From an uncultured Solirubrobacterales bacterium (GTDB lineage Bacteria; Actinomycetota; Thermoleophilia; Solirubrobacterales; Solirubrobacteraceae): a stretch of DNA of 64,000 nucleotides. How positions within the stretch are numbered: the stretch's first letter is position 1; the number at the start of each line of letters is the position of its first letter. The stretch spans positions 38,118 through 102,117 of the forward strand of contig CAVOOV010000014.1 in assembly GCA_963697655.1 (NCBI GenBank). The letters run 5' to 3'. Below, in pieces: positions 1-64,000 of the stretch. The notes beneath the pieces were generated by a model that had not been told where the DNA came from, made no database searches, and worked only from the letters and a program-made list of their open reading frames with translations. The position numbers and the translations under genes were made by a program.

Positions 1-1693
<1,693 letters not shown>

Positions 1694-1742
1694 CAGATGA
1701 TTGTGGCAGCGTGCCGTGATCGGGCACGCAACTCTTCGGGCG

Positions 1743-2111
1743 TTATTCGATCCTGGTCCGGAACGAATCCGCGCCCTCGACGCTCGCGCCGGCGGCCCAC
1801 GCGCGGTCGGCCAGCCATCGATCGGAGGTCACGACCCGCACCGCCGCGGGATCAGGGTCCGCGCGCAGGCGCCGCACGATCTCGTCATCGGCCGAGTTCG
1901 GGCGGGGCCTCGGGGCATGGGCCACCTCGATCACGGTCGAGCGGATCGGCGGTCGCGGGGGGCGCTCGAACACGACCGTGACGTCCTCACCGCTCACCGC
2001 GGCCCACCGCTCGAGCATGTCGACGAGCCGCAGCATCGCCGCGTCGCGGTCCTTCCACCAGGCGTCCGGCCGGGTGCCGATCACGTTCATGCCGTCAACG
2101 AGCCACCGCAT
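1743..2111 (-). CDS. NYN/YacP-like PIN-domain protein
   Basis: [10 protein letters not shown]...VVFE...ADDEI...VVTSDR pattern. Confidence 0.8.
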
Positions 2112-2153
2112 TGCGGGTGAGGCTAGTGGTCGCCTCCGTATTTGCGGGACCAC

Positions 2154-2567
2154 TCAGTCGTCGGTCGGGGGTCGTTGCCGGTTGCGCTTGCGGGCGGCCT
2201 GGCGGCGCTTGCTGTCCAGGCGGCGGTGCACCGACGCCGTCGTCGGCCGCGTCGCGTGGCGGTGGCGCGGCGTGGCGAGCGCCTTGGTCAAGCGCCGGCG
2301 CAGTCGCTCGAGTGCGAGCTCGCGATTGCGGGCCTGGCCGCGGGCGTCCTGGGCGACCGCGGTTACGCGCGGGCCCGCGCGCGCGATCACGCGTCGCTTC
2401 TGCTCGTCGGTCAGCGCCGAGGAGGCCTCGACGTCGAAGCTCGCCTCGACGCGCGAGGCGGTGACGTTGGCGTGCTGGCCGCCCGGGCCCGAGGAGCGCG
2501 ACGTCCGCACGGTGATCTCGCGCAGCGGCACCTTGACGTCACGACCGATTGACATCGGATCGTCCAT
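2154..2567 (-). CDS. arfB: Alternative ribosome rescue peptidyl-tRNA hydrolase ArfB
   Basis: RSSGPGGQHAN (GGQ) motif and basic C-terminal tail. Confidence 0.92.
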   Translation of the reverse strand: MDDPMSIGRDVKVPLREITVRTSRSSGPGGQHANVTASRVEASFDVEASSALTDEQKRRVIARAGPRVTAVAQDARGQARNRELALERLRRRLTKALATPRHRHATRPTTASVHRRLDSKRRQAARKRNRQRPPTDD

Positions 2568-2684
2568 GTCCTGTACCTTCCCAGGTCGTAAGGCCGTCCG
2601 ACTGACCGGGCGGCGCCAAGCAGGTGCAGGCTCCGGGCGGCACATCCTCCGCGGTAGCAGCACTTCAAGCGGAGGACACTCCAG

Positions 2685-2888
2685 ATGCCAAACGGCACAG
2701 TTAAATGGTTCAGCGACGAGAAGGGGTTCGGCTTCATCACCCCCGACGACGGCGGTCGCGACCTGTTCGTCCATCACTCGAGCATCACCGCCGACGGCTA
2801 CCGCTCGCTCGCCGAGGGCAGCAAGGTCTCCTATGAGGAGGAGGCCTCCCCGAAGGGCCCGAAGGCAGTGAACGTCAACAAGATTTAG
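2685..2888 (+). CDS. cspA: Cold-shock protein
   Basis: [22 protein letters not shown]; GGAGGA RBS. Confidence 0.97.
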
Positions 2889-3193
2889 AGGCTCCGGTGC
2901 CTGTCCGCATCGGGTGACGCGCGCCGGCGACCTGCCTCGCTCAGCGACTCGATCGGGCGCGAGTCACCCGAGTGGGACATGCACCTACGCAGCTCTCGCG
3001 AGCGCGCGTAGCTTGGGCCGCCGAGGGCGGCGTCCGTGGGGCCGTGCGGGCCCGTCCGGACGGGGTGGATGGTCCCAGGGACGCCGCGTCAGCGGCCCAT
3101 GAACGCCCTCAGCCACCCATTCGGGGGGGCAGGGCGAAACTTCGTCCCGCCCTGTGCGTACTATGGGTAGGCGGTTGACTTGGGCGCACGTAG

Positions 3194-5031
3194 ATGACTA
3201 AGACGGTCGAGGAGCGCGAGCGGGTCGTAGTGCGGTTCGCGGGCGACTCCGGAGACGGGATGCAGCTGGCGGGCAGCCGGTTCACGGACGCGACCGCGGT
3301 GTCGGGCAACGACCTGGCGACGCTGCCGAACTTCCCGGCCGAGATCCGCGCGCCGGCCGGCACGCTCGCCGGCGTCTCGGCGTTCCAGATCCACTTCGCC
3401 TCCCGCGACATCCTGACCCCGGGCGACGCGCCGAACGTGCTCGTCGCGATGAACCCGGCCGCGCTCAAGGCGAACCTCGCGGAGGTCGAGCGCGGCGCGA
3501 CGATCATCGTCAACGAGGACGCGTTCACCAAGCGCAACCTCGAGAAGGCCGGCTACGACTCCAACCCGCTCGAGGACGGCTCGCTGAGCGCGTTCCGCGT
3601 GCACCGGATCCCGATGACCACGCTCACCATGCGCGCGGTCGAGGGGATCGAGGACGCCTCGACCCGCGACGCCGGCCGGGCCAAGAACCTGTTCGCGCTC
3701 GGGGTGCTGTCGTGGCTGTACGGCCGCCCGACCGACGTCACCAAGACGCTGGATCGAGCAGAAGTTCGCGCGGCAAGCCGGCGGTGCTGCAGGCGAACCT
3801 CGCCGCGTTCAACGCCGGTTGGTCGTTCGGCGAGACGACCGAGCTGCTCGACGTCCAGTACCGGGTCAAGCCGGCGACCGACGTCCCGCCGGGCACGTAC
3901 CGCAACGTCAACGGCACGACCGCGCTGTCGCTCGGGCTGATCGCGGCGAGCGTCCGCAGCGGGCTGCCGCTGGTGCTCGCGAGCTATCCGATCACGCCCG
4001 CTTCCGAGCTGCTGCACGAGCTCTCGCGCCACGCGGCGCTCGGCGTCACGACGATCCAGGCCGAGGACGAGATCGCGGCCGCGGGGATGGCGCTCGGCGC
4101 CGCGTTCGGCGGGCGCCTCGGCGTGACCGCGACGAGCGGGCCGGGCATGGACCTGAAGGCCGAGACGATCGGGCTGGCGGTGGCGCTCGAGCTGCCGATG
4201 ATCGTGATCGACGTGCAGCGCGCCGGCCCGTCGACCGGGATGCCGACCAAGACCGAGCAGTCGGACCTGCTGATGGCGCTGTACGGCCGCCACGGCGAGT
4301 CGCCGCTGCCGGTGATCGCCCCGAGCACGCCGCGGCGGCTGCTTCGAGGCGGCGTTCGAGGCGGTCCAGATCGCGATCCGCTACCGGACCCCGGTGATCC
4401 TGCTCTCGGACACGTTCCTGGCCTCCTCCTCGGAGCCGTGGCGGGTCCCGGTCGTCGCCGATCTGCCGTCGATCGACCCGGCGTTCGCGCGCGCCGCAGG
4501 AGGGCGAGGAGTTCATGCCCTACGCCCGCGACGAGCGGCTCGCGCGGCCGTGGGCGATCCCGGGCACGCCCGGGCTGCAGCACCGGATCGGCGGCCTCGA
4601 GAAGGCCGACGGCACCGGCAACATCTCCTACGACGCCGCCAACCACGAGCGGATGACCGAGCTGCGCGCCGCGAAGGTCGCCGGGATCGCGCGGGACATC
4701 CCGCCGCTGGCGGTCGATGCCGAGCCCGGCGCGCGGCTGCTGGTGCTCGGGTGGGGCTCGAGCGAGGGCGCGATCCGCGCCGGCGTGCGGCGGGCCCGAG
4801 AGGCCGGTCACACGGTCGCGAGCGCGCACCTGCGCCACCTGAACCCGCTGCCCGGCGAACACCGGCGACGTGCTGCGCTCGTTCGACCGCGTGCTCGTGC
4901 CCGAGATGAACACCGGCCAGCTCGCGCAGCTGCTGCGCGCCAAGTTCCTGGTCGACGTCGAGTCGTTCTGCAAGGTGCAGGGGCAGCCGCTGTTCGCCGT
5001 CCGAGATCGAAGAGCTGATCGCGGAGCGGCA

Positions 5032-5035
<4 letters not shown>
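3194..5035 (+). CDS. korA: 2-oxoacid:ferredoxin oxidoreductase alpha subunit (split by several frameshifts)
   Basis: RFAGDSGDGMQ, YPITPASE, QAEDEIAA, TSGPG, QRAGPSTG, HRIGGLEK and PEMNTGQL motifs spread over ORFs 3194, 3712, 4394, 4515 and 4870. Confidence 0.9.
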
Positions 5036-6071
<1,036 letters not shown>

Positions 6072-6154
6072 CGGCCCGGACCGCCCGATGCCGGCCGCGG
6101 GCGGCGCCTGCTGAGGGCACGGGCTGCCCGCGCAGCGCTCGCTACGCTCGATAC

Positions 6155-6490
6155 GTGAACGTAGAGCTGCTGTGGTGGGAGGGATGTCCCTCGACCGAGC
6201 GCACGCTGGCCGCGGTGCAGGAGGCGCTGGGTGAGCTTGACCTTTCCGACGTCGAGGTCCGCATGCGCGAGATCAAGGACGACGGGGACGCCCACGAGGC
6301 CGGGTTCGTCGGATCGCCGACGATCCTGATCGATGGGGTCGACCTCGTCCCGTCCGCCGCCGAGGAGCAGATCGGCCTGAGCTGCCGGGTGTATCGCCGG
6401 CGCGACGGTCGCGTGAGTCCGATTCCAGATCCTGACGATCTGCGCGAGGCGCTGTCGCGTGCTGCCGAGCGCACGGAGGTGAAGCCATGA
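6155..6490 (+). CDS. Small thioredoxin-fold protein (DUF2703/alkylmercury-lyase N-terminal-like)
   Basis: ELLWWEGCPS...FVGSPTILIDG...SCRVY. Confidence 0.75.
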   Translation: MNVELLWWEGCPSTERTLAAVQEALGELDLSDVEVRMREIKDDGDAHEAGFVGSPTILIDGVDLVPSAAEEQIGLSCRVYRRRDGRVSPIPDPDDLREALSRAAERTEVKP

Positions 6491-7014
6491 GTATCTCGAT
6501 CGGCGCGCAGGCGCCCGACTTCCAGCTGCCCGACACCGACGGCGCCACCTGGTCGGCGTCCGACTCCGGAGTTCCGGCCACCGTGGTCGTGTTCACCTGC
6601 AACCACTGCCCGTACGCGCTCGCCTGGCAGGACCGGCTCGCCGATGCCGCGCGCGACTACGCCGATCGCGGTGTCCGCTTCCTCGCGATCAACGCCAACG
6701 ACGCCGACCGTTACCCGCGGGACTCGTTTGACGCGATGAGGTCGCGGGTCGCCGGCGAGGACTGGCCGATGCCGTATCTGCACGACGCCACGCAGGAGGT
6801 CGCGCACGCGTACGACGCGAAGGTGACGCCCGACGTGTTCGTGCTCGACTCCGAGCGCCGGCTCCAGTATCGCGGCGCGCCCGACAGCGACTACGACGAT
6901 CCGGGTCAGAACGCGCAGTGGCTCCGGGAAGCCTTGGATGCGGTGCTGGGCGGCTCTGAGCCGTCGCGGGCGGAGACCAAGCCGGTCGGCTGCTCGATCA
7001 AGTGGAAGCGGTAG
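6487..7014 (+). CDS. Thioredoxin family (AhpC/TSA-like) redoxin
   Basis: FTCNHCPY, TPDVF, C-terminal GCSIKWK. Confidence 0.92.
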   Translation: MSISIGAQAPDFQLPDTDGATWSASDSGVPATVVVFTCNHCPYALAWQDRLADAARDYADRGVRFLAINANDADRYPRDSFDAMRSRVAGEDWPMPYLHDATQEVAHAYDAKVTPDVFVLDSERRLQYRGAPDSDYDDPGQNAQWLREALDAVLGGSEPSRAETKPVGCSIKWKR

Positions 7015-7016
7015 CG

Positions 7017-7340
7017 ATGGACGACTACACGCCGCAGCAGGTGGCGGAGCTGATCGAGCGCGGCGAGATCCAGCTGATCGACGTGCGCCAGCCCGAGGAG
7101 CACGACGCGGGCCGGATTGCCGGCGATCGCCTGGTGGTGCTCGCGGACCTCGCTGGCGAGGTCGACAGCATCGACCGCACGCGTCCGGTGGTCTTCTATT
7201 GCCGCAGTGGCGCTCGCTCGGCGATGGCGACCGAGGCTTTCCGCGGCGCGGGGTTCGACGCCCACAACATGCTTGGCGGTTTGCTCGACTGGGACGCCGC
7301 CGGGCTCCCGCTCGAGCCGGCCGACGGCTACGTGGCGTAG
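7017..7340 (+). CDS. Rhodanese-like domain protein
   Basis: LIDVRQPEE, YCRSGARS, GGLLDW. Confidence 0.92.
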   Translation: MDDYTPQQVAELIERGEIQLIDVRQPEEHDAGRIAGDRLVVLADLAGEVDSIDRTRPVVFYCRSGARSAMATEAFRGAGFDAHNMLGGLLDWDAAGLPLEPADGYVA

Positions 7341-7545
7341 GTCCGCCGCAGCGCCAGCAGCACGCCCTCCAGGAGCAGCGCCCGGCCGCTCCGTCCGGCT
7401 CGGCCACCGCCGCACGGTGGGCCTGGGGACCGCCGTCTGCAAGATTTCGGTCGCCCTAAAGGAATCTGCCCCCGGAGCCCGATAGGGGTTATGAAACATT
7501 TGTCGGCCGCGTCGTGTAGGCTGCCGCGCCGACATAGAAAAGCCC

Positions 7546-7682
7546 AGCCGAGTTCCCGGTGCCACGGCTCCGGGAAGCGGGGAACCCGATGGGGCCGACA
7601 GGCCCCGGGGGGCGAATCGCCGGATCTTCCGGCGTAGCGCACTCTTTCAGCGCGAGCCCGACAGCTAACCCCGTAGGCGCAA
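7546..7682 (+). ncRNA. c-di-AMP (ydaO/yuaA) riboswitch
   Basis: GGGGAACC...GGGGCGAATC...GAGCCCGACAGCTAACCCCGTAGGC signature upstream of a peptidoglycan hydrolase. Confidence 0.9.
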
Positions 7683-7695
7683 GAAAGAGAAGGGG

Positions 7696-8568
7696 TTGTA
7701 CTTGTCGAGCCTGGATTTACAACGCGTCGCCCGTAGGGCGGGTGCGTCTGCACTGATAGCGACGGCGGTGCTTGCCGGCGCAACGGCCAGCGCGAAGACT
7801 CCGGCCAGTCATCCGGCCTCCGGAGGCGCCGCGATGTCGGCCACGATCAAGACCGCGGGCACGCTCAACAAGGCGAGCACGGCCAGCAAGCTCGGCGGAC
7901 GCCTACTCCGCGCGGGCCTGCACGGCACCGACGTGACAATTCTTCAGGGCTATTTGACGATCGCCGGCTACCCGACTTCGGTCGACGGCCAGTTCGGGCC
8001 GGCGACGGCGGCGAGCGTGGCCGCGTTCAAGGCGGCTCACAGCATGACTCCCGCGAACGGAGTCGCCGGTCCAGCGTTCATCAAGTCGCTCGAGTCGGCG
8101 ATCAGCGCGTTCGAGAGCGACGTGCCGACGACGAAGGCAACGATCAATCCGGATGGCACCGCCACCGCGCCGGCCGGCGCGCCCGCCGCGGTCCAGTCCG
8201 TCATCGCTGCGGCCAACAGCATCATCGACACCTCGTACTGCGTCGGCGGCGGTCACGGCAATTGGAACTCGAGCTGCTACGACTGCTCCGGCTCGACGAG
8301 CTTCGCGCTTCACGGTGGCGGCCTGCTGTCGAGCTCCGAGGATTCGTCGGGGCTGATGTCGTACGGCCAGCCAGGCCCCGGTAAGTGGATCACGATCTAC
8401 TCCGATCCGAGCCACGTGTTCATCGTGGTCGACGGAATCGCGTTCGACACGGCGGACTACGGCGGTCCCAACATCCCGTCGGGGACCGGCCCGCGGTGGC
8501 GCTCGAACCCGCTCGGGAACCTTGCTGACGGCGGCGATTACGTCGTCCGTCACCCGCCCGGCATGTAG
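7696..8568 (+). CDS. Secreted peptidoglycan-binding, NlpC/P60-like hydrolase
   Basis: Signal peptide, PG-binding motif (LRAGLHGTDV..LQ..L...VDGQFGPAT), YDCSG and a downstream His. Confidence 0.85.
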   Translation: MYLSSLDLQRVARRAGASALIATAVLAGATASAKTPASHPASGGAAMSATIKTAGTLNKASTASKLGGRLLRAGLHGTDVTILQGYLTIAGYPTSVDGQFGPATAASVAAFKAAHSMTPANGVAGPAFIKSLESAISAFESDVPTTKATINPDGTATAPAGAPAAVQSVIAAANSIIDTSYCVGGGHGNWNSSCYDCSGSTSFALHGGGLLSSSEDSSGLMSYGQPGPGKWITIYSDPSHVFIVVDGIAFDTADYGGPNIPSGTGPRWRSNPLGNLADGGDYVVRHPPGM

Positions 8569-8582
8569 GAGGAGGATCGGCA

Positions 8583-8613
8583 GGGGCATCCGGCGCCTGC
8601 CGCCGGATGCCCC
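8583..8613 (+). terminator. GC-rich hairpin, probable terminator
   Basis: 13-bp perfect stem GGGGCATCCGGCG/CGCCGGATGCCCC just after the stop codon; no strong U tail. Confidence 0.55.
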
Positions 8614-8639
8614 GCCCTTCCGTGAGCGCCGGCCCCTGG

Positions 8640-8738
8640 CCGGCGCGGACGACGTAAGGCCTACGCCTCTGTCCGGCGCGGACGACGTAAGGCCTACGCC
8701 TCTGTCCGGCGCGGAGGACCTAAGGCCTGCGCCTCTGT
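8640..8738. repeat. 33-bp tandem repeat x3
   Basis: CCGGCGCGGACGACGTAAGGCCTACGCCTCTGT twice identical, third copy diverged. Confidence 0.92.
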
Positions 8739-8802
8739 CGTAGCATGAGTAGAGGCATGAGGACAGGACCGAGGTCGAGCCGGTGAGCATCGGGCGGGCG
8801 AG

Positions 8803-9450
8803 ATGAATTCGAGCCAGCCCACAGCTCGCCGCGTGCTCCTGTCCGCGCTGGCGGCGATGACCGTCGGACTGGGTGCGGTGAGCCTGTTGGCCGGCTTCAG
8901 CGAATCGCCGCCGGTCCGCCTGCTCCAGGGCATCGCAGTGTTCGGCGCCGGCGCGGTGATCGTCGGCGGCGCGGTCGTCCTCGTGATGATCCGCCTGGCC
9001 GATTGGCGCGATCCGGAGTCCGAGACCGACTTCGAGGCGCTCGTGCTGCGCACCGAGCGGCTCGCGGCTGACGGCTCCTGGGGCGCGGAAGGGGGCGAAG
9101 AGGACGAGGACGACGAGGACCTCTTTGACCCTTACAACGAGGAGGACTTCCGGGTGCTCGTGCGGGCGGCGATTGACGATCTGCCGCTCGAGTTCCATCG
9201 CGCGCTGGAGCACGTGGCGGTGGTTGTCTCCGACAGCGGCCGGCGCCAGCGCGCGTACGGCCTCTACCAGGGCGACACGATCGCCCAGGACTACTTCCAC
9301 GACCGCATCGTGATCTTCCGCGACACGCTGCTGCGGGACTTCGGCCACGATCCCGATCTGCTGAAGGCGCAGGTGACCCGCACGCTTCGGCACGAGCTCG
9401 CCCATCACCTGGGGTGGGACGAGAAGGGCGTCCGCGGGCTGGGGTTGTAG
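8803..9450 (+). CDS. Zincin-like metallopeptidase family protein with N-terminal TM helices
   Basis: YGLYQG, DRIVIFR, HELAHHLG. Confidence 0.85.
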   Translation: MNSSQPTARRVLLSALAAMTVGLGAVSLLAGFSESPPVRLLQGIAVFGAGAVIVGGAVVLVMIRLADWRDPESETDFEALVLRTERLAADGSWGAEGGEEDEDDEDLFDPYNEEDFRVLVRAAIDDLPLEFHRALEHVAVVVSDSGRRQRAYGLYQGDTIAQDYFHDRIVIFRDTLLRDFGHDPDLLKAQVTRTLRHELAHHLGWDEKGVRGLGL

Positions 9451-9538
9451 GTCCGCCGGCGGGGTGCCGGCGCCTCGGGCTCTATGGCCGGCGCCGGGCC
9501 GCTTCGACTGAGGCGGGAGGCAGGCGCGCTGACTACGC

Positions 9539-10579
9539 TTGGACTGCCGGGCCGGCCAGGCGCGCGCAAGCGGCGGCGTTCGGTCGTTCGCCGCGTTGCT
9601 GGCGGGCATCGATCATCACGTTCCGGCCTGCACGGTCAACCGCTCCTGCGCGTCTTCGCCGCAGACGCTCCGGATGGCGTTCCACGCGATCAAGGCGGGC
9701 GAGGGCGACCAGTACATCGCCGCCGGGATCGAGGCCGTGTCCCGGGCCGGACTCGGCGCCGGGATGATGGAGGAGGCCAAGAACCCGCACCTGAACGGCT
9801 CGGAAGGCTCGGCCTACGACGTCTATATCCCGATGGGGCTGACTGCCGAGAACGTCGCCGACCGCTGCCACGTCACGCGCGAGCAGCAGGACGAGTGGGC
9901 GGTGACCTCGCAGGCCCGGGCCGTCGACGCGCGCGACTCCGGTCACTTCGACGCGGAGATCGTGCCGGTGCCGGTCCCCGCGCACAAGGACACCGACAAG
10001 GAGGGGAACGACGTGGACGTCCCCGAGGCGGTGGTGACCAGGGACGACGGCCCTCGCGCCGGGACGACGATGGAGGTGCTGGCGAAGCTGAAGCCCGGGT
10101 TCCGCCCCGACGGCACCGTCACCGCCGGCAACGCGTGCCCGCTCAACGACGGGGCCGCGGCGGTCCTCGTGATGTCGGCCGAGAAGGCCAAGCGTCTCGG
10201 CCTGGAGCCGAAGGCGCGGATCATCGCCTCGACTGTCGCCGCGATTCGGCCCGAGATCATGGGCCTGGGTCCGATTCCGGCGATCCAGGCGCTGCTCGCG
10301 CAGACCGGCGTGAACATCGACGACGTCGACGTGGTCGAGATCAACGAGGCATTCGCGGCGCAGATCGTCCCGTGCAAGGAGGATCTCGGGATCCCGGATG
10401 AGAAGCTCAATCCGTTCGGTGGCGCGATCGCGCTCGGGCACCCGTTCGGGATGACCGGCGCGCGCATCATGACCACGCTGATCAACGGCCTGCGCGCGCT
10501 CGACGGCACGCTCGGGATCGAGTCGATGTGCGTCGCCGGCGGGATGGGCCAGGCGATGCTGATCGAGCGGCTGAACTGA
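9539..10579 (+). pseudogene. Acetyl-CoA C-acyltransferase (thiolase), 5'-truncated
   Basis: TVNRSCASS, NEAF, GAIALGHP and CVAGGMG are present; the usual N-terminal (R-T-P-x-G) segment and a credible start are missing. Confidence 0.7.
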
Positions 10580-10631
10580 GCGCCGGAGCGGCGGAGCGCA
10601 GGGATGCCGGCGGGGCCGGCCGCCTACGCCG

Positions 10632-12830
10632 TCAGGCGCGGGGCTCGACAGCCACCCGCCGTCCGCCATCGCGACGCTCAGCGGGGTCGGCTTGCCGACG
10701 AAGTAGCCCTGGGCGTAGTCGACGTGGTGCTTCTGGAGCAGCCCGATCGTCTCGGCGTCGGCGACCGACTCGGCGACGGTCTTGATCCCGAGCGCCTGGG
10801 AGACGCCGACGATCGCCTTGACCATGTGCTCGTCGACCTCGCTGCGGGGCAGGTTCTGGATGAACTCGCCGTCGAGCTTCACGTAGCTCACCGGCAGGTG
10901 CTTGAGGTAGTAGAAGGAGCCGAAGCCGGTGCCGAAGTCGTCGAGCGCGAGGCTGCAGCCGAGGTCGGTCAGGCCGCGGGCGAACGCGGTGGCCTCGGGC
11001 ATGTTGGCGATCGCGGCCGTCTCGGTGACCTCGAAGATCAGCTTGGAGGGGTCGACGGACGAGCGCTCGAGCTCGCGCTCGATCATCCGCAGCGAGCTCC
11101 GGATCGCCGACGACGGACTCGCCGCTGAGGTTGATCCCGACCCGCGGGATCGGGCCCATCGACTCGGCGATCAGCTGGATCGCCCGGGCCACGACCCAGC
11201 GGTCGATCGCGTGGATCAGGCCGAACCGCTCGGCGGCGGGAAGGAACGCTCCCGGCGCGATCAGCTTGCCGCGCTCGCCCTTCATCCGCAGCAGCAGCTC
11301 GCCGTGCTTGATCTGGCCGGTGGCGAGCTCGAGGATCGGCTGGAGGTGGAGCACGAAGCGGTCGCGGTCGAGCGCGTCCTGGATGCGCTGCGACCAGGTC
11401 AGCTTCGCCATCGCGCGGGCCTTGCGGGCCTCGGGCGCGGTGTAGACCACGACCCGGTCGCGCCCGGCGGTCTTGGCGGCGTACATCGCGAGGTCGGCGT
11501 TGACGAGCACCTCGCCGGCGGTGGCGTCGTCGGACTCGAACGCGGTCACGCCGATGCTGGCGCTGATCCGGAACGGCCTGCCGCCGTAGCTCGCCGGGCC
11601 GTTGCGGATCTCGGCGAGCAGATCCTCGGCCGCGGCGCGGGCCTCGTCGGGTCCGACCGCTGAGAGCAGCACCGCGAACTCGTCGCCGCCGAGCCGGGCC
11701 ACGACGTCGGTCGAGCGGAACCGGTTGCCGAGCACCCGCGCCACCTGGACGAGCACAGCGTCGCCGGCGGCATGCCCGGCGGAGTCGTTGATCCCCTTGA
11801 AGTTGTCGATGTCGATGCTGAGCACCGCGCTGTGAGCGGCGTAGCGCCCGGCCCGGGCGAGCTCGCGCTTGAGCTGCTCGTCGAAGCGGCGGCGGTTGAA
11901 CAGGCCGGTCAGCTGGTCGTGGTCGGCCATGTGCCGCAGCCGCTCCTCGTAGCGCACGCGCTCGGTCGTGTCGCGCGCGATGATCGCCGTCGACACGATC
12001 CGGCCGTTCGCATCGGTCACCGGCGAGACCGTCAACGAGACCGCGATCACGCTTCCGTCCTTGCGAATGCCCTCGGTCTCGAAGTTCTCGATCGACTCGC
12101 CCGAGAGCAGCGTCTGCAGGATCTTCTGCTGCTCGCCGGCCCGGTGCGTGGGCTCGATCAACCCGATCGGCTGTCCGATGGCTTCCGTGGCGGAGAAGCC
12201 GTACAGCTGCTCGGCACCGCGGTTCCAGCTCGTGATCGTGCCGTCGCGGGCCTTGGTGACGATCGCGTCTCTGGTCGACTGGACCACGTAGCTGAGGAGG
12301 TCGCGGGCCGATCTCGCCGCCGCCTCGTCGGTGACGTCCTGCATCGTCCCGACGACCTTGATCGGTCCGCGCTTGGACACCTTGACCGCCTCACCGCGGG
12401 CGCGCACGACCCGCTCGGCGCCGTCGAACCGCGTCACGCGGAACTCGAAGTGCAGCGGCTCGCGGGTGCCGTAAGCGCCCTCGAACGACTTCTCGACCAG
12501 CTCCCGGTCCTCGGGGTGGACGCGCTCGAGCAACAACTCACGCGTGAGCTCGACGTCCGTCGGCGTCGCGAAGATGCGGTGCAGGCCGGGGGAGTAGTGC
12601 GTTTCGCCGGTGTCGAGCGCTAGCTCGAAGCTCCCGGTCTCCGCCGCCTGCTCGGCGTCGGTGAGCAACCGCTCGCCGCGGGCTCGTTCCTCGGCACGCA
12701 TAAGCGCGTCAAGGATCAGCGGTCCGGCTTCGGTCAGCGACTGGGATCGCTCGAGCGCTTCGGTGACCGCGCGCTGGAGGTCGAGCCACTCGCCGGCCCC
12801 GCGATGTTGTTTGGGGGGCGGCTTCATCAC
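10632..12830 (-). CDS. PAS-PAS-GGDEF-EAL diguanylate cyclase/phosphodiesterase (frameshift near 11095)
   Basis: DQLTGLFNRR, RLGGDEF, ELLLR; the EAL C-half (EVTET, LDDFGTG, KLDGEF, QGY) is in a second frame; the 3' end is approximate. Confidence 0.9.
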   Translation of the reverse strand: MMKPPPKQHRGAGEWLDLQRAVTEALERSQSLTEAGPLILDALMRAEERARGERLLTDAEQAAETGSFELALDTGETHYSPGLHRIFATPTDVELTRELLLERVHPEDRELVEKSFEGAYGTREPLHFEFRVTRFDGAERVVRARGEAVKVSKRGPIKVVGTMQDVTDEAAARSARDLLSYVVQSTRDAIVTKARDGTITSWNRGAEQLYGFSATEAIGQPIGLIEPTHRAGEQQKILQTLLSGESIENFETEGIRKDGSVIAVSLTVSPVTDANGRIVSTAIIARDTTERVRYEERLRHMADHDQLTGLFNRRRFDEQLKRELARAGRYAAHSAVLSIDIDNFKGINDSAGHAAGDAVLVQVARVLGNRFRSTDVVARLGGDEFAVLLSAVGPDEARAAAEDLLAEIRNGPASYGGRPFRISASIGVTAFESDDATAGEVLVNADLAMYAAKTAGRDRVVVYTAPEARKARAMAKLTWSQRIQDALDRDRFVLHLQPILELATGQIKHGELLLRMKGERGKLIAPGAFLPAAERFGLIHAIDRWVVARAIQLIAESMGPIPRVGINLSGESVVGDPELAADDRARARALVRRPLQADLRGHRDGRDRQHARGHRVRPRPDRPRLQPRARRLRHRLRLLLLPQAPAGELREARRRVHPEPAPQRGRRAHGQGDRRRLPGARDQDRRRVGRRRRDDRAAPEAPRRLRPGLLRRQADPAERRDGGRRVAVEPRA

Positions 12831-13087
12831 GACTATTCTGGCGATGTCCCGCGGGGGGACAAGGGTCGCCGTTCACCACCCTGCATGGTGAGCGCCAACT
12901 GGGTACTCCCTTCCTGGATGGCAGGAGTTTACCCCTGCAAAGGGCCCTAGAAGCGCCGGTAGAACAGATGTTTAGTGAGGGTTGGAGCGGGTGGGGCGGC
13001 GCGCTCGGTGGGGGCCGACGGGCGTCGGCGCGCGGTGGGCGGCACCGGTGCGAGCGGGCGGAGCGGTGCGGATTTCCGGCGGGCTCG

Positions 13088-13855
13088 CTACCGAGGCGGC
13101 ATTCTCAGTGCGCCGTCGAGCCGGATCACCTCGCCGTTGAGCATCTCGTTCTCGACGATGTGCGCAACGAGCGCGGCAAACTCCTCCGGGCGCCCGAACC
13201 GCGACGGGAACGGGACGACCTTGCCGAGCGCCTCGCGGGCATCCTGCGGAAGGTTGCCCAGCAGCGGCGTGTCGAACGTGCCCGGCGCGATCGCGCATAC
13301 GCGGATGCCGGCGGAGGAGAGGTCGCGCGCCGCCGGCAGGGTCATGCTGACGATCCCGCCCTTCGAGGCCGAGTAGGCGATCTGGCCGATCTGGCCGTCA
13401 TAGGCCGCGATCGAGGCGGTGTTGACGCACACGCCCCGTTCGCCGGACTGCGTCGGCTCGGTCTCGAGCATCGCCGCGGCCGCGAGTCGCATGACGTTGA
13501 ACGTCCCGATCAGGTTGACGCGGATGACGGTCTCGAACGGCTCGAGCGCGTGCGCCCCGCTCCTGCCGACGACGCGGCCGGCCCAGCCGATGCCGGCGCA
13601 CGAGACCGCGATCCGGAGTGTGACCGGCTGCGCGGTGGCGACGGCCACGACCTCCTGAACCGCGACCTCATCGGTGACATCGGTGGGCACGAACGTGGCG
13701 CGGTCGCCGAGCTCGCTCGCGAGCGCCTGGCCGCGATCCTCGTTCATGTCCGCGATCACGACGTGGGCGCCGCCGGAGTGCAGCCGTCGGACCGTGGCCT
13801 CGCCGAGACCCGAGGCGCCGCCGCCGACGATCGCGCCGCTGCCGTCGATCTGCAT
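13088..13855 (-). CDS. SDR oxidoreductase, HSD10/3-hydroxyacyl-CoA dehydrogenase type
   Basis: [27 protein letters not shown]. Confidence 0.93.
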
Positions 13856-13865
13856 GGCGGGAACC

Positions 13866-14858
13866 CTACTGGCGCGCGGCCAGCGACAGCGCGAACAGCT
13901 CGTCGGCGTCCGTGTACCAGGAGTCGAGCCGCAGGCCGGCGGCGTCGAAGTCCTCCTCGACACGTGCGCGCGTGAACTTCGCGCTGATCTCGGTCCGGAG
14001 CTCCTCGCCGGCGGCGAAGTCGACCCGCAGGCCGAGGTCTCCGACGAGTACGCTGCAGGCCCGCTGGGAGCGAAGGCGCATCTCGACCCACTCGTGTTTG
14101 CGGTCGAAGAACGCGATGTGGTCGAACCCTTCGGGCGCGAAGTCGGCGTCGAGCTCGCGGTTGATCACGTGCAGTACGTTGCGATTGAACTCGGCGGTGA
14201 CGCCCTCGGAGTCGTCGTAGGCGGCTTCGATCACCGGCGGGTCCTTGACCAGGTCGGTGCCGAGCAGGAGCCGGTCGTCGGGGCCGAGCAGTCTGCCGAT
14301 CTCGCGTAGCAGGCGCCGGCGCGTGCCGGGCAGGAAGTTTCCGATCGTGCCGCCGAGCAGGGCGACGATCCGCGGCGTCCCGTCGGCGTCCGGGACCTGG
14401 GAGAGATGGCGCTCGAAGTCGCCGATCACGCCGTGGACGGTGAGGCCGTCGAACTCGTCCACGAGCTCCTGGGCCGCCGCCTCGAGCGCGCTCTCGGACA
14501 CGTCGAGCGGGACGTAGCGGCGCAACGTTCCGGCTCGCGCCATCGCACTGAGCAGGATCCGCGCCTTCTCCGCCGAGCCCGAGCCGAGCTCGACGAGCTC
14601 GCCGGCGCGGGTCCGGCGGACGATCCCGTCGGCGCGCGCGAGCAGGATCTCGCGCTCGGCGCGAGTCGGGTAGTACTCGGGCAGCTCGCAGATCCGCTCG
14701 AACAGCTCCGAGCCGCGAGCGTCGTAGAAGTGCTTGGCCGGGATCTCCTTGAACGGGCGGGTCAGCCCGTCGAGCACGTCGTTGGCCAGCGAGCGCTCGT
14801 CGGTCTCCGACAGGAACGACTCGATCCTGATGTCGCCGCTCTGAGTCAGCGGCTTCAT
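13866..14858 (-). CDS. egtD: L-histidine N-alpha-trimethyltransferase
   Basis: [43 protein letters not shown]; start could be 14918. Confidence 0.95.
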
Positions 14859-14901
14859 GCGTCTCTCGCGATCCGGAAGCTGCGGCATCGGGCCACGAAC
14901 T

Positions 14902-16218
14902 TCATGTGTCTCTCGCAATTCTGATGCCGGAGAAGATCTGGCGTCGCTGCGGGTGGTCCCAGTTGCGGAAGGTGGGGGTGGCGACGCGGGTCCGCGTCGC
15001 CCACGAGCCGCCGCGGAGCACCCGATAGTCGCCTCCGAAGAACACCTCGGAGTACTCCCTGTACGGGTGCGCGACGAATCCGGAGTAGCCGTCGAACCGG
15101 CTGCTCGTCCACTCCCACGTGTCGCCGATCATCCCGAGGCAGCCATAGGGCGAGGCGCCGTCCGGGAAGCCGCCCGCGGGGGCGGTGCCGCAGCCGCGCT
15201 GGTCGAGGTTCGCGTGCACGCCGGCAACCGGGCGCCGGCTGCCCCACGGGTAGCGCCGGGCGTGCGGGCGGGCGGGGTCTGATATCTGGTCCCAGGTCGC
15301 CGCCTTCTCCCACTCGACCTCGGTGGGGAGACGGGCGCCGTGCGCGCGAGCAAAGGCGTCGGCCTCGAACCAGGACACGTGGACCACGGGCCGGTCGGGA
15401 TGGAGCGGCTCGAGCCCGCCGAGCCGCCACTCGGCACCTAGGTCCGGCGTCCAGGCGCCGGGTCGCGTGATGTCGTACTCCTCTTTCCAGGCCCAGCCCT
15501 CGTCGGTCCACCACTCGCGGCGCTCGTACCCGCCACCCTCGACGAACGTCAGGTAGCTCGCGTTGGTGATCGGGGTCCGCCCGATCAGGTAACCGCGCAC
15601 ATCGGTGCGGTGGCGCGGGCGCTCGTTGTCGTAGGCGAACCCGTCCGCGGCGGCGCCGATCGTGCACTCGCCGGCGGCGATCTCGAGCATGTCGAGCCCG
15701 GTGGGGACCGGCCGCAGCGAATCGGGCATCGGCCGGCGCCCAGCGAGCTCGTAGCCGTCAAGCCGCGCCAGCATCAACGTCTGCAACATCGTCTCGTCGT
15801 GCTGGTGCTCGTGGCCGAGCACCATCTCGTGCAGGACGCCGTCGCCCACGCCGCGCTCGTCGATCACCTCGAGCGTTCTGGCCCGAACCTCGTCGAGGTA
15901 CTCACGGGCCTCGGCCGGACGCAGCAGCGGAAGGTCACCCCGGACCGCGCGCGGAGTCTCGAAGGCGTCGTACATCGCCGCGAGGTCCTCGCGCAGAAGC
16001 GGCCGTTCGCCGTAGCGATGCACGAGCCACAAATCCTCGTAGGCGGCGATGTGCGCGAGGTCCCAGACCAGCGGGCTCATCAATTCGGAATGGACACGCT
16101 CGAGGTCGGCGTCCGACACCGATGAAACCAGCGCGAACGTCCGCCGGCGGGCCTCCTGAAGCGCTTCGACGGTTCGCGTCGCAGTCAGAGGCGCCGTGGC
16201 TGCGATCGAGGCGGTCAC
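14902..16218 (-). CDS. egtB: Ergothioneine sulfoxide synthase
   Basis: DinB domain (WDLAHI, HEHQHDETM) plus FGE-like domain (RLPTEVEWEKAA, RGGSW, FRNWD..QRRQIFSG); adjacent to egtD. Confidence 0.92.
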   Translation of the reverse strand: MTASIAATAPLTATRTVEALQEARRRTFALVSSVSDADLERVHSELMSPLVWDLAHIAAYEDLWLVHRYGERPLLREDLAAMYDAFETPRAVRGDLPLLRPAEAREYLDEVRARTLEVIDERGVGDGVLHEMVLGHEHQHDETMLQTLMLARLDGYELAGRRPMPDSLRPVPTGLDMLEIAAGECTIGAAADGFAYDNERPRHRTDVRGYLIGRTPITNASYLTFVEGGGYERREWWTDEGWAWKEEYDITRPGAWTPDLGAEWRLGGLEPLHPDRPVVHVSWFEADAFARAHGARLPTEVEWEKAATWDQISDPARPHARRYPWGSRRPVAGVHANLDQRGCGTAPAGGFPDGASPYGCLGMIGDTWEWTSSRFDGYSGFVAHPYREYSEVFFGGDYRVLRGGSWATRTRVATPTFRNWDHPQRRQIFSGIRIARDT

Positions 16219-16226
16219 TGGCCTGC

Positions 16227-16232
16227 ATTGTA
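16227..16232 (-). promoter_or_regulatory. -10 element (TACAAT) for a probably leaderless egtB transcript
   Basis: TACAAT lies 8 nt upstream of the GTG start; no SD. Confidence 0.5.
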
Positions 16233-16289
16233 GGCGCCAGTTTTATTAACTTCGGGGGAATTCCGGTGACTATCGAAAAGTAACTAGGG

Positions 16290-16370
16290 GTGAAACGGTT
16301 CACCATCCGGGGTGAAACGGTTCACAACCGAGGGTGAACCGGTTCACGAGTTTAAGGTGAAACGGTTCAG
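16290..16370. promoter_or_regulatory. Array of four 14-bp palindromes GTGAA(A/C)CGGTTCA(C/G)
   Basis: Copies start at 16290, 16312, 16334 and 16357 (spacing 22/22/23). Confidence 0.8.
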
Positions 16371-17146
16371 TGAAGCGCGTACCGTAGATAAAGCGAGCTG
16401 TCCGCTTCGATTGCCCAAACCAGCGACAGCTTGCGCAACTCGGTGAGCTCGGGTCCGCTGGTGATCCCGGGCGCTCGGCCACCGCCGGTCAGCTTGGGTG
16501 CGAGCGACAGGAACAGCTCGTCGACGAGGTCTTCCTGGAGCAGCGCGCCGAAGATCGTCGGTCCACCCTCGCACAGCAACGACCGCACGTCGTACGCCGA
16601 GCGCAGCCGGCGCATCATCGTCGTCAGCGTGAGATGGCCCGGATCGAGGCGAACCACATCGACGTCGGCGGCCAGCTCCGAGGTGTCGAGCTCCGCCGAG
16701 GTGAAGACGACGATTCGGGCGGCCGGCTCAGCGAACAGCGGGATGTCCGTCGGGACGTCGCCGCCACGGCTGAAGATGCAGGCGAGCGGCTCCGGGCTCA
16801 GGCCCGAGGCGGCCCTCCGGTGCCGGCGCTCGGGATCGCGGACGAGCCGCCCGTACCGCTCGGCACGGAGGGTCCCGGTGCCGACCAGGATCGCGTCGAC
16901 GTGCTCGCGCAGGCCGTGGAACATCTCGCGGTCGCCCGGGTCGCTGAGGTCTCGCGAGCGCCCCTCGAACGCCGCTCGCCCGTCGGCGCTCGAGACGAAG
17001 TTGGCGACGGTGTACGGCCGGTCGGCGTGCGCGCGGCCGCCGAGACTGAGCGACGCGAGCAATTCGCCGGTGCGTACCGTCCCGGGCTCGGGCACGAGCT
17101 GCCGGAGCTCGGGGCCGCGCGCGGACGACGACGGCGAGGGGGTCAC
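16367..17146 (-). CDS. RibD C-terminal domain (DHFR-fold) reductase
   Basis: NFVSSADG, ILVGTGTLRAE, LLCEGGP, VDELFLSLAP. Confidence 0.9.
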   Translation of the reverse strand: MTPSPSSSARGPELRQLVPEPGTVRTGELLASLSLGGRAHADRPYTVANFVSSADGRAAFEGRSRDLSDPGDREMFHGLREHVDAILVGTGTLRAERYGRLVRDPERRHRRAASGLSPEPLACIFSRGGDVPTDIPLFAEPAARIVVFTSAELDTSELAADVDVVRLDPGHLTLTTMMRRLRSAYDVRSLLCEGGPTIFGALLQEDLVDELFLSLAPKLTGGGRAPGITSGPELTELRKLSLVWAIEADSSLYLRYALH

Positions 17147-17216
17147 GATGGCGAACCTATCAGCAGGGTGATAAACAGACAGCGCTGAGGCCAAGCCCGC
17201 GCCCGAGGGAGGGAGC

Positions 17217-18548
17217 ATGCTCGACTGCACCTATCGCGTCCAGATCCCACACCACGCCGGGCAGCTCGCGCGCGTCGCACAGGCGATCGCCGATGGCGAG
17301 GGCCTGATCGGCGACGTCGTCACCGTCTCGCTCGGTCGCGAGCACTCGATCAGGGAGATCACGGTCGAGGTGCGGGACGTCCCGCAGTCCGACCGGATCG
17401 CCGAGCTGGTGGGCGAGCTCCACGATGTGAAGGTCCTGTGGCACGAGGATCGCGCGCTGCTCCGCCACCTCGGCGGCAAGCTCCGGATCAATGCGCGCCA
17501 GACCGTGCGGACGGTCCAGGAGATGCGCGATGTGTACACGCCCGGGGTCGCGCGCGTGTGCACGGCGATCGCCGAGCAGCCCGAGCTCGCCGCGCGCTAC
17601 ACGATGATCTCGGAGAGCGTCGCGATCTGTACAAACGGGACGCGGGTGCTCGGGCTCGGGAACATCGGACCGGTCGCGTCGATGCCCGTGATGGAGGGCA
17701 AGGCGGTGTTCTACGACCAGTTCGTCGGGATCTCGGCGATGCCGATCCTGATCGACGCGAACGACGTCGACACGTTCGTCAACACCGTGCTGCGGATCGC
17801 GCCGACGTTCGGCGGGATCCACCTCGAGGACATCTCCGCCCCCGAGTGCTTCGAGATCGAGCGGCGGCTGAAGGACGAGCTGCCCCAGCCGGTCATGCAC
17901 GACGACGTCCACGGCACCGCCGTGGTGTCGCTCGCGGCGGCGATGGTCGCCTGCCGTTACGCCGGCATCGAGTTACAGTCGGCCACGGTCGGCCAGCTCG
18001 GCCTCGGCGCCGCCGGGTACGGGATCGCGGCGCTGATGGTCGACGCGGGCGTGCGGCGCGTGCTCGCGTTCGATCCGATCGAGGCGTCCCACGCGCGGGC
18101 GCGCGAGCACGGGGTCGAGATCAGCTCGATGGAGCGGGTGATGGCGGAGGCGGACGTGGTCGTGGCGACGACCGGCCGGGCGGGGCTGATCCAGCCGGAG
18201 ATGATCCGCGCGGGCCAGGTGATCCTCGCTCTCACCAACCCCGACCCCGAGATCGACCCCGAGGCGGCGGAGGCCGCCGGCGCGGCGTTCGCCGCCGACG
18301 GCCGCAGCGTCAACAACGTGCTCGGCTACCCCGGCATCTTCCGTGGCGCGCTCCAGGCGGGGGCGGCCGGCATCAACGTGGCGATGAAGCTCGCCGCCGC
18401 CGACGCGATCGCCGCGCTCGCCAAGGACGGGGAGCTCGTCCCCAACGTGCTCGACAAGAGCGTGCACGAGGCGGTCTCGGCGGCCGTCAAGGACGCGGCC
18501 GAGCGCAGCGGAATCGCGCGTCCCGAGCGGGCGACCAGCGACCTCTGA
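17217..18548 (+). CDS. ACT-domain malic enzyme
   Basis: YTPGVA, LGLGNIG, VMEGKA, LEDIS, HDDVHGT, NNVLGYPGIFRGAL. Confidence 0.93.
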   Translation: MLDCTYRVQIPHHAGQLARVAQAIADGEGLIGDVVTVSLGREHSIREITVEVRDVPQSDRIAELVGELHDVKVLWHEDRALLRHLGGKLRINARQTVRTVQEMRDVYTPGVARVCTAIAEQPELAARYTMISESVAICTNGTRVLGLGNIGPVASMPVMEGKAVFYDQFVGISAMPILIDANDVDTFVNTVLRIAPTFGGIHLEDISAPECFEIERRLKDELPQPVMHDDVHGTAVVSLAAAMVACRYAGIELQSATVGQLGLGAAGYGIAALMVDAGVRRVLAFDPIEASHARAREHGVEISSMERVMAEADVVVATTGRAGLIQPEMIRAGQVILALTNPDPEIDPEAAEAAGAAFAADGRSVNNVLGYPGIFRGALQAGAAGINVAMKLAAADAIAALAKDGELVPNVLDKSVHEAVSAAVKDAAERSGIARPERATSDL

Positions 18549-18603
18549 GCGGCGGCCCCGTGCTGCGCCGGGTGGGCGGCAAACCGGTTAGGCTGCCCGA
18601 CCG

Positions 18604-19065
18604 ATGGACTTCAGGCAGCTCGACCGCGGGGAACTGATCGCGGTTCTAGGCGGGGCCATTTTGGGCCTATCGGTATTCCTGGCGTGGTACACGCTGGGCG
18701 ACAAGTTCACCGTGCCTGGCAATTGCCGGGGCCCGGGCAGCTCGTGCTCGGCGTGGAACTCGTTGATGGTCATCCGCTTCCTGCTGCTGGTCGCGGCGAT
18801 CGCGCCCGCGATCCTCGCCTGGATCATCCTGCGCGGGCACGCACTGTCGTGGCCGCGAGGGGAGATGACCGCGATCATCGCGATCTGGGCCCTCGGGTTC
18901 ACGCTGTTCCGCGGACTGGTCGACAAGCCGGGGACGCCGCCCGGTGAGATCGGCATCAGCGCCGGCTGGTGGATCGGCCTGGCGGGTGGCGTGCTGATCC
19001 TGATCGGGTCGGTCGCGAGGACGAAGGAGAGCATGACCACCCGCAAACCACCGGGGCTGCCATGA
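18604..19065 (+). CDS. Hypothetical four-TM membrane protein
   Basis: Hydrophobic segments, coding-like codon usage, ATGA overlap with glpX. Confidence 0.8.
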   Translation: MDFRQLDRGELIAVLGGAILGLSVFLAWYTLGDKFTVPGNCRGPGSSCSAWNSLMVIRFLLLVAAIAPAILAWIILRGHALSWPRGEMTAIIAIWALGFTLFRGLVDKPGTPPGEIGISAGWWIGLAGGVLILIGSVARTKESMTTRKPPGLP

Positions 19066-20066
19066 ACCAGAACCAGGAACCCGCACGGCCGGACCGGAAC
19101 CTCGCGCTCGAGTTGGTCCGCGTGACCGAGGCGGCGGCGTTGGCCGCGGCACGGATGGTCGGGCGCGGCGACAAGGAGGGTGCCGACCAGGCCGCGGTCG
19201 ACGCCATGCGCCACGTCCTCGACTCGGTGTCGATGGACGGCGTGGTCGTGATCGGCGAGGGCGAGAAGGACAAGGCGCCGATGCTGTTCAACGGGGAGGA
19301 GATCGGCGACGGGACGCCGCCGCTCGTGGACGTCGCAGTGGATCCGCTCGAGGGGACGCGCCTGACCGCGCTCGGGATGCCGAGCGCGCTATCGGTGATC
19401 GCGCTGGCCGAGCGCGGGTCGATGTTCAACCCCGGCCCGATCGTGTACATGGAGAAGATCGCCGGCGGCCCCGAGATCGCCGATCTGCTCGATCTCGACC
19501 GCCCGCTCCCCGAGACGCTCGGGCTGATCGCCGAGCGCAAGAAGATCGACATCCGCGACGTGATGGTGGTAATGCTCGACCGCGAGCGCCATCACGCGGC
19601 GATGGACCAGATCCGCGACGCGGGCGCGCGCGTCAGGCTGATCCTCGACGGCGACGTGTCGGCGGCACTGCTCGCGGTCAGCGACAACACGCCGGTCGAC
19701 ATCCTGTGGGGGATCGGCGGGACGCCGGAGGGCGTGATCACCGCGGCCGCGATCAAGTGCATCGGCGGTGAGCTCAAGGGGCGGCTGTGGCCGCGCGACG
19801 ACGATGAGCGGAACGCCGCGATCGCGGCCGGCTACGACCTTTCGAAGATCTTGAGCTGCGACGACCTCGTGGCCGGCGAGGACGTGTTCTTCTCGGCCAC
19901 CGGAGTCACCGACGGCGACGTGCTCCAGGGGGTTCGCTATCAGGGCGACCGGGGCGCGACGACCGAATCGCTCGTGATGCGCTCCCGGTCGGGCACCGTC
20001 CGGCGGGTGTCGGCACGCCACGACCGGGCCAAACTGCGGGCGCTGACCGGCGTCCGCTACGGATAG
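19062..20066 (+). CDS. glpX: Class II fructose-1,6-bisphosphatase
   Basis: DRNLALELVRVTE, VIGEGEKD, VDPLEGT, GIGGTPEGV. Confidence 0.97.
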   Translation: MNQNQEPARPDRNLALELVRVTEAAALAAARMVGRGDKEGADQAAVDAMRHVLDSVSMDGVVVIGEGEKDKAPMLFNGEEIGDGTPPLVDVAVDPLEGTRLTALGMPSALSVIALAERGSMFNPGPIVYMEKIAGGPEIADLLDLDRPLPETLGLIAERKKIDIRDVMVVMLDRERHHAAMDQIRDAGARVRLILDGDVSAALLAVSDNTPVDILWGIGGTPEGVITAAAIKCIGGELKGRLWPRDDDERNAAIAAGYDLSKILSCDDLVAGEDVFFSATGVTDGDVLQGVRYQGDRGATTESLVMRSRSGTVRRVSARHDRAKLRALTGVRYG

Positions 20067-20081
20067 CGGGCCGCCGAAGCG

Positions 20082-20813
20082 TCAATGGTCCCGGAACTGG
20101 CGGGCGCGCTCGATCGCGGCGCGTCCGGCGGCGACGCCCGCGGCGCGGCCGGCGGCGAAGCGGCCGACCTTCGACTCGGCCAGGTTGAGCTGGGCGAGCG
20201 AGCGCAGGAATGCGTGTGTGACCAGCACGTGGATCGAGGACTGGGTCGCCTCGTACACGGGCGTGCTGAACCCCACCGCGATCGCCGGGTAGAAGTTCGC
20301 CACCTCGACCTCGATACGGAGCTTCACGCGCCCGTCGGGCTCGCGGCCGATGCGGCTCACGTCGAGCGACAGGAAGCCGCAGCCCCGGCCGGCGCGCGCG
20401 ACGAGCAGGCCGTCCCGGATCCGCCAGCGGACGACGCCGCGCTCGCGCTCGAGCACGTACTCCGGCGCGTCGAACCGAAGCAGCGTCAGCGGCCGGCCGA
20501 GGAACACCACCGAGCGCTCGTTCTCCCCGTACACCACGCGGATCGTCCAGGCGGTCACGCGCGAGAGGAACAGCCAGTAGGTGCGGGCCAGGTTCTCGAG
20601 GTTGGTGGCGTTCCACATCCGCTTCCAGTCCTGCTCGGCGAGCGTCAGCTCGGCCGACTGGAGTGAGCGGACCGCGCCGTCGCGGGCGATCACGGTCGAC
20701 TTCGGCGGCGACACGATCACCGCGCGAGCGGGCAGCCGGTCCGGCCGCCGACGCCACCGCCGCGAAGCCACCAACGCGGTGAGAACTGCTAGGACCGCGG
20801 CGAACAGAGCCAC
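20082..20813 (-). CDS. Hypothetical protein
   Basis: Protein-like ORF directly downstream of moeA. Confidence 0.7.
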   Translation of the reverse strand: MALFAAVLAVLTALVASRRWRRRPDRLPARAVIVSPPKSTVIARDGAVRSLQSAELTLAEQDWKRMWNATNLENLARTYWLFLSRVTAWTIRVVYGENERSVVFLGRPLTLLRFDAPEYVLERERGVVRWRIRDGLLVARAGRGCGFLSLDVSRIGREPDGRVKLRIEVEVANFYPAIAVGFSTPVYEATQSSIHVLVTHAFLRSLAQLNLAESKVGRFAAGRAAGVAAGRAAIERARQFRDH

Positions 20814-20825
20814 GGCGGGATTGTC

Positions 20826-22028
20826 TCAGCGCGGAAGGCGCTCGAGCGCCACTGCCGCGCCGGCCTCCAGCTGGCCCTCGCCGGCGGGGACGAACGCGAG
20901 CGCGTCCGCTCCGAGCAGCGAGGTCACGATATGGGACCCCTGTGGCCCGGTGGGCATGGCCACGAGCTGTCCGTTGCGGCGCTCGAGGCGCACGCGCACC
21001 GCCTGCTCGCGATCGGGATTGCGGCGAACCGAGGTCCCGAGCACCGCCTCGGGCTCGAGCAGAGGCTCCTCGGTGCGCCCCTGGAGGGCGGCCAGCGCCG
21101 GGCGCACGAACAGCGAGAACGTCACGACGGCGGAGACGGGGTTGCCGGGCAGGCCGAACACGAGGACCGCTCCCCGTCGGCCGAACCAGGTCGGCTTGCC
21201 CGGTTGGAGGGCGACGCGCCAGAACAGCTCCTCGACGCCGAGCTCGGCGAGCGCCGCCTTGACGTGGTCGTGCGGCCCGACCGACACACCGCCCGAGATG
21301 ATCACGACGTCGGCGGTCTCGAGCGCCGACGCGAGCCCGGCCTCGGTGGCCGCGCGGTCGTCGGGGAGTCGCTGCGCCGCCCCCACGATCGCGCCCTCGG
21401 CGGCGGCGAGCGCATCGAGCATCGGGGCGTTCGAATTGTGGATCTCGCCCGGGCCGAGCGGCTCGCCGGGTGCGCGGAGCTCGTCGCCCGTGCACAGGAC
21501 CTGTGCCCTCGGGCGCCGGTGGACGGTCAGCTCGGCCGCGCCCGCGGAGACCGCCGCCCCGAGGTCGGCGGCGCCGAGCAGCTTGCCGGCGCGCAGCACG
21601 GCCTCGCCCGAGCGCATGTCCTCTCCGGCCCCGCGCAGGTGATCGCCGAAGGCGACCTCAGCCTGGGTGAGGATCGTGCCGTTGCGGACCTCGACGTTCT
21701 CCTGGGGGATCACCGCGGTGGCGCCGTCGGGGATCGCGCCGCCGGTGGAGATCCTGATCGCGCTGCCGTCGCCGAGCGCCGTCGCCGAGGGCGTCCCGGC
21801 GCGCGACTCGCCGATCACGGTCAGGGTCCGGCCGGCATCCCCGGGGACGACGGCGTAGCCGTCCATCGCCGAGCACGCGAACGGCGGCACGTCGCCGGCG
21901 GCTCTCAGGTCGACTGCGAGCACCCGATTGCGGGCCTCGTGGATGGCTACCCGCTCGGTTCCGAGCGGTCGGGCCGCGCTCAGCACCCGCTGGCGGGCCT
22001 CGGCGATCGTAATCAGCGCGGGAGGCAT
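20826..22028 (-). CDS. moeA: Molybdopterin molybdotransferase
   Basis: SAMDGYA, TGDEL, SGGVSVG, QPGKP, GLPGNPVS. Confidence 0.96.
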   Translation of the reverse strand: MPPALITIAEARQRVLSAARPLGTERVAIHEARNRVLAVDLRAAGDVPPFACSAMDGYAVVPGDAGRTLTVIGESRAGTPSATALGDGSAIRISTGGAIPDGATAVIPQENVEVRNGTILTQAEVAFGDHLRGAGEDMRSGEAVLRAGKLLGAADLGAAVSAGAAELTVHRRPRAQVLCTGDELRAPGEPLGPGEIHNSNAPMLDALAAAEGAIVGAAQRLPDDRAATEAGLASALETADVVIISGGVSVGPHDHVKAALAELGVEELFWRVALQPGKPTWFGRRGAVLVFGLPGNPVSAVVTFSLFVRPALAALQGRTEEPLLEPEAVLGTSVRRNPDREQAVRVRLERRNGQLVAMPTGPQGSHIVTSLLGADALAFVPAGEGQLEAGAAVALERLPR

Positions 22029-22086
22029 CGCGTCATTTTGGCGGACAACTGCGATCGGTTGACGTTAATGCGAATGGACTGGGTGG

Positions 22087-23031
22087 ATGCGTGGTAAAAG
22101 TGCCTGGATGGAGCGGGGTGTGCCACGCCGTAGGCGACCAGGGCCGGTCGTGACCGAAGGAGTGCAAGCGCTGCTGCTGCGTGGCGAGGAGCTCGCCAAG
22201 GGCTGGCTGCTTGCGCTGGTCGAGGATGCGCCGCTCGAGTCGGCGGCGGCGATCATGGCCGGCGACGTCGCGCGCGACGGCCCACGCATCTGCGACGCCG
22301 TGGTTCGCGCGATCTACGACGAGGCGGACCTGCGGCGGATCGAGCCCGGTGGCGTACTCGAGCCGCTCATGTCTCGCGCCGGCGAGCCCGCCGGCGTGCG
22401 CAGCGCCGAGACCGCCGCCCGTGCCGTTGAGGCGCTCCGGAGCGTCATCTGGAGCGCTCTGCGCATCGAGTTGGCGCGGACCGACCCCGACATGCTCGCC
22501 GACGCCGGCGAGCGACTGTCGCTGGTCGCCGATTTCGTGCGCGCCGCCGTTTTGCGCCGGCGTGCCGACGGCGAGCCGCGACCAAGCGTTCCGCCGCTCC
22601 GGGTCGCGCGAACCGACCTCCCAGTCGCGCCGCGCGAGGGGCGGGTCGGAGTCGGCCGCCCGGAGCGCCGCGGGGAGGAGAGCGCGACGCCGGGGCTTGC
22701 GGGTACGGGGGGACCGGTTGAGGCTGGCGGTGGCGCAGGCGGGGGTTTCGAGAACGGCGGCGTGACGGAACGCACGGACGGCGCCGCCGCCCAGGCGCTC
22801 GGATCCCGGATCGTCATGGCTGTGCCGATGGAGGAGCCCTGGCGCGGCGCTCCGCTGACGGTGAGCGTCGGGCTTGCGGTGCTCGGCGAGGACGGCCACA
22901 ACGCGGCGGCGCTGATCGATGCCGCCGAGCAGGGGAGGTTCGCGGCCGAGGCGAGCGGGATCGGGATCCTCACCGGCCAGCCCGAGAATGGCGACTCCGA
23001 TCCGCCGCCCGGGCCGAGCCTGGTCAGCTGA
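22087..23031 (+). CDS. Hypothetical protein with a degenerate GGDEF-like C-terminal fragment
   Basis: LTVSVGLAV...AAALIDAAEQ resembles the end of a GGDEF domain; no GGDEF motif. Confidence 0.55.
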   Translation: MRGKSAWMERGVPRRRRPGPVVTEGVQALLLRGEELAKGWLLALVEDAPLESAAAIMAGDVARDGPRICDAVVRAIYDEADLRRIEPGGVLEPLMSRAGEPAGVRSAETAARAVEALRSVIWSALRIELARTDPDMLADAGERLSLVADFVRAAVLRRRADGEPRPSVPPLRVARTDLPVAPREGRVGVGRPERRGEESATPGLAGTGGPVEAGGGAGGGFENGGVTERTDGAAAQALGSRIVMAVPMEEPWRGAPLTVSVGLAVLGEDGHNAAALIDAAEQGRFAAEASGIGILTGQPENGDSDPPPGPSLVS

Positions 23032-23037
23032 CCGGGG

Positions 23038-23805
23038 CTACTGCGCGGCCGGGGCGCCCGCTGTGGGGGTGCTCGCCGCGGACGGGACCGCGGCGGCGCC
23101 GATCACCTCGGTGCCGAGCATGCCCAGCGCGCGCCCGGTGGCCATCGTCAGGTCCCAGTTGGCGCCGTGGGCGTACGGCCCGCGGTCGATCACCGGCACG
23201 GTGATCACGTGGCCCTTGTAATAGAGCTGAACCGAGGTCCCGCACGGGAGCGTCCGGTTCGCCACGCCAATCGTGCTGCGCCTGAGGACCTTTCCGCACG
23301 CGGTTCGGTGACCCCAGAGCCCCGGGCCGTAGAGCGTGGCGATCGAGCGTCGGTAGACCGTGAGCGACAAGGTGGGCGCCGCCGCGGCGCTCGAGGCCTG
23401 GGAGCCCGTGATCACCGCTCGGATCGTCAGCTGCCCGGGATGGCTCGGGTGCCATGCCGCCGAGAACGACCCGCCGGGCTGGGCGCTCGCGTCCGCGACT
23501 GGGACCCAGGCGGAGCTGCTCGAGAGCTGGTCGATCTCCACGGTGTCGCCGGCGGCGGACCTCGGGACGCTCCCGGTCACCGACACGCCGCCGCGCAGGA
23601 ACGCCGCAGCTTCGGATGCGATCGTGATGCCGTTGCTGGTCGCCGTGACCGGGACGTTGCCGGCGCTGACCGGCACATTCGGGCTGAACTGCGACTGCGA
23701 CTGCGGGGCGGTCCCGGCCCCGCCGGACCCGGACCCGCCCGACCCGCCGCCGGACGCGGCCCAGGCGATCCCCGGGATGGCGAGGACGGCGCCTACGGCC
23801 AACAA
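23038..23805 (-). CDS. Secreted RlpA-like (DPBB) lytic transglycosylase
   Basis: ATLYGPG, TACG, ANRTLPCGT, VIDRGPY, DLT; signal peptide. Confidence 0.88.
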   Translation of the reverse strand: MLAVGAVLAIPGIAWAASGGGSGGSGSGGAGTAPQSQSQFSPNVPVSAGNVPVTATSNGITIASEAAAFLRGGVSVTGSVPRSAAGDTVEIDQLSSSSAWVPVADASAQPGGSFSAAWHPSHPGQLTIRAVITGSQASSAAAAPTLSLTVYRRSIATLYGPGLWGHRTACGKVLRRSTIGVANRTLPCGTSVQLYYKGHVITVPVIDRGPYAHGANWDLTMATGRALGMLGTEVIGAAAVPSAASTPTAGAPAAQ

Positions 23806-23861
23806 CGGGGCTACATAACGATTGCCGACTCTCGCGAGCAGCTGGTCAGTCCTCTCGTGGT

Positions 23862-23997
23862 GTGCCTACGGGGTGAGCTGACGGGCTCGCGCCTTGTGAG
23901 CGCTACGGCCCTACTGGGCCGATTCGCCCCTGTGGATCCTTGGATCCACAAAGTGGTTCCCCCGCCGATCGCCCGCGGACGGACGATCGCTCGGCGT
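23862..23997 (-). ncRNA. c-di-AMP (ydaO/yuaA) riboswitch
   Basis: Reverse complement reads GGGGGAACCA...GGGGCGAATC...GAGCCCGTCAGCTCACCCCGTAGGC. Confidence 0.9.
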
Positions 23998-24042
23998 TAA
24001 CGGCGCGAGATTTAACCAGATGCGCCGACGATGTGGGCCGAC

Positions 24043-24417
24043 CTACGGCCGCGGTAGCCGTCCGACCGCGTTGCGCAGGGCGCGGGCGCCGGCGTGGAGC
24101 CCGATCTCGGCGAGCTCGGCCGCCGCCTGGGCCGCGATGCCGAGGATGTCCCGGCCGGTGGTGTGGTCGGTCCGGTCGCCCTGTGGCAGCGTGGGCGGAA
24201 CGCCGGCGGGCTGGGCCGGCTGGAGCAGGGGCTCGGCCCGGCGTGCCCGAGGGTCCCGGATTGCCGGCGTGTCGCGAGTTGCCGGCGCGCGATCGTCCGT
24301 TGCCGGCGCGGATGCGGATCGCGTCGCCGGCGCGGGCGAAGATCGCTTCTCACTGCGGCGATGCGGCCGCCTGCGCGGCAGCGCGCCGAGGACGTCTGAG
24401 GGGCGTTCGTCGCTCAC
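24043..24417 (-). CDS. Hypothetical protein
   Basis: ORF with AGGA RBS and GTG start; C-terminal amphipathic helix. Confidence 0.6.
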   Translation of the reverse strand: MSDERPSDVLGALPRRRPHRRSEKRSSPAPATRSASAPATDDRAPATRDTPAIRDPRARRAEPLLQPAQPAGVPPTLPQGDRTDHTTGRDILGIAAQAAAELAEIGLHAGARALRNAVGRLPRP

Positions 24418-24556
24418 GCGTTCCTATGATGGCGTAACACAACGCTGGCGGCTCGCGAAGACCCGGTCTTAGCAAAATCCGGACAGGATTTGAAACCGTC
24501 CCGACCGTTCCGCGTATACCTAAAGGCGGCCGGCGCACCAGCGCCCCTGGGCTCAA

Positions 24557-24585
24557 TTGACTTCAAAAAGTATAGCGACTAGACT
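24557..24585 (+). promoter_or_regulatory. Sigma-70 promoter of the sigma factor gene
   Basis: TTGACT-N17-TAGACT in an AT-rich intergenic stretch. Confidence 0.75.
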
Positions 24586-24694
24586 TCCCCCATACGTTTA
24601 ACTAGCGGGTGTGCGCCCTTAGGGCCTCCCCGTTTGTCATCGTCTGAGGCCGGCGGTGTCCAGGACCGGCGGGTACGACGGGAAACGGATTCAG

Positions 24695-25798
24695 ATGTCA
24701 GTAGCGGACCTGCAGGAACTCGAAGAGATCAAAGGCCTCGTTTCGCGTGGTCAGCAGCTGGGCGTCCTGACCTACGCTGAGATCACCGGCGCGGTGTCGG
24801 AGCTCGACCTCGACGAAGCGGATGTCGAGGAGCTCCACGGCTTCCTCGAGCGCGCTGAGATCGAGCTCGTCGAGGAACTCGACCCCGCGATCGCGGCGGC
24901 GGACCTCGAGCGCGCGCCCGACAAGCGCGGCGGCCGGCGCAAGCCGAAGACGGCGTTGGACCTCAAGCCGGATATGACCACCGATTCCCTTCAGCTGTTC
25001 CTGAAGGACATCGGCAAGGTCCGACTGCTCACCGCCCAGGAAGAGGTGGACCTCGCCAAGCGGATCGAGCGCGGCGACCTCGACGCCAAGCAGAAGATGG
25101 TCGAGTCGAACCTCCGGCTCGTCGTCTCGATCGCCAAGAACTACCGCAACCAGGGCCTGCCGTTCCTGGACCTGATCCAGGAGGGAACGCTCGGCCTCGT
25201 GCGCGCGGCCGAGAAGTTCGACTACCGCAAGGGCTTCAAGTTCTCGACCTACGCCACCTGGTGGATCCGCCAGGCGATCGCCCGCGCGCTCGCTGACAAG
25301 GCGCGGACGATCCGAATCCCCGTGCACGTGGTCGAGAAGCTCAACAAGATCGGCCGGGCCGAGCGCAAGCTCGTGACCGAGCTCGGACGCGAGCCAACCG
25401 CCGAGGAGATCGCCGAGGTCACGGGTATCGAGCCCGAGGAGGTCGAGTCGATCAAGCGGTCGGCACAGGCGCCGGTATCGCTCGAGAAGCCGGTGGGCGA
25501 CGAGGAGGAATCGGAATTCGGGCAGTTCATCGCGGACGAGCGCGCCGAGTCGCCGTACGAGCGGGCGGCCGAGATCCTGACCAAGGAGGCGCTCCGCGAG
25601 GCGCTCGAGAACCTCAGCTACCGGGAGCGCCGCGTGCTCGAGCTGCGGTACGGGCTCGGTGGCGAGCACCCCCGCACGCTCGACGAGGTCGGTCGCACGT
25701 TCAACGTGACCCGCGAGCGGATTCGGCAGATCGAGAACCAGTCGCTCAAGAAGCTTCAGTCGCTCGCTGAGGCGCAGAAGCTGCGCGACGTAGCCTGA
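24695..25798 (+). CDS. rpoD: Primary-type RNA polymerase sigma-70 factor (RpoD/SigA family)
   Basis: Region 1.1, [39 protein letters not shown]; may be one of several paralogues. Confidence 0.9.
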
Positions 25799-25812
25799 TT
25801 GTGAACTCGTAG

Positions 25813-25862
25813 GGCAGGTCATTTGACGGGGGCTCGCGCGAGTCCCGTCAAACGACCAGCCC
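25813..25862 (+). terminator. Long imperfect hairpin after the sigma gene
   Basis: GGTCATTTGACGGG...CCCGTCAAACGACC inverted repeat. Confidence 0.6.
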
Positions 25863-25944
25863 CTCCGAGTGCTGTGCTGGCGAGCGGGCGGCTGACTGCG
25901 CCCCCAGCTCTCTCTAGCCGGGGGTCCAGCCTTCCGCTCTCCGC

Positions 25945-25970
25945 TCAAGCCATCGGCGTGGGTGGCCGAT
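25945..25970 (+). promoter_or_regulatory. Putative sigma-28 (FliA/WhiG-type) promoter
   Basis: TCAAG-N15-GCCGAT ending 10 nt before ATG 25981. Confidence 0.45.
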
Positions 25971-25980
25971 GCGCCTCGTG

Positions 25981-27216
25981 ATGTTCGATCTTCACGAGGC
26001 GCTTGCGTATGTCGTACAGAATGAGGGCTCGGACCTTCATGTGAAGGTGCCGGCGCGTCCGATGGCGCGGTTCCGCGGCCAGCTAGAGCCGCTGGAGCAC
26101 TACACCGAGCCGCTGACACCGGCCGACACCGAGCGGGTGCTGCGGGAGATGCTCGCCGAGCACTCGGACAAGATGGCGGCGTTCGACAGCGACAACGAGA
26201 TCGACTTCTCCTACACAGTCGACGGGCTGGCGCGGTTCCGCGTCAACGCGTTCCGCCAGCGCGGGTCGGTGTCGATCGTGGCTCGCGTGATCCCGTTCAC
26301 GGTCCGCACGATCCACGAGCTCGGCCTGCCGCAGGCGATCGAGGAGATCGCCAAGGAGGAGCGCGGGCTGATCCTGCTCACCGGCACGACCGGCTCTGGC
26401 AAGTCGACGACGCTCGCGGCGATCATCAACCACATCAACGAGACGATGGCGCGGCACATCGTCACAATCGAGGACCCGATCGAGTATCTGCACCGCGACC
26501 GCCAGTCGATCATCAACCAGCGCGAGGTCGGCATGGACACCGAGTCGTTCGGCCGCGCGATGCGCCGGGTGCTCCGCCAGGACCCGGACGTGATCCTGAT
26601 CGGCGAGATGCGCGACGAGGAGACCGTCCGGACCGCGCTGTCGGCCGCCGAGACCGGCCACCTCGTGCTCTCGACCGTGCACACGCTCGACGCGGCCGAG
26701 AGCGTCAACCGCATCATCGACTTCTTCCAGCCTCACGAGCAGAGTCAGGCGCGCGCGATGCTGGCCGGGACGTTGAAGGCCGTCGTCTCCCAGCGGTTGG
26801 TGCGGACCGCCGACCGCACGGCCCGCGTTGCGGTATGCGAGGTCCTGCGGATGACCGGCCGTGCCCGCGACATGATCCTCGACGCCGACCAGACCGACCG
26901 CCTGCGCGAGGTGATCGCCGAGGGCGAGTACTACGGGATGCAGACGTTCGACCAGGCGCTGCTGGGCCACTTCCAGGCCGGCCGCGTGTCGATGGAGGAC
27001 GCGATGCGCGTCGCCTCGAGTCCGCACGACTTCAAGCTGCTGGTCGCCGGCGAGGGACGCACCGCGACCTCGATGAACGACCTCGTCGGAGGCGACGAGC
27101 ACCCCGCGTCGGCCGACCTCACGCCGGCGCCGCCCGTCCAGCAGGTAAGGCCGGCGCCTTCGATGACCCCGGCGAACGGTCGCCCGTCGGCGCCGCCGCC
27201 GAGCATGGCCGCTTAG
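25981..27216 (+). CDS. pilT: Type IV pilus retraction ATPase PilT/PilU
   Basis: SDLH, RFRVNAF, GTTGSGKSTT, TIEDPIE, LRQDPDVILIGEMRD, AETGHL, GMQTFDQ. Confidence 0.93.
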   Translation: MFDLHEALAYVVQNEGSDLHVKVPARPMARFRGQLEPLEHYTEPLTPADTERVLREMLAEHSDKMAAFDSDNEIDFSYTVDGLARFRVNAFRQRGSVSIVARVIPFTVRTIHELGLPQAIEEIAKEERGLILLTGTTGSGKSTTLAAIINHINETMARHIVTIEDPIEYLHRDRQSIINQREVGMDTESFGRAMRRVLRQDPDVILIGEMRDEETVRTALSAAETGHLVLSTVHTLDAAESVNRIIDFFQPHEQSQARAMLAGTLKAVVSQRLVRTADRTARVAVCEVLRMTGRARDMILDADQTDRLREVIAEGEYYGMQTFDQALLGHFQAGRVSMEDAMRVASSPHDFKLLVAGEGRTATSMNDLVGGDEHPASADLTPAPPVQQVRPAPSMTPANGRPSAPPPSMAA

Positions 27217-27249
27217 CCGGCGCAGCGGGCGCCGCCCAGTCACGGCGGG

Positions 27250-27277
27250 GACGGCCGGCTCGCAGGAGCCGGCCGTC
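27250..27277. terminator. Hairpin between convergent genes
   Basis: 12-bp perfect stem GACGGCCGGCTC/GAGCCGGCCGTC. Confidence 0.6.
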
Positions 27278-27306
27278 GTCAGAACTGCGTCCGTATCGGC
27301 CCGGGA

Positions 27307-30300
27307 CTACCCGACCGTGTAGCTGTAGGGGAGTGTCGCGAGCTCGTCGCCGCTCTGTTGGCCGGTGACCGGTGGCGGAACGTTGTTGTCGAAGTCATCG
27401 ACGTACAGGTTCCCCGAAACCACCGTGCCGCTGGCGGCACTCGGCGTGATCGTCACGTTGACTGTCGCGGTCTGCCCGGGATTGATCACCACCGGCGAGA
27501 ACGAGGTCGCCGGGTTGATCGAGGCCGCCTCGATGTCCCCGGTGGCCGAGGTCACCGCTGAGTCGAACGGCTTGGTCTGAGCCGTCATCGCCACTGACGC
27601 GGTGCCCGCGGGCGCGGGACCCGGATACGGGCCGCATTCGGACGGCGAGGCGAACCAGAACCCTGCGGTGACGAGGCCGCCCGGCGGTGTGTCGCTACCC
27701 GACGATGTGGTCGAGCAGAGTGATGCGGCCCCGGGGGCGTGGCTGGACAGATCCGGGTCGCCGGCGAACGGCCCGAAGTCGAACATCGTCGGCAGGCTCG
27801 ATGTCTGACTGACGCTGACGCTCGACGTCTGGGTCGGGACAAACCAGACCGGGCTCGCCCCGACGTTTGGCAGGACGATTCCGCTGGCCGGCGCAAACGG
27901 GGCGAGGGTTACCGACGTCGACCCGTTCAACCGTGGGTCGACGAAGTAGTCCTCCGGCGCGACTCCGGTGTTGGTGATCTGTACCGGCACGGTCACCGGC
28001 GTCCCCGCCGCGAGTTTCGTGGCCGCGCTGTTTGGTAGCCCGGCCGCGCTGACCTTCGACGGCGTTGAAGCGGATGTCTCCGGTGTACGGCTCGGAGATC
28101 TCGTTCCCCACGACCGGCTCGGAGAAGTCGACGACGAGCGTCCACGTGCCGGGAGCCGGGTTCACAGCGTTGGCGGTGAGTGCCGTCAGCGAGGTGCCGT
28201 TGAGCGAGTTCTGCCCGTACCCGAGCGTGTCCCCGTCGGGGCTGATCAGGTACGCCCCGATCGGATCGGTCGGATCGTTGGCGATCGACACGTCCGCGCT
28301 GATGTCGCGGACTCCGGCGGGCACGTTGAACTCGTAGTACTGCTGCTGGCCCTCACCGTTCGGGCGACCGTTGCCACCGGTCAGCACGCCCGAGAAGGAA
28401 CCCGAACGCTTGTTGCCGGGCTCGACCAGGCTGCGCAGCGTCACCGGAATCGAGGTCGATCCGCCGAAGCCGAAGTCCGACCTCAGCACGATCGAGCCCG
28501 CCGCGTCGCCCGGGGACGACGGGGTGGTGGCGCTGACCGTCACCGTCCGGCTCTGGCCGGGAGCCAGCAACAGCCGGCTCGGGGACACGGACGCGAACGG
28601 CACGAACTGCTCGGTGGCCATGCGCCAGGGGACAGCTCCGTTGGTTCCGGCGTCGGCGGCTACGTCGCCGAAAATCACTCCGGTCCACGTACCGGAGGTC
28701 GGGAAGCGGACGTCGACGCTGCCGAAGTTGCCGGGTCCCTGCGGCAGCGAGTGCGCCGCCAACCGGCCGCGCGGATCGATCAGGATCAGCCGCACGCGCG
28801 AGTTGTTCCCGTTCGCCGGGTTCCCCGGCCAGGCGAGCTGACCGGCCAACCTGTCGGCCCCGGGCCGGACGTTGAAGTGGAACACCCCGTAGTTGTTCTG
28901 GAGTCCCTGGTAGTTGGCGAACTGCGGGCTCGTGCCGTCGGTCAACGTGACGCTGCCGGTCTGGACGTTCTGGTCTGAGCCGAATGTCCGGCCGCTCAGG
29001 TTCACGAGCTGCAAATGCCGGCCCGTATTGGTGACGTTGACGTTCCAGCGCTCACGCGACCCGGGGCCGTCTACCGCGTTCAGCTGATTGGCCGAGGTCA
29101 GCAGCGTGTTGCCGGTCGGCCTGGGGGAGCCGTCCGGCGTGCGGATCGACTCGGCCAGCTGAACGGCCTTGTAGGAGTTCATGAGTCCCGCGCCCTGCTC
29201 CGCGGCGGGTGTGCCGAGGTCGGTGGCGGTGCTCACGATGATCTGCTTGACCAGGGCCGGGGTCGGCGTGGCGCCCCCGTGGGTCTGACGATAGGCCTGG
29301 ATGACCAGAGCCGCCTCGCCGGCGACGAACGGCGAGGACTCGCTGGTACCACCGCTCTCCTCGATGTCCGACGACTGGCCCTTGAGGTTGATGCACCCAG
29401 CGAAGATGGCGCTGGCGTCGCAGGAGGCGAAGCTGAGGTCGCCCGGAGCGACCAGGCTCACGGTGCCACCGGTCTCGTTGAACCCACCGGAGCTGAGCGA
29501 GCTGATGTTGTCGTTCAACCAGCCGCTGGTGGCGAAGTAGCGAGCGGCGGCGTAGTTCGTCTGGGCGTAGAAGCGGAAGTCGGTTGACGCGCCCACCGAG
29601 ATGAGGTTCGGGTCCGTCGAGGGCGAGCCGATCGTGTTGAAGTTGCCGGCATCGCCGGAGGAGACGCTGACCACGACGCCCGCCGCGACGGCGGCGTTGT
29701 CGAACTGCGCGGTGGCATCGAGCGCGCTCACGTCGGGGAACGGGTTCGAGCCGAAGGACTCGTTGATCACGTTGACGTGGTCGGTCTCGACCGCGTAGTT
29801 GATCGCCTGCAGGAAGTTGGAATTCGTGGTGTCCTCGAATGAGCCGAACACGTCCAGGCCGACGAGGCTCGCGCCCGGAGCAACGCCCTCGATGCGGATG
29901 TTGCAGGCCGACGGATCCGGCTGGGCGCTGAACCCGTTGACGTCGTACGTGTGGAGCCCCTGGCCGGCGATCGTGTTGGCGTCGAGGAACGCCTCGTCGC
30001 CGCTGGTGACCTGACCGGGGCCGTCGCCGGTGAAGTCCTGGTAGTCGCTGAACGCCGACGCGTTGTTGGGCCGGATGAAGTTGACGTTGTTCGGATCGAT
30101 GCCGTCGGCGATCCAGGCGACCTTCACGCCGGCGCCGGTGATGCCGAGCGATCGGGCGGTCGGCTGGCGCGGGTTGTCGGAGTCGGTGTTGGTGAGCGAC
30201 AGGCCTTCCGGATCAAGTTGTGGCTTGCCGGCGGAGCAGGCGCCCGGGATCACGTTGGGCGTGAGCGTCGTTGCCTGGTGCGACTTCAGCTTGTGAGAGG

Positions 30301-30766
30301 AAGCGGTTGGCACCTGGGCCGGCGCCGCGCCCTGAATCGTGACGTCGGGGATGACCTCGGCCACCGCGGGATTTGCCCTGAGCCTTGCCGCCTCACCCTT
30401 CGAGACCGCGGCCGCGAACGCGTCGACGAGCTGGAACGTCTTGATGTGCGTGGCGTGGACCGCACGCAGCTCGCTGATCAGTGGCGCCTGGGTGGCCTCG
30501 ATCGCGTCGGCGCGCCGCGCCGCCGCACTACTCCCGACGTGGGCAGCCGCGGGCTGGCTCTTCAGGATCACGATCACGTGCTGATTGGCGTTCTGCGAGA
30601 GCCGCCTCGCCAGCGCCGGCGTCAGCGGCCCGGAGGTGGCTGTGGGGGCGGCCGCCACCGACTGCGCCCCGATCGCGGCCGGCACCCCGACCGCCATCGC
30701 CAGCAAGGCGATCGTCTTCTTTCGTGCACACGCCAGCCGTACGACACCCGCAACACGTGATCGCAT
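27307..30766 (-). CDS. Large secreted subtilase-clan protease (I9-like prodomain, S8/S53 catalytic domain, beta-sandwich tail); frameshift near 28060
   Basis: Signal peptide, [34 protein letters not shown]; C-terminus continues in ORF 27307..27996. Confidence 0.88.
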
Positions 30767-30930
30767 ACCTTGGACCCTCCTCCAGTGGTGACTGCTGCTA
30801 CCGCCGCGCCACACACAGCTCCCCCGAGTGGGCAGCACGGCCGATGTTCCGCGAACCTACCACCTGCCAGGGGCGGACGACCGCGTCGTTCACTTCAGTT
30901 GTTGAAGCATTGCGCTAAACTGGGCAAAAG

Positions 30931-31308
30931 ATGGCTACAAACGACACATGTCCGGTCTGCCGCACGGCGGAGATCGTGTGCGGCAAGTGGACGCTGCTGG
31001 TGATTCGCGATCTGGCCGAGGGCCGGTCGCGCTTCTGTGAGCTGGAGCGCTCGCTGCGCGGGATCAGTCCGCGGACGCTGTCGCTGCGGTTGCGCGCGCT
31101 CGAGGAGGAGGGGGTCGTCGAGCGTCAGACGTTCCCCGAGGTGCCTCCCCGGGTCGAGTATGCGCTCACCGACAAGGGCCGCGCGCTCGTGCCGCTGATC
31201 GAGGACATGCGCGCCTACGGGCTCCAGTGGCTGTTCGAGGACTGCGACGAGCCGAGCCCGGATGACGCGCCCGACGACGCTCGCGAGCCCGCTGTCGCCG
31301 CGGCCTGA
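30931..31308 (+). CDS. HxlR-family transcriptional regulator
   Basis: CPV, GKWTLLVI, ISPRTLS.RLR.LE, VPPRVEYALT. Confidence 0.93.
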   Translation: MATNDTCPVCRTAEIVCGKWTLLVIRDLAEGRSRFCELERSLRGISPRTLSLRLRALEEEGVVERQTFPEVPPRVEYALTDKGRALVPLIEDMRAYGLQWLFEDCDEPSPDDAPDDAREPAVAAA

Positions 31309-31317
31309 CCGCCGCGC

Positions 31318-31764
31318 ATGCGGATCGCGGTCGCCGCGGATGAGCTGACAGGCGTCGCGCGGGCGCTCCCCGAGGAGCTTCGCCGGCGCGGTCACGAGCC
31401 GTTGCTCCACGGCGCCTACGCGGACGCAGAGCGGCCCGACTGGGCGTGGGCGAGCGAGGCTGCGGCCCGGGACGTCGCCGACGGCAGGGCCGAGCAGGCG
31501 ATCGTCGCGTGCTGGACCGGAACCGGCGCGTCGATCGCGGCGAACAAGGTGCCGGGGATCCGCGCCGCGCTGTGCGCCGACGCGCCGACCGCGGAGGGCG
31601 CGCGCCGGTGGAACGACGCCAACGTGCTCGCGCTCAGCCTGCGGGCAACCTCTCAAGCCGAGCTCGAGGAGATCCTCGACGCCTGGTTCGGGGGCAGCTC
31701 GAGCGCCGAGCCCGACGACGTCCAGAACATCGCGCATCTGGCCGAGATCGAGCGCTCGCCCTAG
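31318..31764 (+). CDS. RpiB/LacA/LacB sugar-phosphate isomerase
   Basis: CWTGTG, ANKVPGIRAA, WNDANVL. Confidence 0.92.
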   Translation: MRIAVAADELTGVARALPEELRRRGHEPLLHGAYADAERPDWAWASEAAARDVADGRAEQAIVACWTGTGASIAANKVPGIRAALCADAPTAEGARRWNDANVLALSLRATSQAELEEILDAWFGGSSSAEPDDVQNIAHLAEIERSP

Positions 31765-31777
31765 CGGCGACGCGGCC

Positions 31778-32880
31778 TCAGCGCACGACGACGAACGTGC
31801 CGGACCCGATCATGTGGCCGTAGCGGCCGGCCTTGCGCCGTCCGAAGCCGGGCCAGACGTACCATCGGTACTTGCCGGGCTTGAGCCGGTAGCGACGTCC
31901 CTCGAATTTCCATGTGCGGCGAAGCTGGAGGCCGGCGTGCGTCGGCCACATGCTGAGCACCTTGCCGCCCCGGAACAACTGCACGTTGTAGTAGGTAGCG
32001 CTCGGGGCGGCGGTCCAGCTCAGCATCGGTGGCGCGCTCAGGTGCGCGTTCGGCGCGGGGCCGAGAAGTCGCGGTCCGGGGGTTGCCTTGATCGTCTGCG
32101 CCGCCACGTTGCCCGCCTGATCGCGCGCAGTGATCGTGTACGTGTAGTGGACGCCGTTGCTCACGTGGTCATCCGTAAATCCGGTTCCGTTGCCGGAATA
32201 GACGGCGTGGGCGCTGGCAGCCTTCGCGCCGTCGGTCCGAGTGACTTGGATCGAGGCGAGCGGAGCGACGTCCCCGCCGGCTTGCCAGCTCAGCGCGACG
32301 CTCTTGTCGCCCGGATCCGCGGTGGCGGTCAGCGTTGGCGGCGTCGCGTCGTAGGCGAACGGCGCGCTAGCGACAGTCACGGACTTGCCTGCGTTGTCGA
32401 CGCAGGTCCCGGCCACGGTGGCGCTGGCCGTGGCGGGGCCGGCGTATGTCGTGGAGGTGCACGACGCGATGCCGGAGAATGAGCTGCCCTGGAACGCGAA
32501 GGCGACCGGGGCGTCGTACCAGCCGTTGGAGTCGGGAGGGCGGGACGGGGTCGCGGTGGCGGTGGGGGAGGAGGTTTCGACCTTGATTGTGTACGGCTGA
32601 ATGATGGTTGGACCGGCAGTCGGTCCAGTGACTTCGCACGGACACCGTTACGATTGGTATTGGATGCGTACGTCGTCTGGATGCAGCTTCCTGGAGTGGT
32701 TCGGCGGTCCATGTGCCAGCTGAGGTTCACAGGCGCCGTGTACCAACCGCCGGTGCATGGCTGTGCGGCCGCCTGGCCAACTGCGCACATGGGCGTGATG
32801 GTGTCCGCCGACGCCACCGACGCCGTCGTCAACGACACCGCGACGGCGACCAGTGCCACCGCCACCGCACGACGCCTCAT
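31778..32880 (-). CDS. Secreted beta-sandwich (Fn3/Ig-like) protein; frameshifts near 32610-32710
   Basis: Signal peptide, repeated GWY motif, Fn3-like LSW...YTYTITARDQAGN. Confidence 0.7.
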
Positions 32881-33554
32881 GACAGCTCCAGTCGTCGGAG
32901 ACGCCGCAGCAACGCGAGGCTCGCCACCGCGAGTACCGCCATCGCGAGCGAGGTGAGCAGGAGGAGCACACCGCCGCGATGCCCGGTCTCACCGCTGTGA
33001 AGCGCCCGATCGGGCAGCAGCAGCAAGTCCTTGGGCCAGGACAGGGGGAACGACAACCGCGTGGCTCCCGATCGCGCGCGACGCGGAGCGGAAGTGCGAG
33101 CGGCATGAACGTGCGGACGCGACGTGGGTCGTCCCGACCGCGCGCGCGGCGTCCTCGACGCAACGATCTTTGCTGCGGGTGTGCTGACCGTCCTCGCCGG
33201 CGTAACGACAACCGGCGCGCGGATCGCCGGCGCAACGACCGCGGGTACGCGGATCGCCGGCGTGGTGGAGGTCGACCGATGCGGCGCGGGCGCGGTGGTC
33301 GTGGCCTGCGGGGCGGGGTCCGGCGTTGGCTGACTCGCTGAGCCGGACGTCGGCGCCCTCTGGGGGGCGGGCCCGGAACCGTGTTCCCGAGTCGCAGCTG
33401 CCGCGCCGGCAGCGGCCGGCCAGCTCGAGGCGACAAGGACGAGAATCACCGTCCCGCAGATGCGGGCAATGATGCGAGCGGCCCAAGAAACAGCGTCCGA
33501 CTGCCCCCGGCGCCGCCGCCCGCCCCACGAACGGATAAGCAACGGGCCTTCCAT
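32877..33554 (-). CDS. Pro/Ala/Thr-rich exported protein with C-terminal TM anchor
   Basis: N-terminal hydrophobic segment; C-terminal hydrophobic helix followed by RRLRR; 4-bp overlap with the next gene. Confidence 0.6.
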   Translation of the reverse strand: MEGPLLIRSWGGRRRRGQSDAVSWAARIIARICGTVILVLVASSWPAAAGAAAATREHGSGPAPQRAPTSGSASQPTPDPAPQATTTAPAPHRSTSTTPAIRVPAVVAPAIRAPVVVTPARTVSTPAAKIVASRTPRARSGRPTSRPHVHAARTSAPRRARSGATRLSFPLSWPKDLLLLPDRALHSGETGHRGGVLLLLTSLAMAVLAVASLALLRRLRRLELS

Positions 33555-33605
33555 CTTCTACGTATCGCTAGCTAAACCGCACCATACGCCGCATGCCTCT
33601 CTAAA

Positions 33606-35393
33606 TCAACGCTCCGACCTGCCTGCTGTTTGCGTCCACATCACCGTCAGTGCCACCAACACTGCCGCCGCGACGAGCAGCAGCGCCATCGCTGCAGGGT
33701 CACTCGACGCGCGAGGGCCGTCCGCGCGTGCCTCGGCCACTCGTATCGGGGGGTGCCCCTGGAGTCCGGTCGCCGCCTGCCGCGACCGGCGCCGGCTCGA
33801 CTTGACGACGGATTCGATCGAGGGATGAACGGCCGCCGTCGACGTTCTCGACGTCTGCGCCCACGCGAGCGCCAAGGTCGCTTCCCGGACCGGCGCTGCC
33901 GGCGCGACCGGCGCGACCGGCGCGATCAGGCCGGACACGGTGGCTCCCGCAAAGGCAGCCGTGCTGAACAGCCGAATGCGCCGCGTGGGCGATCCATTGG
34001 GCTCCGGCGGCCCTGGCACGGTCTGCGACGCGGATCTGGTCGAGGACGGTTGCCCGGCGATCGGTCCCGTCTGCTGAGCCGGCGCGGTAGGGCCGGGCGC
34101 GGGCGGTGTCGGGGGTGGCGCTGGTGAACCCGCAGGTGCGGGGCTCTCGTCGACGATCACCGTGCTCTGCCCGGTGACGACCTGCGTCTGGGTCGCGTCG
34201 TAGCACCAGGCGACGCAGCCGACCTGCACCTGCCAGATGATCTGATCGGTCACGTCGACGGCGCCGGGATTCGAGCCGGTCGCGCCGGCCTGTACGTTGA
34301 TGATCGTGATCGATTGCTGCGCTTGCTGGACCTGCTGGGTGTCGACGCAGTAGAAGACGCAGCCGATCTGAAGCTGCCATGTGCCCTGCTGCGCTTCGGC
34401 GACGGACTGAGGCGTGGGTGGTTGCGACACTGTTGCGTCATCCGTGACCTGGACGGTGGTGGCGCTTTGGGAGGCGACCTCAGTCTGCGTCGCGATCGCC
34501 TGAGCGGCCTGAACCTGACACGCCACTTGATCGACGATGCCCTCCACGGTTGCCGCCGTCGGCTGCATGGTCGACGAGCCGCAAGCCGGCTGCGACGCGT
34601 CGAGGTTCTGGAGTAGCTGCGTGAGCGCGGCCGCGGACGGATCGGTCGTGGTCGTGCCGAAGCATTCTGTAACGCAGCCGATCTGGATCTGCGTCACGCT
34701 GCTCGTCACCTGCGACGAGGACTTCGGCGACGGCGCCGTGTCGAGGGCGGTCGCCGACTGCAACGCCGTCCCCGCAACCTGCACGGTGACGCTTTCCTGG
34801 ATGGCCACCTGAACCTGGCTGACGTGCTGGCAGTGCGACGTACAGCCTGAAATCTGCACCTGCGAAATCGACTGGCTGGTGGTGGTCGACTCGACCGGCG
34901 CGGGGGGCGGCGTGGTTCCCGCCGGCGGCATGCCGGGGTTCGGCAGAGCTGGAGGTGTCTGACCGGGCGGGTCCGAGGGTGGGGTTGGGGTCGGCGCCGG
35001 CTGGCCCGGTGTGGTGGGCGGCGCGGCGGGGTTGGATGGTGGCGTCGTCTGGTCGGGTGGTGGCGGCGTCTGGTCGGGCGAAGCCGCGGCGGTGGGGATC
35101 GGCGGCGGGGTCACCGGCAGGGCCGGCGGCGAAGTCGCGTCGGTCGGCGCCGGGGGTGGCACGACCGCCGTGCCGGCGGCCTCAGGCGGGGAGGTTGCCG
35201 TCGGCTGCGATCCGGGGCCGTTGTCGCTCGTCGAGGCGGGCGGAGCCCCAGCCTGACTCGGGGTGCCTGCCGTCGCCGGCGAGGTGCCGACCGCGAGGGG
35301 GGCCTGATCCGCGCGCGCATGAGCCGCCGCGGCTAGCGCCACGACGATCGTGGTCAGGACCAGTCCGAGCTTTGCCGTGTTGAGGGATCGCAT
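33606..35393 (-). CDS. Secreted, membrane-anchored protein with Pro-rich stalks and four Q-rich GCxxxC repeats
   Basis: Signal peptide ending AHARA; QVQISGCTSHC, QIQIGCVTEC, QLQIGCVFYC, QVQVGCVAWC; C-terminal TM. Confidence 0.8.
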   Translation of the reverse strand: MRSLNTAKLGLVLTTIVVALAAAAHARADQAPLAVGTSPATAGTPSQAGAPPASTSDNGPGSQPTATSPPEAAGTAVVPPPAPTDATSPPALPVTPPPIPTAAASPDQTPPPPDQTTPPSNPAAPPTTPGQPAPTPTPPSDPPGQTPPALPNPGMPPAGTTPPPAPVESTTTSQSISQVQISGCTSHCQHVSQVQVAIQESVTVQVAGTALQSATALDTAPSPKSSSQVTSSVTQIQIGCVTECFGTTTTDPSAAALTQLLQNLDASQPACGSSTMQPTAATVEGIVDQVACQVQAAQAIATQTEVASQSATTVQVTDDATVSQPPTPQSVAEAQQGTWQLQIGCVFYCVDTQQVQQAQQSITIINVQAGATGSNPGAVDVTDQIIWQVQVGCVAWCYDATQTQVVTGQSTVIVDESPAPAGSPAPPPTPPAPGPTAPAQQTGPIAGQPSSTRSASQTVPGPPEPNGSPTRRIRLFSTAAFAGATVSGLIAPVAPVAPAAPVREATLALAWAQTSRTSTAAVHPSIESVVKSSRRRSRQAATGLQGHPPIRVAEARADGPRASSDPAAMALLLVAAAVLVALTVMWTQTAGRSER

Positions 35394-35495
35394 TGGGTGT
35401 CTCAGCGGGGGCCCGGCCGGCGCGTATCTGGCGCCGGCCGGGGCCGCGGTTTCTGCGCTCGAGACCAACGCGTCACCGTTGGCGGAGCGCCTCTA

Positions 35496-37208
35496 TTAGG
35501 TGCTGGTCTGGGTCTGCGTTCCGTTCTGCGTGGTGTTCGCGTTGTTGCCGGCGAAGCTGAGTGCGCCGTTGAGCGCGAACTGGTTGGCGCTGTTCGAGCC
35601 GCCCGAGATATTCCCGGCGGCGATGTTGACCGGGACGTTGGCGTTGACCGCGGTCTGGTTTGCGTTGGCGCACGAAGCCGCCAATTGACCAGTGAGCGCC
35701 TCCTGATCGCTCAGCTGCGCTTGACCGGCCCCGCCGCAGCCCCACTGGCAGCTGGAGCCGGCGGTTTGGGCCTGGGTGTTGTTTTGCGTGGTGTTGGCGT
35801 TGTTGCCGGCGCCGCTGGCAGCTCCGTTGATCGCGCCCTGGTTGGCGCTGTTGGAGCCGCCCGAGATGTCACCGGCGGCGATGTTGACCGGGACGTTCGC
35901 GTTGACCGCGGTCTGGTTGGCGTTGGCTGTCGAGAACGCTCCCTGGAGCGTCGCCGCGCTCTGACCCGAGGCCTGGAACTGGCCCGCACCGCCGCAGCCG
36001 ACCTGGCAGTTGGAGCCGGCCGTCTGCGTCTGGGTGTTGTTCTGGGTCGTGCCGGCGTTGTTGCCGGCACCGCTCAGCGCGCCGTTGCCGGCGAGCTGGT
36101 TGGCGCTGTTGTTACCGCCGGAGACGTTCCCGGCGGCGATGTTGACCGGGACATTCGCGTTGACCACGGTCTGGTTGGCGTTCGCCGAGGATCCCGCGAG
36201 CTGACCGGTCACCGCCTGCTGCCCGCTCAGTTGGGCTTGACCGGCCCCGCCGCAGCCCCACTGGCAGCTGGAATTGGCGGTTTGGGTCTGGGTGTTGTTC
36301 TGGGTGGTGTTGGCGTTGTTGCCGGCGCTGCTCAGCGCGCCGTTGCCGGCGAGCTGGTTGGCGCTGTTGGTGCCGCCCGAAACGTTGCCGCCGGCAATGT
36401 TCACCGGAACGTTGGCGTTCACCGCGGTCTGGTTGGCGTTCGCCCCCGACAGCGCTCCCTGGAGCGTCGCCGCGCTCTGACCGGCCGCCTGGGCCTGGCC
36501 GGAGCCGCCGCAGCCGACCTGGCAGTTGGAGCCGGCCGTCTGCGTCTGGGTGTTGTTCTGGGTGGTGCCAGCGTTGTTGCCGGCGCCGCTCAGCGCACCG
36601 TTGCCGGCACCCTGGTTGGCGCTGTTGCTGCCGCCTGACGCATCGCCGCCCGACGGGCTGCCGCCGGTGGTGCTCGGCGCATTGCCGTTGACGGCCGTCT
36701 GGTTGGCGTTCGCCGATGATCCGGCCAGCTGGCCGGTCACGGACTTCTGGCTGCTCCCTTGTGCCTGTCCAGGTCCGCCTCCACCGATCGCTGCACCGGC
36801 GCTGGCGGTCTGGGTCTGGGTGTTGTTCTGGGTCGTGTTGGCGTTGTTGCCCGCGCCGCTGACCGCTCCGTTGATCGCGCCCTGATTGGCGCTGCTGGAG
36901 CCGCCCGTGGGCGTGCCGCCCATGGGCCCACCCATCGGCTTTCCGCCCATCGGCGTGCCGCAGCCACACGGCTTGCCACCGCCTGAGGGCTGACCGCCGG
37001 CGACGCTCACCGGCGCGTTCGAGTTGGTGGCAGTCTGCTGGGCGTTCGCGCTCGAGAGCGCACCCTGCAGCGTTGTCGCGGCCTGACCCGCGAACTGTGC
37101 TTGACCGAGGCCACCGGCCCCGGCGCTGCCTCCACCGTCAGCCATCGCCTGCGCCGGTATGGCGAGCGCGACGATGCTGACGGCGGCAGCGATCAATTTC
37201 GATCTCAT
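35496..37208 (-). CDS. Secreted N/Q/G/A-rich repeat protein (six ~86-aa repeats), candidate functional amyloid subunit
   Basis: AAGGAG RBS, Sec signal ending AMA, 258-bp DNA periodicity. Confidence 0.88.
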   Translation of the reverse strand: MRSKLIAAAVSIVALAIPAQAMADGGGSAGAGGLGQAQFAGQAATTLQGALSSANAQQTATNSNAPVSVAGGQPSGGGKPCGCGTPMGGKPMGGPMGGTPTGGSSSANQGAINGAVSGAGNNANTTQNNTQTQTASAGAAIGGGGPGQAQGSSQKSVTGQLAGSSANANQTAVNGNAPSTTGGSPSGGDASGGSNSANQGAGNGALSGAGNNAGTTQNNTQTQTAGSNCQVGCGGSGQAQAAGQSAATLQGALSGANANQTAVNANVPVNIAGGNVSGGTNSANQLAGNGALSSAGNNANTTQNNTQTQTANSSCQWGCGGAGQAQLSGQQAVTGQLAGSSANANQTVVNANVPVNIAAGNVSGGNNSANQLAGNGALSGAGNNAGTTQNNTQTQTAGSNCQVGCGGAGQFQASGQSAATLQGAFSTANANQTAVNANVPVNIAAGDISGGSNSANQGAINGAASGAGNNANTTQNNTQAQTAGSSCQWGCGGAGQAQLSDQEALTGQLAASCANANQTAVNANVPVNIAAGNISGGSNSANQFALNGALSFAGNNANTTQNGTQTQTST

Positions 37209-37358
37209 GCTGCTTCGTTCTCCTTGGTTGAGGTGGATCGCCGCGCTCGCACTGCTCACTGAGCAGCGGCGATGACCTGGCCGAGCCCGCTAAGTCGAGA
37301 GGGACTCGGTGACGACCGCCTCACGTCGGCGACCGTCGCTTGCACCGACCCAGCGGCG

Positions 37359-38321
37359 CTAACCAGGCCGTTCCAACCTCGAGACGAGGAACGCCGATCG
37401 CGCTGGGGCAAGCCCCAGGCCTAAGAGCCCCGGCAACAAGGCTCGAAGAATGCACAGGCCGCCGAAAGCGAGGAGAGCCGCGGCGGCCGCGCCCGCTCCT
37501 CCGCCTCCGGCGCCCGCGGCGCTGCCCTCCGCTCCGCCTGGCGGCAGGGCTGGCGAGAGTGGGACTGCCAGCGGCGCCGTCGTCACCGCGACGCCCGGAC
37601 GGGATCGACGCGGGTCGAGATGACGTCGGCGCCCGGGTTCGCTGCGCGAGTCCGCGCGACGAGCCGGCACAGCCGGCTGCGTGCCGCGCCGGCTCGTCGC
37701 CACGAGCACCAGCACTGGCGACCACGGGCGGGCGACGGCGGAGTGCGCGACGGGAGCGCGCCCTGTCGATCCCGCCGGCCGAGCCGACGTTGCGACTGGG
37801 CGATGAGCTCGTGGATGCGCGAAGCGATGGGCGCGCGTCCGGCCTCGTGGCGTCCGGTCGGACCGGGCCGTGCGCGACGTGGTCGATTCGGTGCCGACAG
37901 CCTGCCCCGCGTCCGGCTGGGGCACGGGCCCCGCGAGCGCGCTCACCGACTGCTCCACGGCCCCGGCAGTCGAAGGCGCCGGCGCCGCGGGTGCGGGGTT
38001 TTCCGGCGCGGGCTGTGGGGTGGGCCGAGCCACGACGGGCACGGGCGGCACCGCGGGCGGCGCCACCACAGGCGCCGCCGGCGGCGAGCCAGGCTGGGCT
38101 CCTCCAGATGCTCCGGCGCCGCTCGCCGACGGGATTTGAGCGAGCGCCGCGGACACGGCGCTCTGCGCTGGCGCGGGAACCAGGGCAGCGAGCTGGCTCA
38201 GCGCGGCGGAGCCGGGACTGGCGGCCTCCGCCCCGGTCGGCACGATCAGCGCAAGCGTGAGAAGCGCCGTCGCGAGCGCCCCCAACAAGCCCCAAGACTT
38301 TCGAATCAGATGATCAGCCAT
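37359..38321 (-). CDS. Pro/Ala-rich exported protein with C-terminal hydrophobic segment, ends LERPG
   Basis: Signal peptide ending AEA; low-complexity body. Confidence 0.65.
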   Translation of the reverse strand: MADHLIRKSWGLLGALATALLTLALIVPTGAEAASPGSAALSQLAALVPAPAQSAVSAALAQIPSASGAGASGGAQPGSPPAAPVVAPPAVPPVPVVARPTPQPAPENPAPAAPAPSTAGAVEQSVSALAGPVPQPDAGQAVGTESTTSRTARSDRTPRGRTRAHRFAHPRAHRPVATSARPAGSTGRAPVAHSAVARPWSPVLVLVATSRRGTQPAVPARRADSRSEPGRRRHLDPRRSRPGVAVTTAPLAVPLSPALPPGGAEGSAAGAGGGGAGAAAAALLAFGGLCILRALLPGLLGLGLAPARSAFLVSRLERPG

Positions 38322-38445
38322 GATCAGCTTCTGCTGGTTAATGTCTCGCCGACGCCCAGATCCGATCCAAGAAACCCTGGGTATCACTCGTTATCTCTGT
38401 ACCTTCCTCGGTGATATCGGTCGCAGAAGGGGCACGGCGACATCG

Positions 38446-39516
38446 GTGAAAAAGCTCATTTCCCGGCGGGCGGCAGCGCCGCCAGAGGGCTCGAACGGTC
38501 CGGGTCTTCCCGACGCCGAGAAGGACGCGATGGTGCGCTCGCACCTCCCGCTGGTGCGGGCGATCGCACGGCGCTACGCGGGCCGGGGAGAGGAGCTCGA
38601 TGACCTGGTCCAGGCCGGCTCGGTCGGGCTGGTCAGGGCGTCAGCCCGCTTCGACCCGGGCCGTGGCGTCGCCTTCGCGACGTTCGTGGGACCTGCCGTC
38701 GAAGGTGCGATCCGGCGGCATCTGAGCAAGCGCCGAGGTGGCGTGCAGCTGCCGCCCAAGGCGCAGTGGACGAGCGCGGACTCGCCCGTGCTCGAGGCGA
38801 GCGACGCAGCCGTTGACGGGTCGCGCGAGCCCAAGTCTCTCGTCGAGAGCGAGCACCGCATGCTGCTCGCAGGGGGTTTCCGCGCGCTGGATGAACGGGA
38901 GCGTCAGATCGTGTTTCTCCGCTTCAACGCCGACATGACCGAGCGTCAGATCGCGACGGCTGTCGGCATCTCGCAGGCACACGTCTCGCGACTACTCGAC
39001 GGCGCCCTGACCAAGCTCCGGGCCGAGCTCAGCTCGGCGGACTCCGTAAAGGGGGCTGATACCACGAAATCTCAAGCGATATCACGCCCCAAAGCGCCGG
39101 AAATTGCGAGGACAGAGACTAGAATCGAGGGCGTGGGCGCAGAGAAGGAGAGCGTGGGCGCGCAACCGGACAAGGCCACGCGACATGGCAACGGTCGGTC
39201 TCCGAAGACGAGCTACAGCGGCCGGTTCCTCGTTCGGATGCCGAGCGAGCTTCACGAGCAGCTCACGCTTGCTGCCGAGCGCGACGAGATCAGCCTCAAC
39301 CGGTACGTAACCGACGCGCTCTCGACCTCCGTCGGCGTGGCCTCATCGGACCGAGCGAACTCCCCACCCGGAGCACCTGGCGCCGCAGACTCGGCCAAGG
39401 ACCGGAGAGCGACCCGGACGCTCAGGATGGCCCTCGCGACGAACGTCGCGCTCGTGATCGTTGCGGCCGTTATCGCCCTCGTGCTGCTGGTGCTCGCGTT
39501 GCAGCGCGGGATCTGA
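38446..39516 (+). CDS. Alternative sigma-70 factor (regions 2 and 4) fused to a HicB-like RHH domain and C-terminal TM
   Basis: HLPLVRAIARRY, DLVQAG..GL, LDERERQIVFLRF, ISQAHVSRLL; YSGRFLVRMPSELH...SLN; terminal hydrophobic helix. Confidence 0.88.
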   Translation: MKKLISRRAAAPPEGSNGPGLPDAEKDAMVRSHLPLVRAIARRYAGRGEELDDLVQAGSVGLVRASARFDPGRGVAFATFVGPAVEGAIRRHLSKRRGGVQLPPKAQWTSADSPVLEASDAAVDGSREPKSLVESEHRMLLAGGFRALDERERQIVFLRFNADMTERQIATAVGISQAHVSRLLDGALTKLRAELSSADSVKGADTTKSQAISRPKAPEIARTETRIEGVGAEKESVGAQPDKATRHGNGRSPKTSYSGRFLVRMPSELHEQLTLAAERDEISLNRYVTDALSTSVGVASSDRANSPPGAPGAADSAKDRRATRTLRMALATNVALVIVAAVIALVLLVLALQRGI

Positions 39517-39579
39517 CGCCGCACTGCAAGTCGGCGGTCACGTTGCAGGATCGCCGGCGGTGGGGGCGAACCCGCCGAC

Positions 39580-40830
39580 GTGCGCAACGGAACGCTCCAC
39601 GGGGTAATCGAGGCGTTCGCGACGGAGGCGGCGATGGTGCTATGCGCCGAGACCGCATCCGGCGCGGAGGTCCCGTTCGAGCTGGTCGACGCGGCCGGCG
39701 GTCCCCGTGGCCGTGTCCCCCTGTACTGCTACCGGCCGCTGACCGATCCGTTCATCCGCGAGCGGCTCGGGTTGCTCTCAGGGCTACCCACCTACGCCCC
39801 TGCGGTGCGTGCGGTGAGCAGCCTCGAGGGCGTCGACGCGTACCTGCGCCAGCGCGGGGAATCGCGCGTCCCGTCCGAGCGGCGCGAATGCGCCGACGCC
39901 GCGCTGCGCACGTTCCTGTCCGTGCTGTACGACGAACGCAGCGAGTTCTCGTTCGACCCCGATCGGTTTGAAGTCGCCTACGACGAGCTCGAGCAGGCGC
40001 TGTACGAGGGTCGCGCGGTGACGACGGTCGTGGCGCCGCTGCTGGGGATCGCGCTCGACACCGAGACGACTGAGATCGCGCTCGGCGAGGGACTCGCGCT
40101 CGTCCGAGGTGACGCGCTCGACGACGCGCCGCCCGACGCGGTCTGGGGCGACGCCGAGGAGCCTCACGTGCTCGCGGTGCTGACCGTGGCCCAGGATCGG
40201 GCTGCGCCGGCGCCGGTGTCGGTTGCGCGCGTCCGCTTTCGGCGCACACTGACCGCGCTGCGGTTGTTCGAGCGCGGCGGGTTCGCGCTCGGCCCGGTGG
40301 CGTGGACGCGGATCGATGCCGGAAGCTGGCGCTCGGTGCCGCTCGGCGGCAGCGGCCGGCCGCGCCTGACCCGACATATACCGGCCGCGCAGGAGGACGA
40401 GCTGCGGGCGTTCTGCAACCTGGTGGCGCGGCGCACCCCGAGGGGCGGGGAGACAGCGTGGGCCCTGGCCCGGTTCGAGATGGGCTGCGAGCGCCTGGCG
40501 CCGTTCGAGGCGCTGACCGACTATCTGCTGGCGCTGAGGGCGCTGCTGGAGCCCGAGGGCCCCGCGAGCGGCCGCCTGGCCGGCCGTCTGGCCGCGATCT
40601 GCGCCCGGCCCGAGGACCGGGCAGCGGTAGCCGAGCGCACGGCGCATGCGATCTCGCTCGAGCGGGCGGTGATCGCCGGCCTCGCCCCGGCACAGACCGG
40701 CGTCGACGCGCTCGTCGAGGAGCTCGCCGAGCAGCTGCGGGCGCTGCTCAGAGATGTCCTGTGCGGCCACCTCGAGCCCGACCTGTGCTCGGTCGCCGAC
40801 GACCTGCTGGCGGCGCCTTCACCGCTTTAG
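39580..40830 (+). CDS. Conserved hypothetical protein with an Apea-like HEPN-type C-terminus
   Basis: Strong coding bias; LTDYLLALRALLE...LAGRLAA helix pattern; no RxxxxH motif. Confidence 0.7.
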   Translation: MRNGTLHGVIEAFATEAAMVLCAETASGAEVPFELVDAAGGPRGRVPLYCYRPLTDPFIRERLGLLSGLPTYAPAVRAVSSLEGVDAYLRQRGESRVPSERRECADAALRTFLSVLYDERSEFSFDPDRFEVAYDELEQALYEGRAVTTVVAPLLGIALDTETTEIALGEGLALVRGDALDDAPPDAVWGDAEEPHVLAVLTVAQDRAAPAPVSVARVRFRRTLTALRLFERGGFALGPVAWTRIDAGSWRSVPLGGSGRPRLTRHIPAAQEDELRAFCNLVARRTPRGGETAWALARFEMGCERLAPFEALTDYLLALRALLEPEGPASGRLAGRLAAICARPEDRAAVAERTAHAISLERAVIAGLAPAQTGVDALVEELAEQLRALLRDVLCGHLEPDLCSVADDLLAAPSPL

Positions 40831-40870
40831 CGCAGCGGTGTACGACGGTAGCGCTGCGCTAGGCTTGGCC

Positions 40871-41015
40871 GCAGACCGCTCCCTACTCGGTCCCATGTCG
40901 GGGCCGGGAGTGTCTTGCCGCCAGGCTCGACATATAAGTCCTGGCGCTCTAATGCAGTTAGGGGGAGCGCGATCGCAGCTTCGAGCGGGCGCAGAGCCCG
41001 CTCGTGCTGTTTTTT
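40871..41015 (+). ncRNA. Unassigned structured RNA with intrinsic terminator
   Basis: TAGGCT -10-like hexamer at 40860; three stems with complementary loops; CGAGCGGGC/GCCCGCTCG hairpin followed by a T run. Confidence 0.5.
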
Positions 41016-41133
41016 GGGGTCAGGGCCTGTCGAGGGGGGTAGGTGGACGGTTATGCTCAGCCCCGTGCCACCAGCCGCCGCCGGGCCCGCCGTCAAGCCC
41101 AACGTCCATCCAAATTGCCTGAACACCCCGCGG

Positions 41134-41289
41134 ATGAACGAGGACGGCTTCGAGGAGCTGTGCCATCTGGTCACCGAGCAGGATCCGGACACGGCGCTGT
41201 GCGGCAAGGACGTGTCGGGGTACCCGTGGGACCCCCCCTGGCCCCGCTGCGAGGCGTGCCTGTCGGTCGCCCGGGGAGAGATGAACTGA
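41134..41289 (+). CDS. Small Cys/His-rich putative zinc-binding protein
   Basis: CH...ALCG...RCEAC; start could be ATG 41053. Confidence 0.55.
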   Translation: MNEDGFEELCHLVTEQDPDTALCGKDVSGYPWDPPWPRCEACLSVARGEMN

Positions 41290-41323
41290 GACCGGCGCCG
41301 ACCTGGTGGCGCGGGCGGCGGCC

Positions 41324-41821
41324 GTGACCGAGTACGGGCTGACCTGCGTCGTCGAGATCCCGAAGGGCGGGCGGAACAAGTACGAGTACGACCCCGAGCT
41401 GGGCGGCATCAAGCTCGACCGGTTCATCTCGGCCTCGGTCGTGTACCCGACCGATTATGGCTACGTCCCGGACACGCTCGCGCCCGACGGCGACCCGCTC
41501 GACGTGCTCGTATGCGTGTCCGAGCCGACGTTCCCCGGCTGCTACGTGCTGGCCAAGGCGATCGGGCTGTTGAAGATGGCCGACGAGAAGGGACCCGACG
41601 ACCACGTCGTGTGCGTGCCGGTCGACGACCCCGGCTGGAACACGCTCGAGGACATCGACGACCTACCGCGCCAGCTGCGCGCCGAGATCACCCACTTCTT
41701 CACGGTCTACAAGGACCTAGATCCCGACCGGCATTCCGACGTCACGGGCTGGGCGGGCCGCGCGGCGGCGCTCGAGGCGATCGAGGCGGCGCGGCGGGCG
41801 TTCCGGGAGAAGACCGACTAG
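41324..41821 (+). CDS. ppa: Inorganic pyrophosphatase
   Basis: EIPKG..NKYE, YPTDYG, DGDPLD, FFTVYKDL. Confidence 0.96.
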   Translation: MTEYGLTCVVEIPKGGRNKYEYDPELGGIKLDRFISASVVYPTDYGYVPDTLAPDGDPLDVLVCVSEPTFPGCYVLAKAIGLLKMADEKGPDDHVVCVPVDDPGWNTLEDIDDLPRQLRAEITHFFTVYKDLDPDRHSDVTGWAGRAAALEAIEAARRAFREKTD

Positions 41822-41829
41822 AGCCGCGG

Positions 41830-42531
41830 TCAGCCCGCTTCGGTCTCTTCCGTTTCGTCCTCTGCCTCGGCGTCCGCCTTCTCCATCTTTCTTGCGCGGT
41901 GCTTCCACACGCGGTGGGCGATAAAGGCGAGGATCAGCAGGCCGACCGCGATGCCAAAGAACGCCTCGTACCTCGTGGCCGTCCGGTAGATGCTGTCGAT
42001 GTTGCTGCCCGAGAAGTAGCCGATCGAGACCCAGACGCCGACCCACAGCGCTGCGCCGAGCATGTTGAACGGAATGAACTTCGTCCAGTGCATGCCGGTG
42101 ATGCCCGCGATGATGCCGTTGGCCTGACGGAGCCCCTCGACGAAGCGCGCGATCACGATCACCTTGCCGCCGTGGCGGTCGAAGAAGTTGGCGGTCTTGT
42201 CGAGCCGCTCCGGAGTGAGAAAGATGTATTTGCCGAACCGCTCGGCCAGCGGGCGGCCGCCGAAATGGCCGATCGCGAACCCGAGGTTGTCTCCGAGAAT
42301 CGCGGCGAGGAAGCCGATCAGGGCCACCAGCCAGACGTTCAGCCGTCCCGTGCCGGCGTACACGGCCGCGATGATCAATACGGTCTCGCCCGGCACCGGA
42401 ACGCCGAAGTCCTCGAGGAAGATCAGTGCGAGCGCGAGGTAGCCGAAGCGATTCAGCGTAGGCTCGAGGCTGTGGAGGACGCCCGGCAGGTGCCCCGGGG
42501 GAGCGGACGCCGCTAGCAGGAGATGGAGCAC
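41830..42531 (-). CDS. DedA family membrane protein
   Basis: GVPVPGE, LGDNLGF.IG, ARFVEGLR. Confidence 0.93.
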   Translation of the reverse strand: MLHLLLAASAPPGHLPGVLHSLEPTLNRFGYLALALIFLEDFGVPVPGETVLIIAAVYAGTGRLNVWLVALIGFLAAILGDNLGFAIGHFGGRPLAERFGKYIFLTPERLDKTANFFDRHGGKVIVIARFVEGLRQANGIIAGITGMHWTKFIPFNMLGAALWVGVWVSIGYFSGSNIDSIYRTATRYEAFFGIAVGLLILAFIAHRVWKHRARKMEKADAEAEDETEETEAG

Positions 42532-42569
42532 GATGAGACCCTACCCGCGCGCTTTGCCATCATCGCGCT

Positions 42570-42671
42570 AGGCGCCGCCGTCAGGCGCCGCCGCCAAATA
42601 CCAAGGCGCCGCCGCCAGGCGCCGCCGCCAAATCCCTGAGGCGCCGCCGTCAGGCGCCGCCGCCGAATCCA
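42570..42671. repeat. 34-35-bp tandem repeat x3, built from paired 13-mers AGGCGCCGCCGYC
   Basis: Units start at 42570, 42604 and 42639; the array ends just before the selD ATG. Confidence 0.88.
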
Positions 42672-42678
42672 ATTCATC

Positions 42679-43692
42679 ATGACCGCGGTCAAGCTCACGT
42701 CTCTGTCTCATGGCGCCGGCTGCGCCTGCAAGGTACCCGCGGCGCTGCTCGCGCCGCTGGTTGACGCGCTTCCTCGATCTGAGGATCCGAACCTGCTGGT
42801 CGGGACCTCGACCTCCGATGACGCCGGCGTCTACCGCGTGCGCGAGGACCTCGCGCTGGTCCAGACCGTGGACTTCTTCACCCCGATCGTCGACGACCCC
42901 TACGACTTCGGCCGGATCGCTGCCACCAACGCGCTGTCCGACGTCTACGCGATGGGTGGACGACCGGTGAGCGCGCTGAACCTGGTCGCGTGGTCGATCG
43001 AGGAGCTCGGCTCCGAGATGCTCGGCGAGGTGCTGCGCGGCGGTCACGACGTGGCCACCGCCGCCGGGGTGGTGATCGTCGGCGGTCATACGATCGACGA
43101 CCCCGAGCCCAAGTACGGGATGGCGGTTACCGGCTTGGTCAACCCGGACGAGGTGATCACGAACGCCGGCGGCCGGGCCGGAGACGTGCTGGTACTGACC
43201 AAGCCGGTTGGCGCAGGCGCGGTCACGACGTCTTTGAAGAAGGGACTGGCCTCCGAGGAGGTGCTGGCAGCGGCGGTCGAGGTGATGACCGAGCTGAACG
43301 AGCCCGGGTCGGCGGCGGCGCGGGCAGCCGGCGCTCGGGGGATGACCGACGTCACCGGGTTCGGCTTGCTCGGTCATCTGCACGAGCTGGCACTCGCGAG
43401 TGGCGTGGCCGCGGTCGTGGACGCGCCGGCGGTCCCGGCGATCCCGGGCGCGCTCGAGCTGCTCGAGGACGATCGGGCGGTCGCCGGCGGCAGCCGCAAC
43501 AACCGCCGGTACGCCGAGGAGTTCGCGTCGTTCGACGACGGCGTCGACGAGGTCCGGCGGCGGCTCGTGACCGACGCGATGACCTCCGGCGGCCTGCTCG
43601 TGGCGGTCGATCCGTCGAGGGCTGCCGAGGTCCCCGGAGCGGTCATCGGTCGGCTCGTGGAGGGCGAGCCGGGCACGATCACGGTGCTCTAG
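42679..43692 (+). CDS. selD: Selenide, water dikinase (Cys form)
   Basis: SHGAGCACK, QTVDFFTP, NALSDVYAMGG, TDVTGFGLLGH, TSGGLL. Confidence 0.97.
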   Translation: MTAVKLTSLSHGAGCACKVPAALLAPLVDALPRSEDPNLLVGTSTSDDAGVYRVREDLALVQTVDFFTPIVDDPYDFGRIAATNALSDVYAMGGRPVSALNLVAWSIEELGSEMLGEVLRGGHDVATAAGVVIVGGHTIDDPEPKYGMAVTGLVNPDEVITNAGGRAGDVLVLTKPVGAGAVTTSLKKGLASEEVLAAAVEVMTELNEPGSAAARAAGARGMTDVTGFGLLGHLHELALASGVAAVVDAPAVPAIPGALELLEDDRAVAGGSRNNRRYAEEFASFDDGVDEVRRRLVTDAMTSGGLLVAVDPSRAAEVPGAVIGRLVEGEPGTITVL

Positions 43693-44365
43693 ACGCTCGC
43701 TCCAGGGCCTCGCGCGAGGCGACCCCGAGCAGTCGCCCGTCCGGGGTTGTGACAATTGCGAAGCCCAAGTTCTTCTCCGCCAGCTGCTTGGCGATCCCGG
43801 CGGCGGACCGGTGCGGGCGCACCGTCGAAGGGCCGAGCTGCATGACGTCGCCGGCAGTGCCGTCGGACCCACGGTCGACGGCGCTTGCAGGCAGGCGGCC
43901 GAGCACGACGCCATCGGAACTGGTGACCACCGCGAACGGAAACGGCGAGCGCTCGATCGCCTCGAGCACGCCCGCCGCGCGGTCGGTCGTGGCACAGCGG
44001 ACAACCTCGTCGCGCATCGTGCTTCCCACGATGGGTGGATCGGGCTCCTCTCCCTCGACCTTCAGGCCGTGGGCGAGCCAGTCGACTTTGCCCGGCTCGT
44101 AGTCGTAAACGTCATCGAACCCGAGCATTTCGAGCCGGCACGCGGCTCGCGCACTGAGGTCTCAGAGCGAATCCCAGCAGTACACGACGACCGGGCGCTC
44201 CCGGTCGAGCACGGTCACGGTGTGCTGGTCGAGCTGCCGTAGCGGCAGGTTGCTCGCGCCGGGAAGATGCGCCGGGGCGTAGTCGTCCTCCGGCAGCACC
44301 TCGACCACCTGGGCGCCCCGGTCGATCAGCTCCTTGAGTTGTTCCAGCCAAATCCGGGTTGCCAT
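43679..44365 (-). CDS. Rhodanese-CBS protein, probable selenoprotein (TGA at 44162-44164)
   Basis: ORFs 44162..44365 and 43679..44128 are one frame: VVYCWDSL-U-DLSARAACRLEMLGF; hairpin follows the TGA. Confidence 0.8.
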
Positions 44366-44372
44366 GAGGGTG

Positions 44373-44867
44373 TCACGGTAGCTGAGCGATGGCGTCCGCG
44401 AGGACCTCGCGCGTGGCCTCGAGCGCTTGCGGGATCACGTGCGTGTCGGCGAGCAGAGGCATGAAGTTGGTGTCGCCGTTCCAACGCGGGACCACGTGCA
44501 GATGCAGGTGATCGGCGATCCCGGCGCCGGCGATCTTGCCGAGGTTCAGACCGACGTTGAAGCCGTCGGGACTCATCGCCTTGCGGATAGCGAGGATCGA
44601 ACGACGCGCCAGCCGCATCGTGTCGAGCATCTCCTGCTCGTTCAGCTCCTCGAACGCGCCGATGTGGCGCACCGGAGCGACCATCACGTGACCGGGTGCG
44701 TACGGGTACGCGTTCAGGATCGTGATGCAGTGCTCGGTGCGATCGATCGGCGCGTGCGCCGGGTCATTGTTCAGCGATGACGCGGCGGCACAGAAGATGC
44801 ACTCGCCGTCCTTGGGGCCGGTGATGTACTCGATGCGCCACGGTGCCCACAACGGCCGCTCGGTCAT
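44373..44867 (-). CDS. HIT-family hydrolase (Ap4A phosphorylase-like)
   Basis: LWAPWR, CIFC, NAYPY, HLHLHVVPRW. Confidence 0.93.
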   Translation of the reverse strand: MTERPLWAPWRIEYITGPKDGECIFCAAASSLNNDPAHAPIDRTEHCITILNAYPYAPGHVMVAPVRHIGAFEELNEQEMLDTMRLARRSILAIRKAMSPDGFNVGLNLGKIAGAGIADHLHLHVVPRWNGDTNFMPLLADTHVIPQALEATREVLADAIAQLP

Positions 44868-44909
44868 GACCGGGCAGCGTACCTGCGCGCGGCGTGGGAG
44901 CCTTCCGTC

Positions 44910-45479
44910 GTGTTCCACGTCGAGCTGCGCCAGTTCCCGCACCAGACGCGCGCATTCAACCTCACCCGGGAGGAGCTCGACGAGCGGATCCTCGAGCCCT
45001 GGATCGCGCGCGAGCCCGTCGAGCTCAACGAATACAAGTGGCTCCCGGACCGGGCGACGCTGACGGTGTACGAGGGGCCGCCGCTCGGGCTCGGCGACAT
45101 GGGGCTCGGGCGGGGGTGGCAGAACGTGACGCGCACCGGGAAGGAAGTGACCGCGATCGTACTCGCGGAGTTGCAGGCTTCGGGAGGCGAGCTCCCGACC
45201 GCTGACGACTTCAAGGCCGAGATCGCCGCGCGCTCCGCGGCCGGCGCGATTGCGATCTCCGGCCTCGTGGAGCTGGCGGCCGAGTGGTATCCGCAATCCC
45301 GCGTGAGCGAGCGGATCGCGCTGTGCGAGGGGGTCGTATGGGAGTTGCTGCACTCCGTCCCGGTCACGTTGACGCGCCGGGGCGACCCCGTGCCGACGTA
45401 TGAGTGGCAGCCGCTGCTGCTCACATGGTCCACGTGGACCGACGACGGCCCTGACGCGGTGTCGCTCGGACCGCTTTGA
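44910..45479 (+). CDS. Hypothetical protein
   Basis: Protein-like ORF with coding codon bias. Confidence 0.7.
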   Translation: MFHVELRQFPHQTRAFNLTREELDERILEPWIAREPVELNEYKWLPDRATLTVYEGPPLGLGDMGLGRGWQNVTRTGKEVTAIVLAELQASGGELPTADDFKAEIAARSAAGAIAISGLVELAAEWYPQSRVSERIALCEGVVWELLHSVPVTLTRRGDPVPTYEWQPLLLTWSTWTDDGPDAVSLGPL

Positions 45480-45487
45480 GCGCCGGG

Positions 45488-46633
45488 CTACGCGACGAGG
45501 TCGTCGATCAGCCGCTCGCGCTCGGCCTGCGAGGCGAACAGGTAGCGGTGGACGCGCGTAAGCCCCTCGATGTCGTGGACGTCGTCGTCGAGCTGGGGCA
45601 CGAGCAGGACTCGGCTGTCGTCGAGCTCCTCCGTCAGCCGCGCGAGGTTGTGGCCGTCGCGCGACGCGAGCACGTGGTAGTCGCGGAAGTTCTCCGCGAC
45701 CCGGCCCGCGAGCGACGGAGTCAGCGTCCTGGCCAGCGCCGCGCTGAGCTCACGCGGCTCGCGATCGCCGAGCAGGTCGTGGTGGACGCGGTTGACGATC
45801 ACGCCGGCGAACGGCAGGCCGTCGGTCGCGAGTCGCTCGCCGAACCAGATCGCCTCGTCGACCGATTCGCGCGCGGCCGAGGTGACGAGCACGAACGCGG
45901 TCGTGTCCGCGCGGAGCAGCTGCTCGACCTGGGCGGCGCGCTGGCTGAAGTCGCCGGTCATGTCGCCTAGCAGTCCGAAGAACACCGAAAGGTCGGTGAT
46001 CAGGTCGATCCCGGTGATCCGGCGAAGGCCGCCGAGCAGCGGCAGCGCGCCGCGGCCGAGGGTGCGGAAGCCGAAGCCGGTGGGCTTCATGAATGCCTTC
46101 AACGCGCGGCCCTCGAGGAACGAGTTGATCCGGTTGGGGGCGTCGAGAAAGTCGAGCGCGTTGCGTGACGGCGGCGTGTCGAGCACGAGCAGGTCGAACT
46201 CGTGCTCCTGGTCGAGCTCGTAGAGCTTGGCGATTGCGGTGAGCTCCTGCGAGCCGGAGACCGCGGTCGACAGCTCGCGATACACGCGATTGGCCTTGAT
46301 CTCCTCGGCCCGGTCGGGATCAGGCGCGATCCGGTCGATCAGCTCGTCGAACGTCCGCTTGGGGTCGAGCATCATCGCCCACAGCTCGCCCTGCACCTCG
46401 AGCGGGCCGGTGGCGAGCCGGGCGGGCTCCACGCGGCGGGGCTCGTTCTCGAGCTGCTCTAGACCAAGCGCGTCGGCCAGGCGGTTGGCGGGGTCGATCG
46501 TCACGACCGCGACCTTGGCGCCGCGCGCCGCCATCCCGAGCGCGATCGAAGCCGACGTGGTGGTCTTGCCGACCCCACCAGAGCCCGCACACACGCATAC
46601 GCGCTTACCCTCGAGCATCTCGGCCACGTTCAC
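45488..46633 (-). CDS. ArsA/Get3-related P-loop ATPase
   Basis: GSGGVGKTT, TIDPA, DTPP. Confidence 0.92.
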   Translation of the reverse strand: MNVAEMLEGKRVCVCAGSGGVGKTTTSASIALGMAARGAKVAVVTIDPANRLADALGLEQLENEPRRVEPARLATGPLEVQGELWAMMLDPKRTFDELIDRIAPDPDRAEEIKANRVYRELSTAVSGSQELTAIAKLYELDQEHEFDLLVLDTPPSRNALDFLDAPNRINSFLEGRALKAFMKPTGFGFRTLGRGALPLLGGLRRITGIDLITDLSVFFGLLGDMTGDFSQRAAQVEQLLRADTTAFVLVTSAARESVDEAIWFGERLATDGLPFAGVIVNRVHHDLLGDREPRELSAALARTLTPSLAGRVAENFRDYHVLASRDGHNLARLTEELDDSRVLLVPQLDDDVHDIEGLTRVHRYLFASQAERERLIDDLVA

Positions 46634-47553
46634 AGCAATGCCTCCAGGGCCTCCGCCAATTGCCCCAGCTCGGGCAGCCCGAGATGGTCGGTGAACACAT
46701 ACGGGAGCTCGACGAGGCGGCCGTCCACGCGCTCGCGGAGCCGGTCGCGCTGCTCGCGCTGGGTGGCCGCGCGGGCGTGCTCCGACAGCGCGGCTCTGAG
46801 TGCGGACCGGGCCAGCGCAGAGCGTGTCCTCGACAGCGCCGCGGTCAGCTCGGCGATCTCCGGCTCCTCGAACCGCGCCGGATAGAGCGCGTTGACGATC
46901 ACGAGGTCGAGCGCGAGCTCGTCCCGGCCGAGCTCGTCGGCGAGCGCGAGCGTCTCGTTGACCGGCATCTCCTCGGGCGTCGCGACCGCGATCACGCCGG
47001 TGAACTCGCGATCGGCGATCGTGTCGGCGATCGTGCGGCCCTGATGGGCGATCGGCCCCACGCGGGCGATGTCAGCGAACGTCTTGGGGGTGCGCAGCAG
47101 CCCGACGCCGTGTCCGGTCGCCGGCGCGTCGACGATCACCAGGTCGTACGGAGCGGCGCCGCGGGTCCGGCGATCGAGCTGCGCGAGCTCCCACACCTTG
47201 CCGATGCTGAGCAGCTCGCGCATCCCGGGCGTGGCCATCGCGAACGCCTGGAACAGCCGGCTCGAGCCGAGCGCCTGTCCGAGCGTGCCTGCCTTGACCC
47301 GCAGGTACTCCTCCATCGCCTGCTGGGGATCGATCGAGATCGTGAACAGCCCCGGCTCGAGCTCCATCTCGCGGAACTGCTCGCGCTCGGCGTCGTACAG
47401 CCCCTGGATCCGGTCCTGGCTGGCGAGCTGGGCGACGATCGTCCGCAGTCCCTGGCGGGCCGCGAGCAGGCCGAGCGCGATCGCGACGGTGGACTTGCCG
47501 ACGCCGCCCTTGCCGGTGACAAACACGAGGCGCTTCTCCAGAAGTGCGGGCAC
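46630..47553 (-). CDS. ArsA/Get3-related P-loop ATPase (partner subunit)
   Basis: TGKGGVGKST, DAPATGH, PEEMPVNE. Confidence 0.92.
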   Translation of the reverse strand: MPALLEKRLVFVTGKGGVGKSTVAIALGLLAARQGLRTIVAQLASQDRIQGLYDAEREQFREMELEPGLFTISIDPQQAMEEYLRVKAGTLGQALGSSRLFQAFAMATPGMRELLSIGKVWELAQLDRRTRGAAPYDLVIVDAPATGHGVGLLRTPKTFADIARVGPIAHQGRTIADTIADREFTGVIAVATPEEMPVNETLALADELGRDELALDLVIVNALYPARFEEPEIAELTAALSRTRSALARSALRAALSEHARAATQREQRDRLRERVDGRLVELPYVFTDHLGLPELGQLAEALEALL

Positions 47554-47619
47554 CGCACTCGAAAATAGCGGGGCGACCCGAGAGGATTCCGCTCGGCTTC
47601 TACGAATACTCCGGTCGAT

Positions 47620-48378
47620 ATGAGCCACGTGATCGCGTTCGCCAACCAGAAGGGTGGCGTCGCCAAGACCACGACGACGCTCAACCTCGCTGTGGCGTTC
47701 GCCGAGGAGGGGCATCGGGTCCTGTGCGTCGACATGGATCCCCAGGGCAATCTGACGATGTCTCAGGGGATCGATCCGGACACGCTAGAAAAATCGATGT
47801 ATGACGTGCTGGTGCATCACATCTCGATCCGCGAGGTGATCCGCAAGCGCGAGGTCGACATCGCCTGTTCGTCGATCGACCTGGCTGGGGCGGAGATCGC
47901 GATGTCGACGATGATCGGTCGCGAGCGGTCGCTGCAGAAGGCGCTCAAGCCGGTCGACGACGACTACGACTTCGTGTTCATCGACACGCCGCCGAGCCTC
48001 GGGCTGCTGACGATCAACGCGCTGACGGCCGCGCACAAGGTGATCGTCCCCGTGCAATGCGAATATCTGTCGATGCGCGGCCTGATCCAGCTGCAGAACA
48101 CGCTGGCGATGATCCGCGAGAACCTGAACCCGGACGTCGACATCGAGGGGATCCTGCCGACGCTCGTCGACACTCGCACGTTGCACGCCAGGGAGGCGAT
48201 CGAGCTGCTGGAAGAGAACTTCGGGGATCAAGTATTCGCATCGCGGATCCGCAAGACGATCCGCTTCGCCGAGGCTCCGGTGAGAGGGATGTCGGTCCTG
48301 AAGTACGATCCCGACGGTCTGGCCGCACACGCCTACCGGCAGCTCGCGAAGGAGGTCCTGTCCAATGCCAAGCGCTAA
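47620..48378 (+). CDS. parA: ParA/Soj family ATPase
   Basis: NQKGGVAKTT, DMDPQGN, DTPPSLG, PVQCEY, EAP. Confidence 0.93.
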   Translation: MSHVIAFANQKGGVAKTTTTLNLAVAFAEEGHRVLCVDMDPQGNLTMSQGIDPDTLEKSMYDVLVHHISIREVIRKREVDIACSSIDLAGAEIAMSTMIGRERSLQKALKPVDDDYDFVFIDTPPSLGLLTINALTAAHKVIVPVQCEYLSMRGLIQLQNTLAMIRENLNPDVDIEGILPTLVDTRTLHAREAIELLEENFGDQVFASRIRKTIRFAEAPVRGMSVLKYDPDGLAAHAYRQLAKEVLSNAKR

Positions 48379-49810
48379 GCGCGCGAGTATGCGCGAGGGA
48401 CCACTCGCGGCGCTGTTCCGGAAGACCGCCCAGGACGTCGACGACACGCGCGATGCGGAGGGGCGCCCTGCCGCGGCGCCGACCGCGGATGATCCCGCAG
48501 CGAGCGAGCGCCCGGCGGTGCCGGCGGAGCCCGAGGTCGACGAAGAGCCGAGGATCCCGCTCCCGCACGAGCGCCTGCGCCATGCGTTCTCCGCCGACAT
48601 CCCCGACAACGTGCTCGAGCGCCCGGCGCCCGGCGGGCCGACCGCGCCCGAGCCCGCTCACGACGTCTACGCACGAGTGACGCGCGACGAGGGCGCCACC
48701 GGCAGGCCTGCCGGCGGGCCGGTGATACGGGTCGTCGGCGTCGGCGGCGCCGGCGTCAACGCGATCAACCGGATGGTCGAGGCTGAGATCGAGGGCGTCG
48801 AGTTCCTGGCCGTCAACACTGATCTTCAATCGCTTCAGCAGTCGGCCGCCCACGAGACGCTCCACATCGGCGACTCGATCACGCACGGGCTCGGCTCGGG
48901 GTCCAACCCCGAGCTCGGGCGGGCCGCGGCGCGCGAGGAGTACGACCGGCTCAAGGCGATGCTGCGCGGCTCGGACATGGTGTTCATCGCCGCCGGCGCC
49001 GGTGGCGGCACCGGCACGGGTGCCGCGCCGATCGTGGCCCAAATTGCCCGCGAGCTCGGCGCGCTCACCGTCGGGATCGTCACGCGGCCGTTCCAGTTCG
49101 AGGGCACGCGCCGGCGCGATCAGGCCGAGGTCGGCATCGCCGAGCTCGCTGATGAGGTCGACACACTGATCGTCGTCCCCAACAACCGGCTGCTGTCGGT
49201 GCTCGAGCGCAATGTCTCGATGGTCGAGGCGTTCCGGGTTGCCGACGACGTGCTCCGCCAGGGCGTCCAGGGGATCTCGGACCTGGTGACGCTGCCCGGG
49301 CTGATCAACCTCGACTTCGCCGACGTGCGCACGATCATGTCCGGCGCCGGCACGGCGCTGCTCGGAATCGGGATGGGCACCGGCGACCGGCGCGCGATCG
49401 AGGCGGCCGAGCGGGCCGTGTCCTCGCCTCTGCTTGAGACGAGCATGGAGGGCGCGCGCTCGATCCTGCTGTCGATCACCGGCGGACCGGACCTGTCGCT
49501 GTGGGAGGTCAACGAGTCGGCCAAGGCCGTGGCCGAGGCCGCGCACCCGGACGCCAACATCATCTTCGGGGCAATGGTCGACGAGAAGCTCGCCGATCAC
49601 GTCTGGGTGACGGTGATCGCCACCGGCTACGGGGACGGACGGACCCGCCCGCGCGATCTGAGCCGCGAGGGTGCGCGCTCGGACGAGCGCGCCGCCCGCG
49701 ACCGCGGTCAGACCCTGCGCGAGCCGGCCGGCGAGCCACGCGTCAGCCGCGTGCGGCAGCGCAGTGGTTCATTCGACCTCGACGTCCCTGAGTTCATCCC
49801 TCGTAGATAG
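48365..49810 (+). CDS. ftsZ: Cell division protein FtsZ with a ~115-aa N-terminal extension
   Basis: VGVGGAGVNA, GGGTGTG, NLDFAD, C-terminal DLDVPEF. Confidence 0.95.
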   Translation: MPSAKRASMREGPLAALFRKTAQDVDDTRDAEGRPAAAPTADDPAASERPAVPAEPEVDEEPRIPLPHERLRHAFSADIPDNVLERPAPGGPTAPEPAHDVYARVTRDEGATGRPAGGPVIRVVGVGGAGVNAINRMVEAEIEGVEFLAVNTDLQSLQQSAAHETLHIGDSITHGLGSGSNPELGRAAAREEYDRLKAMLRGSDMVFIAAGAGGGTGTGAAPIVAQIARELGALTVGIVTRPFQFEGTRRRDQAEVGIAELADEVDTLIVVPNNRLLSVLERNVSMVEAFRVADDVLRQGVQGISDLVTLPGLINLDFADVRTIMSGAGTALLGIGMGTGDRRAIEAAERAVSSPLLETSMEGARSILLSITGGPDLSLWEVNESAKAVAEAAHPDANIIFGAMVDEKLADHVWVTVIATGYGDGRTRPRDLSREGARSDERAARDRGQTLREPAGEPRVSRVRQRSGSFDLDVPEFIPRR

Positions 49811-49822
49811 GACCGGCCGGTT

Positions 49823-51328
49823 TTGACGGCCGAGCCGCTCGGCGTCATCGCCGCCGGCCATCCGGTGTGCGCCCGCGTCGGCGCTGAGGCCATACGCAGC
49901 GGCGGCAACGCGGTCGATGGCGCGCTCGCGGCGATGCTCGCGTCTTTTGCCTGCGAGCCGCTGTTGACGAGCCTCGGCGCAGGCGGCCACATGCTCGTGG
50001 TCGAGCCCGGGAAAGAGCCGGTCCTGCTCGACTTCTTCGTCGAGGCGCCGGGGCGCGGCGCCGACCGGGGTGGGCTGGCGACGCTCGTCCCGGTCAGCGT
50101 GTCGTTCGGCGACGCGATCCAGGTGTTCAACATCGGACCCGCATCGGTCGGGACGTACGGGATGCCGGCGGGTGTGTGCGAGGCGTCCTTGCGGTTCGGG
50201 CGGATGCCGCTCGCCGAGCTGGTCAGGCCGGCGGCGAAGCTCGCCCGCGACGGTGTCGAGCTCAACGGGCCGCAGGCCTACGTGATCGAGATCCTGGCCG
50301 GGATCGTGACCTCGACGCCCGAGTGCGCCGCGCTGTTCGCGCCCGACGGACGGGTCGTGCGAGTCGGCGACGTCGTCCGCCAGCCGGACCTCGCCGATGC
50401 GCTCGAGCGGCTGGGCGCGGAGGGGGCGGCGCCGTTCTACTCGGGCGACGTGGCGGCGGCGATCGTCGACTGGCTCACCGAGCGCGGGGGCATGGTGACG
50501 GCCGAGGATCTCGCCGCCTATGAGGTCGTGTCCAGGACCCCGATCCGGGTGTCGTATCGTGGGCGAGAGGTGGTCACGAACCCACCTCCTTCGGCCGGCG
50601 GGATCCTCCTCGCCCACGCGCTCGCGCTGCTTGGTGCGGAAACGAGCCCCACCCACCCGCCTGAGGTGAAGCAGGTCGTAGACGCGATGGAGCGGACGCA
50701 GTCCGAGCGCACGCCCGAGTTCCTCGACGGGCTCGGCGACCCGGAGTTCGTCAAGCGGTTCCTGGCCCGCCGCTCCCCGCTCGGGTCGACCACGCATGTC
50801 GCGGTGCTCGACCGCGAGGGCTGGGCGTGCTCGGTAACGTGCTCGAACGGGTCGTGCTCGGGTGTCGTGGTGCCCCGCACCGGCGTGCACCTGAACAACA
50901 TGCTCGGCGAGCAGGATCTCAACCCGCTCGGCTTTCACCGCCACCCGCCCGGGCGACGGATGCCGAGCATGATGTCGCCGACCGTCGTGCTCCGCGATGG
51001 GGAGCCCGAACTGGTGCTGGGAAGCGCCGGCTCGAACCGGATCCGCTCGGCGATCCTGCAAACGATCATCCGCGTGATCGACGACGGCATGGAGGCGGGC
51101 GACGCCGTCCGGGCGCCGCGAGTTCACTTCGAGGACGGCGTCGTGTACGCCGAGCCCGGGATCGACACCGGCGCGCTCGAGCGCGCCGGCCGGGTGATCC
51201 GCGCCTTCAGGGAGATCAACCTGTTCTTCGGCGGCGTGCAGGCCGCCGCGCGCGAGGAGAACGGCCGGTTCTCCGGCGGGGGAGATCCGCGGCGTGGCGG
51301 CGCGGCGCTGGTAGTTGGCGCTGAATGA
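49823..51328 (+). CDS. Gamma-glutamyltransferase family protein
   Basis: GGNAVD, GSTTHVAV nucleophile site, SMMSPT, DPRRGG. Confidence 0.92.
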   Translation: MTAEPLGVIAAGHPVCARVGAEAIRSGGNAVDGALAAMLASFACEPLLTSLGAGGHMLVVEPGKEPVLLDFFVEAPGRGADRGGLATLVPVSVSFGDAIQVFNIGPASVGTYGMPAGVCEASLRFGRMPLAELVRPAAKLARDGVELNGPQAYVIEILAGIVTSTPECAALFAPDGRVVRVGDVVRQPDLADALERLGAEGAAPFYSGDVAAAIVDWLTERGGMVTAEDLAAYEVVSRTPIRVSYRGREVVTNPPPSAGGILLAHALALLGAETSPTHPPEVKQVVDAMERTQSERTPEFLDGLGDPEFVKRFLARRSPLGSTTHVAVLDREGWACSVTCSNGSCSGVVVPRTGVHLNNMLGEQDLNPLGFHRHPPGRRMPSMMSPTVVLRDGEPELVLGSAGSNRIRSAILQTIIRVIDDGMEAGDAVRAPRVHFEDGVVYAEPGIDTGALERAGRVIRAFREINLFFGGVQAAAREENGRFSGGGDPRRGGAALVVGAE

Positions 51329-51738
51329 GAGCGCGTACGGCCGCCGCCATCGTGGTCTGCGCCGTGCTCGTGGCGGGCTGCGGCTTTGAGGTGGAGGAGC
51401 CCGACCTGTTCCTGGTGACGCGCACCGGCGCCCGCGGTCAAAAGCTGACGCTGCTCGTGAACGACGGCGGGACGATCTCGTGCAATGGCGGCAAGCCGAA
51501 GAACCTCCCCGACCCCGAGCTGCTGCAGGCCCGCGATCTCGCGATGAGTCTCAACACCGATGTGAGCAACAAGCTGCGATTCCCTGAAAGCGCGCGGAGT
51601 GTTTACTCGTATACGGTGAAAGTGCAGAACGGCACGATGTCTTTTCCGGACACAGCAGCGCTTTCGCACAAGGAATTGTCGGATTTGGAGTTGTTTGTAG
51701 TACAGGCGGCCGCGAATCCGTGCGGTCTTCCTTCTTGA
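51325..51738 (+). CDS. Hypothetical lipoprotein
   Basis: Lipobox VAGC. Confidence 0.75.
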   Translation: MRARTAAAIVVCAVLVAGCGFEVEEPDLFLVTRTGARGQKLTLLVNDGGTISCNGGKPKNLPDPELLQARDLAMSLNTDVSNKLRFPESARSVYSYTVKVQNGTMSFPDTAALSHKELSDLELFVVQAAANPCGLPS

Positions 51739-51822
51739 GGATCCTCTTAGCGCCTTAGCCGTTGGTTATGCGGGCCGCTACCGTCCACGCTCGTGATCAA
51801 CGTCGCTGCAACCACAGTTCAC

Positions 51823-52701
51823 ATGACGACCTTCCAGGCGATCGTCCTGGGGGTTCTCCAGGGTGTCACCGAGCTGTTCCCGATCTCCAGCCTGGGTCAC
51901 ACGGTCATATTCCCGAACCTGTTCGGCTGGAGCAACATCGTCGCCTGGCAGTCCGAGCCCGAATCGCCCTGGCTGGCGTTCGTGGTCATGCTGCACGTCG
52001 GAAGCGCGGTCGGGCTCTTGATCTACTTCTGGAAAACGTGGATGGAGGTCATCGGCGCGTTCTTCGCGACGCTTCGCAAGCGCCGGATCGACACGTCGAC
52101 CGAGCGGCTGGCGTGGCTGATCATCTTCGCGACGATCCCCGTAGGCCTCCTCGGGCTGCTCCTCGAGCATCCGATCCGCGTCGCGCTGGCCAAGCCGCTG
52201 GCGGCGTCCATCTTCCTCGTGGTCAACGGCTTCATTCTGCTCGGCGCCGAGCGATTCCGAAGACGCGCCGAAGTCCGCGCGCTTGCTGCCCGCGAAGGGA
52301 TGAAGCGCGACGGCGGCCGGCGGCTCGAGACACTCGAATACAAGGAGGCTGGGGTGATCGGGTTCGCTCAGAGCTTCGCCCTGATCGCAGGCCTCAGTCG
52401 CGACGGCCTGTGTATGGCGACCGGACTCGTGCGCGGCCTCGACAACGAGGACGCGGCCCGGTTCGCGTTCCTGCTGGCGACACCGCCGATCCTCGCGGCC
52501 GGCCTGTTCAAGTTCGGCGATCTGACCGGGTCGCTCGGCGCCGGCATCCGCGGCGATGCGGTTATCGCTGCTGTGGCCGCGGCCATCACCGCGATCTTCA
52601 CCGTGCACTACCTCACGAGGTACTTCAAGACGCGGACGCTGACGCCGTTCGGCATCTACTGCGTCGTCTTCGGGGCGGCGATGGTGATCTACAACGCGTG
52701 A
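51823..52701 (+). CDS. uppP: Undecaprenyl-diphosphatase
   Basis: QGVTELFPISSLGH, GLSR.G, AARFAFLL. Confidence 0.93.
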   Translation: MTTFQAIVLGVLQGVTELFPISSLGHTVIFPNLFGWSNIVAWQSEPESPWLAFVVMLHVGSAVGLLIYFWKTWMEVIGAFFATLRKRRIDTSTERLAWLIIFATIPVGLLGLLLEHPIRVALAKPLAASIFLVVNGFILLGAERFRRRAEVRALAAREGMKRDGGRRLETLEYKEAGVIGFAQSFALIAGLSRDGLCMATGLVRGLDNEDAARFAFLLATPPILAAGLFKFGDLTGSLGAGIRGDAVIAAVAAAITAIFTVHYLTRYFKTRTLTPFGIYCVVFGAAMVIYNA

Positions 52702-52720
52702 CGCGACCGCGCTCGGCCGC

Positions 52721-53353
52721 TCAACTGGCGCCGAAGCGGACCTTGCCGTTTGAGCGAGCGCGCTCCTGCACCTTGTCGACGAGCTCGAGCCGCTTGATCG
52801 CGGCCCGGAACAGCCGCGTCACGAGCCGTAGCCGGGCGTTCTCGGAGCGCATGTCGAGCAGGCCTTGCTTGGCGTCAAGGCCGAAGTCGACGGTGGCCGC
52901 CATCGCATACGCGCTCATCCCGGTCAGCTCCTCGGGATCGGGGTCGCGGTCGGTGGCGCGCTTGTACAGCTCCGCGTAGGCCTCGTGCGCGCCTTTCGTG
53001 AGGTCCGCGTCGACCTCGTCGTCCCGGTCCTCGACGAACTCGATGACGCCGGCCGGGTAGGGGAGGTGGCCCTGGCGCTCGAGCACACGAAATGGTCTCG
53101 TGCCGCGGACCACCAGGTTCATCCGGCCGTCGTCCAGCCGCTCGAGCACGCGATCGATCGCGCAGGCGCACCCGACCTCGCGCAGCCCGTCGTCGGACAG
53201 CCACACGATCCCGAACTCGCGCTCGGAGCCGATGCACTCGTCGATCATCGTCTTGTAGCGCTCCTCGAAGATGTGCAGCGGGATCAGCTCTCCGGGCAAC
53301 GCCACGATCCCGAGAGGGAACAGCGGGAACTCGCGCGAGGGGCCTTCGGGCAT
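52721..53353 (-). CDS. Lon substrate-binding domain protein
   Basis: PLFPL..V..PG...PLHIFEERY. Confidence 0.9.
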   Translation of the reverse strand: MPEGPSREFPLFPLGIVALPGELIPLHIFEERYKTMIDECIGSEREFGIVWLSDDGLREVGCACAIDRVLERLDDGRMNLVVRGTRPFRVLERQGHLPYPAGVIEFVEDRDDEVDADLTKGAHEAYAELYKRATDRDPDPEELTGMSAYAMAATVDFGLDAKQGLLDMRSENARLRLVTRLFRAAIKRLELVDKVQERARSNGKVRFGAS

Positions 53354-53364
53354 CCGCCCGCTCA

Positions 53365-53424
53365 GTCTACGGAAGGGCTGTCTACGGAAGGGCTGTCTAC
53401 AAAAGGGCTGTCTACGGAAGGGCT
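53365..53424. repeat. 15-bp tandem repeat x4 (GTCTACGGAAGGGCT)
   Basis: Directly visible; the third copy has AAAA; a partial fifth copy overlaps the stop of the upstream gene. Confidence 0.92.
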
Positions 53425-53430
53425 GGCCGT

Positions 53431-54348
53431 CTACGGACAGCGGGCGGTGACCAGCAGGTTGTAGAAGATCGCCGGCGGCAGCACCGGCTCGAGCAGCCGC
53501 TCGTCGACGCGCTGGAGCAGCAGGTAGCCGCGAAACGCGTACTGGCGCCACAGCATCGGCACGTCGGCCGGGTTGGCGGTCGCCTCGAGCGCGCGGTTGA
53601 ACCAGCCGAACCAGTTCGCCAGCAGCTCCTCGCCGCGGACGCGGGCGTCGTCAAAGCCGGCGGCGCGGGCGAGGCGAACGAGTTCGTCGGGGGCGAACGC
53701 GTGGATGTCGACCACCTGCTCGAGCCCGTGATCGCTGCCGTTGCGCGATCCCGGGTCCGGAGGCCGCGATGGCCTGGCGCCGAGCGCGCGGCGCCACGCC
53801 GGCGCGACCGCGCACGCGCCCCGCTTGGGGATCGCCGCGATCCGGTCGCCGACGCGCGAGGGCTCGCCGGCGAACACGATCCGCCCGCCGGGCTTCAACA
53901 CGCGATGGAACTCGGAGAACGCGCGCTCGAGGTTGGGGAGGTGATGGAGCACGGCATGGCCGAGCACGAGATCGAAGCTCTCGGGGGCGAACGGCAACGA
54001 TTCCGCATCGGCCCGCAGACTCCTCACGGGCAGTTCCAGCCGCTCGGCGTTCGCCGCCAGCGTGTGCACCATCCCGGGCGAGATGTCGGTGCACGTGGCG
54101 TCGTGGACGATGCCGGCCCGCAGCAGGTTCAGGCTGAAGTAGCCGGTGCCGGCGCCGACCTCGAGCGCGCGTTGAAACCCGCGGTCCAGGGCGGCCGAAC
54201 CCAGCAGCTTGCGAAGCTTGCCGACCACCTGGCCCTGGCCCACCTCGCCGAAGTCGATACCCCACTTGGAGTCGTAGCTCGCGGCGGCGACATCGTGGTA
54301 GCGCGTGTTGACATCGCGGATCTCGTCCGCCGTCCGCAGTGCCTCCAT
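53431..54348 (-). CDS. Class I SAM-dependent methyltransferase (Rv3038c-like)
   Basis: YHD....YDSKW, LEVGAGTG, GHAVLHH. Confidence 0.9.
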   Translation of the reverse strand: MEALRTADEIRDVNTRYHDVAAASYDSKWGIDFGEVGQGQVVGKLRKLLGSAALDRGFQRALEVGAGTGYFSLNLLRAGIVHDATCTDISPGMVHTLAANAERLELPVRSLRADAESLPFAPESFDLVLGHAVLHHLPNLERAFSEFHRVLKPGGRIVFAGEPSRVGDRIAAIPKRGACAVAPAWRRALGARPSRPPDPGSRNGSDHGLEQVVDIHAFAPDELVRLARAAGFDDARVRGEELLANWFGWFNRALEATANPADVPMLWRQYAFRGYLLLQRVDERLLEPVLPPAIFYNLLVTARCP

Positions 54349-54380
54349 GGCGGGGGCACATTACCCTAGGGTCGGCGCCG

Positions 54381-55148
54381 GTGAGCCTCTACGTTCAGCA
54401 GAACCAACCCCCGGGAGTCCCTCCGCTCGAGCTGACCGGTGAGCGCACGCTTCCGGATGTTCCGGCGGAGAACTACTGGTATCGCCGGCATCTGGCGGTG
54501 TACGAATGGATCGCCGCGCGGGTTGCCGGCGGGGTCGTGCTCGACATGGCCTGCGGCGAGGGCTACGGGTCAGAGGTGCTGGCGCGGTCGGCCGCGCGGG
54601 TGGTCGGAGTCGACGGCAATCCCGAGGCGCACGCGCACGCCAAGCTGCGGTACACGGGCCCGAACCTGACGTTCGAGTGGGGCGCGGTCGAGGCGTTCGG
54701 GGACCCCGGTGCGTTCGACGCGGTCGTGTTCCTGCAGACGATCGAGCATGTGATCGACCCGCCGGCGGTGCTCGAGCACTTCGGCCAGATCCTCAAGCCG
54801 GGCGGCGCCGCGTACGTGTCGACACCGAACGTGCTGAAGCTGGCGCCGGCGGGTCACGCGAAGTCCGACAACCCCTGGCACCTGCGGGAGTACCGGTCCT
54901 CAGAGTTCGGAGAGCTGTGCCGGGGCACGTTCGCCCGCGTCGAGATGCTCGGGCTGTTCCATGCGCGCAAGCTCCGCGTCCACGAGGCCGCGCTCGCGCT
55001 CGGCTGGGACTCGGTGCACTCGCGCCTCGGCGTTACCGACGCGTTCTACAGCCGGTTCACGCCGGCGATCGCCTCGAGCGACTTCGCGCTGCGGACCGAC
55101 CGGCTCGAGCGGGCGCTGGACTTCGTCGCGGTCTGCCGGAGCGACTGA
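54381..55148 (+). CDS. Class I SAM-dependent methyltransferase (Rv3030-like)
   Basis: LTGERTLPD...ENYWYRRH, CGEGYG, QTIEH. Confidence 0.9.
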   Translation: MSLYVQQNQPPGVPPLELTGERTLPDVPAENYWYRRHLAVYEWIAARVAGGVVLDMACGEGYGSEVLARSAARVVGVDGNPEAHAHAKLRYTGPNLTFEWGAVEAFGDPGAFDAVVFLQTIEHVIDPPAVLEHFGQILKPGGAAYVSTPNVLKLAPAGHAKSDNPWHLREYRSSEFGELCRGTFARVEMLGLFHARKLRVHEAALALGWDSVHSRLGVTDAFYSRFTPAIASSDFALRTDRLERALDFVAVCRSD

Positions 55149-55189
55149 ACCGGCGCATCGCCCGATGGCGGGCACGTAGGCTTCAACGC

Positions 55190-55660
55190 CGCGAAACTAA
55201 ATATTGGCCAATTGACATCCAGCAGGGCGACTCGCACGTCGACCGGCCGTGCCTGTCCGATGTCGCCGGCAATCCGAACACGAGCCTCGGCACGTGCCGC
55301 GGCATCCGGACGTGGCCGACGAGTCGGGCGACATCGCGACGAGCTCGTACGACATCTACAGCGATGAGCTCGGTGGCGCCTCGAGCGAGGGCGGGACGAG
55401 CCTGTCCTCGCCGCTGATGGTCGGGATGTGGACGCGGATCCAGGCCGCGTCGCGCCGCGGCACCGGGTTCGCCGACCCTGACATCTACCGCGTCGCCGAG
55501 AACGCGACCGACTACGCCCGCGACTTCAACGACTACCAGGCCGGCACCAACGGCTTCTACCAGGCGCTACCGGGTTGGGACTACGTGTCGGGCTGGGGAA
55601 CGCCGGTGTTGAGCCCGCTGATGAGCGATCTCGACGGGCGGACCCACCAGTCCGCTGACG
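55190..55660 (+). pseudogene. C-terminal remnant of an S53 (sedolisin) peptidase
   Basis: CRGI/PDVA split by a frameshift, GGTSLSSP, GWDYVSGWGTP; N-terminal half absent. Confidence 0.75.
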
Positions 55661-55720
55661 CAGGGGGAGGCTGGTCGAGAAACCCACCGTCTACGTCGGT
55701 TTCTCGACCAGCCTCGAGCG

Positions 55721-56425
55721 CTACCCCCAGCGGAACGTTCTCGGCGCTTTACGCATCCGGATGAGGCGAGCTGGGACGCCTCCGACCACCGCGTTCGACG
55801 GCACGTCGGCGGTGACGACCGCGCTCGCGCCGATCACCGCGTTGTCGCCGACCGAAACGCCTCGCAGGAGGCACGCCCCGTAGCCGATCCACACGTTGTG
55901 GCCGATGTCGAGGTCGCGCTTGTAGATCCCCTGCTCGCGGATCGGCCGCTCGACCTCGACCATCCCGTGGTCGAAGTCGATCATCATCACCCGGTCGGCG
56001 ATGATGCACTCACGCCCGACCTGAATGTGCTGGTAGGCCGAGATCGTGCACTCCTGGCCGAGCACGGACTTGGCTCCGATCGACAGCTCGCCCTCGTGAA
56101 CGCGGATCTTGCAGCCGTGTCCGAGCCACGACCAGCGACCGAGGCTTACGCATGCGTTGCGGCCGATCTCGAACTTCACCCCCGGGCACACGAAGCACAG
56201 CCCGTCGGTCTTCAGCCGTCCGCGCCAGCGAAGCTTGAGCCACAGCCAGCGCGCCACCAGCAGCCCATAGCCGGGCTTCAGCATGTGGTGCTCGCGGGCG
56301 AATCGCAGGAACGTCAGCAGGCCGCCGTGGAGCGGCGGCGGGCCGGAGCGGACCAGCGGTGGGATTGAAATTGGATCCCGCCCGCCCCGCGTCCGCTCGA
56401 GCTGCTCGGTGCTCACCGACTGCAC
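55721..56425 (-). CDS. Hexapeptide-repeat acyltransferase (Rv3034c-like)
   Basis: IRVHEG, DFDH, IREQGI, IGHNVWIG, GGVPAR. Confidence 0.9.
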   Translation of the reverse strand: MQSVSTEQLERTRGGRDPISIPPLVRSGPPPLHGGLLTFLRFAREHHMLKPGYGLLVARWLWLKLRWRGRLKTDGLCFVCPGVKFEIGRNACVSLGRWSWLGHGCKIRVHEGELSIGAKSVLGQECTISAYQHIQVGRECIIADRVMMIDFDHGMVEVERPIREQGIYKRDLDIGHNVWIGYGACLLRGVSVGDNAVIGASAVVTADVPSNAVVGGVPARLIRMRKAPRTFRWG

Positions 56426-56492
56426 GGACGGATCGTAGGGAGTTGAGGTGAGAACTGCATGCGGTCAGGTGACATGATTTGCTCCCTAAGGG

Positions 56493-57455
56493 ATGGCTGG
56501 GGCTGACGAATCGCTCGCACAACGGCTCCTCGCCGGCGACCGCCGCGCGCTCGCCCGCGGGATCTCGCTGGTCGAGAACGACGACCCCGAGGGGTGGGCG
56601 CTGGTCAAGGAGGTCTATCCCCGCACCGGCCACGCCTCCGTGATCGGCGTGACCGGGCCTCCGGGGGCCGGGAAGTCGACGTTGCTGGGCGCCCTGACCA
56701 AGCTCGAGCGGGCGCGCGATCGGACCGTGGCCGTGCTGTCGATCGACCCGACATCGCCGTTCACCCAGGGCGCCCTGCTCGGCGACCGGATCCGCCTGAC
56801 CGACCACTTCCTCGATCCGGGCGTCTACATCCGCTCGATGGCCAGCCGCGGCGCGCTCGGCGGCCTGAGCGAGGCCGCGCTCCAGGCCGCGCTGTTGATG
56901 GACGCCTCGGGGCGCGACATCGTGCTGCTCGAGACCGTCGGCGTCGGCCAGGCCGAGGTCGACATCATCGACCACGCCGACACCGTCGTGCTCGTGCTGA
57001 TGCCCGGCTCGGGCGATTCGATCCAGGCGCTGAAGGCCGGGGTGATGGAGATCCCCGACGTGATCGTCGTCAACAAGGCCGAGCACCCGCTGACCGACAC
57101 GATGGTGCGCGAGATCAGGAACGTGCTCGCGCTCGGGCCGAAGGGCGGATGGAAGGTCCCGATCGTCAAGACCGAGGCCGTGAACGGCGTCGGGATCGAG
57201 GAGCTGGCCGAGAAGCTCGCCGAGCACCACGCCTACGTCGAGGCCGAGGGCACGCTGTCCGAGCGCCGGCGCCGCAACCTGATGAACGAGGTGCTGGCGC
57301 TGGCGACGTACCGCATGCGCCGCGAGCTCGAGGCGTCGGTCCGCGAGGATCCCGAGGTCCAGCAGTTGCTCGACCGGGTCGTGGCGCGCGAGATCGACCC
57401 CGCCAGCGCGGCCACCACCGTGCTCGAGCGGCGGGCCGAGGAGCTCGCGCGATGA
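56493..57455 (+). CDS. meaB: Methylmalonyl-CoA mutase-associated GTPase
   Basis: GPPGAGKST, DPTSPF..GALLGDRIR, ETVGVGQ, NKAE. Confidence 0.94.
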   Translation: MAGADESLAQRLLAGDRRALARGISLVENDDPEGWALVKEVYPRTGHASVIGVTGPPGAGKSTLLGALTKLERARDRTVAVLSIDPTSPFTQGALLGDRIRLTDHFLDPGVYIRSMASRGALGGLSEAALQAALLMDASGRDIVLLETVGVGQAEVDIIDHADTVVLVLMPGSGDSIQALKAGVMEIPDVIVVNKAEHPLTDTMVREIRNVLALGPKGGWKVPIVKTEAVNGVGIEELAEKLAEHHAYVEAEGTLSERRRRNLMNEVLALATYRMRRELEASVREDPEVQQLLDRVVAREIDPASAATTVLERRAEELAR

Positions 57456-57922
57456 GCGCGGCGCTCGCGCCGGCGTTCCTGGTCGCCTCGCTGCTGTTGT
57501 GCGTGTCGGGCGCGCTCAAGCTGCGCTCCGGTGGGTCGGCGATGCGCGCTCTCGGGGCGGGCGAGGTGGCGCTCGGCGCCGTGTGCGCGGCGCACCCGAC
57601 CCAGGCGCTGGCGGTGGCGCTGGCGGTGGTCTACGCGGTGTTCGCGGGGGTGGCCGTCGTCCTCATGCGCCGTCGACTGGCGTGCGGGTGCTTTGGAGAG
57701 AACGACTTTCCAGTGTCCGCCGGCCACTGCATCGCCAGTGCCCTACTGGGGACGCTGGTGTTGGCGGCGGCGGTCGCCGGGCCCCGTGGGCTCGGCTGGG
57801 TCTTTGGGCGAGCGCCGGGCACGGCGGCCGTGCTCCTGATCGGGATCGCCGGCGCGGTGTACGCGGTCGTGCTCGTGTATACCGTTGTGCCGCGCGCCTG
57901 GGGAGCCTGGGAGCGGGCATGA
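57452..57922 (+). CDS. MauE/DoxX-family redox membrane protein
   Basis: SGALKL, CGCFG; TM helices. Confidence 0.8.
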   Translation: MSAALAPAFLVASLLLCVSGALKLRSGGSAMRALGAGEVALGAVCAAHPTQALAVALAVVYAVFAGVAVVLMRRRLACGCFGENDFPVSAGHCIASALLGTLVLAAAVAGPRGLGWVFGRAPGTAAVLLIGIAGAVYAVVLVYTVVPRAWGAWERA

Positions 57923-58541
57923 CCGCCGGCGACCGTGTGCTGGGGCGGCTCGGGGCACTGCTCGAGCGGCGCACCTCGCGGCGTGGGGCGCTCGCGCGCG
58001 CGGCGGTTGCCGGCTCGGCGCTCGCGGTGGCGCCGGTCCGCTACCTGGTCCGTCCCGGCACGGCGTGGGCGGTGCTCCGGCCCGGGACTGCGCCAAGGGC
58101 ACCAAGTGCACCGACGGCTACACCGCGTTCTGCTGCGAGATCGAGAACGGCAACAACGCCTGCCCGCCGAACACGTACATCGCGGGCTGGTGGAAGTGCA
58201 CGAGCTACCGCGGCCACGGCCTCTGCCACGACCAGGGGGTGCGCTACTACATCGACTGCAACCGGTTCCCGGGGACGGTGTTCCCGGGCGGCTGCCAGTG
58301 CGCCCACGGCGACTGCGCGCATCGGGCGGTCGACTGCAACCACTTCCGCTACGGGCAGTGCAACACCCAGATCGGCGGCACCACCGAGGTGGTGTGCCGG
58401 CTGGTCGTGTGCCAGAACCCGGCGACCGTGCCCTCGATGAACTGCAACGGGACCGAGATGGTCGACAACCGGACGTGCACGCACAACAACCCCTGCCTCG
58501 AGGGCCTGGGGATGCAGCTGCCGGGAGGAGGCGGGGCGTAG
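57919..58541 (+). CDS. Tat-exported Cys-rich protein, distant methylamine dehydrogenase light-chain (MauA)-like; frameshift near 58085
   Basis: TSRRGAL Tat motif; DGY, CPPNT..AGWWKC, YYIDC; 18 Cys. Confidence 0.7.
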
Positions 58542-59204
58542 GTGGTCGCGCTGGTGTCGGTCGAGACCGTGCTGTTGGTTCTGCTCGTCGTGCTCGTCGC
58601 GGCGCTGCTGCGCAGCCACGCGGCGATCCTGCGCCGGCTCGGCCCGGACGACGGTGCCGACCGGGGCGCGGACGGGTTGGGCGTGCCGGCGCAGCCCCGG
58701 TCGGCGATCCGCCCCGACGCGCCGGCGCCGGAGCTAGCCGGCGTCACGCCCGCCGGCGACGCGGTCAAGCTGTCGTTCGCGGGCGCGTCCGCGGGGCCGA
58801 CGCTGCTTGCGTTCCTGAGCACCGGCTGCACCAGCTGCGCGGGCTTCTTCGACACGCTCGGAGATCGACGCGCCCTGCCCGGTATGCGGCGCGTGATCGT
58901 GACCCGCGGCGCCGACCGCGAGCAGCGCGTCGAAGCTGCGCTCGCTGGCGCCGGCGGACGTTCCGGTGCGTGATGTCCTCGCAGGCGTGGGATGACTACG
59001 CGGTGCCCGGCTCGCCCGTACTTCGTGCTGATCGAGGACGGGGCGGTCCGGGGCGAGGGCGTCGCGACCACGTGGGACGCGCTCGCATCGCTCGTCGGCG
59101 ATGCGGTCGAGGAGCAGCGCGAGGAACGTGACCTCGAGGCGCGGCTGGCGGCGGCCGGCATCGGGCCGGACCACTCCAGCCTGTACCCGGAGGGCCCGCG
59201 CTGA
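58542..59204 (+). CDS. MauD-like membrane-anchored thioredoxin-fold protein; frameshifts at 58920-59020
   Basis: N-terminal TM, FLSTGCTSC, Y.VPGSPYFVLI. Confidence 0.75.
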
Positions 59205-59854
59205 GCCCGCTGCTGGTCCTCGGTTGCGCAGCTGCGATCACGGCCGCCGTGGTGTCCGCCTGGTCCCCCTGAGGCGAGTCGATGCTCGCGAGCATCACCC
59301 CGCTCGGAGAGCGGGGCCGCCGTTCAAACTGGTGGGTGACGGTGACCGCGTTCCTGATCGGCGCCATCGCGGCGTCGGCCGGCGCCGGCGCGGCCCTCGG
59401 GGCGCTGGGCTCGGTCGCGCTGCCGGCCCACCCCCGGTTGGCGGTCCTGCTCGGAGCGATAGGAGTCGCGATCGTCCTGGACGGCCTGCCCCTCGCGGTT
59501 CCCGGCCCCCGGCGGCAGGTCGACGAGCGCTGGCTCGACCGGTACCGAGGCTGGGTGTACGGGGCCGGGTACGGTGCGCAGCTCGGGCTCGGCGTGACCA
59601 CGATCGTGTCGAGCGCGGCGACATACGTGACGGTGCTGGCGGCGCTCCAGACGGCGAGCGCTCCGGCCGGCGCGATCGTCCTCGGCTGCTTCGGCGCCGT
59701 CCGCGGCCTCACCCCGCTGGCTGCCGGCGGCGTGCGAAGTCAGCGCCAGCTGGTCGTTTTCCACCGTGGCCTTGCGCGCTGGCGCGCCTGGGCCAGGTGG
59801 GGCGCGGTCGCAACGCAAGCCGGGATGCTCGTGCTCGCGCTCGCGCTGTCGTGA
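59201..59854 (+). CDS. MauF/DsbD-like membrane protein, probable selenoprotein (TGA at 59270-59272)
   Basis: In-frame SAWSP-U-GESMLASITP; probable CTG start overlapping the previous stop; RQVDERW, YGAQLGLG. Confidence 0.75.
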
Positions 59855-60299
59855 CCAAGCTCGAGGCGCACGGGCTGCGCGATCGAGCTGCCGAGGGGGT
59901 GGAGCGGGCGGGTGTTCAAGCGCGCCCGCGGCGGCGCCACGCTTCACGCCGGCGACTTCGAGCTCCCGCTCGACGACGGGGAGTTCGGGGACCAGAGCAC
60001 CGCGGTGATGCCCCCCGGCACGACGTTCCTGGCGCTCACCGAGTACCTGCCCGGGGGCGGGACTCGAGCCGGGCAGGGGACTGTTCGCGGCCCGCCGGGT
60101 CCCGAGGGTGCTCGACCCGACCAGCTTCAGCGCCAGGGGGCTGGCCCACCCCCGCCCGGACCAGGCCGGGACGCAGCACTTCTTCACCGCGGTGGGCCGC
60201 CCGTTCTGCCTGTACGTCGTGATCTCCGGCGCCCGGACCGAGCGCAGCCGCCAACTCGCGGCCCTCGGCGGGGTGCTGCGATCGCTGCGGATCGACTGA
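59851..60299 (+). CDS. Hypothetical protein, last gene of the mau-like operon (frameshifted)
   Basis: GTGA overlap; pieces LHAGDFELP..GEFG and QHFFT...RPFCLYVV. Confidence 0.6.
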
Positions 60300-60311
60300 C
60301 AACGCCTGTCG

Positions 60312-60872
60312 CTAGGCCGGGATCTGGTTGCCGGTGTAGCGGGCGGCGTCGTGGCCGAGGACGATCACGCACCGAGTCAGGTTGAGCCGAGACTTGTTCA
60401 CGTACGTGGCGCCGATCTGGGTCGCCACCGTCGTCCCGTCGGGCGCCGTGCCGGTCGCAGTGACGTGGAGCTTGATCTGGAACGGGACCTCCTCGCCGGT
60501 GGCGTAGACCTGGCCGGCGCATTTGAGCGGCGCGAAGAACCGGCCCGTGCCGGCGTAGTGCCCGGGGGAGGTCTCGGTCAGGATCAGCGTGTCGGTGGCG
60601 TTCGCGCGCCCGCGGAACAGGCGTACCTGAGCGCACGGCCCGCTGACGCACAGCGGCGTGAACGTCCAGGTCCGCTGTACGACCTCGCCGGCGTGCTCGC
60701 CGCGGACGTCGTGGGCGACCGTGACGCGACCGGTGAGCTGGAAGGTGCCCTCGAGGCGGGACTGGACCCCGGGGGCGGGAGGGCCCGGTTGTGCCGGCGC
60801 CGTGCCGGCGCCGGCCGCGGACATGAGCGATGCGGCGGCGACCGCGATCAGCGCGCGCGGGCGAACCCTCAT
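60312..60872 (-). CDS. Hypothetical secreted protein
   Basis: Signal peptide; overlaps the stop of the acyl-CoA dehydrogenase. Confidence 0.65.
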   Translation of the reverse strand: MRVRPRALIAVAAASLMSAAGAGTAPAQPGPPAPGVQSRLEGTFQLTGRVTVAHDVRGEHAGEVVQRTWTFTPLCVSGPCAQVRLFRGRANATDTLILTETSPGHYAGTGRFFAPLKCAGQVYATGEEVPFQIKLHVTATGTAPDGTTVATQIGATYVNKSRLNLTRCVIVLGHDAARYTGNQIPA

Positions 60873-62046
60873 GCCCCCAGGGCGCGGGCGATCACCATCT
60901 CCTGTACCTCGTCGGTGCCCTCGCCGATCGTCAGGATCTTCGCGTCGCGGTAGAACCGGCACACGGGATATTCCTCGATGTAGCCGTACCCGCCGTGGAT
61001 CTGGACCGCCTCGTCGGCGGCGCGTACCGCGAGGCGCCCGCTCTTGAGCTTCGCCTGGGCGGCCGTCAGCGTGAAGTTCGCGCCCTGGTCCTTCAGATAC
61101 GCGGACTTGTAGACGAGCAGCCGGGTGGCCTCGATCTCGGTGGCCATGTTCGCGAGCTTGCTCTGGATCGCCTGGAACTTCGAGATCGGGCGGCCGAACG
61201 CGCGGCGCTCCTTGGCGTAGGCGAGGGCCTGGTCGAGCGCGCCCTGAGCGAGGCCGACGCCCATCGCGGCGACGCCGATCCGGCCGATGTCGAGGACGTT
61301 GAGGAACTGGCGGAAGCCGGCGCCGCGCTGGCCGACCAGGTTCTCCTCGGGCACGCGGCAGTCGTCGAACGTCAGCGGTCGCGTGTCCGACGCGTTCCAG
61401 CCCATCTTCCGGTACGGCTCGCCCGGCTCGTAGCCCGGCGTTCCGTTGGGGACGATCAGGTTCGAGATTTCGCGCTCGCCGGGCGTCCGGTCGCCGCCGC
61501 GACCGTCGCTCCCGCGCCCCGTGCCGGTGACCGCGGTGATCACGACGACGCCGAGATGTCGGTGCCGGCGTTCGTGATGAACTGCTTGGAGCCGTTGATC
61601 ACCCACTCGCCGCTCTCGAGCGCCGCGCGCGTGCGGGTGTTGCCGGCGTCCGAGCCCGCCTCGGGCTCGGTCAGGCCGAACGCGCCGAGCCGCTCGCCGC
61701 TGCACAGGCGCGGGAGCCACTCCTGCTTCTGGGCCTCGGACCCGAACAGGTAGATCGGCTGGGTCCCGAGCGAGGTGTGGGCGCACAGCGTGATCGCCAC
61801 CGACGAGTCCACGCGCGCCAGTTCCTCGACCGCGAGCGCGTACGCGAACGAGTCACCGCCGGCGCCGCCGTACTCCTCGGGGAACGGGATCCCCATCAGA
61901 TCGAGCTCGCCCAGGCGGCGGACGATGTCGTATGGGAAGGCATGCGTCCGGTCGAGCTCCTCGGCTACCGGCGCGATCTCCTGCTCGGCGAACTCGCGGA
62001 CGGTTCGCTGAAGGAGGCGGTGATGGTCGGTTAGATCGAACTCCAT
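60869..62046 (-). CDS. Acyl-CoA dehydrogenase (frameshift near 61550)
   Basis: FGLTEPEAGSD, NGSKQFITN, QIHGGYG, IGEGT. Confidence 0.93.
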
Positions 62047-62078
62047 GCCTCGGATTCTCACAGCCCTACGATCAGGAC

Positions 62079-62491
62079 GTGACCACGAGCCGTCCCGACT
62101 GTCCCGAGGTCCGGCTCGGCACGCTCCGCGAAGGTGGGCTCGCGCCGGCGATCATGGTGATCGTCGAGCGCGGGGTGCAGCGCCGGCCCGACCAGGCCCG
62201 CGCGCTCCGGCTCGAGGTCGAGCTGCAGATGGAGGAGACCTACCCGCCGATACGGATCGTGTTCGGCGAGGACGGCGTACTGGTCGAGGACGGGCCGGGG
62301 TCGGCGCCGGGCCTGCGGATCAGCGGATCTCTACCCGATCTGGTGGCGCTGATGATCGCGCCGAACGTCCGCGGCGTGCCGAGCCCGATGAACGCGCGGG
62401 GCCGCGCGGCGATCGGGCTGTTCACCTCTCGGCGGGTTCGGATTCAGGGCCGCGTCGGCGCGCTGCGGAGCTTCGTTAACCTGATCCGGCT

Positions 62492-62495
<4 letters not shown>
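62079..62495 (+). CDS. Hypothetical SCP2-like protein
   Basis: Protein-like ORF ending RVRIQG. Confidence 0.6.
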
Positions 62496-63967
<1,472 letters not shown>

Positions 63968-64000
63968 CGGCCGAACATACCAGTGCTACTACGATGACTG

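Follow-up and report, generated by a model that had tools for sequence, protein, structure and literature searches.

The gene cluster analyzed here is a real, new and uncharacterized surface-protein module. It lies in a 64,000-nucleotide stretch of DNA from an uncultured Solirubrobacterales bacterium (the window) and comprises five co-oriented minus-strand genes, P1 to P5 (31778-38387), that diverge from a plus-strand gene for a sigma factor. In our main reading, to which we give a probability of roughly 45%, it serves Thermoleophilia as a dedicated module for a cell-surface structure, in which P2 stacks outside the cell, P3 is the anchor or template and a tethered sigma factor is the regulator. 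P2 is the candidate major subunit; that it forms amyloid or fibers is plausible from the structure models, and only plausible because AlphaFold (AF2) over-predicts solenoids for repeats. The more far-reaching proposal that P2 and P3 represent a new class of functional amyloid of Gram-positive bacteria, one that is widespread among soil Thermoleophilia and distinguished by giant rungs of 86-88 residues, a CxxxC column and a sigma factor tethered to the membrane through an RHH domain, is put forward tentatively; if true, the rung-spaced CxxxC column would allow disulfide stapling, covalent attachment to the template, or metal binding.

Composition and conservation of the cluster

The features of the locus are the following.

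38446-39516, plus strand: sigma factor-HicB-TM gene (open reading frame open from 38320; likely start GTG at 38446)
37359-38387, minus strand: P1 (open reading frame and translation; alternative start ATG at 38321)
35496-37208, minus strand: P2, six-repeat secreted protein (TRF and repeat anatomy)
35405-35490, minus strand: two GC-rich stem-loops within the 102-nt gap between P2 and P3 (RNA folding)
33606-35393, minus strand: P3, stalked anchored CxxxC protein (translation)
34119-34898, minus strand: CxxxC beta domain of P3, residues 191-450 (alignment A2)
32877-33554, minus strand: P4, small Pro/Thr-rich basic protein (translation, hydropathy and alignment A3)
31778-32880, minus strand: P5, Ig-like multidomain protein, split here (three-frame reading)

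Gene calls and hydropathy bear out the original prediction of five co-oriented exported proteins opposite a sigma factor: an N-terminal hydrophobic segment, read as a Sec-type signal sequence, is present in all of P1 to P5, and P1, P3, P4 and the sigma factor each carry a C-terminal transmembrane (TM) segment. LPxTG motifs are absent from P1-P5; even the loose pattern L[PA]x[TSA][GAS] retrieves just a few strings of the LAGSS, LAAAA or LAVAS type, mostly internal, and no sorting motif accompanies the TM segments at the C-termini of P1, P3 and P4. The prediction had also recognized no named family for the system, which holds for P1 to P4, as searches of Pfam, NCBIfam and PDB sequences gave no match; a clear match to a known non-fibrillar family was likewise looked for and not found. 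The genes flanking the cluster encode HxlR, RpiB, an S8 peptidase and a conserved 416-aa protein of no named function.

Do these genes belong together? Synteny over the whole cluster extends to three congeners, and its distribution within the genus is patchy (4 of 25 genomes). On distant Solirubrobacterales contigs the order sigma-HicB, P1, P2, P3, P4, P5 is kept, with P3 being 32-40% identical, and the P2-P3 pair is found in two further genera. A core of sigma factor, HicB-TM and P2, often with P4-P5, recurs in two further families of Thermoleophilia, where eight of the nine best sigma matches lie within 2-4 kb of a P2 homologue, in divergent orientation. The genes thus form a co-conserved unit with a dedicated divergent sigma factor, kept across families, as had been proposed. 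It could be argued that they are neighbors by chance or shared ancestry only, with no joint function, given that synteny among close relatives extends to the unrelated HxlR, RpiB, S8 and 416-aa protein genes. However, the sigma factor stays linked to P2, and P2 to P5, in other families of the class that have different flanking genes, and P2-P3 adjacency is kept in loci where resolvase-type proteins replace the sigma factor, leaving this explanation hardly credible. Comparison of the loci shows that the linkage of sigma factor and operon is conserved across families of the class Thermoleophilia and, judged by gene order, the cluster is not a chance arrangement.

Repeats and predicted fold of P2

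P2 contains a 258-bp tandem repeat (4.3 copies, score 1257 in TRF), corresponding to six units of about 86 aa, the first two of which are degenerate; four of the six have a CQxGCGG turn. Its composition is dominated by G (19%), A (18.5%), N (14%), Q (11%), S (10%) and T (9%); just 12 residues of the 587-aa open reading frame are charged. More than 430 metagenomic homologues were collected, and 560 clusters at 50% identity; their repeat number varies widely, with lengths up to about 1160 aa, and none has a capping or partner domain. A Pfam scan of P2 and P3 returned no family at E ≤ 0.1, the P2 profile A1 found no match among PDB sequences at E ≤ 10, and Curlin_rpt (PF07012) matched neither P2 nor any of 59 homologues (the 60 members of A1, E ≤ 0.01).

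Across hundreds of diverged P2 repeats, conserved and variable positions alternate over two segments of about 25-30 residues; this period-2 conservation is significant in both long segments (p < 0.0002, permutation). The conserved face is made up of A, Q, G, S, T and N, and the turns have invariant Cys, Gly and Pro positions. AF2 models P2 as a flattened two-sheet beta-solenoid to which each repeat contributes a pair of strands of 29-33 residues, at a mean pLDDT of 72.4; the CxxxC turns have a pLDDT below 50. In an exhaustive structural search the top 50 neighbors of this model are all parallel beta-helices, led by SufBD-type chains (Z 8.3, 8.1 and 7.9; rmsd 3.1-3.4 Å over about 175 residues). 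CsgA follows with Z 7.4 (8c50) and 6.9 (8enq) at an rmsd of 7-8 Å, which are weak scores for a predicted model, as Z of about 8 or less falls into the 'common arrangement' range of the search tool. The AlphaFold analysis suggested at the outset therefore delivers a two-sheet beta-solenoid with CsgA among the nearest folds, through matches that at Z 7-8 are weak.

The solenoid could be a modelling artefact of a P2 that has no stable fold and serves as a secreted low-complexity N/Q/G-rich matrix or gel protein. [quoted passage not shown] Yet the strict alternation of conserved and variable positions is a signature of two-faced beta strands and not of disorder, the invariant turn residues also argue against disorder, and the repeats of P3, which are not near-identical, are nevertheless modelled as stacked hairpins with a pTM of 0.73. 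We consider an unfolded P2 improbable.

A second alternative accepts the solenoid and dispenses with the fiber: P2 would be a non-polymerizing, monomeric coat protein or adhesin held at the surface by P3 or P5. Among the structural neighbors of the P2 model are indeed many monomeric beta-helices from adhesins and enzymes (TPS domains, autotransporters, RTX blocks, SufBD), the variable repeat number of the homologues, up to about 1160 aa, resembles that of adhesin stalks, and the two degenerate first repeats could serve as a cap. A six-rung solenoid with strands of about 30 residues would, however, expose very large unsatisfied beta edges, for which no homologue offers a capping or partner domain, and the near absence of charge together with a Q/N/A/S/T interior is typical of stacking cross-beta structures, not of soluble beta-helices. 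A solitary P2 solenoid therefore appears rather unlikely.

Under the main reading of a stacking P2, each repeat of about 86 aa would form one rung of a flattened two-sheet cross-beta solenoid, with small and polar residues (A, Q, N, S, T, G) forming a ladder in the interior and the CxxxC turn closing one arc of each rung. As such a protein would have just six rungs and a pair of large open edges, it most likely stacks end to end into fibers or sheets outside the cell.

P2 may also be the abundant product of the operon. The 102-nt gap between P2 and P3 folds with -59.5 kcal/mol (z -5.06), and none of 200 shuffled sequences folds equally well; the second stem-loop (35405-35447) has a perfect 12-bp GC stem. 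No U tract accompanies the stem-loops between P2 and P3. A strong hairpin occupies the same position in L008, L009, L010, L016, L025 and L014 (seven loci with the present one), and its sequence differs among the loci although the position is kept. Directly 3' of the P2 stop codon, it probably terminates or stabilizes most transcripts, in which case P3 to P5 would be made in smaller amounts.

P3 and the accessory proteins

P3 consists of a signal peptide, a Pro-rich stalk, a beta domain, a second Pro-rich stretch and a C-terminal TM anchor (residues 592-610). Four CxxxC motifs at residues 209, 265, 370 and 418 lie within WQxQxGCxxxC hairpin turns; all eight cysteines and many glutamines are invariant in 33 homologues (alignment A2). 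The architecture is shared by 106 homologues that, where named, come from Solirubrobacterales or Solirubrobacteraceae. AF2 predicts the domain as a stack of hairpins with strands of 13-17 residues (pLDDT 78.5, pTM 0.73). Its best structural neighbors by two methods, still weak, are CsgA (Z 3.2) and FapC (Z 3.1), and FapC structures are also the top Foldseek matches, at insignificant E-values (0.18-1.2 with P2 included).

P3 had been proposed as a nucleator related to P2, and of this kinship a resemblance at the level of the motif stands: a single hhalign match between the two profiles aligns the CxxxC turns over 48 columns of Q-rich sequence (probability 20%, E 0.0011). Under the main reading, the C-terminal helix would hold P3 in the membrane, and the Pro-rich stalks would take it through the wall to display a short hairpin stack with the same QxQ...CxxxC...QxQ turn as P2. 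P3 would act as the anchor and probably also as a template for P2, and disulfides might join the conserved cysteines. P3 occurs only in part of a single order, while P2, P4-P5 and the sigma factor are spread across the class. Since most P2-bearing genomes outside this order have no P3, a P3 template could not be essential to P2 in general.

P1, of no Pfam or NCBIfam family, begins with a signal segment, is basic in its middle part and ends in a TM segment. It had been described as a Pro/Ala-rich leader, and the composition is as stated; the TM segment makes it an anchored protein and not a leader. Orthologues in L008 and L009 are about 60% identical, a gene of similar size occupies the position in L016 and on the P0209 contig, and none is present in L015. 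Given its absence from L015, P1 does not belong to the core and would be a lineage-specific extra.

P4 has a signal anchor at its N-terminus and, at its C-terminus, a conserved motif and a TM segment; one of its aligned orthologues (A3), L030, belongs to another family. Its stop codon overlaps the start of P5 (32877-32880), suggesting a translationally coupled pair that may be a conserved accessory of the module. P5 had been taken for a single open frame, which does not hold: in the three-frame reading, the part with the signal peptide (32377-32880) and the Ig-like part (31778-32416) are in different frames. The protein is intact in the orthologues of L009 and L015, DNA alignment with the former reveals indels near 32630-32660, and the stretch comprises 248 nt in the contig of a related strain vs 238 nt here; P5 is apparently split in the present assembly by a frameshift near 32630-32660. 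Its designation as Fn3/Ig-like comes down to sub-threshold matches (Big_13, 0.005; fn3, 0.08). ESM Atlas recognition of P5 is 2880, the top clusters being unnamed Actinomycetota proteins (0.97). Genomes have one to three P5-like proteins, and one copy adjoins P2 in all four other genomes tested, in three of them the best-scoring copy. The C-terminal domain is very basic, and the exported Ig-like protein may bind the wall or cap the structure.

The sigma factor and comparison with known systems

The sigma factor matches Sigma70_r2 (3.8e-19), Sigma70_r4 (4.3e-12) and HicB (3.2e-13) in Pfam, has no match to Sigma70_r3, and ends in a TM segment (residues 376-394). It passes the sigma-70 superfamily model TIGR02937 (95.4 bits vs 42.9) and reaches 131.8 bits in two stretches with the SigBFG model TIGR02980, the cut-off of which is 234.35; all scores for SigB/SigF/SigG families lie below the equivalog cut-offs, and this group is still the best match. 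The ribbon-helix-helix (RHH) part of HicB scores 49.8 bits (cut-off 21) over profile positions 9-51. A HicAB toxin-antitoxin pair was considered and rejected, as no HicA-like gene is adjacent and the HicB domain is fused to the sigma factor and the TM helix. In L026, L028 and L024 the sigma factor and HicB-TM are encoded by different genes, and this separation in sister lineages points to an undescribed control or localization of the sigma factor. The arrangement resembles SigB/SigF/SigG partner-switching and membrane anti-sigma systems in the best match of regions 2 and 4 and in the membrane-bound partner; it differs in having as partner a tail-anchored HicB-type RHH protein, encoded separately in other families and fused to the sigma factor here. 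Genes for anti-sigma factors of the RsbW/SpoIIAB type or for anti-anti-sigma factors are absent nearby, a promoter motif tying the sigma factor to the operon was looked for and not found, and a literature search yielded no description of a fusion of a sigma factor with a tail-anchored HicB/RHH protein. Under the main reading, the membrane-tethered sigma factor would drive the P1-P5 operon.

As the closest families, SigB/SigF/SigG, include sporulation sigma factors, the module might build a resting or developmental cell envelope, such as a spore- or cyst-like coat, under a SigF-like factor instead of a biofilm fiber; a patchy accessory cluster with its own regulator is what would be expected of a conditional trait. 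This idea has a small chance of being right, considering that the neighborhood contains no other genes for sporulation or development and that the sigma scores stay below the equivalog cut-offs. We know of no resting stage described for cultured Thermoleophilia. The proposal is about what the module does for the cell and fits both structural readings of P2.

Returning to a stacking P2, a first comparison is with curli of Gram-negative bacteria (csgBAC/csgDEFG), in which CsgA is the major subunit and CsgB the nucleator. The P2 strands contain N-x-A-x-T-x-Q, which fits the pattern N-$-Psi-$-Psi-$-Q of the curlin kernel (PMC10192328). P2 is, like the curli subunit, a secreted protein of imperfect repeats with a predicted two-sheet beta-solenoid and an interior of N/Q and small residues; a second, cell-bound protein, P3, carries a related motif, and CsgA is near both models. 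In contrast to curli, P2 has no sequence relation to the curlins, its rung measures 86-88 residues vs about 22, and CxxxC turns are present; Pfam families of the CsgG/CsgE/CsgF type are absent from all genes between 27695 and 40830, the candidate anchor P3 being a membrane protein on Pro-rich stalks, and a tethered sigma factor stands in place of CsgD. Fap of Pseudomonas (FapC with FapB) likewise combines a repeat-containing secreted subunit and a minor related subunit in one operon, but shows no sequence similarity and has a FapF-type outer-membrane channel with no counterpart here, and none of the fold matches reaches significance (E 0.18 or worse, Z 3.1). SufB/SufD give the best superposition of the P2 model, as a flattened parallel beta-helix; being cytoplasmic Fe-S assembly scaffolds of unrelated sequence and context, their likeness is geometric only.

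Chaplins and rodlins of Streptomyces are the known actinobacterial functional amyloids. They share with the module its phylum, export through Sec and conserved cysteines, as well as a structural role at the surface as part of an alternative developmental program. Chaplin domains are hydrophobic and about 40 residues long, the long forms being sortase-anchored, whereas P2 is large, hydrophilic, N/Q-rich and devoid of LPxTG; the chaplin domain (DUF320/ChpA-C) matched none of P1-P5 and no member of A1. TasA/TapA/SipW of Bacillus subtilis is also a Gram-positive fiber operon with a major subunit and a protein for anchoring and assembly that is associated with the wall or membrane. TasA, however, is a globular donor-strand fiber subunit and not a repeat solenoid, and the present cluster has no TasA-family match and no dedicated signal peptidase.

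Thermoleophilia (Solirubrobacterales, Gaiellales) are abundant soil actinobacteria of which few have been cultured, and to our knowledge almost nothing is known of their cell-surface biology. The module provides a defined, conserved and testable candidate for a surface or matrix structure of this class. The SigF-like factor fused to a tail-anchored RHH protein suggests an undescribed mode of regulation or localization, and the conserved cysteine turn invites study of redox-controlled or covalently anchored assembly. If P2 polymerizes, it would be a sequence-unrelated addition to the short list of bacterial functional amyloids, with a rung about four times that of curli, and the first in a monoderm to have a template anchored in the membrane.

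Gene layout and conservation of the cluster

The region 31778-39516 has about 70% G+C, the same composition as its flanks, and contains five genes on the minus strand, here called P1 to P5, together with a divergent sigma factor gene:

37359-38387, minus strand: P1, with an alternative ATG start at 38321
35496-37208, minus strand: P2, the candidate major subunit
33606-35393, minus strand: P3, the candidate membrane anchor
32877-33554, minus strand: P4, overlapping P5 by 4 bases
31778-32880, minus strand: P5, in a split frame
38446-39516, plus strand, opposite P1-P5: sigma factor, with 38446 as likely start of a frame that is open from 38320

A hydropathy scan revealed a signal-peptide-type hydrophobic segment at the N-terminus of all five proteins P1-P5. 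A membrane segment at the C-terminus is present in the sigma factor as well as in P1, P3 and P4, and an LPxTG signal was found in none of P1-P5. Coordinates and hydropathy scan thus agree with the original prediction of five co-oriented exported proteins opposite a sigma factor. The cluster is flanked by genes for an S8 subtilase with I9 propeptide (27695-30838, minus strand), an HxlR regulator (30931-31308) and RpiB (31318-31764), and the same trio lies beside the cluster on a distant contig with P0209. On the other side, 3' of the sigma factor gene, a cytoplasmic protein of 416 residues without family assignment is encoded (39580-40830, plus strand). With 79-90% identity in congeners and 71% in L016, a distant Solirubrobacterales contig, this protein by far surpasses the surface genes in conservation. 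It was rejected as a member of the system, as it follows the sigma factor only in closer relatives and is missing in L015, a second distant contig of the order, and in other families.

Do these genes belong together? Three further congeneric genomes share the whole set in synteny (25 genomes of the genus searched, that of the window included). Distant contigs with a P3 of just 32-40% identity also retain the order: sigma-HicB fusion, divergent P1-sized gene, P2, P3, P4-sized gene and P5. The P1-sized gene is missing in L015. P2 and P3 are also neighbors in two more genera of this order (loci L014 and L025), with resolvase-domain proteins (Pfam Resolvase, 1.2e-24) in place of the sigma factor and a PKD-repeat protein in place of P5:

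L014, 13919-15228 and 6673-8946: P2-P3 pair with resolvase-type neighbors
L025, 4819-6069 and 9954-12398: P2-P3 pair with resolvase-type neighbors

With a serine recombinase adjoining the gene of a surface protein, phase variation is conceivable. The downstream gene in these two loci starts like a Ser/Thr protein kinase, as judged by eye. At the level of the class, the P2 profile matched 20 of 301 genomes, mainly from two other families, in which a P2 homologue is encoded on the opposite strand at a distance of 2-4 kb from eight of the nine best sigma factor matches. P5-like proteins occur one to three times per genome; in all four other genomes tested one copy adjoins P2, and in three of them this copy is the best-scoring one. 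Moreover, locus L030 from another family of the class has a coupled pair of P4-like and P5-like genes 3' of P2. P3 was detected in only 3 of 251 genomes of the order, and its homologues, where named, belong to Solirubrobacterales. Since the linkage of sigma factor to P2 and of P5 to P2 recurs across families of the class, the conserved core, as read from these gene neighborhoods, is the sigma factor, the tail-anchored ribbon-helix-helix protein HicB-TM and P2, joined in several loci by P4 and P5, and P1 is by the same comparison dispensable. Lack of co-conservation would have been the main argument against the original prediction, and the cluster held together in congeners, on distant contigs and in other families.

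P5 deserves a separate remark. In this assembly its signal-peptide part and its Ig-like part are in different frames, and alignment to the intact orthologue of the close relative L009 places small insertions near 32630-32660; this apparent frameshift may be an assembly error or a true defect. The orthologue is also intact in L015 and is frameshifted at other sites in L008, another close relative, and in L016. When contigs of four soil runs were mapped to P5, the divergent stretch was barely covered, and the sole contig bridging the frameshift comes from a relative (248 versus 238 nt there). P5 was originally described as Fn3/Ig-like; the Ig-like matches obtained in Pfam and NCBIfam were all below threshold. 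In the ESM Atlas, P5 is recognized as belonging to a genuine family, the members of which are unnamed actinobacterial proteins.

Repeats, predicted folds and the shared motif of P2 and P3

P2 contains a 258-bp tandem repeat (score 1257), giving six units of about 86 residues each, of which the first two are degenerate and four contain a CQxGCGG turn. Without signal peptide it is composed of 19% G, 18.5% A, 14% N, 11% Q, 10% S and 9% T, charged and large hydrophobic residues being nearly absent. At residues ~100-120 (36900-36961), the first degenerate repeat is interrupted by a Gly/Pro/Met-rich insert that includes a CGC motif and is encoded by a 15-bp micro-repeat (TRF). None of the later repeats has this insert, which could serve as cap or linker.

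A rival reading is that P2 is an unfolded low-complexity matrix protein and its structure model an artefact. Among 184 distinct 88-residue repeats of P2 homologues, however, conservation alternates with a period of two residues in both long segments (permutation p < 0.0002), and we consider this explanation improbable. The conserved face consists of A, Q, G, S, T and N and the opposite face is variable; in most of the family the latter is hydrophobic in the first segment (I/L/V/W) and acidic in the second (D/E/K), and the subfamily of the window has N, G, A and T at those positions and is nearly charge-free. This alternation shows directly, at the level of sequence, that each repeat is built for two long beta strands with two distinct faces. 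Ice-binding through the T-Q-T-Q-T strands was rejected, since it is every other position (N, A, T, Q, Q, Q) that is conserved, and the remaining face varies between homologues.

An AlphaFold2 model of P2 based on 60 homologues (mean pLDDT 72.4, pTM 0.57) has in each repeat two strands of 29-33 residues plus one short strand, with CxxxC turns of low confidence. Foldseek found no match to this model in the PDB at E <= 0.001. The best 50 matches of an exhaustive structural alignment were parallel beta-helices only, among them flattened helices of the SufBD type (Z 8.3, 8.1 and 7.9), curli CsgA (Z 7.4 and 6.9) and a flat insect antifreeze solenoid (Z 6.6), all values that fall in the range that the aligner calls a common arrangement. 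Strand layout and the exclusively parallel beta-helical neighbors suggest that P2 is likely to fold into a flattened beta-solenoid of two sheets in which every repeat forms one rung, a fold class that AlphaFold2 is documented to overpredict for repeat sequences (PMC11795689). A shape search of the ESM Atlas gave TM <= 0.29, with SusC and PorV as top matches (TM below 0.3), but an outer-membrane-type barrel was rejected, as P2 is nearly devoid of hydrophobic residues and the exhaustive search yields parallel beta-helices only. The feature search of the same resource showed low recognition and retrieved unnamed actinobacterial clusters only.

More than 430 metagenomic sequences belong to the P2 family, which accounts for 560 of the clusters at 50% identity in a set of 1.84 billion representatives; no member bears an informative name. 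A Pfam scan of 60 P2 homologues returned only scattered low-complexity matches, for example Agd3_C and SH3_7, and ten long homologues (843-1161 residues) contain no fused Pfam domain. Some genomes (G388 and G468) have two P2 paralogues in tandem. P1-P4 matched no family in Pfam or NCBIfam and the P2 profile no PDB sequence at E <= 10, in line with the original statement that no named family is recognizable. Literature searches retrieved nothing relevant on amyloid in Solirubrobacterales or Thermoleophilia and nothing on the P2 family.

P3 begins with a signal peptide and a long Pro-rich stretch, followed by a domain in which the motif WQxQxGCxxxC occurs four times; next come another Pro-rich stretch and, at the end, a membrane helix. 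All eight cysteines are conserved without exception in 33 homologues, as are many of the glutamines. Its AlphaFold2 model (pLDDT 78.5, pTM 0.73) is a hairpin stack with strands of 13-17 residues and the CxxxC in a well-modeled turn. Foldseek found no PDB match at E <= 0.001; the best neighbors by two methods, both weak, were FapC and CsgA (Foldseek E 0.18; Z 3.2 and 3.1). Comparison of the P3 and P2 profiles gave a single 48-column match (probability 20%, E 0.0011) aligning TxQxxQxQ, CxxxC and GxQxQxxQxxTxQ. The proposed kinship of P3 with P2 thus reaches no further than the motif level: in such Q-rich sequence, we regard the likeness as a common motif and not as demonstrated homology.

Sigma factor and expression signals

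In the sigma factor, regions 2 (3.8e-19) and 4 (4.3e-12) precede a ribbon-helix-helix domain of the HicB type (3.2e-13), and the protein ends in a membrane helix. Sigma factor and HicB-TM form a single protein in the window, L015 and L016, and have two separate genes, next to each other, elsewhere in the class, in other families (L026, 6170-7305; L028, 6085-7067; L024, 16339-17311). This arrangement, fused in the one case and neighboring in the other, suggests that they work together in a direct functional partnership, for example through membrane tethering or an anti-sigma-like role. Literature searches for a sigma-HicB fusion returned nothing relevant.

As to the role of the module, one of the rival readings, which concerns its function and not its structure, is the coat of a resting stage made under a SigF-like factor. 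SigB/SigF/SigG is the best family of the sigma factor, yet below the cut-off (131.8 versus 234 bits). A SigF/SigB-like promoter pattern (G[GT]TT-N13-19-GGGNA) is absent upstream of P2 in 17 loci. A scan for sigma-70 consensus promoters gave 0 sites, and upstream-region alignment and 6-mer enrichment recovered the ribosome-binding site only. In the 102-nt gap 3' of P2, two GC-rich stem-loops are predicted (-59.5 kcal/mol, z -5.06), and a strong hairpin of differing sequence occupies the same position in six other loci. The hairpin 3' of P2 has no U tract; it may end or stabilize most transcripts after P2, as expected for the gene of a major subunit. No RNA runs with the locus are listed, the runs carrying it being soil and peat metagenome DNA.

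Proposed working and comparison with known fibers

How could such a module work? We propose that the tethered sigma factor drives the divergent P1-P5 operon, all five products of which would be exported via Sec. P2, produced in excess, would form cross-beta solenoid units that stack into fibers or sheets, stacking being suggested by the few rungs and the very wide open edges. P3 would be anchored in the membrane, raised on its Pro-rich stalks, and display a short stack bearing the cysteine turn seen in P2, thereby holding and perhaps seeding the P2 assembly; a possible role of the invariant cysteines is the stapling of turns or the cross-linking of P2 and P3. P4 and P5 would serve as conserved accessory proteins, and P5 could use its basic Ig-like domain at the C-terminus to bind wall polymers or cap the structure. 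Only gene linkage, export signals and beta periodicity were observed directly, the rest being inferred, and to the account as a whole we assign a probability of about 0.45. Alternatively, P2 could be a surface beta-helix that does not polymerize, with which its parallel beta-helical neighbors are compatible and to which the wide open edges are less suited; we regard this as rather unlikely.

In its working, the proposed stacking system is closest to curli, as both comprise a secreted repeat subunit, a polar N/Q-lined solenoid (predicted for P2) and a partner that is bound to the cell and carries a related motif. Moreover, the P2 strands contain N-x-A-x-T-x-Q, a string of the same form as the curlin kernel (PMC10192328). 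Membership in the curli family was nevertheless rejected, since the P2 family lacks the curlin repeat by HMM, the locus lacks Csg secretion partners and the P2 rung is about four times larger. FapC gave no sequence match and only weak fold matches (Foldseek E 0.18, Z ~3), and family scans and motif search did not place the module with chaplins, TasA or sortase-dependent proteins. We conclude that the cluster is a genuine module of surface proteins, conserved, not described before and equipped with an unusual regulator of its own, for which functional amyloid is a reasonable candidate reading that can be tested.

Follow-up and report, generated by a model that had tools for sequence, protein, structure and literature searches.

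A nearly charge-free repeat protein of an uncultured Solirubrobacterales bacterium is predicted to form a giant-rung beta-solenoid and is probably a surface-fibre subunit

Introduction

Bacterial functional amyloids are known from a handful of families, namely curli, Fap, TasA, chaplins, and a few others, whose rungs span about 20-40 residues. Operationally, such amyloids form cross-beta fibres that show a 4.7-4.8 Å reflection, bind ThT or Congo red, and resist SDS or formic acid. The curlin repeat, as captured by the Curlin_rpt profile, is a unit of about 20 residues of the type Sx5QxGxGNxAx3Q, and the chaplin domain is a hydrophobic unit of about 55 residues. The Thermoleophilia are an abundant, almost unstudied class of soil bacteria, and a literature search pairing Solirubrobacterales or Thermoleophilia with amyloid gave no result.

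Here, we analyze a 64,000-nucleotide stretch of DNA (the window, to whose positions all coordinates refer) from an uncultured soil actinobacterium of the Solirubrobacterales. It encodes a 570-residue repeat protein, which, judged by sequence, belongs to a large unnamed family and is neither a chaplin nor a curlin. As its modelled fold suggests, the protein is probably a subunit of a surface fibre or ribbon.

Results

The repeat-protein gene occupies positions 35496-37208 of the minus strand, with its stop codon at 35496-35498. The longest frame at this locus is 35496-37259. We assigned the start to the ATG at 37208, which has an AAGGAG about 10 nt upstream, and with this start the gene limits given in the earlier note agree exactly. 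The gene is single copy in its own genome. Residues 1-23 (37140-37208, minus strand) read as a Sec signal peptide, which ends in AQAMA before DGGG at a predicted AxA cleavage site and is common to about 40 orthologues. The mature protein of 547 residues contains four Asp, one Glu, three Lys, and neither Arg nor His; with these eight charged residues making up 1.5%, the near absence of charge had been rightly observed. Asn and Gln together account for 25% of the composition, Gly for 19%, Ala for 18%, and hydrophobic residues for only 11%. The protein itself carries no anchor motif.

TRF detected a 258-bp period in the gene with 4.3 copies (score 1257), and a DNA repeat search found six copies spaced by 258, 258, 258, 270, and 336 bp. 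At the protein level, the repeats are 112, 90, 86, 86, 86, and 76 residues long. Hence, six repeats are present as claimed before, but the length of 86 residues is exact in only three of them. Repeat 1 (36771-37106, residues 35-146; all repeats are on the minus strand) is degenerate, having a Gly/Pro-rich insertion with CGC in place of the VPVNI turn. This insertion (mature residues 49-71) has a pLDDT below 50 in the AlphaFold2 (AF2) model described below. Repeat 2 (36501-36770, residues 147-236) has a degenerate turn, again with a Gly/Pro-rich insertion, and carries the first CxxGC linker (Cys229 and Cys233). The degenerate tips of these two N-terminal rungs could serve as a soft cap. Repeats 3 (36243-36500, residues 237-322) and 5 (35727-35984, residues 409-494) are of the TLQGA type and end in CQWGC, repeat 4 (35985-36242, residues 323-408) is of the TGQLA type and ends in CQVGC, and repeat 6 (35499-35726, residues 495-570) is of the TGQLA type and has no linker.

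The linkers at residues 229, 315, 401, and 487 of the 570 read CQVGC, CQWGC, CQVGC, and CQWGC, respectively. The alternation of the two linker types described in the earlier note is therefore correct, although it involves only four linkers, none of which lies between repeats 1 and 2. The alternation of TLQGA in odd and TGQLA in even repeats was likewise seen. This leucine alternation is kept in orthologues of other species, whereas the V/W alternation of the linkers is not. Copies 516 bp apart are 82% identical, compared with 71-77% at 258 bp, so the proposed 516-bp higher-order period is real but modest; consistent odd/even differences are limited to three positions and the V/W residue of the linker.

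The repeat protein has more than 430 homologues (E-values down to 1e-189), which form 190 clusters at 50% identity, and its orthologues are found in 162 species genomes, all being Thermoleophilia MAGs. The hallmark of the family, also seen here, is a signal peptide followed by 4-10 units having a QNAVNANVPV..AGG core and CxxGCGG linkers. In more than 600 units, the period is fixed at 86-88 residues, and from protein to protein the length grows in increments of whole repeats (ca. 457, 545, 633, 720, 806, and 862 residues). Searches of Pfam, NCBIfam, and PDB sequences with the single protein, single repeats, homologues, and the family profile assigned the repeat protein to no family, and the same searches found none for the partner core or the low-complexity neighbours encoded alongside. 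The EB1_binding, SMYLE_N, and RAP80_UIM Pfam matches in homologues were discarded as compositional noise. Having no Pfam or NCBIfam model, the family is at present annotated only as 'hypothetical protein'. Using hmmscan against Pfam, neither Curlin_rpt nor ChpA-C matched the whole protein at E<=1, or one or two repeats and three homologues at E<=10; the VPVNI segment, previously read as an echo of the chaplins, thus finds no ChpA-C match.

A genus-level search with the repeat protein itself found the gene in 19 of the 80 sampled genomes, and an order-level search with the family profile gave matches in only 5 of 200 other genomes. Both searches agree on the three genomes sampled in common, and hence the gene is truly patchy. 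This distribution indicates that the repeat protein is not a core envelope component, and an S-layer was rated unlikely for the same reason.

We then inspected conservation within the unit. About 30 residues per repeat are position-specifically invariant over hundreds of species. The unit alignment has a strict i/i+2 pattern, in which inward positions are charged in 0-1% of cases and outward positions are variable and charged in 25-86%. Gln, Thr, Asn, Ala, and Pro at inward positions are invariant or nearly so across the family units. All repeats have Gln, Asn, and Thr fixed at identical positions, so that rungs lying on top of each other would line these residues up in N/Q/T ladders. The Cys and Gly residues of the CxxGC linkers are 100% conserved in the family. 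Most homologues contain 10-20% charged residues, all on the outer face, and the near absence of charge is in these alignments a trait of one sub-clade rather than of the whole family. In-register rungs of the charged homologues would align like charges on this face. In the sub-clade, the outer face of strand 2 displays a regular N/T array at unit positions 70-82, and homologues have stacked Trp, Phe, and Tyr residues on the outer face of their C-terminal rungs.

The AF2 model, calculated from a 50-sequence alignment, has a pLDDT of 77.4 and a pTM of 0.62, with three of the five models reaching a pLDDT of only 57-63. It contains twelve strands of 29-33 residues, two per repeat. In the unit alignment, the turns measure about 17 and 15 residues and keep hydrophobic V/P/V/I residues. 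The CxxGC linkers have a pLDDT below 50, and any putative disulfides there could be intra-loop or inter-rung. Mature residue 12 opens the first strand, and residue 545 of 546 closes the last. Since the protein ends with its last strand, it would have no C-terminal cap. Aligned by VIA-align over model residues 13-539, with about 29 residues per repeat, the model has only flattened two-sheet beta-solenoids as neighbours. SufB/SufD-type beta-helices match with Z-scores of 8.5, 8.1, 7.8, and 7.3 (rmsd about 3.1 Å over 174-183 residues), a Z of about 8 being a common value for models that lack true relatives. CsgA of Pontibacter korlensis (PDB 8c50) matches with Z 8.3 (rmsd 7.7 Å, 141 aligned residues), which is a middling score obtained with a predicted model, and the E. 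coli CsgA fibril (PDB 8enq) matches with Z 6.4. Among the flat antifreeze solenoids, RiAFP scores 6.5, and MpAFP and LpIBP score 4.2-4.8. Foldseek of the model against the PDB gave no match (best E 0.73, TM 0.04). We infer the solenoid topology from DSSP and from the solved folds that superpose. Constant repeats, one coil each, and laddered positions, which define the beta-solenoid class, are all predicted for this protein. We rejected a beta-barrel or porin, since most homologues carry charges on the variable face and the structural neighbours of the model are solenoids rather than barrels.

For the co-variation analysis, 663 distinct units were used (Neff 140). Apart from trivial ones, the strongest couplings link positions 14-77, 30-61, and 26-65, and a further one is 34-59. 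All of them involve the conserved face, whose three variable positions each co-vary with an antiparallel counterpart on the opposite strand (register i+j=91). The pairs are volume-compensating (G-Q / S-N / V,L,I-A, and A-A / G-L), and outward-facing pairs have no coupling. More than one state of the 14-77 pair occurs among a protein's own repeats in only 58 of 215 proteins; the co-variation in these sequences is partly between sub-families. An in-plane hairpin would also be compatible with it. The cross-beta solenoid with N/Q ladders anticipated in the earlier note thus holds at the level of prediction, through the AF2 strands, the solenoid neighbours, the invariant Asn, Gln, and Thr residues, and the co-variation.

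The repeat gene lies in a cluster. Downstream of it is the partner gene P0002 (33606-35393, minus strand), with a signal peptide and a Met at residue 26 of its longest frame. In its product, two Pro-rich stalks flank a core of about 230 residues, the first following the signal peptide and the second leading to a C-terminal TM helix. The core contains four QxQ(x)GCxxxC motifs, which are invariant in 34 sequences, and in 65 of 79 loci the gene immediately following on the strand of the repeat gene has WQxQ[IV]GCxxxC motifs. The AF2 model of the partner protein (pLDDT 71.5) has a strand-turn-strand element around each CxxxC and FapC (PDB 9u4u) as a weak structural neighbour (Z 3.1). The P0002 family comprises 99 proteins, all hypothetical. 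The same operon includes a 225-residue two-TM Pro/Thr-rich protein (32877-33554, minus strand), for which tblastn found only 6 close loci and which has an intact homologue in locus L010. The last cluster gene encodes a secreted Ig-like-domain protein (31778-32880, minus strand), split here over two frames (32377-32880 and 31778-32416) and a single 372-residue ORF in L010; its C-terminal part, with a weak Big_13 match, is kept in 60 of the 79 loci at 48-87% identity.

Upstream of the repeat gene lies P0003 (37359-38387, minus strand), which probably opens the operon. Its low-complexity product is rich in Pro, Ala, and Arg and has a signal or TM segment at the N-terminus and a hydrophobic one at the C-terminus; tblastn found P0003 in only 9 close loci. 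A divergent gene (38320-39516, plus strand) encodes a sigma factor composed of SigB/F/G-type regions 2 and 4, a HicB/RHH-like domain, and a C-terminal TM helix. Its Pfam matches are Sigma70_r2 (3.8e-19), Sigma70_r4 (4.3e-12), and HicB (3.2e-13), and its NCBIfam match SigBFG (3e-38) is below the family cut-off. The sigma factor is divergently upstream in 68 of the 79 loci. Scanning 31500-39000 revealed no sigma-70-like promoter and one terminator-like site, which is inside the repeat gene and on the wrong strand. When the 260 nt upstream of the repeat gene were aligned for 43 loci, no promoter motif emerged, and conservation was limited to the tail of the upstream gene and the ribosome-binding site. 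With every operon ORF annotated, the cluster contains no csgE/F/G-type secretion or nucleation gene and no Csg-family Pfam match.

Discussion

On the basis of the model, we propose with moderate confidence that the repeat protein is a Sec-exported giant-rung beta-solenoid subunit that stacks head-to-tail, having a CxxxC-protein anchor and a sigma regulator. Outside the cell, it would fold into a six-rung, flattened, two-sheet beta-solenoid with one repeat of about 86 residues forming one rung. Each rung would be composed of a strand of about 29 residues, a conserved hydrophobic tip (NANVPVNIAGGN), a return strand of about 33 residues, and the Gly-rich CxxGC connector. The two strands of a rung would pack face to face via the strictly conserved, uncharged face, which has Ala/Ser/Gly mid-strand and Gln/Asn/Thr towards the ends, and stacking would thereby create N/Q/T ladders as well as a core that is very thin and silk-like. 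The outer face would be free to vary. Charged in most relatives, it consists in this sub-clade of Gly/Ala/Leu/Asn/Thr, with Leu alternating between two positions from rung to rung. As neither end appears to be capped, the subunits would most likely stack head-to-tail and so build a cross-beta ribbon or fibre, whose width we estimate from strand length at about 10 nm. The co-conserved membrane-anchored QxQxGCxxxC protein would be the likeliest anchor or template, and the divergent membrane-tethered sigma factor the likeliest regulator. The analysis shows the repeat anatomy, the pattern of conservation, the co-variation, the synteny, and a fold as predicted; polymerization, disulfides, the role of the partner, and regulation are what we infer for this system. 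A bolder version, which we put forward only tentatively, is a new Thermoleophilia functional-amyloid-type system, in which 86-88-residue rungs would build nanoribbons about 10 nm wide and 1 nm thick on a template with matching QxQxGCxxxC elements, with disulfide-exchange locks between rungs and possibly subunits, and a sigma switch. To our knowledge, no precedent has been described for such a logic of assembly or for rungs of this size.

The strongest competitor, though unlikely in our judgement, keeps the solenoid and dispenses with polymerization. The protein would then work as a monomeric or surface-attached scaffold. It might be an adhesin, a plate that binds the wall or polysaccharides, or a binder of ice or minerals acting through flat Thr/Asn arrays, and the CxxxC membrane protein would keep it at the cell. 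The N/T array on strand 2 of the sub-clade, the matches to RiAFP, MpAFP, and LpIBP, and the aromatic stacks of the homologues, which are like sugar-binding surfaces, all suit this alternative, and the degenerate N-terminal rungs could cap one end. However, the outer face is the non-conserved face across the family, which makes a specific ligand surface unlikely as the common function; the C-terminal end is without a cap, and the protein itself is without an anchor motif.

It is rather improbable that the solenoid is an AlphaFold artefact and that each repeat instead forms an extended beta-hairpin within the plane of one sheet, the whole protein being a 12-stranded antiparallel meander. The conserved small-residue face of this sheet would pack on a second copy or another partner to make a sheet-like layer with no cross-beta stack. 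The antiparallel register i+j=91 is also expected from a hairpin, each CxxxC element of the partner is placed between two strands, as the tip of a hairpin would be, and like-charge columns in the charged homologues would oppose in-register stacking. In addition, AF2 has a known tendency to return confident beta-solenoids too often when given repeat sequences (PMC11795689); different from the artefacts described there, the core predicted here has no buried charge. The model also superposes sequentially on parallel beta-helices over six repeats, and the long turns with their V/P/V/I residues resemble beta-arcs, not tight hairpin turns. Moreover, outward cross-strand pairs touch each other in a hairpin and vary far more than the inward ones, yet they are uncoupled.

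An intrinsically disordered, low-complexity secreted protein serving as a Q/N/G-rich gel or matrix filler would fit the composition and the lack of any known domain, but it is very hard to reconcile with the invariant residues of each repeat, the fixed period, the two-residue alternation, the compensating substitutions, and the repeat-by-repeat orthology. A divergent chaplin- or curlin-type protein truly homologous to a known functional amyloid is the least credible of all. VPVNI is reminiscent of chaplins, GNNAxxxQ-like segments are reminiscent of curlin repeats, and CsgA is among the best structural matches, but ChpA-C (PF03777) and Curlin_rpt (PF07012) have no match at E<=10, no PDB sequence matches even with the family profile, the repeat is four times as long as that of curlin, and genome-wide searches found neither family elsewhere, the Curlin_rpt search with a positive E. 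coli control and the chaplin search with an uninformative one.

If the prediction of a stacked giant-rung solenoid is true, this family would take the cross-beta solenoid to a rung width four times greater, with Gln/Asn ladders on either side of a silk-like core of Ala, Ser, and Gly and with invariant Cys pairs. The locus would also be the first candidate surface-fibre system for the Thermoleophilia, complete with a putative anchor and regulator, and the nearly charge-free variant would be attractive as a natural template for flat protein nanomaterials.

The closest counterpart is CsgA, likewise a secreted imperfect-repeat protein with a predicted flattened two-sheet solenoid of strand-turn-strand rungs, Gln/Asn ladders, and uncapped ends; as in the CsgA/CsgB pair, a second protein with related motifs is encoded alongside. 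The repeat protein has no sequence relationship to CsgA, and its rungs comprise 86-88 residues rather than about 19-23, with a core mainly of Ala/Ser/Gly and with invariant CxxGC connectors. Its host is of the Gram-positive type, and its partner is membrane-anchored with Pro-rich stalks. FapC of Pseudomonas, a functional amyloid of stacked repeats, shares secretion and imperfect repeats rich in Gln, Asn, Ala, Ser, Thr, and Gly, but has no sequence relationship, differs in rung topology, and is served by an outer-membrane secretion operon of its own. The Streptomyces chaplins are also actinobacterial, Sec-secreted, and Cys-containing, and they form surface amyloids; different from them, the present protein is polar, has six times 86 residues, and has another Cys pattern.

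The best geometric matches to the model are SufD/SufB and archaeal SMS proteins (PDB 1vh4, 5awf, 9h78, and 4dn7), which also have two parallel sheets and two strands per turn. The likeness is one of architecture only, as about 29 of the 86 residues per rung superpose with no sequence similarity, and these proteins serve Fe-S assembly in the cytoplasm and have helical domains at their flanks. RiAFP, the Rhagium antifreeze protein (PDB 6xnr), and other flat ice-binding solenoids share the very thin beta-sandwich, the small-residue core, and the flat Thr/Asn-rich faces, whereas RiAFP is much smaller and its functional face is conserved, the outer face here being variable. Finally, insect antifreeze beta-helices have a disulfide in every coil, and in the repeat protein, a Cys pair is invariant in every linker, where it may form a putative disulfide.

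Gene and repeat organization

The longest open frame on the minus strand spans 35496-37259 in the ORF listing of the window. An AAGGAG stands at suitable spacing before the ATG at 37208, where a canonical signal peptide opens. The gene start was hence set at 37208, which bears out the coordinates 35496-37208 and gives 570 encoded residues. The signal peptide (23 aa, ending in AQAMA) is kept in about 40 orthologues. The mature protein of 547 aa is composed of 25% Asn and Gln, 19% Gly, 18% Ala, and 20% Ser and Thr, with only 11% hydrophobic residues. It contains four Asp, one Glu, three Lys, and neither Arg nor His, so that the near absence of charge claimed in the earlier note is confirmed. Its own MAG (6.07 Mb, 89% complete) holds one copy of the gene. 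AT skew is strongly negative (-0.24 to -0.25) at 34001-38000 and about 0 elsewhere; it is the footprint of Gln/Asn/Ala/Thr/Pro codon usage in two low-complexity minus-strand genes.

TRF reports a 258-bp array of 4.3 copies (score 1257), and a DNA repeat search finds six copies spaced 258, 258, 258, 270, and 336 bp apart. At the protein level the repeats measure 112, 90, 86, 86, 86, and 76 aa; six repeats were rightly counted before, a uniform length of 86 aa was not. The four linkers read CQVGC and CQWGC in turn, and TLQGA occupies the odd and TGQLA the even repeats, both as previously described. The 516-bp higher-order period is real but modest: copies are 82% identical at 516 bp versus 71-77% at 258 bp, with three positions and the linker residue as the fixed differences behind it. 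In orthologues 60-90% identical, the TLQGA/TGQLA order is kept repeat for repeat while the V/W alternation of the linkers is not. The conserved order indicates that the repeats are old and individually orthologous, without recent homogenisation.

Conserved pattern of the repeat unit

The anatomy of the unit was read from an alignment of about 400 units. Two long segments show strict two-residue alternation. Specifically, even positions 12-38 and odd positions 53-81 hold Gln, Gly, Ala, Thr, Ser, or Asn, are charged in 0-1% of units, and are in many cases invariant (Q12, Q16, T20, Q22, Q32, N36, N38, Q57, N69, T73, Q75, and Q81). The positions in between are variable, charged in 25-86%, and occasionally aromatic. 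The tip joining both segments hosts the only conserved hydrophobic residues, namely V35, V39, P40, V41, V/I43, and I/V48. The second segment is followed by a Gly/Ser stretch that includes a 100% conserved C-x-x-G-C-G-G, and only the invariance of the Cys pair suggests a candidate disulfide staple at the linkers.

In the charged sub-family (homologues P0005, P0007, and P0083; 633 and 545 aa), the variable face of the last three to four repeats is enriched in Trp, Phe, and Tyr, which recur at the same unit positions. Examples are QW following the SSAN segment and EQW in strand 1. If rungs stack, these aromatics would form ladders, and the resulting surface may serve for binding or lateral association.

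Predicted fold and co-variation

The best-supported reading is that the protein is a secreted, polar beta-solenoid with giant rungs. AlphaFold2, run with a 50-sequence alignment (A1), gave a model with pLDDT 77.4 and pTM 0.62. Its twelve strands, two to each repeat, are 29-33 residues long, and each tip adds a short strand. The insertion of the first repeat and the linkers have pLDDT below 50, and of the five models three scored lower, at pLDDT 57-63. No match to the model came from Foldseek, and an exhaustive VIA-align search matched solenoids only. The top matches are the flattened two-sheet beta-helices of SufB/SufD/SMS (Z 8.5, 8.1, 7.8, and 7.3), superposed with an rmsd of about 3.1 Å over 174-183 residues, of which each repeat contributes about 29 and which are distributed between model residues 13 and 539. 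Pontibacter CsgA (Z 8.3), RiAFP (Z 6.5), and the E. coli CsgA fibril (Z 6.4) come next, and helices of the TPS, RTX, and pectate-lyase types rank below them. At the level of prediction, strands and neighbours agree with the solenoid proposed earlier.

A rival holds that the chain is an antiparallel meander and the AlphaFold2 solenoid an artefact. Pratt et al. (PMC11795689) describe artefactual AlphaFold2 solenoids with buried charges; the packing proposed here, through the conserved face, is unlike those. A contiguous parallel beta-helix superposes sequentially on all six repeats, a result that a six-rung solenoid would give and an antiparallel meander would not.

As an independent test on the sequences, APC-corrected mutual information was computed over 663 distinct units (Neff 140). 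Trivial pairs aside, coupling is strongest at 14-77, 30-61, and 26-65 (and 34-59). These pairs consist of just those few positions at which the conserved face varies, in an antiparallel register, i+j=91, and their pair states conserve volume: 14-77 is G-Q, S-N, or V/L/I-A, and 34-59 is A-A or G-L. Outward-facing pairs of the same register show no coupling in these units, though they are far more variable. The couplings fit two strands lying face to face via the conserved face, as the model proposes. They might also arise from an in-plane hairpin, and much of the signal lies between sub-families, as mixed 14-77 states occur in only 58 of 215 proteins.

Distribution and gene cluster

The repeat protein has no Pfam, NCBIfam, or PDB sequence match, either with the 50-sequence profile or with single repeats at E<=10. 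Its family counts more than 430 proteins in a set of 5.8 billion, nearly all "hypothetical" and from soil metagenomes. Clustering of the family at 50% identity gives 190 clusters. Across 620 units the period stays at 86-88 aa, and protein lengths differ by whole repeats. Charged residues make up 1-4% of closer Solirubrobacterales orthologues and 12-30% of distant members. Relatives occur in 162 species genomes, and 79 of the best 80 of these belong to Solirubrobacterales, Thermoleophilaceae, Gaiellaceae, or unclassified Actinomycetota MAGs. The exception, a 9.5-kb contig labelled Opitutaceae (L007, DATJUU010000081.1) whose cluster is 79% identical, is probably a mis-binned Solirubrobacterales contig given its identical synteny. 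The gene is present in 19 of 80 other genomes sampled within the genus and 5 of 200 within the order, a patchy occurrence that marks an accessory trait. In the genus sample, carriers tend to have large genomes, of about 4.1-7.0 Mb and in most cases more than 5 Mb, and many non-carriers have 2.3-4.5 Mb; as relatives are non-independent, this gives no more than a hint of a larger accessory gene set to which the cluster would belong.

The repeat gene belongs to a conserved cluster, which was compared over 79 loci. A partner gene lies directly downstream in 65 of them, and most remaining loci are contigs ending before that point. The core of the partner bears four QxQ(x)GCxxxC motifs, all invariant; the protein further has a signal peptide, Pro-rich stalks, and a TM helix at its C-terminus. 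In the AlphaFold2 model of the core (pLDDT 71.5), every CxxxC is flanked by two strands of 14-17 residues, and its only structural neighbours are CsgA, FapC, and SufD, all weak (Z 2.5-3.1). As its motif resembles the rung end of the repeat protein (QxQ...CxxGC), the partner is a plausible anchor or template. Public gene calls of the partner (33606-35468; homologues P0275-P0298) are mostly 390-455 aa. They appear to start after the first Pro-rich stalk, without the conserved signal peptide MRSLNTAKLG..., and from these short calls the N-terminus is probably mis-called in databases.

A divergent sigma factor gene (38320-39516, plus strand) lies upstream of the operon in 68 of the 79 loci. Its product joins SigB/F/G-type regions 2 and 4 to a HicB/RHH-like domain and a TM helix at the C-terminus, and no neighbouring gene encodes an anti-sigma factor. 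The rest of the operon encodes low-complexity TM proteins and, as the last cluster gene, a secreted Ig-like-domain protein (31778-32880, minus strand). The latter is split here into two overlapping frames (32377-32880 and 31778-32416) by either a frameshift or a MAG assembly error; in the closest locus (L010, 14217-15335) it is one unbroken 372-aa ORF. Beside the cluster, a 416-aa protein (39580-40830, plus strand) has no Pfam match and looks like an uncharacterised housekeeping-type gene; its conservation is high, with 70-95% identity across 37 loci and 36-86% in 29 of 31 relatives. A few kb downstream, a secreted subtilase of 1047 aa (27695-30838, minus strand; Peptidase_S8 with an Inhibitor_I9 propeptide) may be a candidate link to fibre-protein processing. 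A tblastn search locates it close to the cluster in 12 of the 79 loci, in either orientation.

Proposed assembly and comparison with curli

Strand length suggests a rung width of roughly 10 nm and a monomer height of about 3 nm, both as estimates. The first strand of the model starts at mature residue 12 and the last reaches residue 545 of 546; neither end of the predicted solenoid thus appears capped. Edge protection in beta-proteins is established, and uncapped ends should stack. Without a cap at either end, the repeat protein would be expected to stack end to end like CsgA, into a wide cross-beta ribbon or fibre. A rival of the same fold is a surface scaffold that does not polymerise. A disordered protein is a further rival and poorly supported. 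True homology to chaplins or curlins is poorly supported: by sequence the protein lies outside both families, and the chaplin echo seen earlier finds no support. The solenoid reading would make the protein work like curli in architecture, with a rung of 86-88 aa versus about 20 aa in curli. The two further differ in core chemistry, in the Cys connectors of the repeat protein, in host type, and in gene cluster.

Follow-up and report, generated by a model that had tools for sequence, protein, structure and literature searches.

The window, a stretch of 64,000 nucleotides from a soil actinobacterium (an uncultured member of the Solirubrobacterales), carries on its forward strand, at positions 57452-60299, an operon of five genes with overlapping stop and start codons. 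The genes and the features belonging to them are as follows:

56493..57455, + strand: meaB, methylmalonyl-CoA mutase-associated GTPase (Pfam MeaB, 2.1e-82), the conserved upstream neighbour of the operon
57452..57922, + strand: MauE-like membrane protein, 156 aa, CGCFG (CxC) motif, frame intact
57919..58541, + strand: Tat-exported 18-Cys MauA-like client, leader in frame 1 and mature domain in frame 0
58542..59204, + strand: MauD-like membrane-anchored thioredoxin with a CTSC motif, start GTG 58542
59201..59854, + strand: MauF-like predicted selenoprotein, ~217 aa, about six predicted membrane helices, start CTG 59201 (CTGA overlap)
59270..59272, + strand: UGA in the MauF-like gene, predicted to be read as selenocysteine, motif WSP-U-G
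59281..59316, + strand: SECIS-like element of two hairpins (RNAalifold consensus)
59851..60299, + strand: fifth gene, ~148 aa, no signal peptide, start GTG 59851 (GTGA overlap)
42691..43620, + strand, also in the window: selD, selenophosphate synthetase (TIGR00476, 5.1e-116, above cut-off; G000:C14:80808-81737)

The stop codon of meaB overlaps the ATG of the mauE-like gene (ATGA), and the operon lies 3' of meaB in 79 of 80 related Solirubrobacterales loci. The same gene order was observed in each of the 14 relatives fetched at the start and in each of the 72 further Solirubrobacterales loci extending far enough. Outside this order, 18 loci from about ten families of the Actinomycetota were compared, and all 18 have the five genes together, in three gene orders. 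In addition, of the 32 genomes of the phylum with the Cys-rich domain, 29 have it linked to a MauF-like gene, MauF-like genes occur in 82 of the 401 genomes sampled, and MauE and the client are fused in a single ORF in P0002 and P0003. These data show that the five genes form a unit conserved across the Actinomycetota; no paper describing the five-gene cassette was found in the literature. A first-pass annotation of this DNA had described five coupled genes after meaB, one of them encoding a probable Sec protein, and had suggested a synteny survey. All the features that it listed were found where it had placed them and the survey bore out the linkage, but three of the genes are frame-broken as assembled.

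Specifically, comparison with two to five relatives revealed six single-base indels, which leave three of the five operon genes without a continuous reading frame. In the client gene one base is missing at ~58086, after the Tat leader and before the Cys-rich domain; the thioredoxin gene has one extra base each at ~58930, ~58968 and ~59014; and the fifth gene has single-base insertions at ~59880 and at 60048-60062. No gene is split between frames in the 14 relatives first fetched, except the thioredoxin gene of one of them. Since more than 70 related species have intact orthologues, the six indels of the window copy are probably assembly errors. The window copy could instead be a decaying pseudogene cluster, its indels real mutations and its function carried by a paralogue, because three genes are broken in the assembly and a paralogous cluster that is intact, in frame throughout, lies at G000:C17:304804-306739; of the 11 private 1-2-nt indels of the window in 13 kb, six fall within this 2-kb stretch. 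However, if the frame shifts are followed, no nonsense codon is met, amino-acid identity to the nearest relative is 92% and GC3 tracks the shifted frames. Moreover, the same assembly also splits selA, selB and an acyl-CoA dehydrogenase, and private small indels are present in sister MAGs as well, many of which are long-contig 'MFD' assemblies. We therefore consider decay of the operon unlikely.

The reference for the protein comparisons was the mauF-mauE-mauD-mauA segment of the mauRFBEDACJGMN cluster of P. denitrificans PD1222 (plasmid 1, NC_008688.1, 216737-220681). The MauE-like protein of the window scored 24.6 bits (3.4e-5) and its L030 orthologue 23.3 bits against Pfam MauE (PF07291), both under the 27-bit gathering threshold, which the fused P0002 and P0003 proteins exceed (52.3 and 45.8 bits). 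BLASTP against P. denitrificans MauE gave a weak match around CGCF (E 5e-4), where CGCFG is aligned. As for the MauD-like protein, the best NCBIfam model for the intact orthologue (L030:3591-4208) was MauD (TIGR02661, 1.3e-5), with a score of 24.8 bits that is far below the equivalog cut-off of 188.6 bits. By BLASTP it shows 27% identity to P. denitrificans MauD over the full length of 187 aa (E 7e-7), in an alignment spanning the N-terminal anchor, the CxxC and the cis-Pro region, with GCTSC opposite SCPVC. The product of the fifth gene had no match in Pfam, NCBIfam or the PDB and none to MauJ, and in the ESM Atlas it retrieved solely unnamed actinobacterial clusters.

The client gene begins at ATG 57919 (ATGA overlap) with a long Tat leader (TIGR01409, E 2e-4) of a kind shared with MauA, followed by a mature domain that has 18 Cys in all and one WW and ends at 58541. 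The 18 Cys and the WW are invariant in 13 orthologues, and W56 is unchanged in 66 diverse members of the Cys-rich domain family, which comprises 439 clusters at 50% identity. The observation of the first-pass annotation that the mature protein has one adjacent WW pair was confirmed, no second conserved Trp being found among the 13 orthologues and the 66 members: apart from W56 there is just the adjacent W55, and around the position equivalent to Trp108, ahead of C112, no Trp is present. As a surface domain, the client is often fused in other lineages to cell-wall-binding modules, its relatives carrying C-terminal LGFP, CW_binding_2, ricin or SLH domains.

An AF2 model of the client (pLDDT 88) matched only the folds of methylamine and aralkylamine dehydrogenase (MADH/AADH) light chains (2bbk_L, 2agl_D and 3sws_C), and weakly (VIA Z 2.1-2.3, rmsd 3.1-4.2 A over 70-81 residues; Foldseek E 0.5-4). 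In a profile alignment of the mature domain, W56 falls on the TTQ residue Trp57 and CPP-x-T on CPPGT, and the mature-only match to the light chain is weak (probability 23.7%, P 8.5e-4). The client shares with these light chains the C-x5-C...CPP-x-T...W spacing and the leader, while it differs from them in having no second Trp, another Cys complement and no heavy chain. The light-chain comparison proposed in the first-pass annotation had a divided outcome, with weak fold and profile matches on one side and, on the other, no match of PF02975 to any of the 66 client members at E up to 10; an HMM search did not find any PDB light chain either. At best, the 18-Cys protein is a remote relative of MauA.

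The exclusive matching of light chains, the position of W56 and its invariance suggest an alternative in which the client is a quinoprotein, W56 being converted into a non-TTQ tryptophan-derived quinone, uncross-linked or Cys-linked. The retention in the cassette of MauE, MauD and MauF, all accessory genes, goes in the same direction. In MADH, furthermore, the substrate of MauG is a Trp that is already mono-hydroxylated (PMC7876137), and therefore an earlier MauG-independent step exists. Nevertheless, the client matches light chains weakly both in structure and in profile, no client residue corresponds to Trp108, the correspondence of the catalytic Asp is ambiguous in the alignment, and the operon has no heavy chain, MauG, LodB/GoxB-like or QhpG-like partner, so that we assign this reading a low probability. 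Under it the cassette, perhaps Sec-MauF itself, would be involved in cofactor as well as disulfide formation. A bolder version, which we regard as more doubtful still, would make the client a cell-surface tryptophylquinone protein of a new class, with its Trp57-like Trp oxidised without MauG and the Sec of MauF as the catalytic centre of the missing MauG-independent step, a step that MauF, MauE and MauD would also perform for methylamine dehydrogenase.

MauF has been known to be required for methylamine dehydrogenase since the mau genetics of the 1990s and, to our knowledge, has no assigned function; neither Pfam nor NCBIfam holds a model for it. When the MauF-like protein was aligned with P. 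denitrificans MauF by hhalign, a probability of 97.4% was obtained (E 1.3e-11, 166 columns, 29% identity), and WSP-U-G fell on WSPCG of MauF, a motif that closes helix 1. Opposite the CTG at 59201 the orthologues have their ATG or GTG start codons, and the frame that this CTG opens upstream of the TGA is uninterrupted, hydrophobic and aligned with helix 1 of MauF. The in-frame TGA is present in 86 of 88 Solirubrobacterales orthologues, with Cys in the other 2; the 88 comprise the window copy and 14 orthologues (TGA in 13/15, TGT in 2/15) plus 73 further species (TGA in 73/73). In the other families TGA occurs in 15 and Cys in 3 of 18 loci, and across all comparisons TGA is exchanged only with Cys codons (TGT/TGC). 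One TGA is present in about 67 of the 86 phylum matches to the MauF-like protein. This Sec/Cys position is the single conserved redox residue of the protein and, by the positive-inside rule, a heuristic, it would lie at the cytoplasmic end of helix 1.

Downstream of the TGA, hairpin 1 (GAUGCU-NNNN-AGCAUC) occupies 59281-59296 (+12..+27) and hairpin 2 (CCCCGCUC-GGN-GAGCGGGG) 59298-59316 (+29..+47). Third-codon entropy, computed over 73 species, is 0 in the hairpin stems versus 1.96 bits in the loop, and across the phylum compensatory changes are found at pairs 29-47 and 30-46. Another clade has a second hairpin of different sequence at the same place, and both hairpins are absent from the Cys-type orthologues. 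The genome contains selA, selB, selC and selD, with selA and selB at C2:120851-123752, split by frame breaks, the tRNA-SeC at C4:43531-43627 and selD inside the window. Together, the conserved TGA/Cys position, the downstream hairpins and the sel genes with tRNA-SeC uphold the Sec protein that had been suspected in the operon. On these comparisons the MauF-like protein is predicted with high confidence to be a true selenoprotein, in which Sec would stand in place of the only conserved Cys of MauF. That the TGA is an ordinary stop and the membrane protein a selenium-free product of 190 aa, as the public homologues, all called as 190-aa proteins starting after the TGA, would have it, and as the lack of any Rfam family matching the SECIS-like element might suggest, is very improbable in view of the open, hydrophobic upstream frame aligned to MauF helix 1, the replacement of TGA by Cys codons only, the confinement of the hairpins, with their frozen synonymous sites, to TGA forms, and the full Sec machinery of the genome.

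No MauB or MauG accompanies the cassette. PF06433, PF03150 and PF02975 returned nothing from the organism's own genome (88.9% complete), and PF06433 and PF03150 nothing from five same-genus genomes that are 94-100% complete; PF06433 found its positive control on the P. denitrificans plasmid with E 2.4e-212. Given these searches, their working PF06433 control and a client that fails PF02975, has no second Trp and has relatives joined to wall-binding domains, it is hardly tenable that the cassette belongs to a conventional methylamine or aralkylamine dehydrogenase with its heavy chain and MauG encoded at another locus of the genome, an idea that draws on the similarity of the gene set to mauE-A-D-F and on a genome completeness of just 88.9%. 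The proposal of the first-pass annotation that the operon, having neither mauB nor mauG, represents a distinct system therefore stands: neither gene was found in the genome or in the five near-complete congeners, there is no second conserved Trp, and homology to the P. denitrificans Mau proteins is present for MauF, MauD and MauE and remote for MauA.

By comparing the cassette with the mau cluster of P. denitrificans, it appears that both place MauF, MauE and MauD homologues beside a Tat-exported, disulfide-rich small protein with the same long leader, and that the MauF WSPCG site, the MauE CxC, the MauD CxxC and the N-terminal anchor of MauD are all kept. The cassette differs in that it lacks the MauB heavy chain, amicyanin, MauJ, MauG and MauM/N, has Sec where P. 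denitrificans MauF has Cys, and adds a fifth gene of no known family. Its host belongs to the Actinomycetota, whereas mau is that of a methylotrophic proteobacterium. Finally, P. denitrificans MauA has 12 Cys, whereas the client has 18 Cys and a C-terminal extension, one invariant Trp without a Trp108 partner, and no PF02975 match.

We favour, with moderate confidence, the reading of the five genes as a dedicated extracytoplasmic maturation cassette, an oxidative-folding relay for one Cys-packed client. In E. coli, DsbB can be replaced by MauE homologues, which act through their CxC active site, with a thioredoxin-fold protein such as MauD as the proposed partner, and which are spread far beyond mau clusters (bioRxiv 10.64898/2026.03.05.709764). 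By term counts, that study is silent on MauF, selenocysteine and Actinomycetota, and it presents no dedicated client or five-gene cassette. In the relay that we propose, the MauE oxidase would draw on the quinone pool and form disulfides by way of its CxC motif, as in DsbB, and would oxidise the two CTSC cysteines of the MauD-like, membrane-anchored thioredoxin. The latter would act as carrier and install up to nine disulfides in the client. The fifth protein, apparently cytoplasmic, may handle the unusually long Tat leader common to the client and MauA. Tat substrates are usually folded before export, and Tat export sits oddly with the formation of disulfides outside the cell.

In the same oxidative-folding relay, Sec-MauF would be a third redox-active membrane partner. 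Its preferred role is that of a CcdA-like conduit, supplying reducing equivalents for the proofreading or isomerisation of mis-paired cysteines, with the lone Sec forming transient selenenylsulfide bonds. The placement of Sec at the cytoplasmic end of helix 1 is compatible with such a conduit of reductant. Like CcdA/DsbD, the MauF-like protein is polytopic, has an SPC-type redox residue at a proline motif of helix 1 and is found with an extracytoplasmic thioredoxin-like partner. Against a conduit, it has one conserved Sec/Cys versus two Cys in CcdA/DsbD, and the Pfam models DsbD and DsbD_2 (PF02683, PF13386) gave no match to it at E up to 1 or genome-wide at E up to 10; CcdA/DsbD is thus a working analogy only.

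The natural Sec/Cys pair at the only conserved Cys of MauF points, on sequence grounds, to a redox-active and probably catalytic residue, and offers a direct handle on what MauF does. In addition, the cassette brings to the Actinomycetota a predicted selenoprotein family that is widespread and lacks annotation. Nor is the MauE/MauD/MauF trio confined to amine dehydrogenases, its putative clients here being other Tat-exported, disulfide-dense proteins, and its association with such clients extends the recent finding of MauE as a general DsbB-like oxidase. With regard to the relatives of MauF, a few truncated homologues of the MauF-like protein are labelled CcdA or TauE/SafE by JGI, which makes kinship with either of these families a possible lead.

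The meaB gene of the window (G000:C14:38118-102117, G+C about 69%) is directly followed by the five-gene cassette, in which the stops and starts of the genes overlap. The first-pass annotation had described five translationally coupled genes between 57452 and 60299, and all the features that it named were found there.

Genes of the window locus
56493-57455: meaB (Pfam MeaB, 2.1e-82)
57452-57922: MauE-like membrane protein, CGCFG motif
57919-58541: client, with a Tat leader (TIGR01409, 2e-4) and a domain with exactly 18 Cys and one WW
58542-59204: MauD-like thioredoxin, membrane-anchored, CTSC motif
59201 (CTG) to 59854: MauF-like polytopic membrane protein, in-frame TGA at 59270-59272 (WSP-TGA-G)
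59851-60299: fifth gene, about 148 residues, signal peptide absent

As a reference we used the mau cluster of Paracoccus denitrificans PD1222 (NC_008688.1), with genes of the mauR-F-B-E-D-A-amicyanin-J-G-M/N type. Specifically, the MauF-like protein aligned with MauF by hhalign (97.4%, E 1.3e-11, 166 columns, 29% identity), the WSP-U-G of the family being superposed on the WSPCG of P. denitrificans MauF. Neither Pfam nor NCBIfam holds a model of MauF, which explains the earlier blank family scans of this protein. The thioredoxin aligned end-to-end with P. denitrificans MauD (27% identity, 187 aa, E 7e-7), and its best NCBIfam family was MauD, at a score far below the cut-off. The MauE-like match was weak (Pfam 24.6 bits against a cut-off of 27; BLASTP E 5e-4 around CGCF). 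Pfam and NCBIfam scans, run on pieces of the window sequence as well as on intact orthologues, returned no more than weak matches to MauE, MauD and the Tat signal. Hence, in the mauE-A-D-F-like reading proposed for this operon, the MauF and MauD homologies stood, that of MauE is weak, and the client is at best a probable remote relative of the light chain. The P. denitrificans cluster, in contrast, also carries mauB, amicyanin, mauJ and mauG, and the fifth cassette gene is unlike MauJ: comparisons with MauJ and the PDB returned nothing, and the ESM Atlas unnamed clusters only.

All together, the data indicate that the TGA of the MauF-like gene is read as selenocysteine. What had been put forward as a probable selenoprotein is borne out by a TGA that is conserved or replaced by Cys, by hairpins under apparent selection and by the selenocysteine genes of the same genome.

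Selenocysteine genes of the genome
tRNA-SeC(tca): present in the genome
G000:C2:120851-123752 (another contig of the assembly), minus strand: selA, matched in two pieces, and selB, in three (L001, L002, L004, L005)
42691-43620 of the window: selD, 14 kb upstream of the selenoprotein gene

The codon at the Sec site is TGA in 13 of 15 sequences (the window copy and 12 of 14 orthologues) and TGT in the other two; it is TGA in 73/73 further Solirubrobacterales species and in 15 of 18 loci from other actinobacterial families, with TGT or TGC in three. The predicted Sec peptide is AAWSP-U-GESMLASITPLGER. Two hairpins are predicted right 3' of the TGA in every Sec form.

Predicted hairpins, positions from the TGA
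+12 to +27: hairpin 1, GAUGCU-NNNN-AGCAUC
+29 to +47: hairpin 2, CCCCGCUC-GGN-GAGCGGGG

Across the 73 species, third-codon entropy falls to 0 within the stems, against 1.96 bits for the loop position and 1-1.9 bits at sites farther 3'. In the phylum, hairpin 1 pairing is 96%; two pairs of hairpin 2 have changed in a compensatory way (C-G to A-U, U-A and G-C), and one clade has at the hairpin 2 site a stem of another sequence, CUCCCC-GGUC-GGGGAG. Since the stems hardly vary, the covariation is modest. The Cys forms have neither hairpin, their encoded peptide differing too. These comparative data are evidence that the predicted hairpins are under selection. An Rfam scan around the TGA matched no SECIS model. 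An apparent in-frame TGA in some matches to the Cys-rich domain was rejected as a Sec codon, being the natural stop after ...CL.

Public gene calls of the MauF-like protein are all 190 aa long and start after the TGA, and their names are hypothetical and, in occasional cases, TauE/SafE or CcdA. Neither a Sec-containing MauF nor the five-gene cassette was described in the literature that we searched; the MauF-like membrane protein would represent a new selenoprotein family.

The distribution of these genes was surveyed in 401 evenly drawn Actinomycetota genomes from 251 genera. MauF-like genes were found in 82 genomes and 63 genera, a tally that includes nine unpublished genomes (G297, G273, G058, G211, G262, G041, G159, G415 and G088), and about 67 of the 86 matches have exactly one in-frame TGA. 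The Cys-rich domain occurs in 32/401 genomes, and in 29 of these 32 it lies within about 2.5 kb of a MauF-like gene; one unpublished genome (G297) is part of this tally. The synteny survey that had been proposed showed all five genes together in 18 loci from about 10 other families, in three gene orders, which is strong evidence that they are functionally linked, the fifth gene included. In addition, a second, more distant MauF subfamily with the motif LFGP-U-GLSMVETITP (L150, L153, L154, L158 and L160, loci of other Actinomycetota) adjoins a MauD-like gene, with a MauE-like gene nearby in some loci. The client beside it is a different Tat-exported protein with 10-11 Cys (YHICGH...GGGWSRCC...DCC), which matched no Pfam family.

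The Cys-rich domain of the cassette client belongs to no Pfam or NCBIfam family, and its source names are 'hypothetical' or 'Tat signal domain-containing'. An exhaustive profile search delineated a family of 439 clusters at 50% identity, in which many members are 400-740 aa long, with the Cys-rich domain N-terminal and followed in relatives by LGFP, CW_binding_2, ricin, SLH, B_lectin or DUF4214 modules. These fusions mark it as a cell-surface domain. The invariant or almost invariant positions of 66 diverse members are W56 (the second W of GWWK), N44, P47, R73, D77, R125 and about 14 Cys. As a separate observation, the client ends in ...LPGGGGA (58518-58538), and LPG-x-GG-A/V is kept in 13/13 close orthologues; in other lineages the domain runs on into wall-binding modules where this end would be.

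A confident AF2 model built from the alignment of the 66 members (pLDDT 88, pTM 0.80) was used for structural comparisons. The top Foldseek rows were AADH and MADH light chains, at non-significant values (E 0.5-4, TM 0.26-0.38). A VIA-align search of 48,161 representative chains gave the AADH light chain 2agl_D as the sole chain with Z >= 2 (Z 2.1, rmsd 3.5 A, 70 residues); a second comparison gave 14 chains at Z >= 2, of which the 12 listed were all MADH/AADH light chains (Z 2.1-2.3). The proposed profile comparison with seven authentic light chains reached 96.6% (E 6.2e-10) with leaders included and fell to 23.7% (P 8.5e-4) for the mature domains only. Both alignments placed CPP-x-T on CPPGT and W56 on the TTQ Trp57, and neither showed a counterpart of Trp108, in agreement with the single WW pair that had been noted in the mature protein. 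The client profile aligned with a single MauA sequence through the leader alone, no light chain was among the PDB matches of HMM searches started from client alignments A1 and A6, and the 66 members gave no Me-amine-dh_L match in Pfam at E up to 10. Equating client D77-C78 with MADH Asp76-Cys77, tempting by eye, was rejected, as hhalign puts it three residues off. In our reading, the client probably belongs to the light-chain superfamily as a remote member.

Two related sequences were observed on a Thermomicrobium roseum plasmid (NC_011961.1; L125:11720-12169 and 7001-7444). A protein annotated as methylamine dehydrogenase light chain carries GAWWAC, with WW as in the client and the later W-C retained, and a further unannotated light-chain-like stretch nearby holds a stop. 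The T. roseum protein is a possible intermediate between the two families.

The long leader n-region is common to MauA, the client family and a second actinobacterial family (hhalign 95-96%, leader alone). In the window (57919-58010), at L124:6116-6290 and in alignment A10 it is acidic and helical, then reads ...TSRRSFLG, preceding the twin arginine. A dedicated factor may recognise this unusually long region.

The first-pass annotation had also stated that mauB and mauG are missing from the operon. Consistently, PF06433 (heavy chain), PF03150 (MauG/CCP) and PF02975 had no match in the host genome (18 contigs, 88.9% complete), and PF06433 and PF03150 had none in five same-genus genomes, 94-100% complete and all carrying the operon; as a positive control, PF06433 found mauB on the P. 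denitrificans plasmid (2.4e-212). The less likely alternative that the client is a quinoprotein has in its favour that MADH MauG acts on a Trp that is already mono-hydroxylated (PMC7876137). With Trp108 unmatched and the heavy-chain and MauG families not found in these genomes, we take the client to be no TTQ subunit, and the Mau accessory proteins to be re-used here for a protein other than a dehydrogenase.

MauE homologues replace DsbB in E. coli via a CxC site, and a thioredoxin-fold partner such as MauD has been proposed for MauE (2026 preprint, 10.64898/2026.03.05.709764); the preprint mentions neither MauF nor selenocysteine. From these findings we infer a relay in which quinone would oxidise the CxC of MauE, which would in turn oxidise the CTSC pair of the MauD-like thioredoxin, and this the 18 cysteines of the client. 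Sec-MauF would be a third redox partner. A heuristic charge count assigns its basic loops, and with them the helix 1 end that bears the Sec, to the cytoplasmic face, which fits a CcdA-like supply of reducing power, possibly for disulfide proofreading. CcdA and DsbD, however, have two redox residues, whereas MauF has one; no DsbD-family signal was detected for the MauF-like protein, and a DsbD_2 search of the genome was also empty. The fifth protein may bind the shared long leader.

The coding frame changes six times across the cassette, a feature that the first-pass annotation had not mentioned, as seen by frame-specific GC3 and three-frame translation, and DNA alignment with two, then five relatives pinned the changes to single bases.

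Frame changes in the cassette
about 58086: one missing base, between the Tat leader and the Cys-rich domain of the client
about 58930, 58968 and 59014: one extra base each, thioredoxin gene
about 59880 and at 60048-60062: one extra base each, fifth gene

The 14 relatives compared first have every gene in a single frame, except for the thioredoxin gene of one of them, and the order of the pieces is unchanged in 72/72 further complete loci. Assembly error is the favoured explanation: when the shifts are followed, no nonsense codon appears and the product is 92% identical to the closest orthologue; private 1-2-nt indels occur in sister MAGs too; and selA, selB and the neighbouring acyl-CoA dehydrogenase are likewise split in this assembly, the split matches suggesting frame breaks in the Sec machinery genes. 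A really decaying copy is unlikely, even if, of 11 small indels private to the window over 13 kb, 6 sit within the 2 kb of the cassette and an intact paralogous cluster is present at G000:C17:304804-306739 (L036). This second whole cassette encodes a client 56% identical to that of the window and a MauF-like gene also with a TGA. Its MauE-like gene has no stop of its own and is continued in frame by the Cys-rich gene as one ORF of 376 aa; a single MauE/client ORF is also found in L038, L039 and the library proteins P0002 and P0003, the N-termini of the latter two scoring above the Pfam MauE cut-off.

The contigs related to the window are MAGs of uncultured Solirubrobacterales/Solirubrobacteraceae, many of the 'MFD' series with very long contigs. 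The acyl-CoA dehydrogenase gene (60869-62061, minus strand) appears as two overlapping ORFs (173 aa and 305 aa) with a frame change near 61552, which looks like another small assembly indel. Finally, a TCGA tetranucleotide lies beside three of the six frame changes, all insertions, at 58930 (GTCGAAG), 59880 (GATCGAG) and 60062 (CTCGAG), a pattern that could come from systematic miscalling of bases where a motif is modified.

Follow-up and report, generated by a model that had tools for sequence, protein, structure and literature searches.

A MauF-like membrane protein with a probable selenocysteine in its W-S-P-C-G motif, encoded by an uncultured Solirubrobacterales bacterium

MauF is a genetically required helper in the biogenesis of methylamine dehydrogenase (MADH) and, to our knowledge, its role has remained functionally unexplained for decades in the mau literature. 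Pairs of homologues with selenocysteine (Sec) in one and cysteine in the other usually mark redox-active cysteines. The name MauF is in use in RefSeq; neither Pfam nor NCBIfam has a model for the protein, and a search of the literature for MauF or CcdA as selenoproteins found no paper linking MauF to selenium. The known bacterial membrane selenoproteins include the GUxSG form of YeeE/YedE, the rhodanese/DsbD-fusion TsoB and a transporter of the SO_0444 family (PMC13188914, Table 1). A review of May 2026 lists 119 prokaryotic selenoprotein families (PMC13188914), and both MauF and an S-P-U-G motif are absent from that list. None of the curated NCBIfam selenoprotein models matches the protein described here.

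The window analysed is a stretch of 64,000 nucleotides from an uncultured Solirubrobacterales bacterium (assembly GCA_963697655.1, contig CAVOOV010000014.1, positions 38,118 to 102,117 of the forward strand), and its relevant features are collected in Table 1. An initial annotation had pointed to a TGA in frame at the WSPCG cysteine of a MauF-like protein. The sequence at 59261-59284 reads TGG TCC CCC TGA GGC GAG TCG ATG, in which the TGA shares its frame with an ORF of 190 aa that begins at ATG 59282 and ends at 59854. Reading through the TGA gives a frame that stays open and hydrophobic to beyond 59201 on the upstream side, in agreement with the hydrophobic frame that the annotation had traced back to CTG 59201, and that continues downstream as far as the stop at 59852-59854. 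The N-terminal extension gained by read-through, LSPLLVLGCAAAITAAVVSAWSP-U-GESMLASITPLGERGRR, is hydrophobic, and the peptide across the Sec codon is SAWSP-U-GESMLASITPLGER, with SAWSP-U-GESM as the motif of the window. From the comparisons given below, we consider it highly probable that this UGA is recoded as Sec in a MauF homologue, by means of a putative SECIS element within the ORF.

Table 1. Positions of the MauF-like gene, its predicted recoding signals and the associated genes in the window.
Feature	Position	Strand	Basis or remark
selD (selenophosphate synthetase)	42679-43692	+	TIGR00476, 388 bits, at about 42691-43620; in the window
MauE-like membrane protein, CGCFG motif	57452-57922	+	PF07291, weak match
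Tat-signal Cys-rich exported protein, presumed client	57919-58541	+	One frameshift near 58085
MauD-like thioredoxin-fold gene, CTSC motif, N-terminal membrane anchor	58542-59204	+	Broken by two single-base indels
Full-length gene of the putative MauF-family selenoprotein	59201-59854	+	217 codons plus stop; reading frame, alignments, hhalign to MauF
Putative Sec codon (UGA), motif W-S-P-U-G	59270-59272	+	Sole invariant Cys/Sec column of the MauF-like family
190-aa truncated ORF from gene callers	59282-59854	+	Lacks TM1 and the Sec residue
Hairpin 1	59281-59296	+	6-bp stem GAUGCU/AGCAUC (59281-59286/59291-59296), variable 4-nt loop, -7.2 kcal/mol
Hairpin 2, best SECIS candidate	59298-59316	+	8-bp G+C-rich stem, loop GGA, -15.9 kcal/mol
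Conserved downstream gene, unassigned	59851-60299	+	GTGA overlap; frameshifts near 59880 and 60050

The beginning of the gene was located by alignment. No in-frame ATG, GTG or TTG occurs between the stop at 59129-59131 and GTG 59249, and the codon at the aligned start, 59201, is CTG, which overlaps the stop of the upstream gene as CTGA (59201-59204). In the relatives, the gene starts 21-26 codons 5' of the Sec codon, and its start codon shares bases with the stop of the preceding gene as ATGA, GTGA or TTGA; the closest relative, the contig L265, has CTGA at this place like the window (L265:3420). The codon at 59201 could be a real CTG start or a site of re-initiation through translational coupling.

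The read-through protein has 217 residues, with the predicted Sec24 at the end of the first transmembrane helix (TM1). A confident AlphaFold2 model (pLDDT 90.9) shows about six such helices, with a helix break at the Sec. The family alignment, A1, contains one invariant Cys/Sec column, in the motif S-P-C/U-G-x-S-M; R105, Q106 and W111 are among the other invariant residues, and the Met that follows the Sec/Cys column is invariant in the Cys forms too. The MauF used as reference was that of the mau cluster on plasmid 1 of Paracoccus denitrificans PD1222 (NC_008688, WP_011750949.1, L294:16738-17568). Comparison of A1 with this protein by hhalign gave a probability of 99.1% (E 9e-19, 178 columns), and the window protein alone matched it by BLASTP with an E value of 2e-4. 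The P. denitrificans protein, homologous according to hhalign, does carry WSPCG (LLSTWSPCGYSS; in its longer context, LLSTWSPCGYSSISLL), a motif that the initial annotation had attributed to MauF-type proteins.

Scans of Pfam and NCBIfam with the read-through protein, the Cys forms and MauF itself returned no family, a result explained by the missing MauF model; for want of an HMM, homologues stay "hypothetical" or receive a wrong label, TauE/SafE or CcdA, from some pipelines. No match came from a profile search against PDB sequences, and fold searches with the AlphaFold2 model returned generic helical bundles only, with no significant solved structure; the best VIA Z-score of the model, 6.8, was to halves of MFS proteins. 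No match was obtained either when plasmids were searched by tblastn with the window protein and the MauE part. A subfamily of Cys forms (L043:1468-2892, and also L041, L045, L046, L048, L049 and L051-L053), with the sequence WSPCGFSMIETIGP, is 470-500 aa long; members of the L043 type are extended at the C terminus by about 250 residues, which contain repeat-like strands and match no Pfam family.

The alternation between TGA and Cys codons was followed among the homologues, as the initial annotation had proposed. Among related genomes and metagenomes, 87 distinct sequences have a TGA in the Sec column with both flanks open, a recurrence far beyond what chance would produce, and 93 others have a TGC or TGT there; both the alternation and the position of the TGA at the WSPCG cysteine were thus confirmed. 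Six-frame searches of 201 genomes of the same order detected 13 relatives, in four families, with one TGA inside the match, and a second copy on contig 17 of the window's own genome has one as well. In all of these the TGA falls in the same column, as WSP-TGA-G[EQ]SMLASITPLGER or, in a second clade, YSP-TGA-GLSM. Among the Cys forms, one member of the same genus has FSPCGQSM, and more distant homologues have WSPCGFSM. When metagenomes were scanned for the codon pattern W-S-P-TGA-G-x-S-M, at least 120 contigs were retrieved, and about 72 of the 78 contigs that were read proved to be family members; a back-translated Cys-form scan of species genomes gave 419 relatives. One locus, L040 (unpublished genome G175), was left out of all counts and alignments.

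The same TGA appears to have shaped the public gene calls. In a collection of 5.8 billion proteins, each of the 120 closest homologues listed begins with MLASITP, so that these calls must start at the Met that lies four codons past the TGA; the prediction that gene callers would truncate the protein at ATG 59282 was therefore correct. A profile search gave 5032 representatives at E <= 1e-3, and among the best 150 of these, 63 begin at the post-TGA Met, as truncated Sec forms, and 86 carry SPCG. The outcome is a systematic misannotation, as public gene calls lack TM1 and, with it, the predicted active residue.

A FastTree phylogeny in which 80 Sec and 93 Cys forms were rooted on MauF required at least three Sec/Cys changes and placed three well-supported Cys clades nested among the Sec forms; as the rows of this tree were sampled by the feature itself and its root is a long branch, neither the direction nor the frequency of the change can be read from it. 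The sequence L181, which does not resemble a family member, was left out of this tree and of the nucleotide alignment A2, a gap-free alignment of the 87 distinct TGA forms that covers the TGA plus 51 nt.

Both stems announced downstream of the TGA in the initial annotation, GATGCT/AGCATC and a hairpin with a GGA loop, are present (hairpins 1 and 2 in Table 1). Hairpin 1 begins 8 nt past the UGA. Hairpin 2 has the sequence CCCCGCTC-GGA-GAGCGGGG, in which 59298-59305 pair with 59309-59316 and the spacing from the UGA to the loop is 33 nt; in a shuffle test, none of 200 shuffled sequences folded as well. Since RNAalifold returned only three pairs on A2, pairs were counted explicitly. The two-hairpin pairing was found in 93.5% of the cells of A2 compared with 83.3% in column shuffles, none of 500 of which reached the observed value, and only 35-54% of the cells pair when the partners are slid by one to three columns. 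Cells changed on both sides of a pair numbered 85, against 17.6 expected. In hairpin 2, compensatory changes affect seven of the eight pairs (C-G to U-A 15 times, G-C to C-G 17 times and U-A to C-G seven times, among others), and several of them alter the encoded amino acid. In hairpin 1 a single pair is swapped, from C-G to G-C on 13 occasions, and variability is highest in its 4-nt loop. The structures accompany the TGA: hairpin 1 is fully paired in 76 of 89 Sec forms versus five of 93 Cys forms, and at least seven of the eight pairs of hairpin 2 are formed in 77 of 89 versus two of 93. An alternative first hairpin proposed by RNAfold, GCGAGU/GCUCGC, needs the variable loop and is not conserved, and it was rejected.

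The consensus for bacterial SECIS elements consists of a loop of 3-9 nt, a stem of 4-16 bp, a G in the first two loop positions, a UGA-to-loop spacing of 16-37 nt and an energy no higher than -7.5 kcal/mol (PMC13188914). Hairpin 2 agrees with the consensus in every respect, the loops of the family being GGN or CGUGN, whereas hairpin 1 alone departs from it in its spacing of 14 nt, its energy of -7.2 kcal/mol and its lack of a conserved loop G. For this reason hairpin 2 is taken as the putative SelB site, and hairpin 1 is likely a conserved accessory element. The proposal of a selenocysteine with a SECIS element is thus supported by the alternation of TGA with TGC/TGT and by a covarying hairpin that fits the bacterial consensus.

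The presence of the Sec machinery was examined in the genome of the window, as the initial annotation had also suggested for selA, selB and selC, and the first two were found. A selA gene is located on contig 2 (280 bits, above the cut-off), and selB adjoins it in pieces that fall below the cut-off; each of the two spans two reading frames (contig 2:120851-123752), probably as a result of indels in the assembly. The selD gene that the annotation had reported in the window was located (Table 1). The genome also has its own gene for the formate dehydrogenase alpha subunit, fdhA (TIGR01553, 974 bits), with the expected Sec UGA at contig 1:126903-126905 in the context QARI-U-HSST and, 12 nt on, the hairpin GUCCCC-GGUCU-GGGGAC. 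The third gene, selC, was not found in the 88.9%-complete assembly: the best matches to RF01852 were tRNA-Ser, and searches by regular expression, by blastn-short, by nhmmer with the tRNA-Sec of relatives and by synteny did not detect it. A tRNA-SeC predicted by ARAGORN at contig 4:43531-43627 was rejected for its poor arms and the absence of an Rfam match. The assembly is an incomplete metagenome-assembled genome (MAG), so that the missing selC does not prove an organism without it; homopolymer or indel errors in a long-read MAG may also lower the completeness estimate.

A tRNA-Sec (65-69 bits) was detected in nine of ten relatives with the TGA form that were tested, compared with one of five Cys-form genomes, a co-occurrence that is supportive but does not lend itself to a statistical test because related genomes are non-independent samples. 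In the Cys-form member of the same genus, whose genome is 98% complete, no tRNA-Sec was found.

A separate candidate selenoprotein was seen in the window in the form of a rhodanese-like ORF on the minus strand, convergent with selD. It contains an in-frame TGA at 44162-44164 (VVVYCWDSL-TGA-DLSARAACRLEMLGFDD), and a 7-bp hairpin starts 7 nt past this codon.

Five translationally coupled genes lie downstream of meaB, with the MauF-like gene in fourth place, and this gene order is conserved for Sec and Cys forms alike. The MauE assignment is strengthened by the paralogous protein of contig 17, which matches PF07291 with 37.2 bits, above the cut-off. The Cys-rich exported protein has about 18 invariant cysteines in its alignment (A4) and the motifs CPPGT, GGWW and FRYGQCN; it belongs to no assigned family, and comparison with MauA gave no sign of a relationship. 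An intact paralogue of the MauD-like gene (L263:2835-3551) matched P. denitrificans MauD by BLASTP (2e-8) and TIGR02661 weakly. The MADH subunits PF06433 and PF02975 had no match in the genome, a weak result given that the controls also failed to match. With neither a relation to MauA nor MADH subunits found, the MauF machinery appears to serve another client here.

The operon on contig 17 of the same genome (304189-307191, equivalent to L263:1690-4692) is intact. MauE and the Cys-rich protein share an open frame there, and a MauD-like gene with a CAAC motif and the downstream gene are present as well. Its Sec-MauF gene starts with ATG and has the TGA and both hairpins of the window copy, to which it is 52% identical. 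By comparison with L265 (86% identical), single-base indels were detected in the window near 58085, 58929, 58968, 59015, 59880, 60050, 60123 and 60173, all of them in the neighbouring Cys-rich, MauD-like and downstream genes and none within 59201-59854. We read those in the neighbouring genes as errors of a long-read assembly, recent decay of these genes or of the window copy being a less likely alternative.

Three other explanations of the TGA were weighed. The codon could be a true stop, with a functional product of 190 aa translated from ATG 59282 and the 23 upstream codons forming a small ORF or leader. This would agree with the public gene calls, all of which start at the equivalent of Met 59282, with the position of that Met four codons past the TGA and with the lack of a canonical upstream start in the window copy. 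However, the Met is no less invariant in the Cys forms, whose reading frame is uninterrupted, and TM1, which the 23 codons encode, is conserved across all forms as well as in MauF. As the hairpins, moreover, covary only in TGA forms and the TGA form co-occurs with tRNA-Sec, genuine termination at this codon seems very improbable. The recurrence of the same TGA in independent data sets, in 86 further distinct sequences, makes it extremely unlikely that the window copy is a pseudogene or that a TGC was turned into TGA by an error-prone long-read assembly. Those sequences include contigs with an identical local peptide and L265, and the assembly errors seen are indels, not substitutions, with the gene itself free of them. 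The CTG start, the single-base frameshifts in the neighbouring genes, selA and selB, and the existence of an intact paralogous operon on contig 17 nevertheless speak for a degenerate or wrongly assembled copy.

A reading of the UGA by a near-cognate tRNA (Trp or Cys), or in a reassigned code, would dispense with selenium, and the failure to find selC in the assembly is in line with it. Yet TGA terminates both the window gene and the gene upstream (59202-59204), selA, selB and selD are present, relatives have tRNA-Sec, and the SECIS-like structure is kept only alongside the TGA, so that decoding of this kind has next to no probability in our view. The recoding of the UGA as selenocysteine is the reading on which the following proposal is built.

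In the mechanism proposed, the complex of SelB with Sec-tRNA would be recruited by a SECIS within the coding sequence just 3' of the UGA, the best candidate being the hairpin at 59298-59316, which the conserved second hairpin at 59281-59296 precedes. The predicted product would be a 217-residue MauF homologue in which the sole invariant redox residue, the Cys of W-S-P-C-G, is replaced by Sec. Judging from the gene context and from the redox rule for Sec/Cys pairs, this Sec-MauF would most likely supply the selenol/thiol component, in the membrane, of a relay that handles disulfides and matures the Tat-exported Cys-rich protein. Having only one redox residue, it would need to engage a partner protein in mixed selenylsulfide bonds instead of forming an internal disulfide. 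As Sec/Cys alternation usually marks a catalytic redox Cys, it also predicts that the Cys of WSPCG is the active residue of MauF.

Sec-MauF would represent a family of integral-membrane selenoproteins that is missing from public inventories and widespread in soil Actinomycetota. A bolder view, which we put forward tentatively and hold to be rather unlikely in its entirety, is that MauE, MauD and Sec-MauF constitute an undescribed selenium-dependent transmembrane redox relay, by which soil Actinomycetota would mature Tat-exported proteins of a new class with many disulfide bonds, that Sec is ancestral in the actinobacterial MauF and was lost to Cys at least three times, and that the tandem of two hairpins is a distinct SECIS architecture.

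With the membrane selenoproteins YeeE/YedE, TsoB and SO_0444, the window protein shares its integral-membrane nature, a Sec at a conserved Cys and a bacterial SECIS within the ORF, the last two as predicted here; in contrast, the NCBIfam and Pfam models of those families do not match it. CcdA and DsbD (PF02683, PF13386; 5vkv) resemble it in being small polytopic membrane proteins with S-P-C at a helix break of TM1 and with extracytoplasmic thioredoxin-fold partners, and a language-model search pointed weakly to DsbD_2 clusters. The window family has one invariant Cys/Sec, whereas CcdA and DsbD have two conserved cysteines, in TM1 and TM4. Homology to CcdA was rejected, as hhalign gave 3.4% and aligned the SPC motif only. 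No Pfam match of the family to PF02683 or PF13386 was obtained, a DsbD_2 scan of the genomes of relatives found nothing, a DsbD_TM scan matched other genes and not the window gene, and in a Foldseek search with the model 5vkv ranked 25th, without significance (E 0.86, TM 0.34).

The closest described system is that of MauF. The window cluster differs from mauFBEDACJG in its order, which is E, Cys-rich, D, F and not F-B-E-D-A; the heavy and light chains of MADH were not detected here, and the Cys-rich neighbour is not detectably MauA. The window protein is shorter than MauF (217 versus 277 aa), without the N-terminal extension of about 55 residues, and has a predicted Sec in place of the Cys. 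Both proteins, on the other hand, have W-S-P-C/U-G where the first transmembrane helix ends, they share the motifs R-x-Q-V and Y-G-x-x-L-G-L, and both genes lie beside homologues of MauE and MauD.
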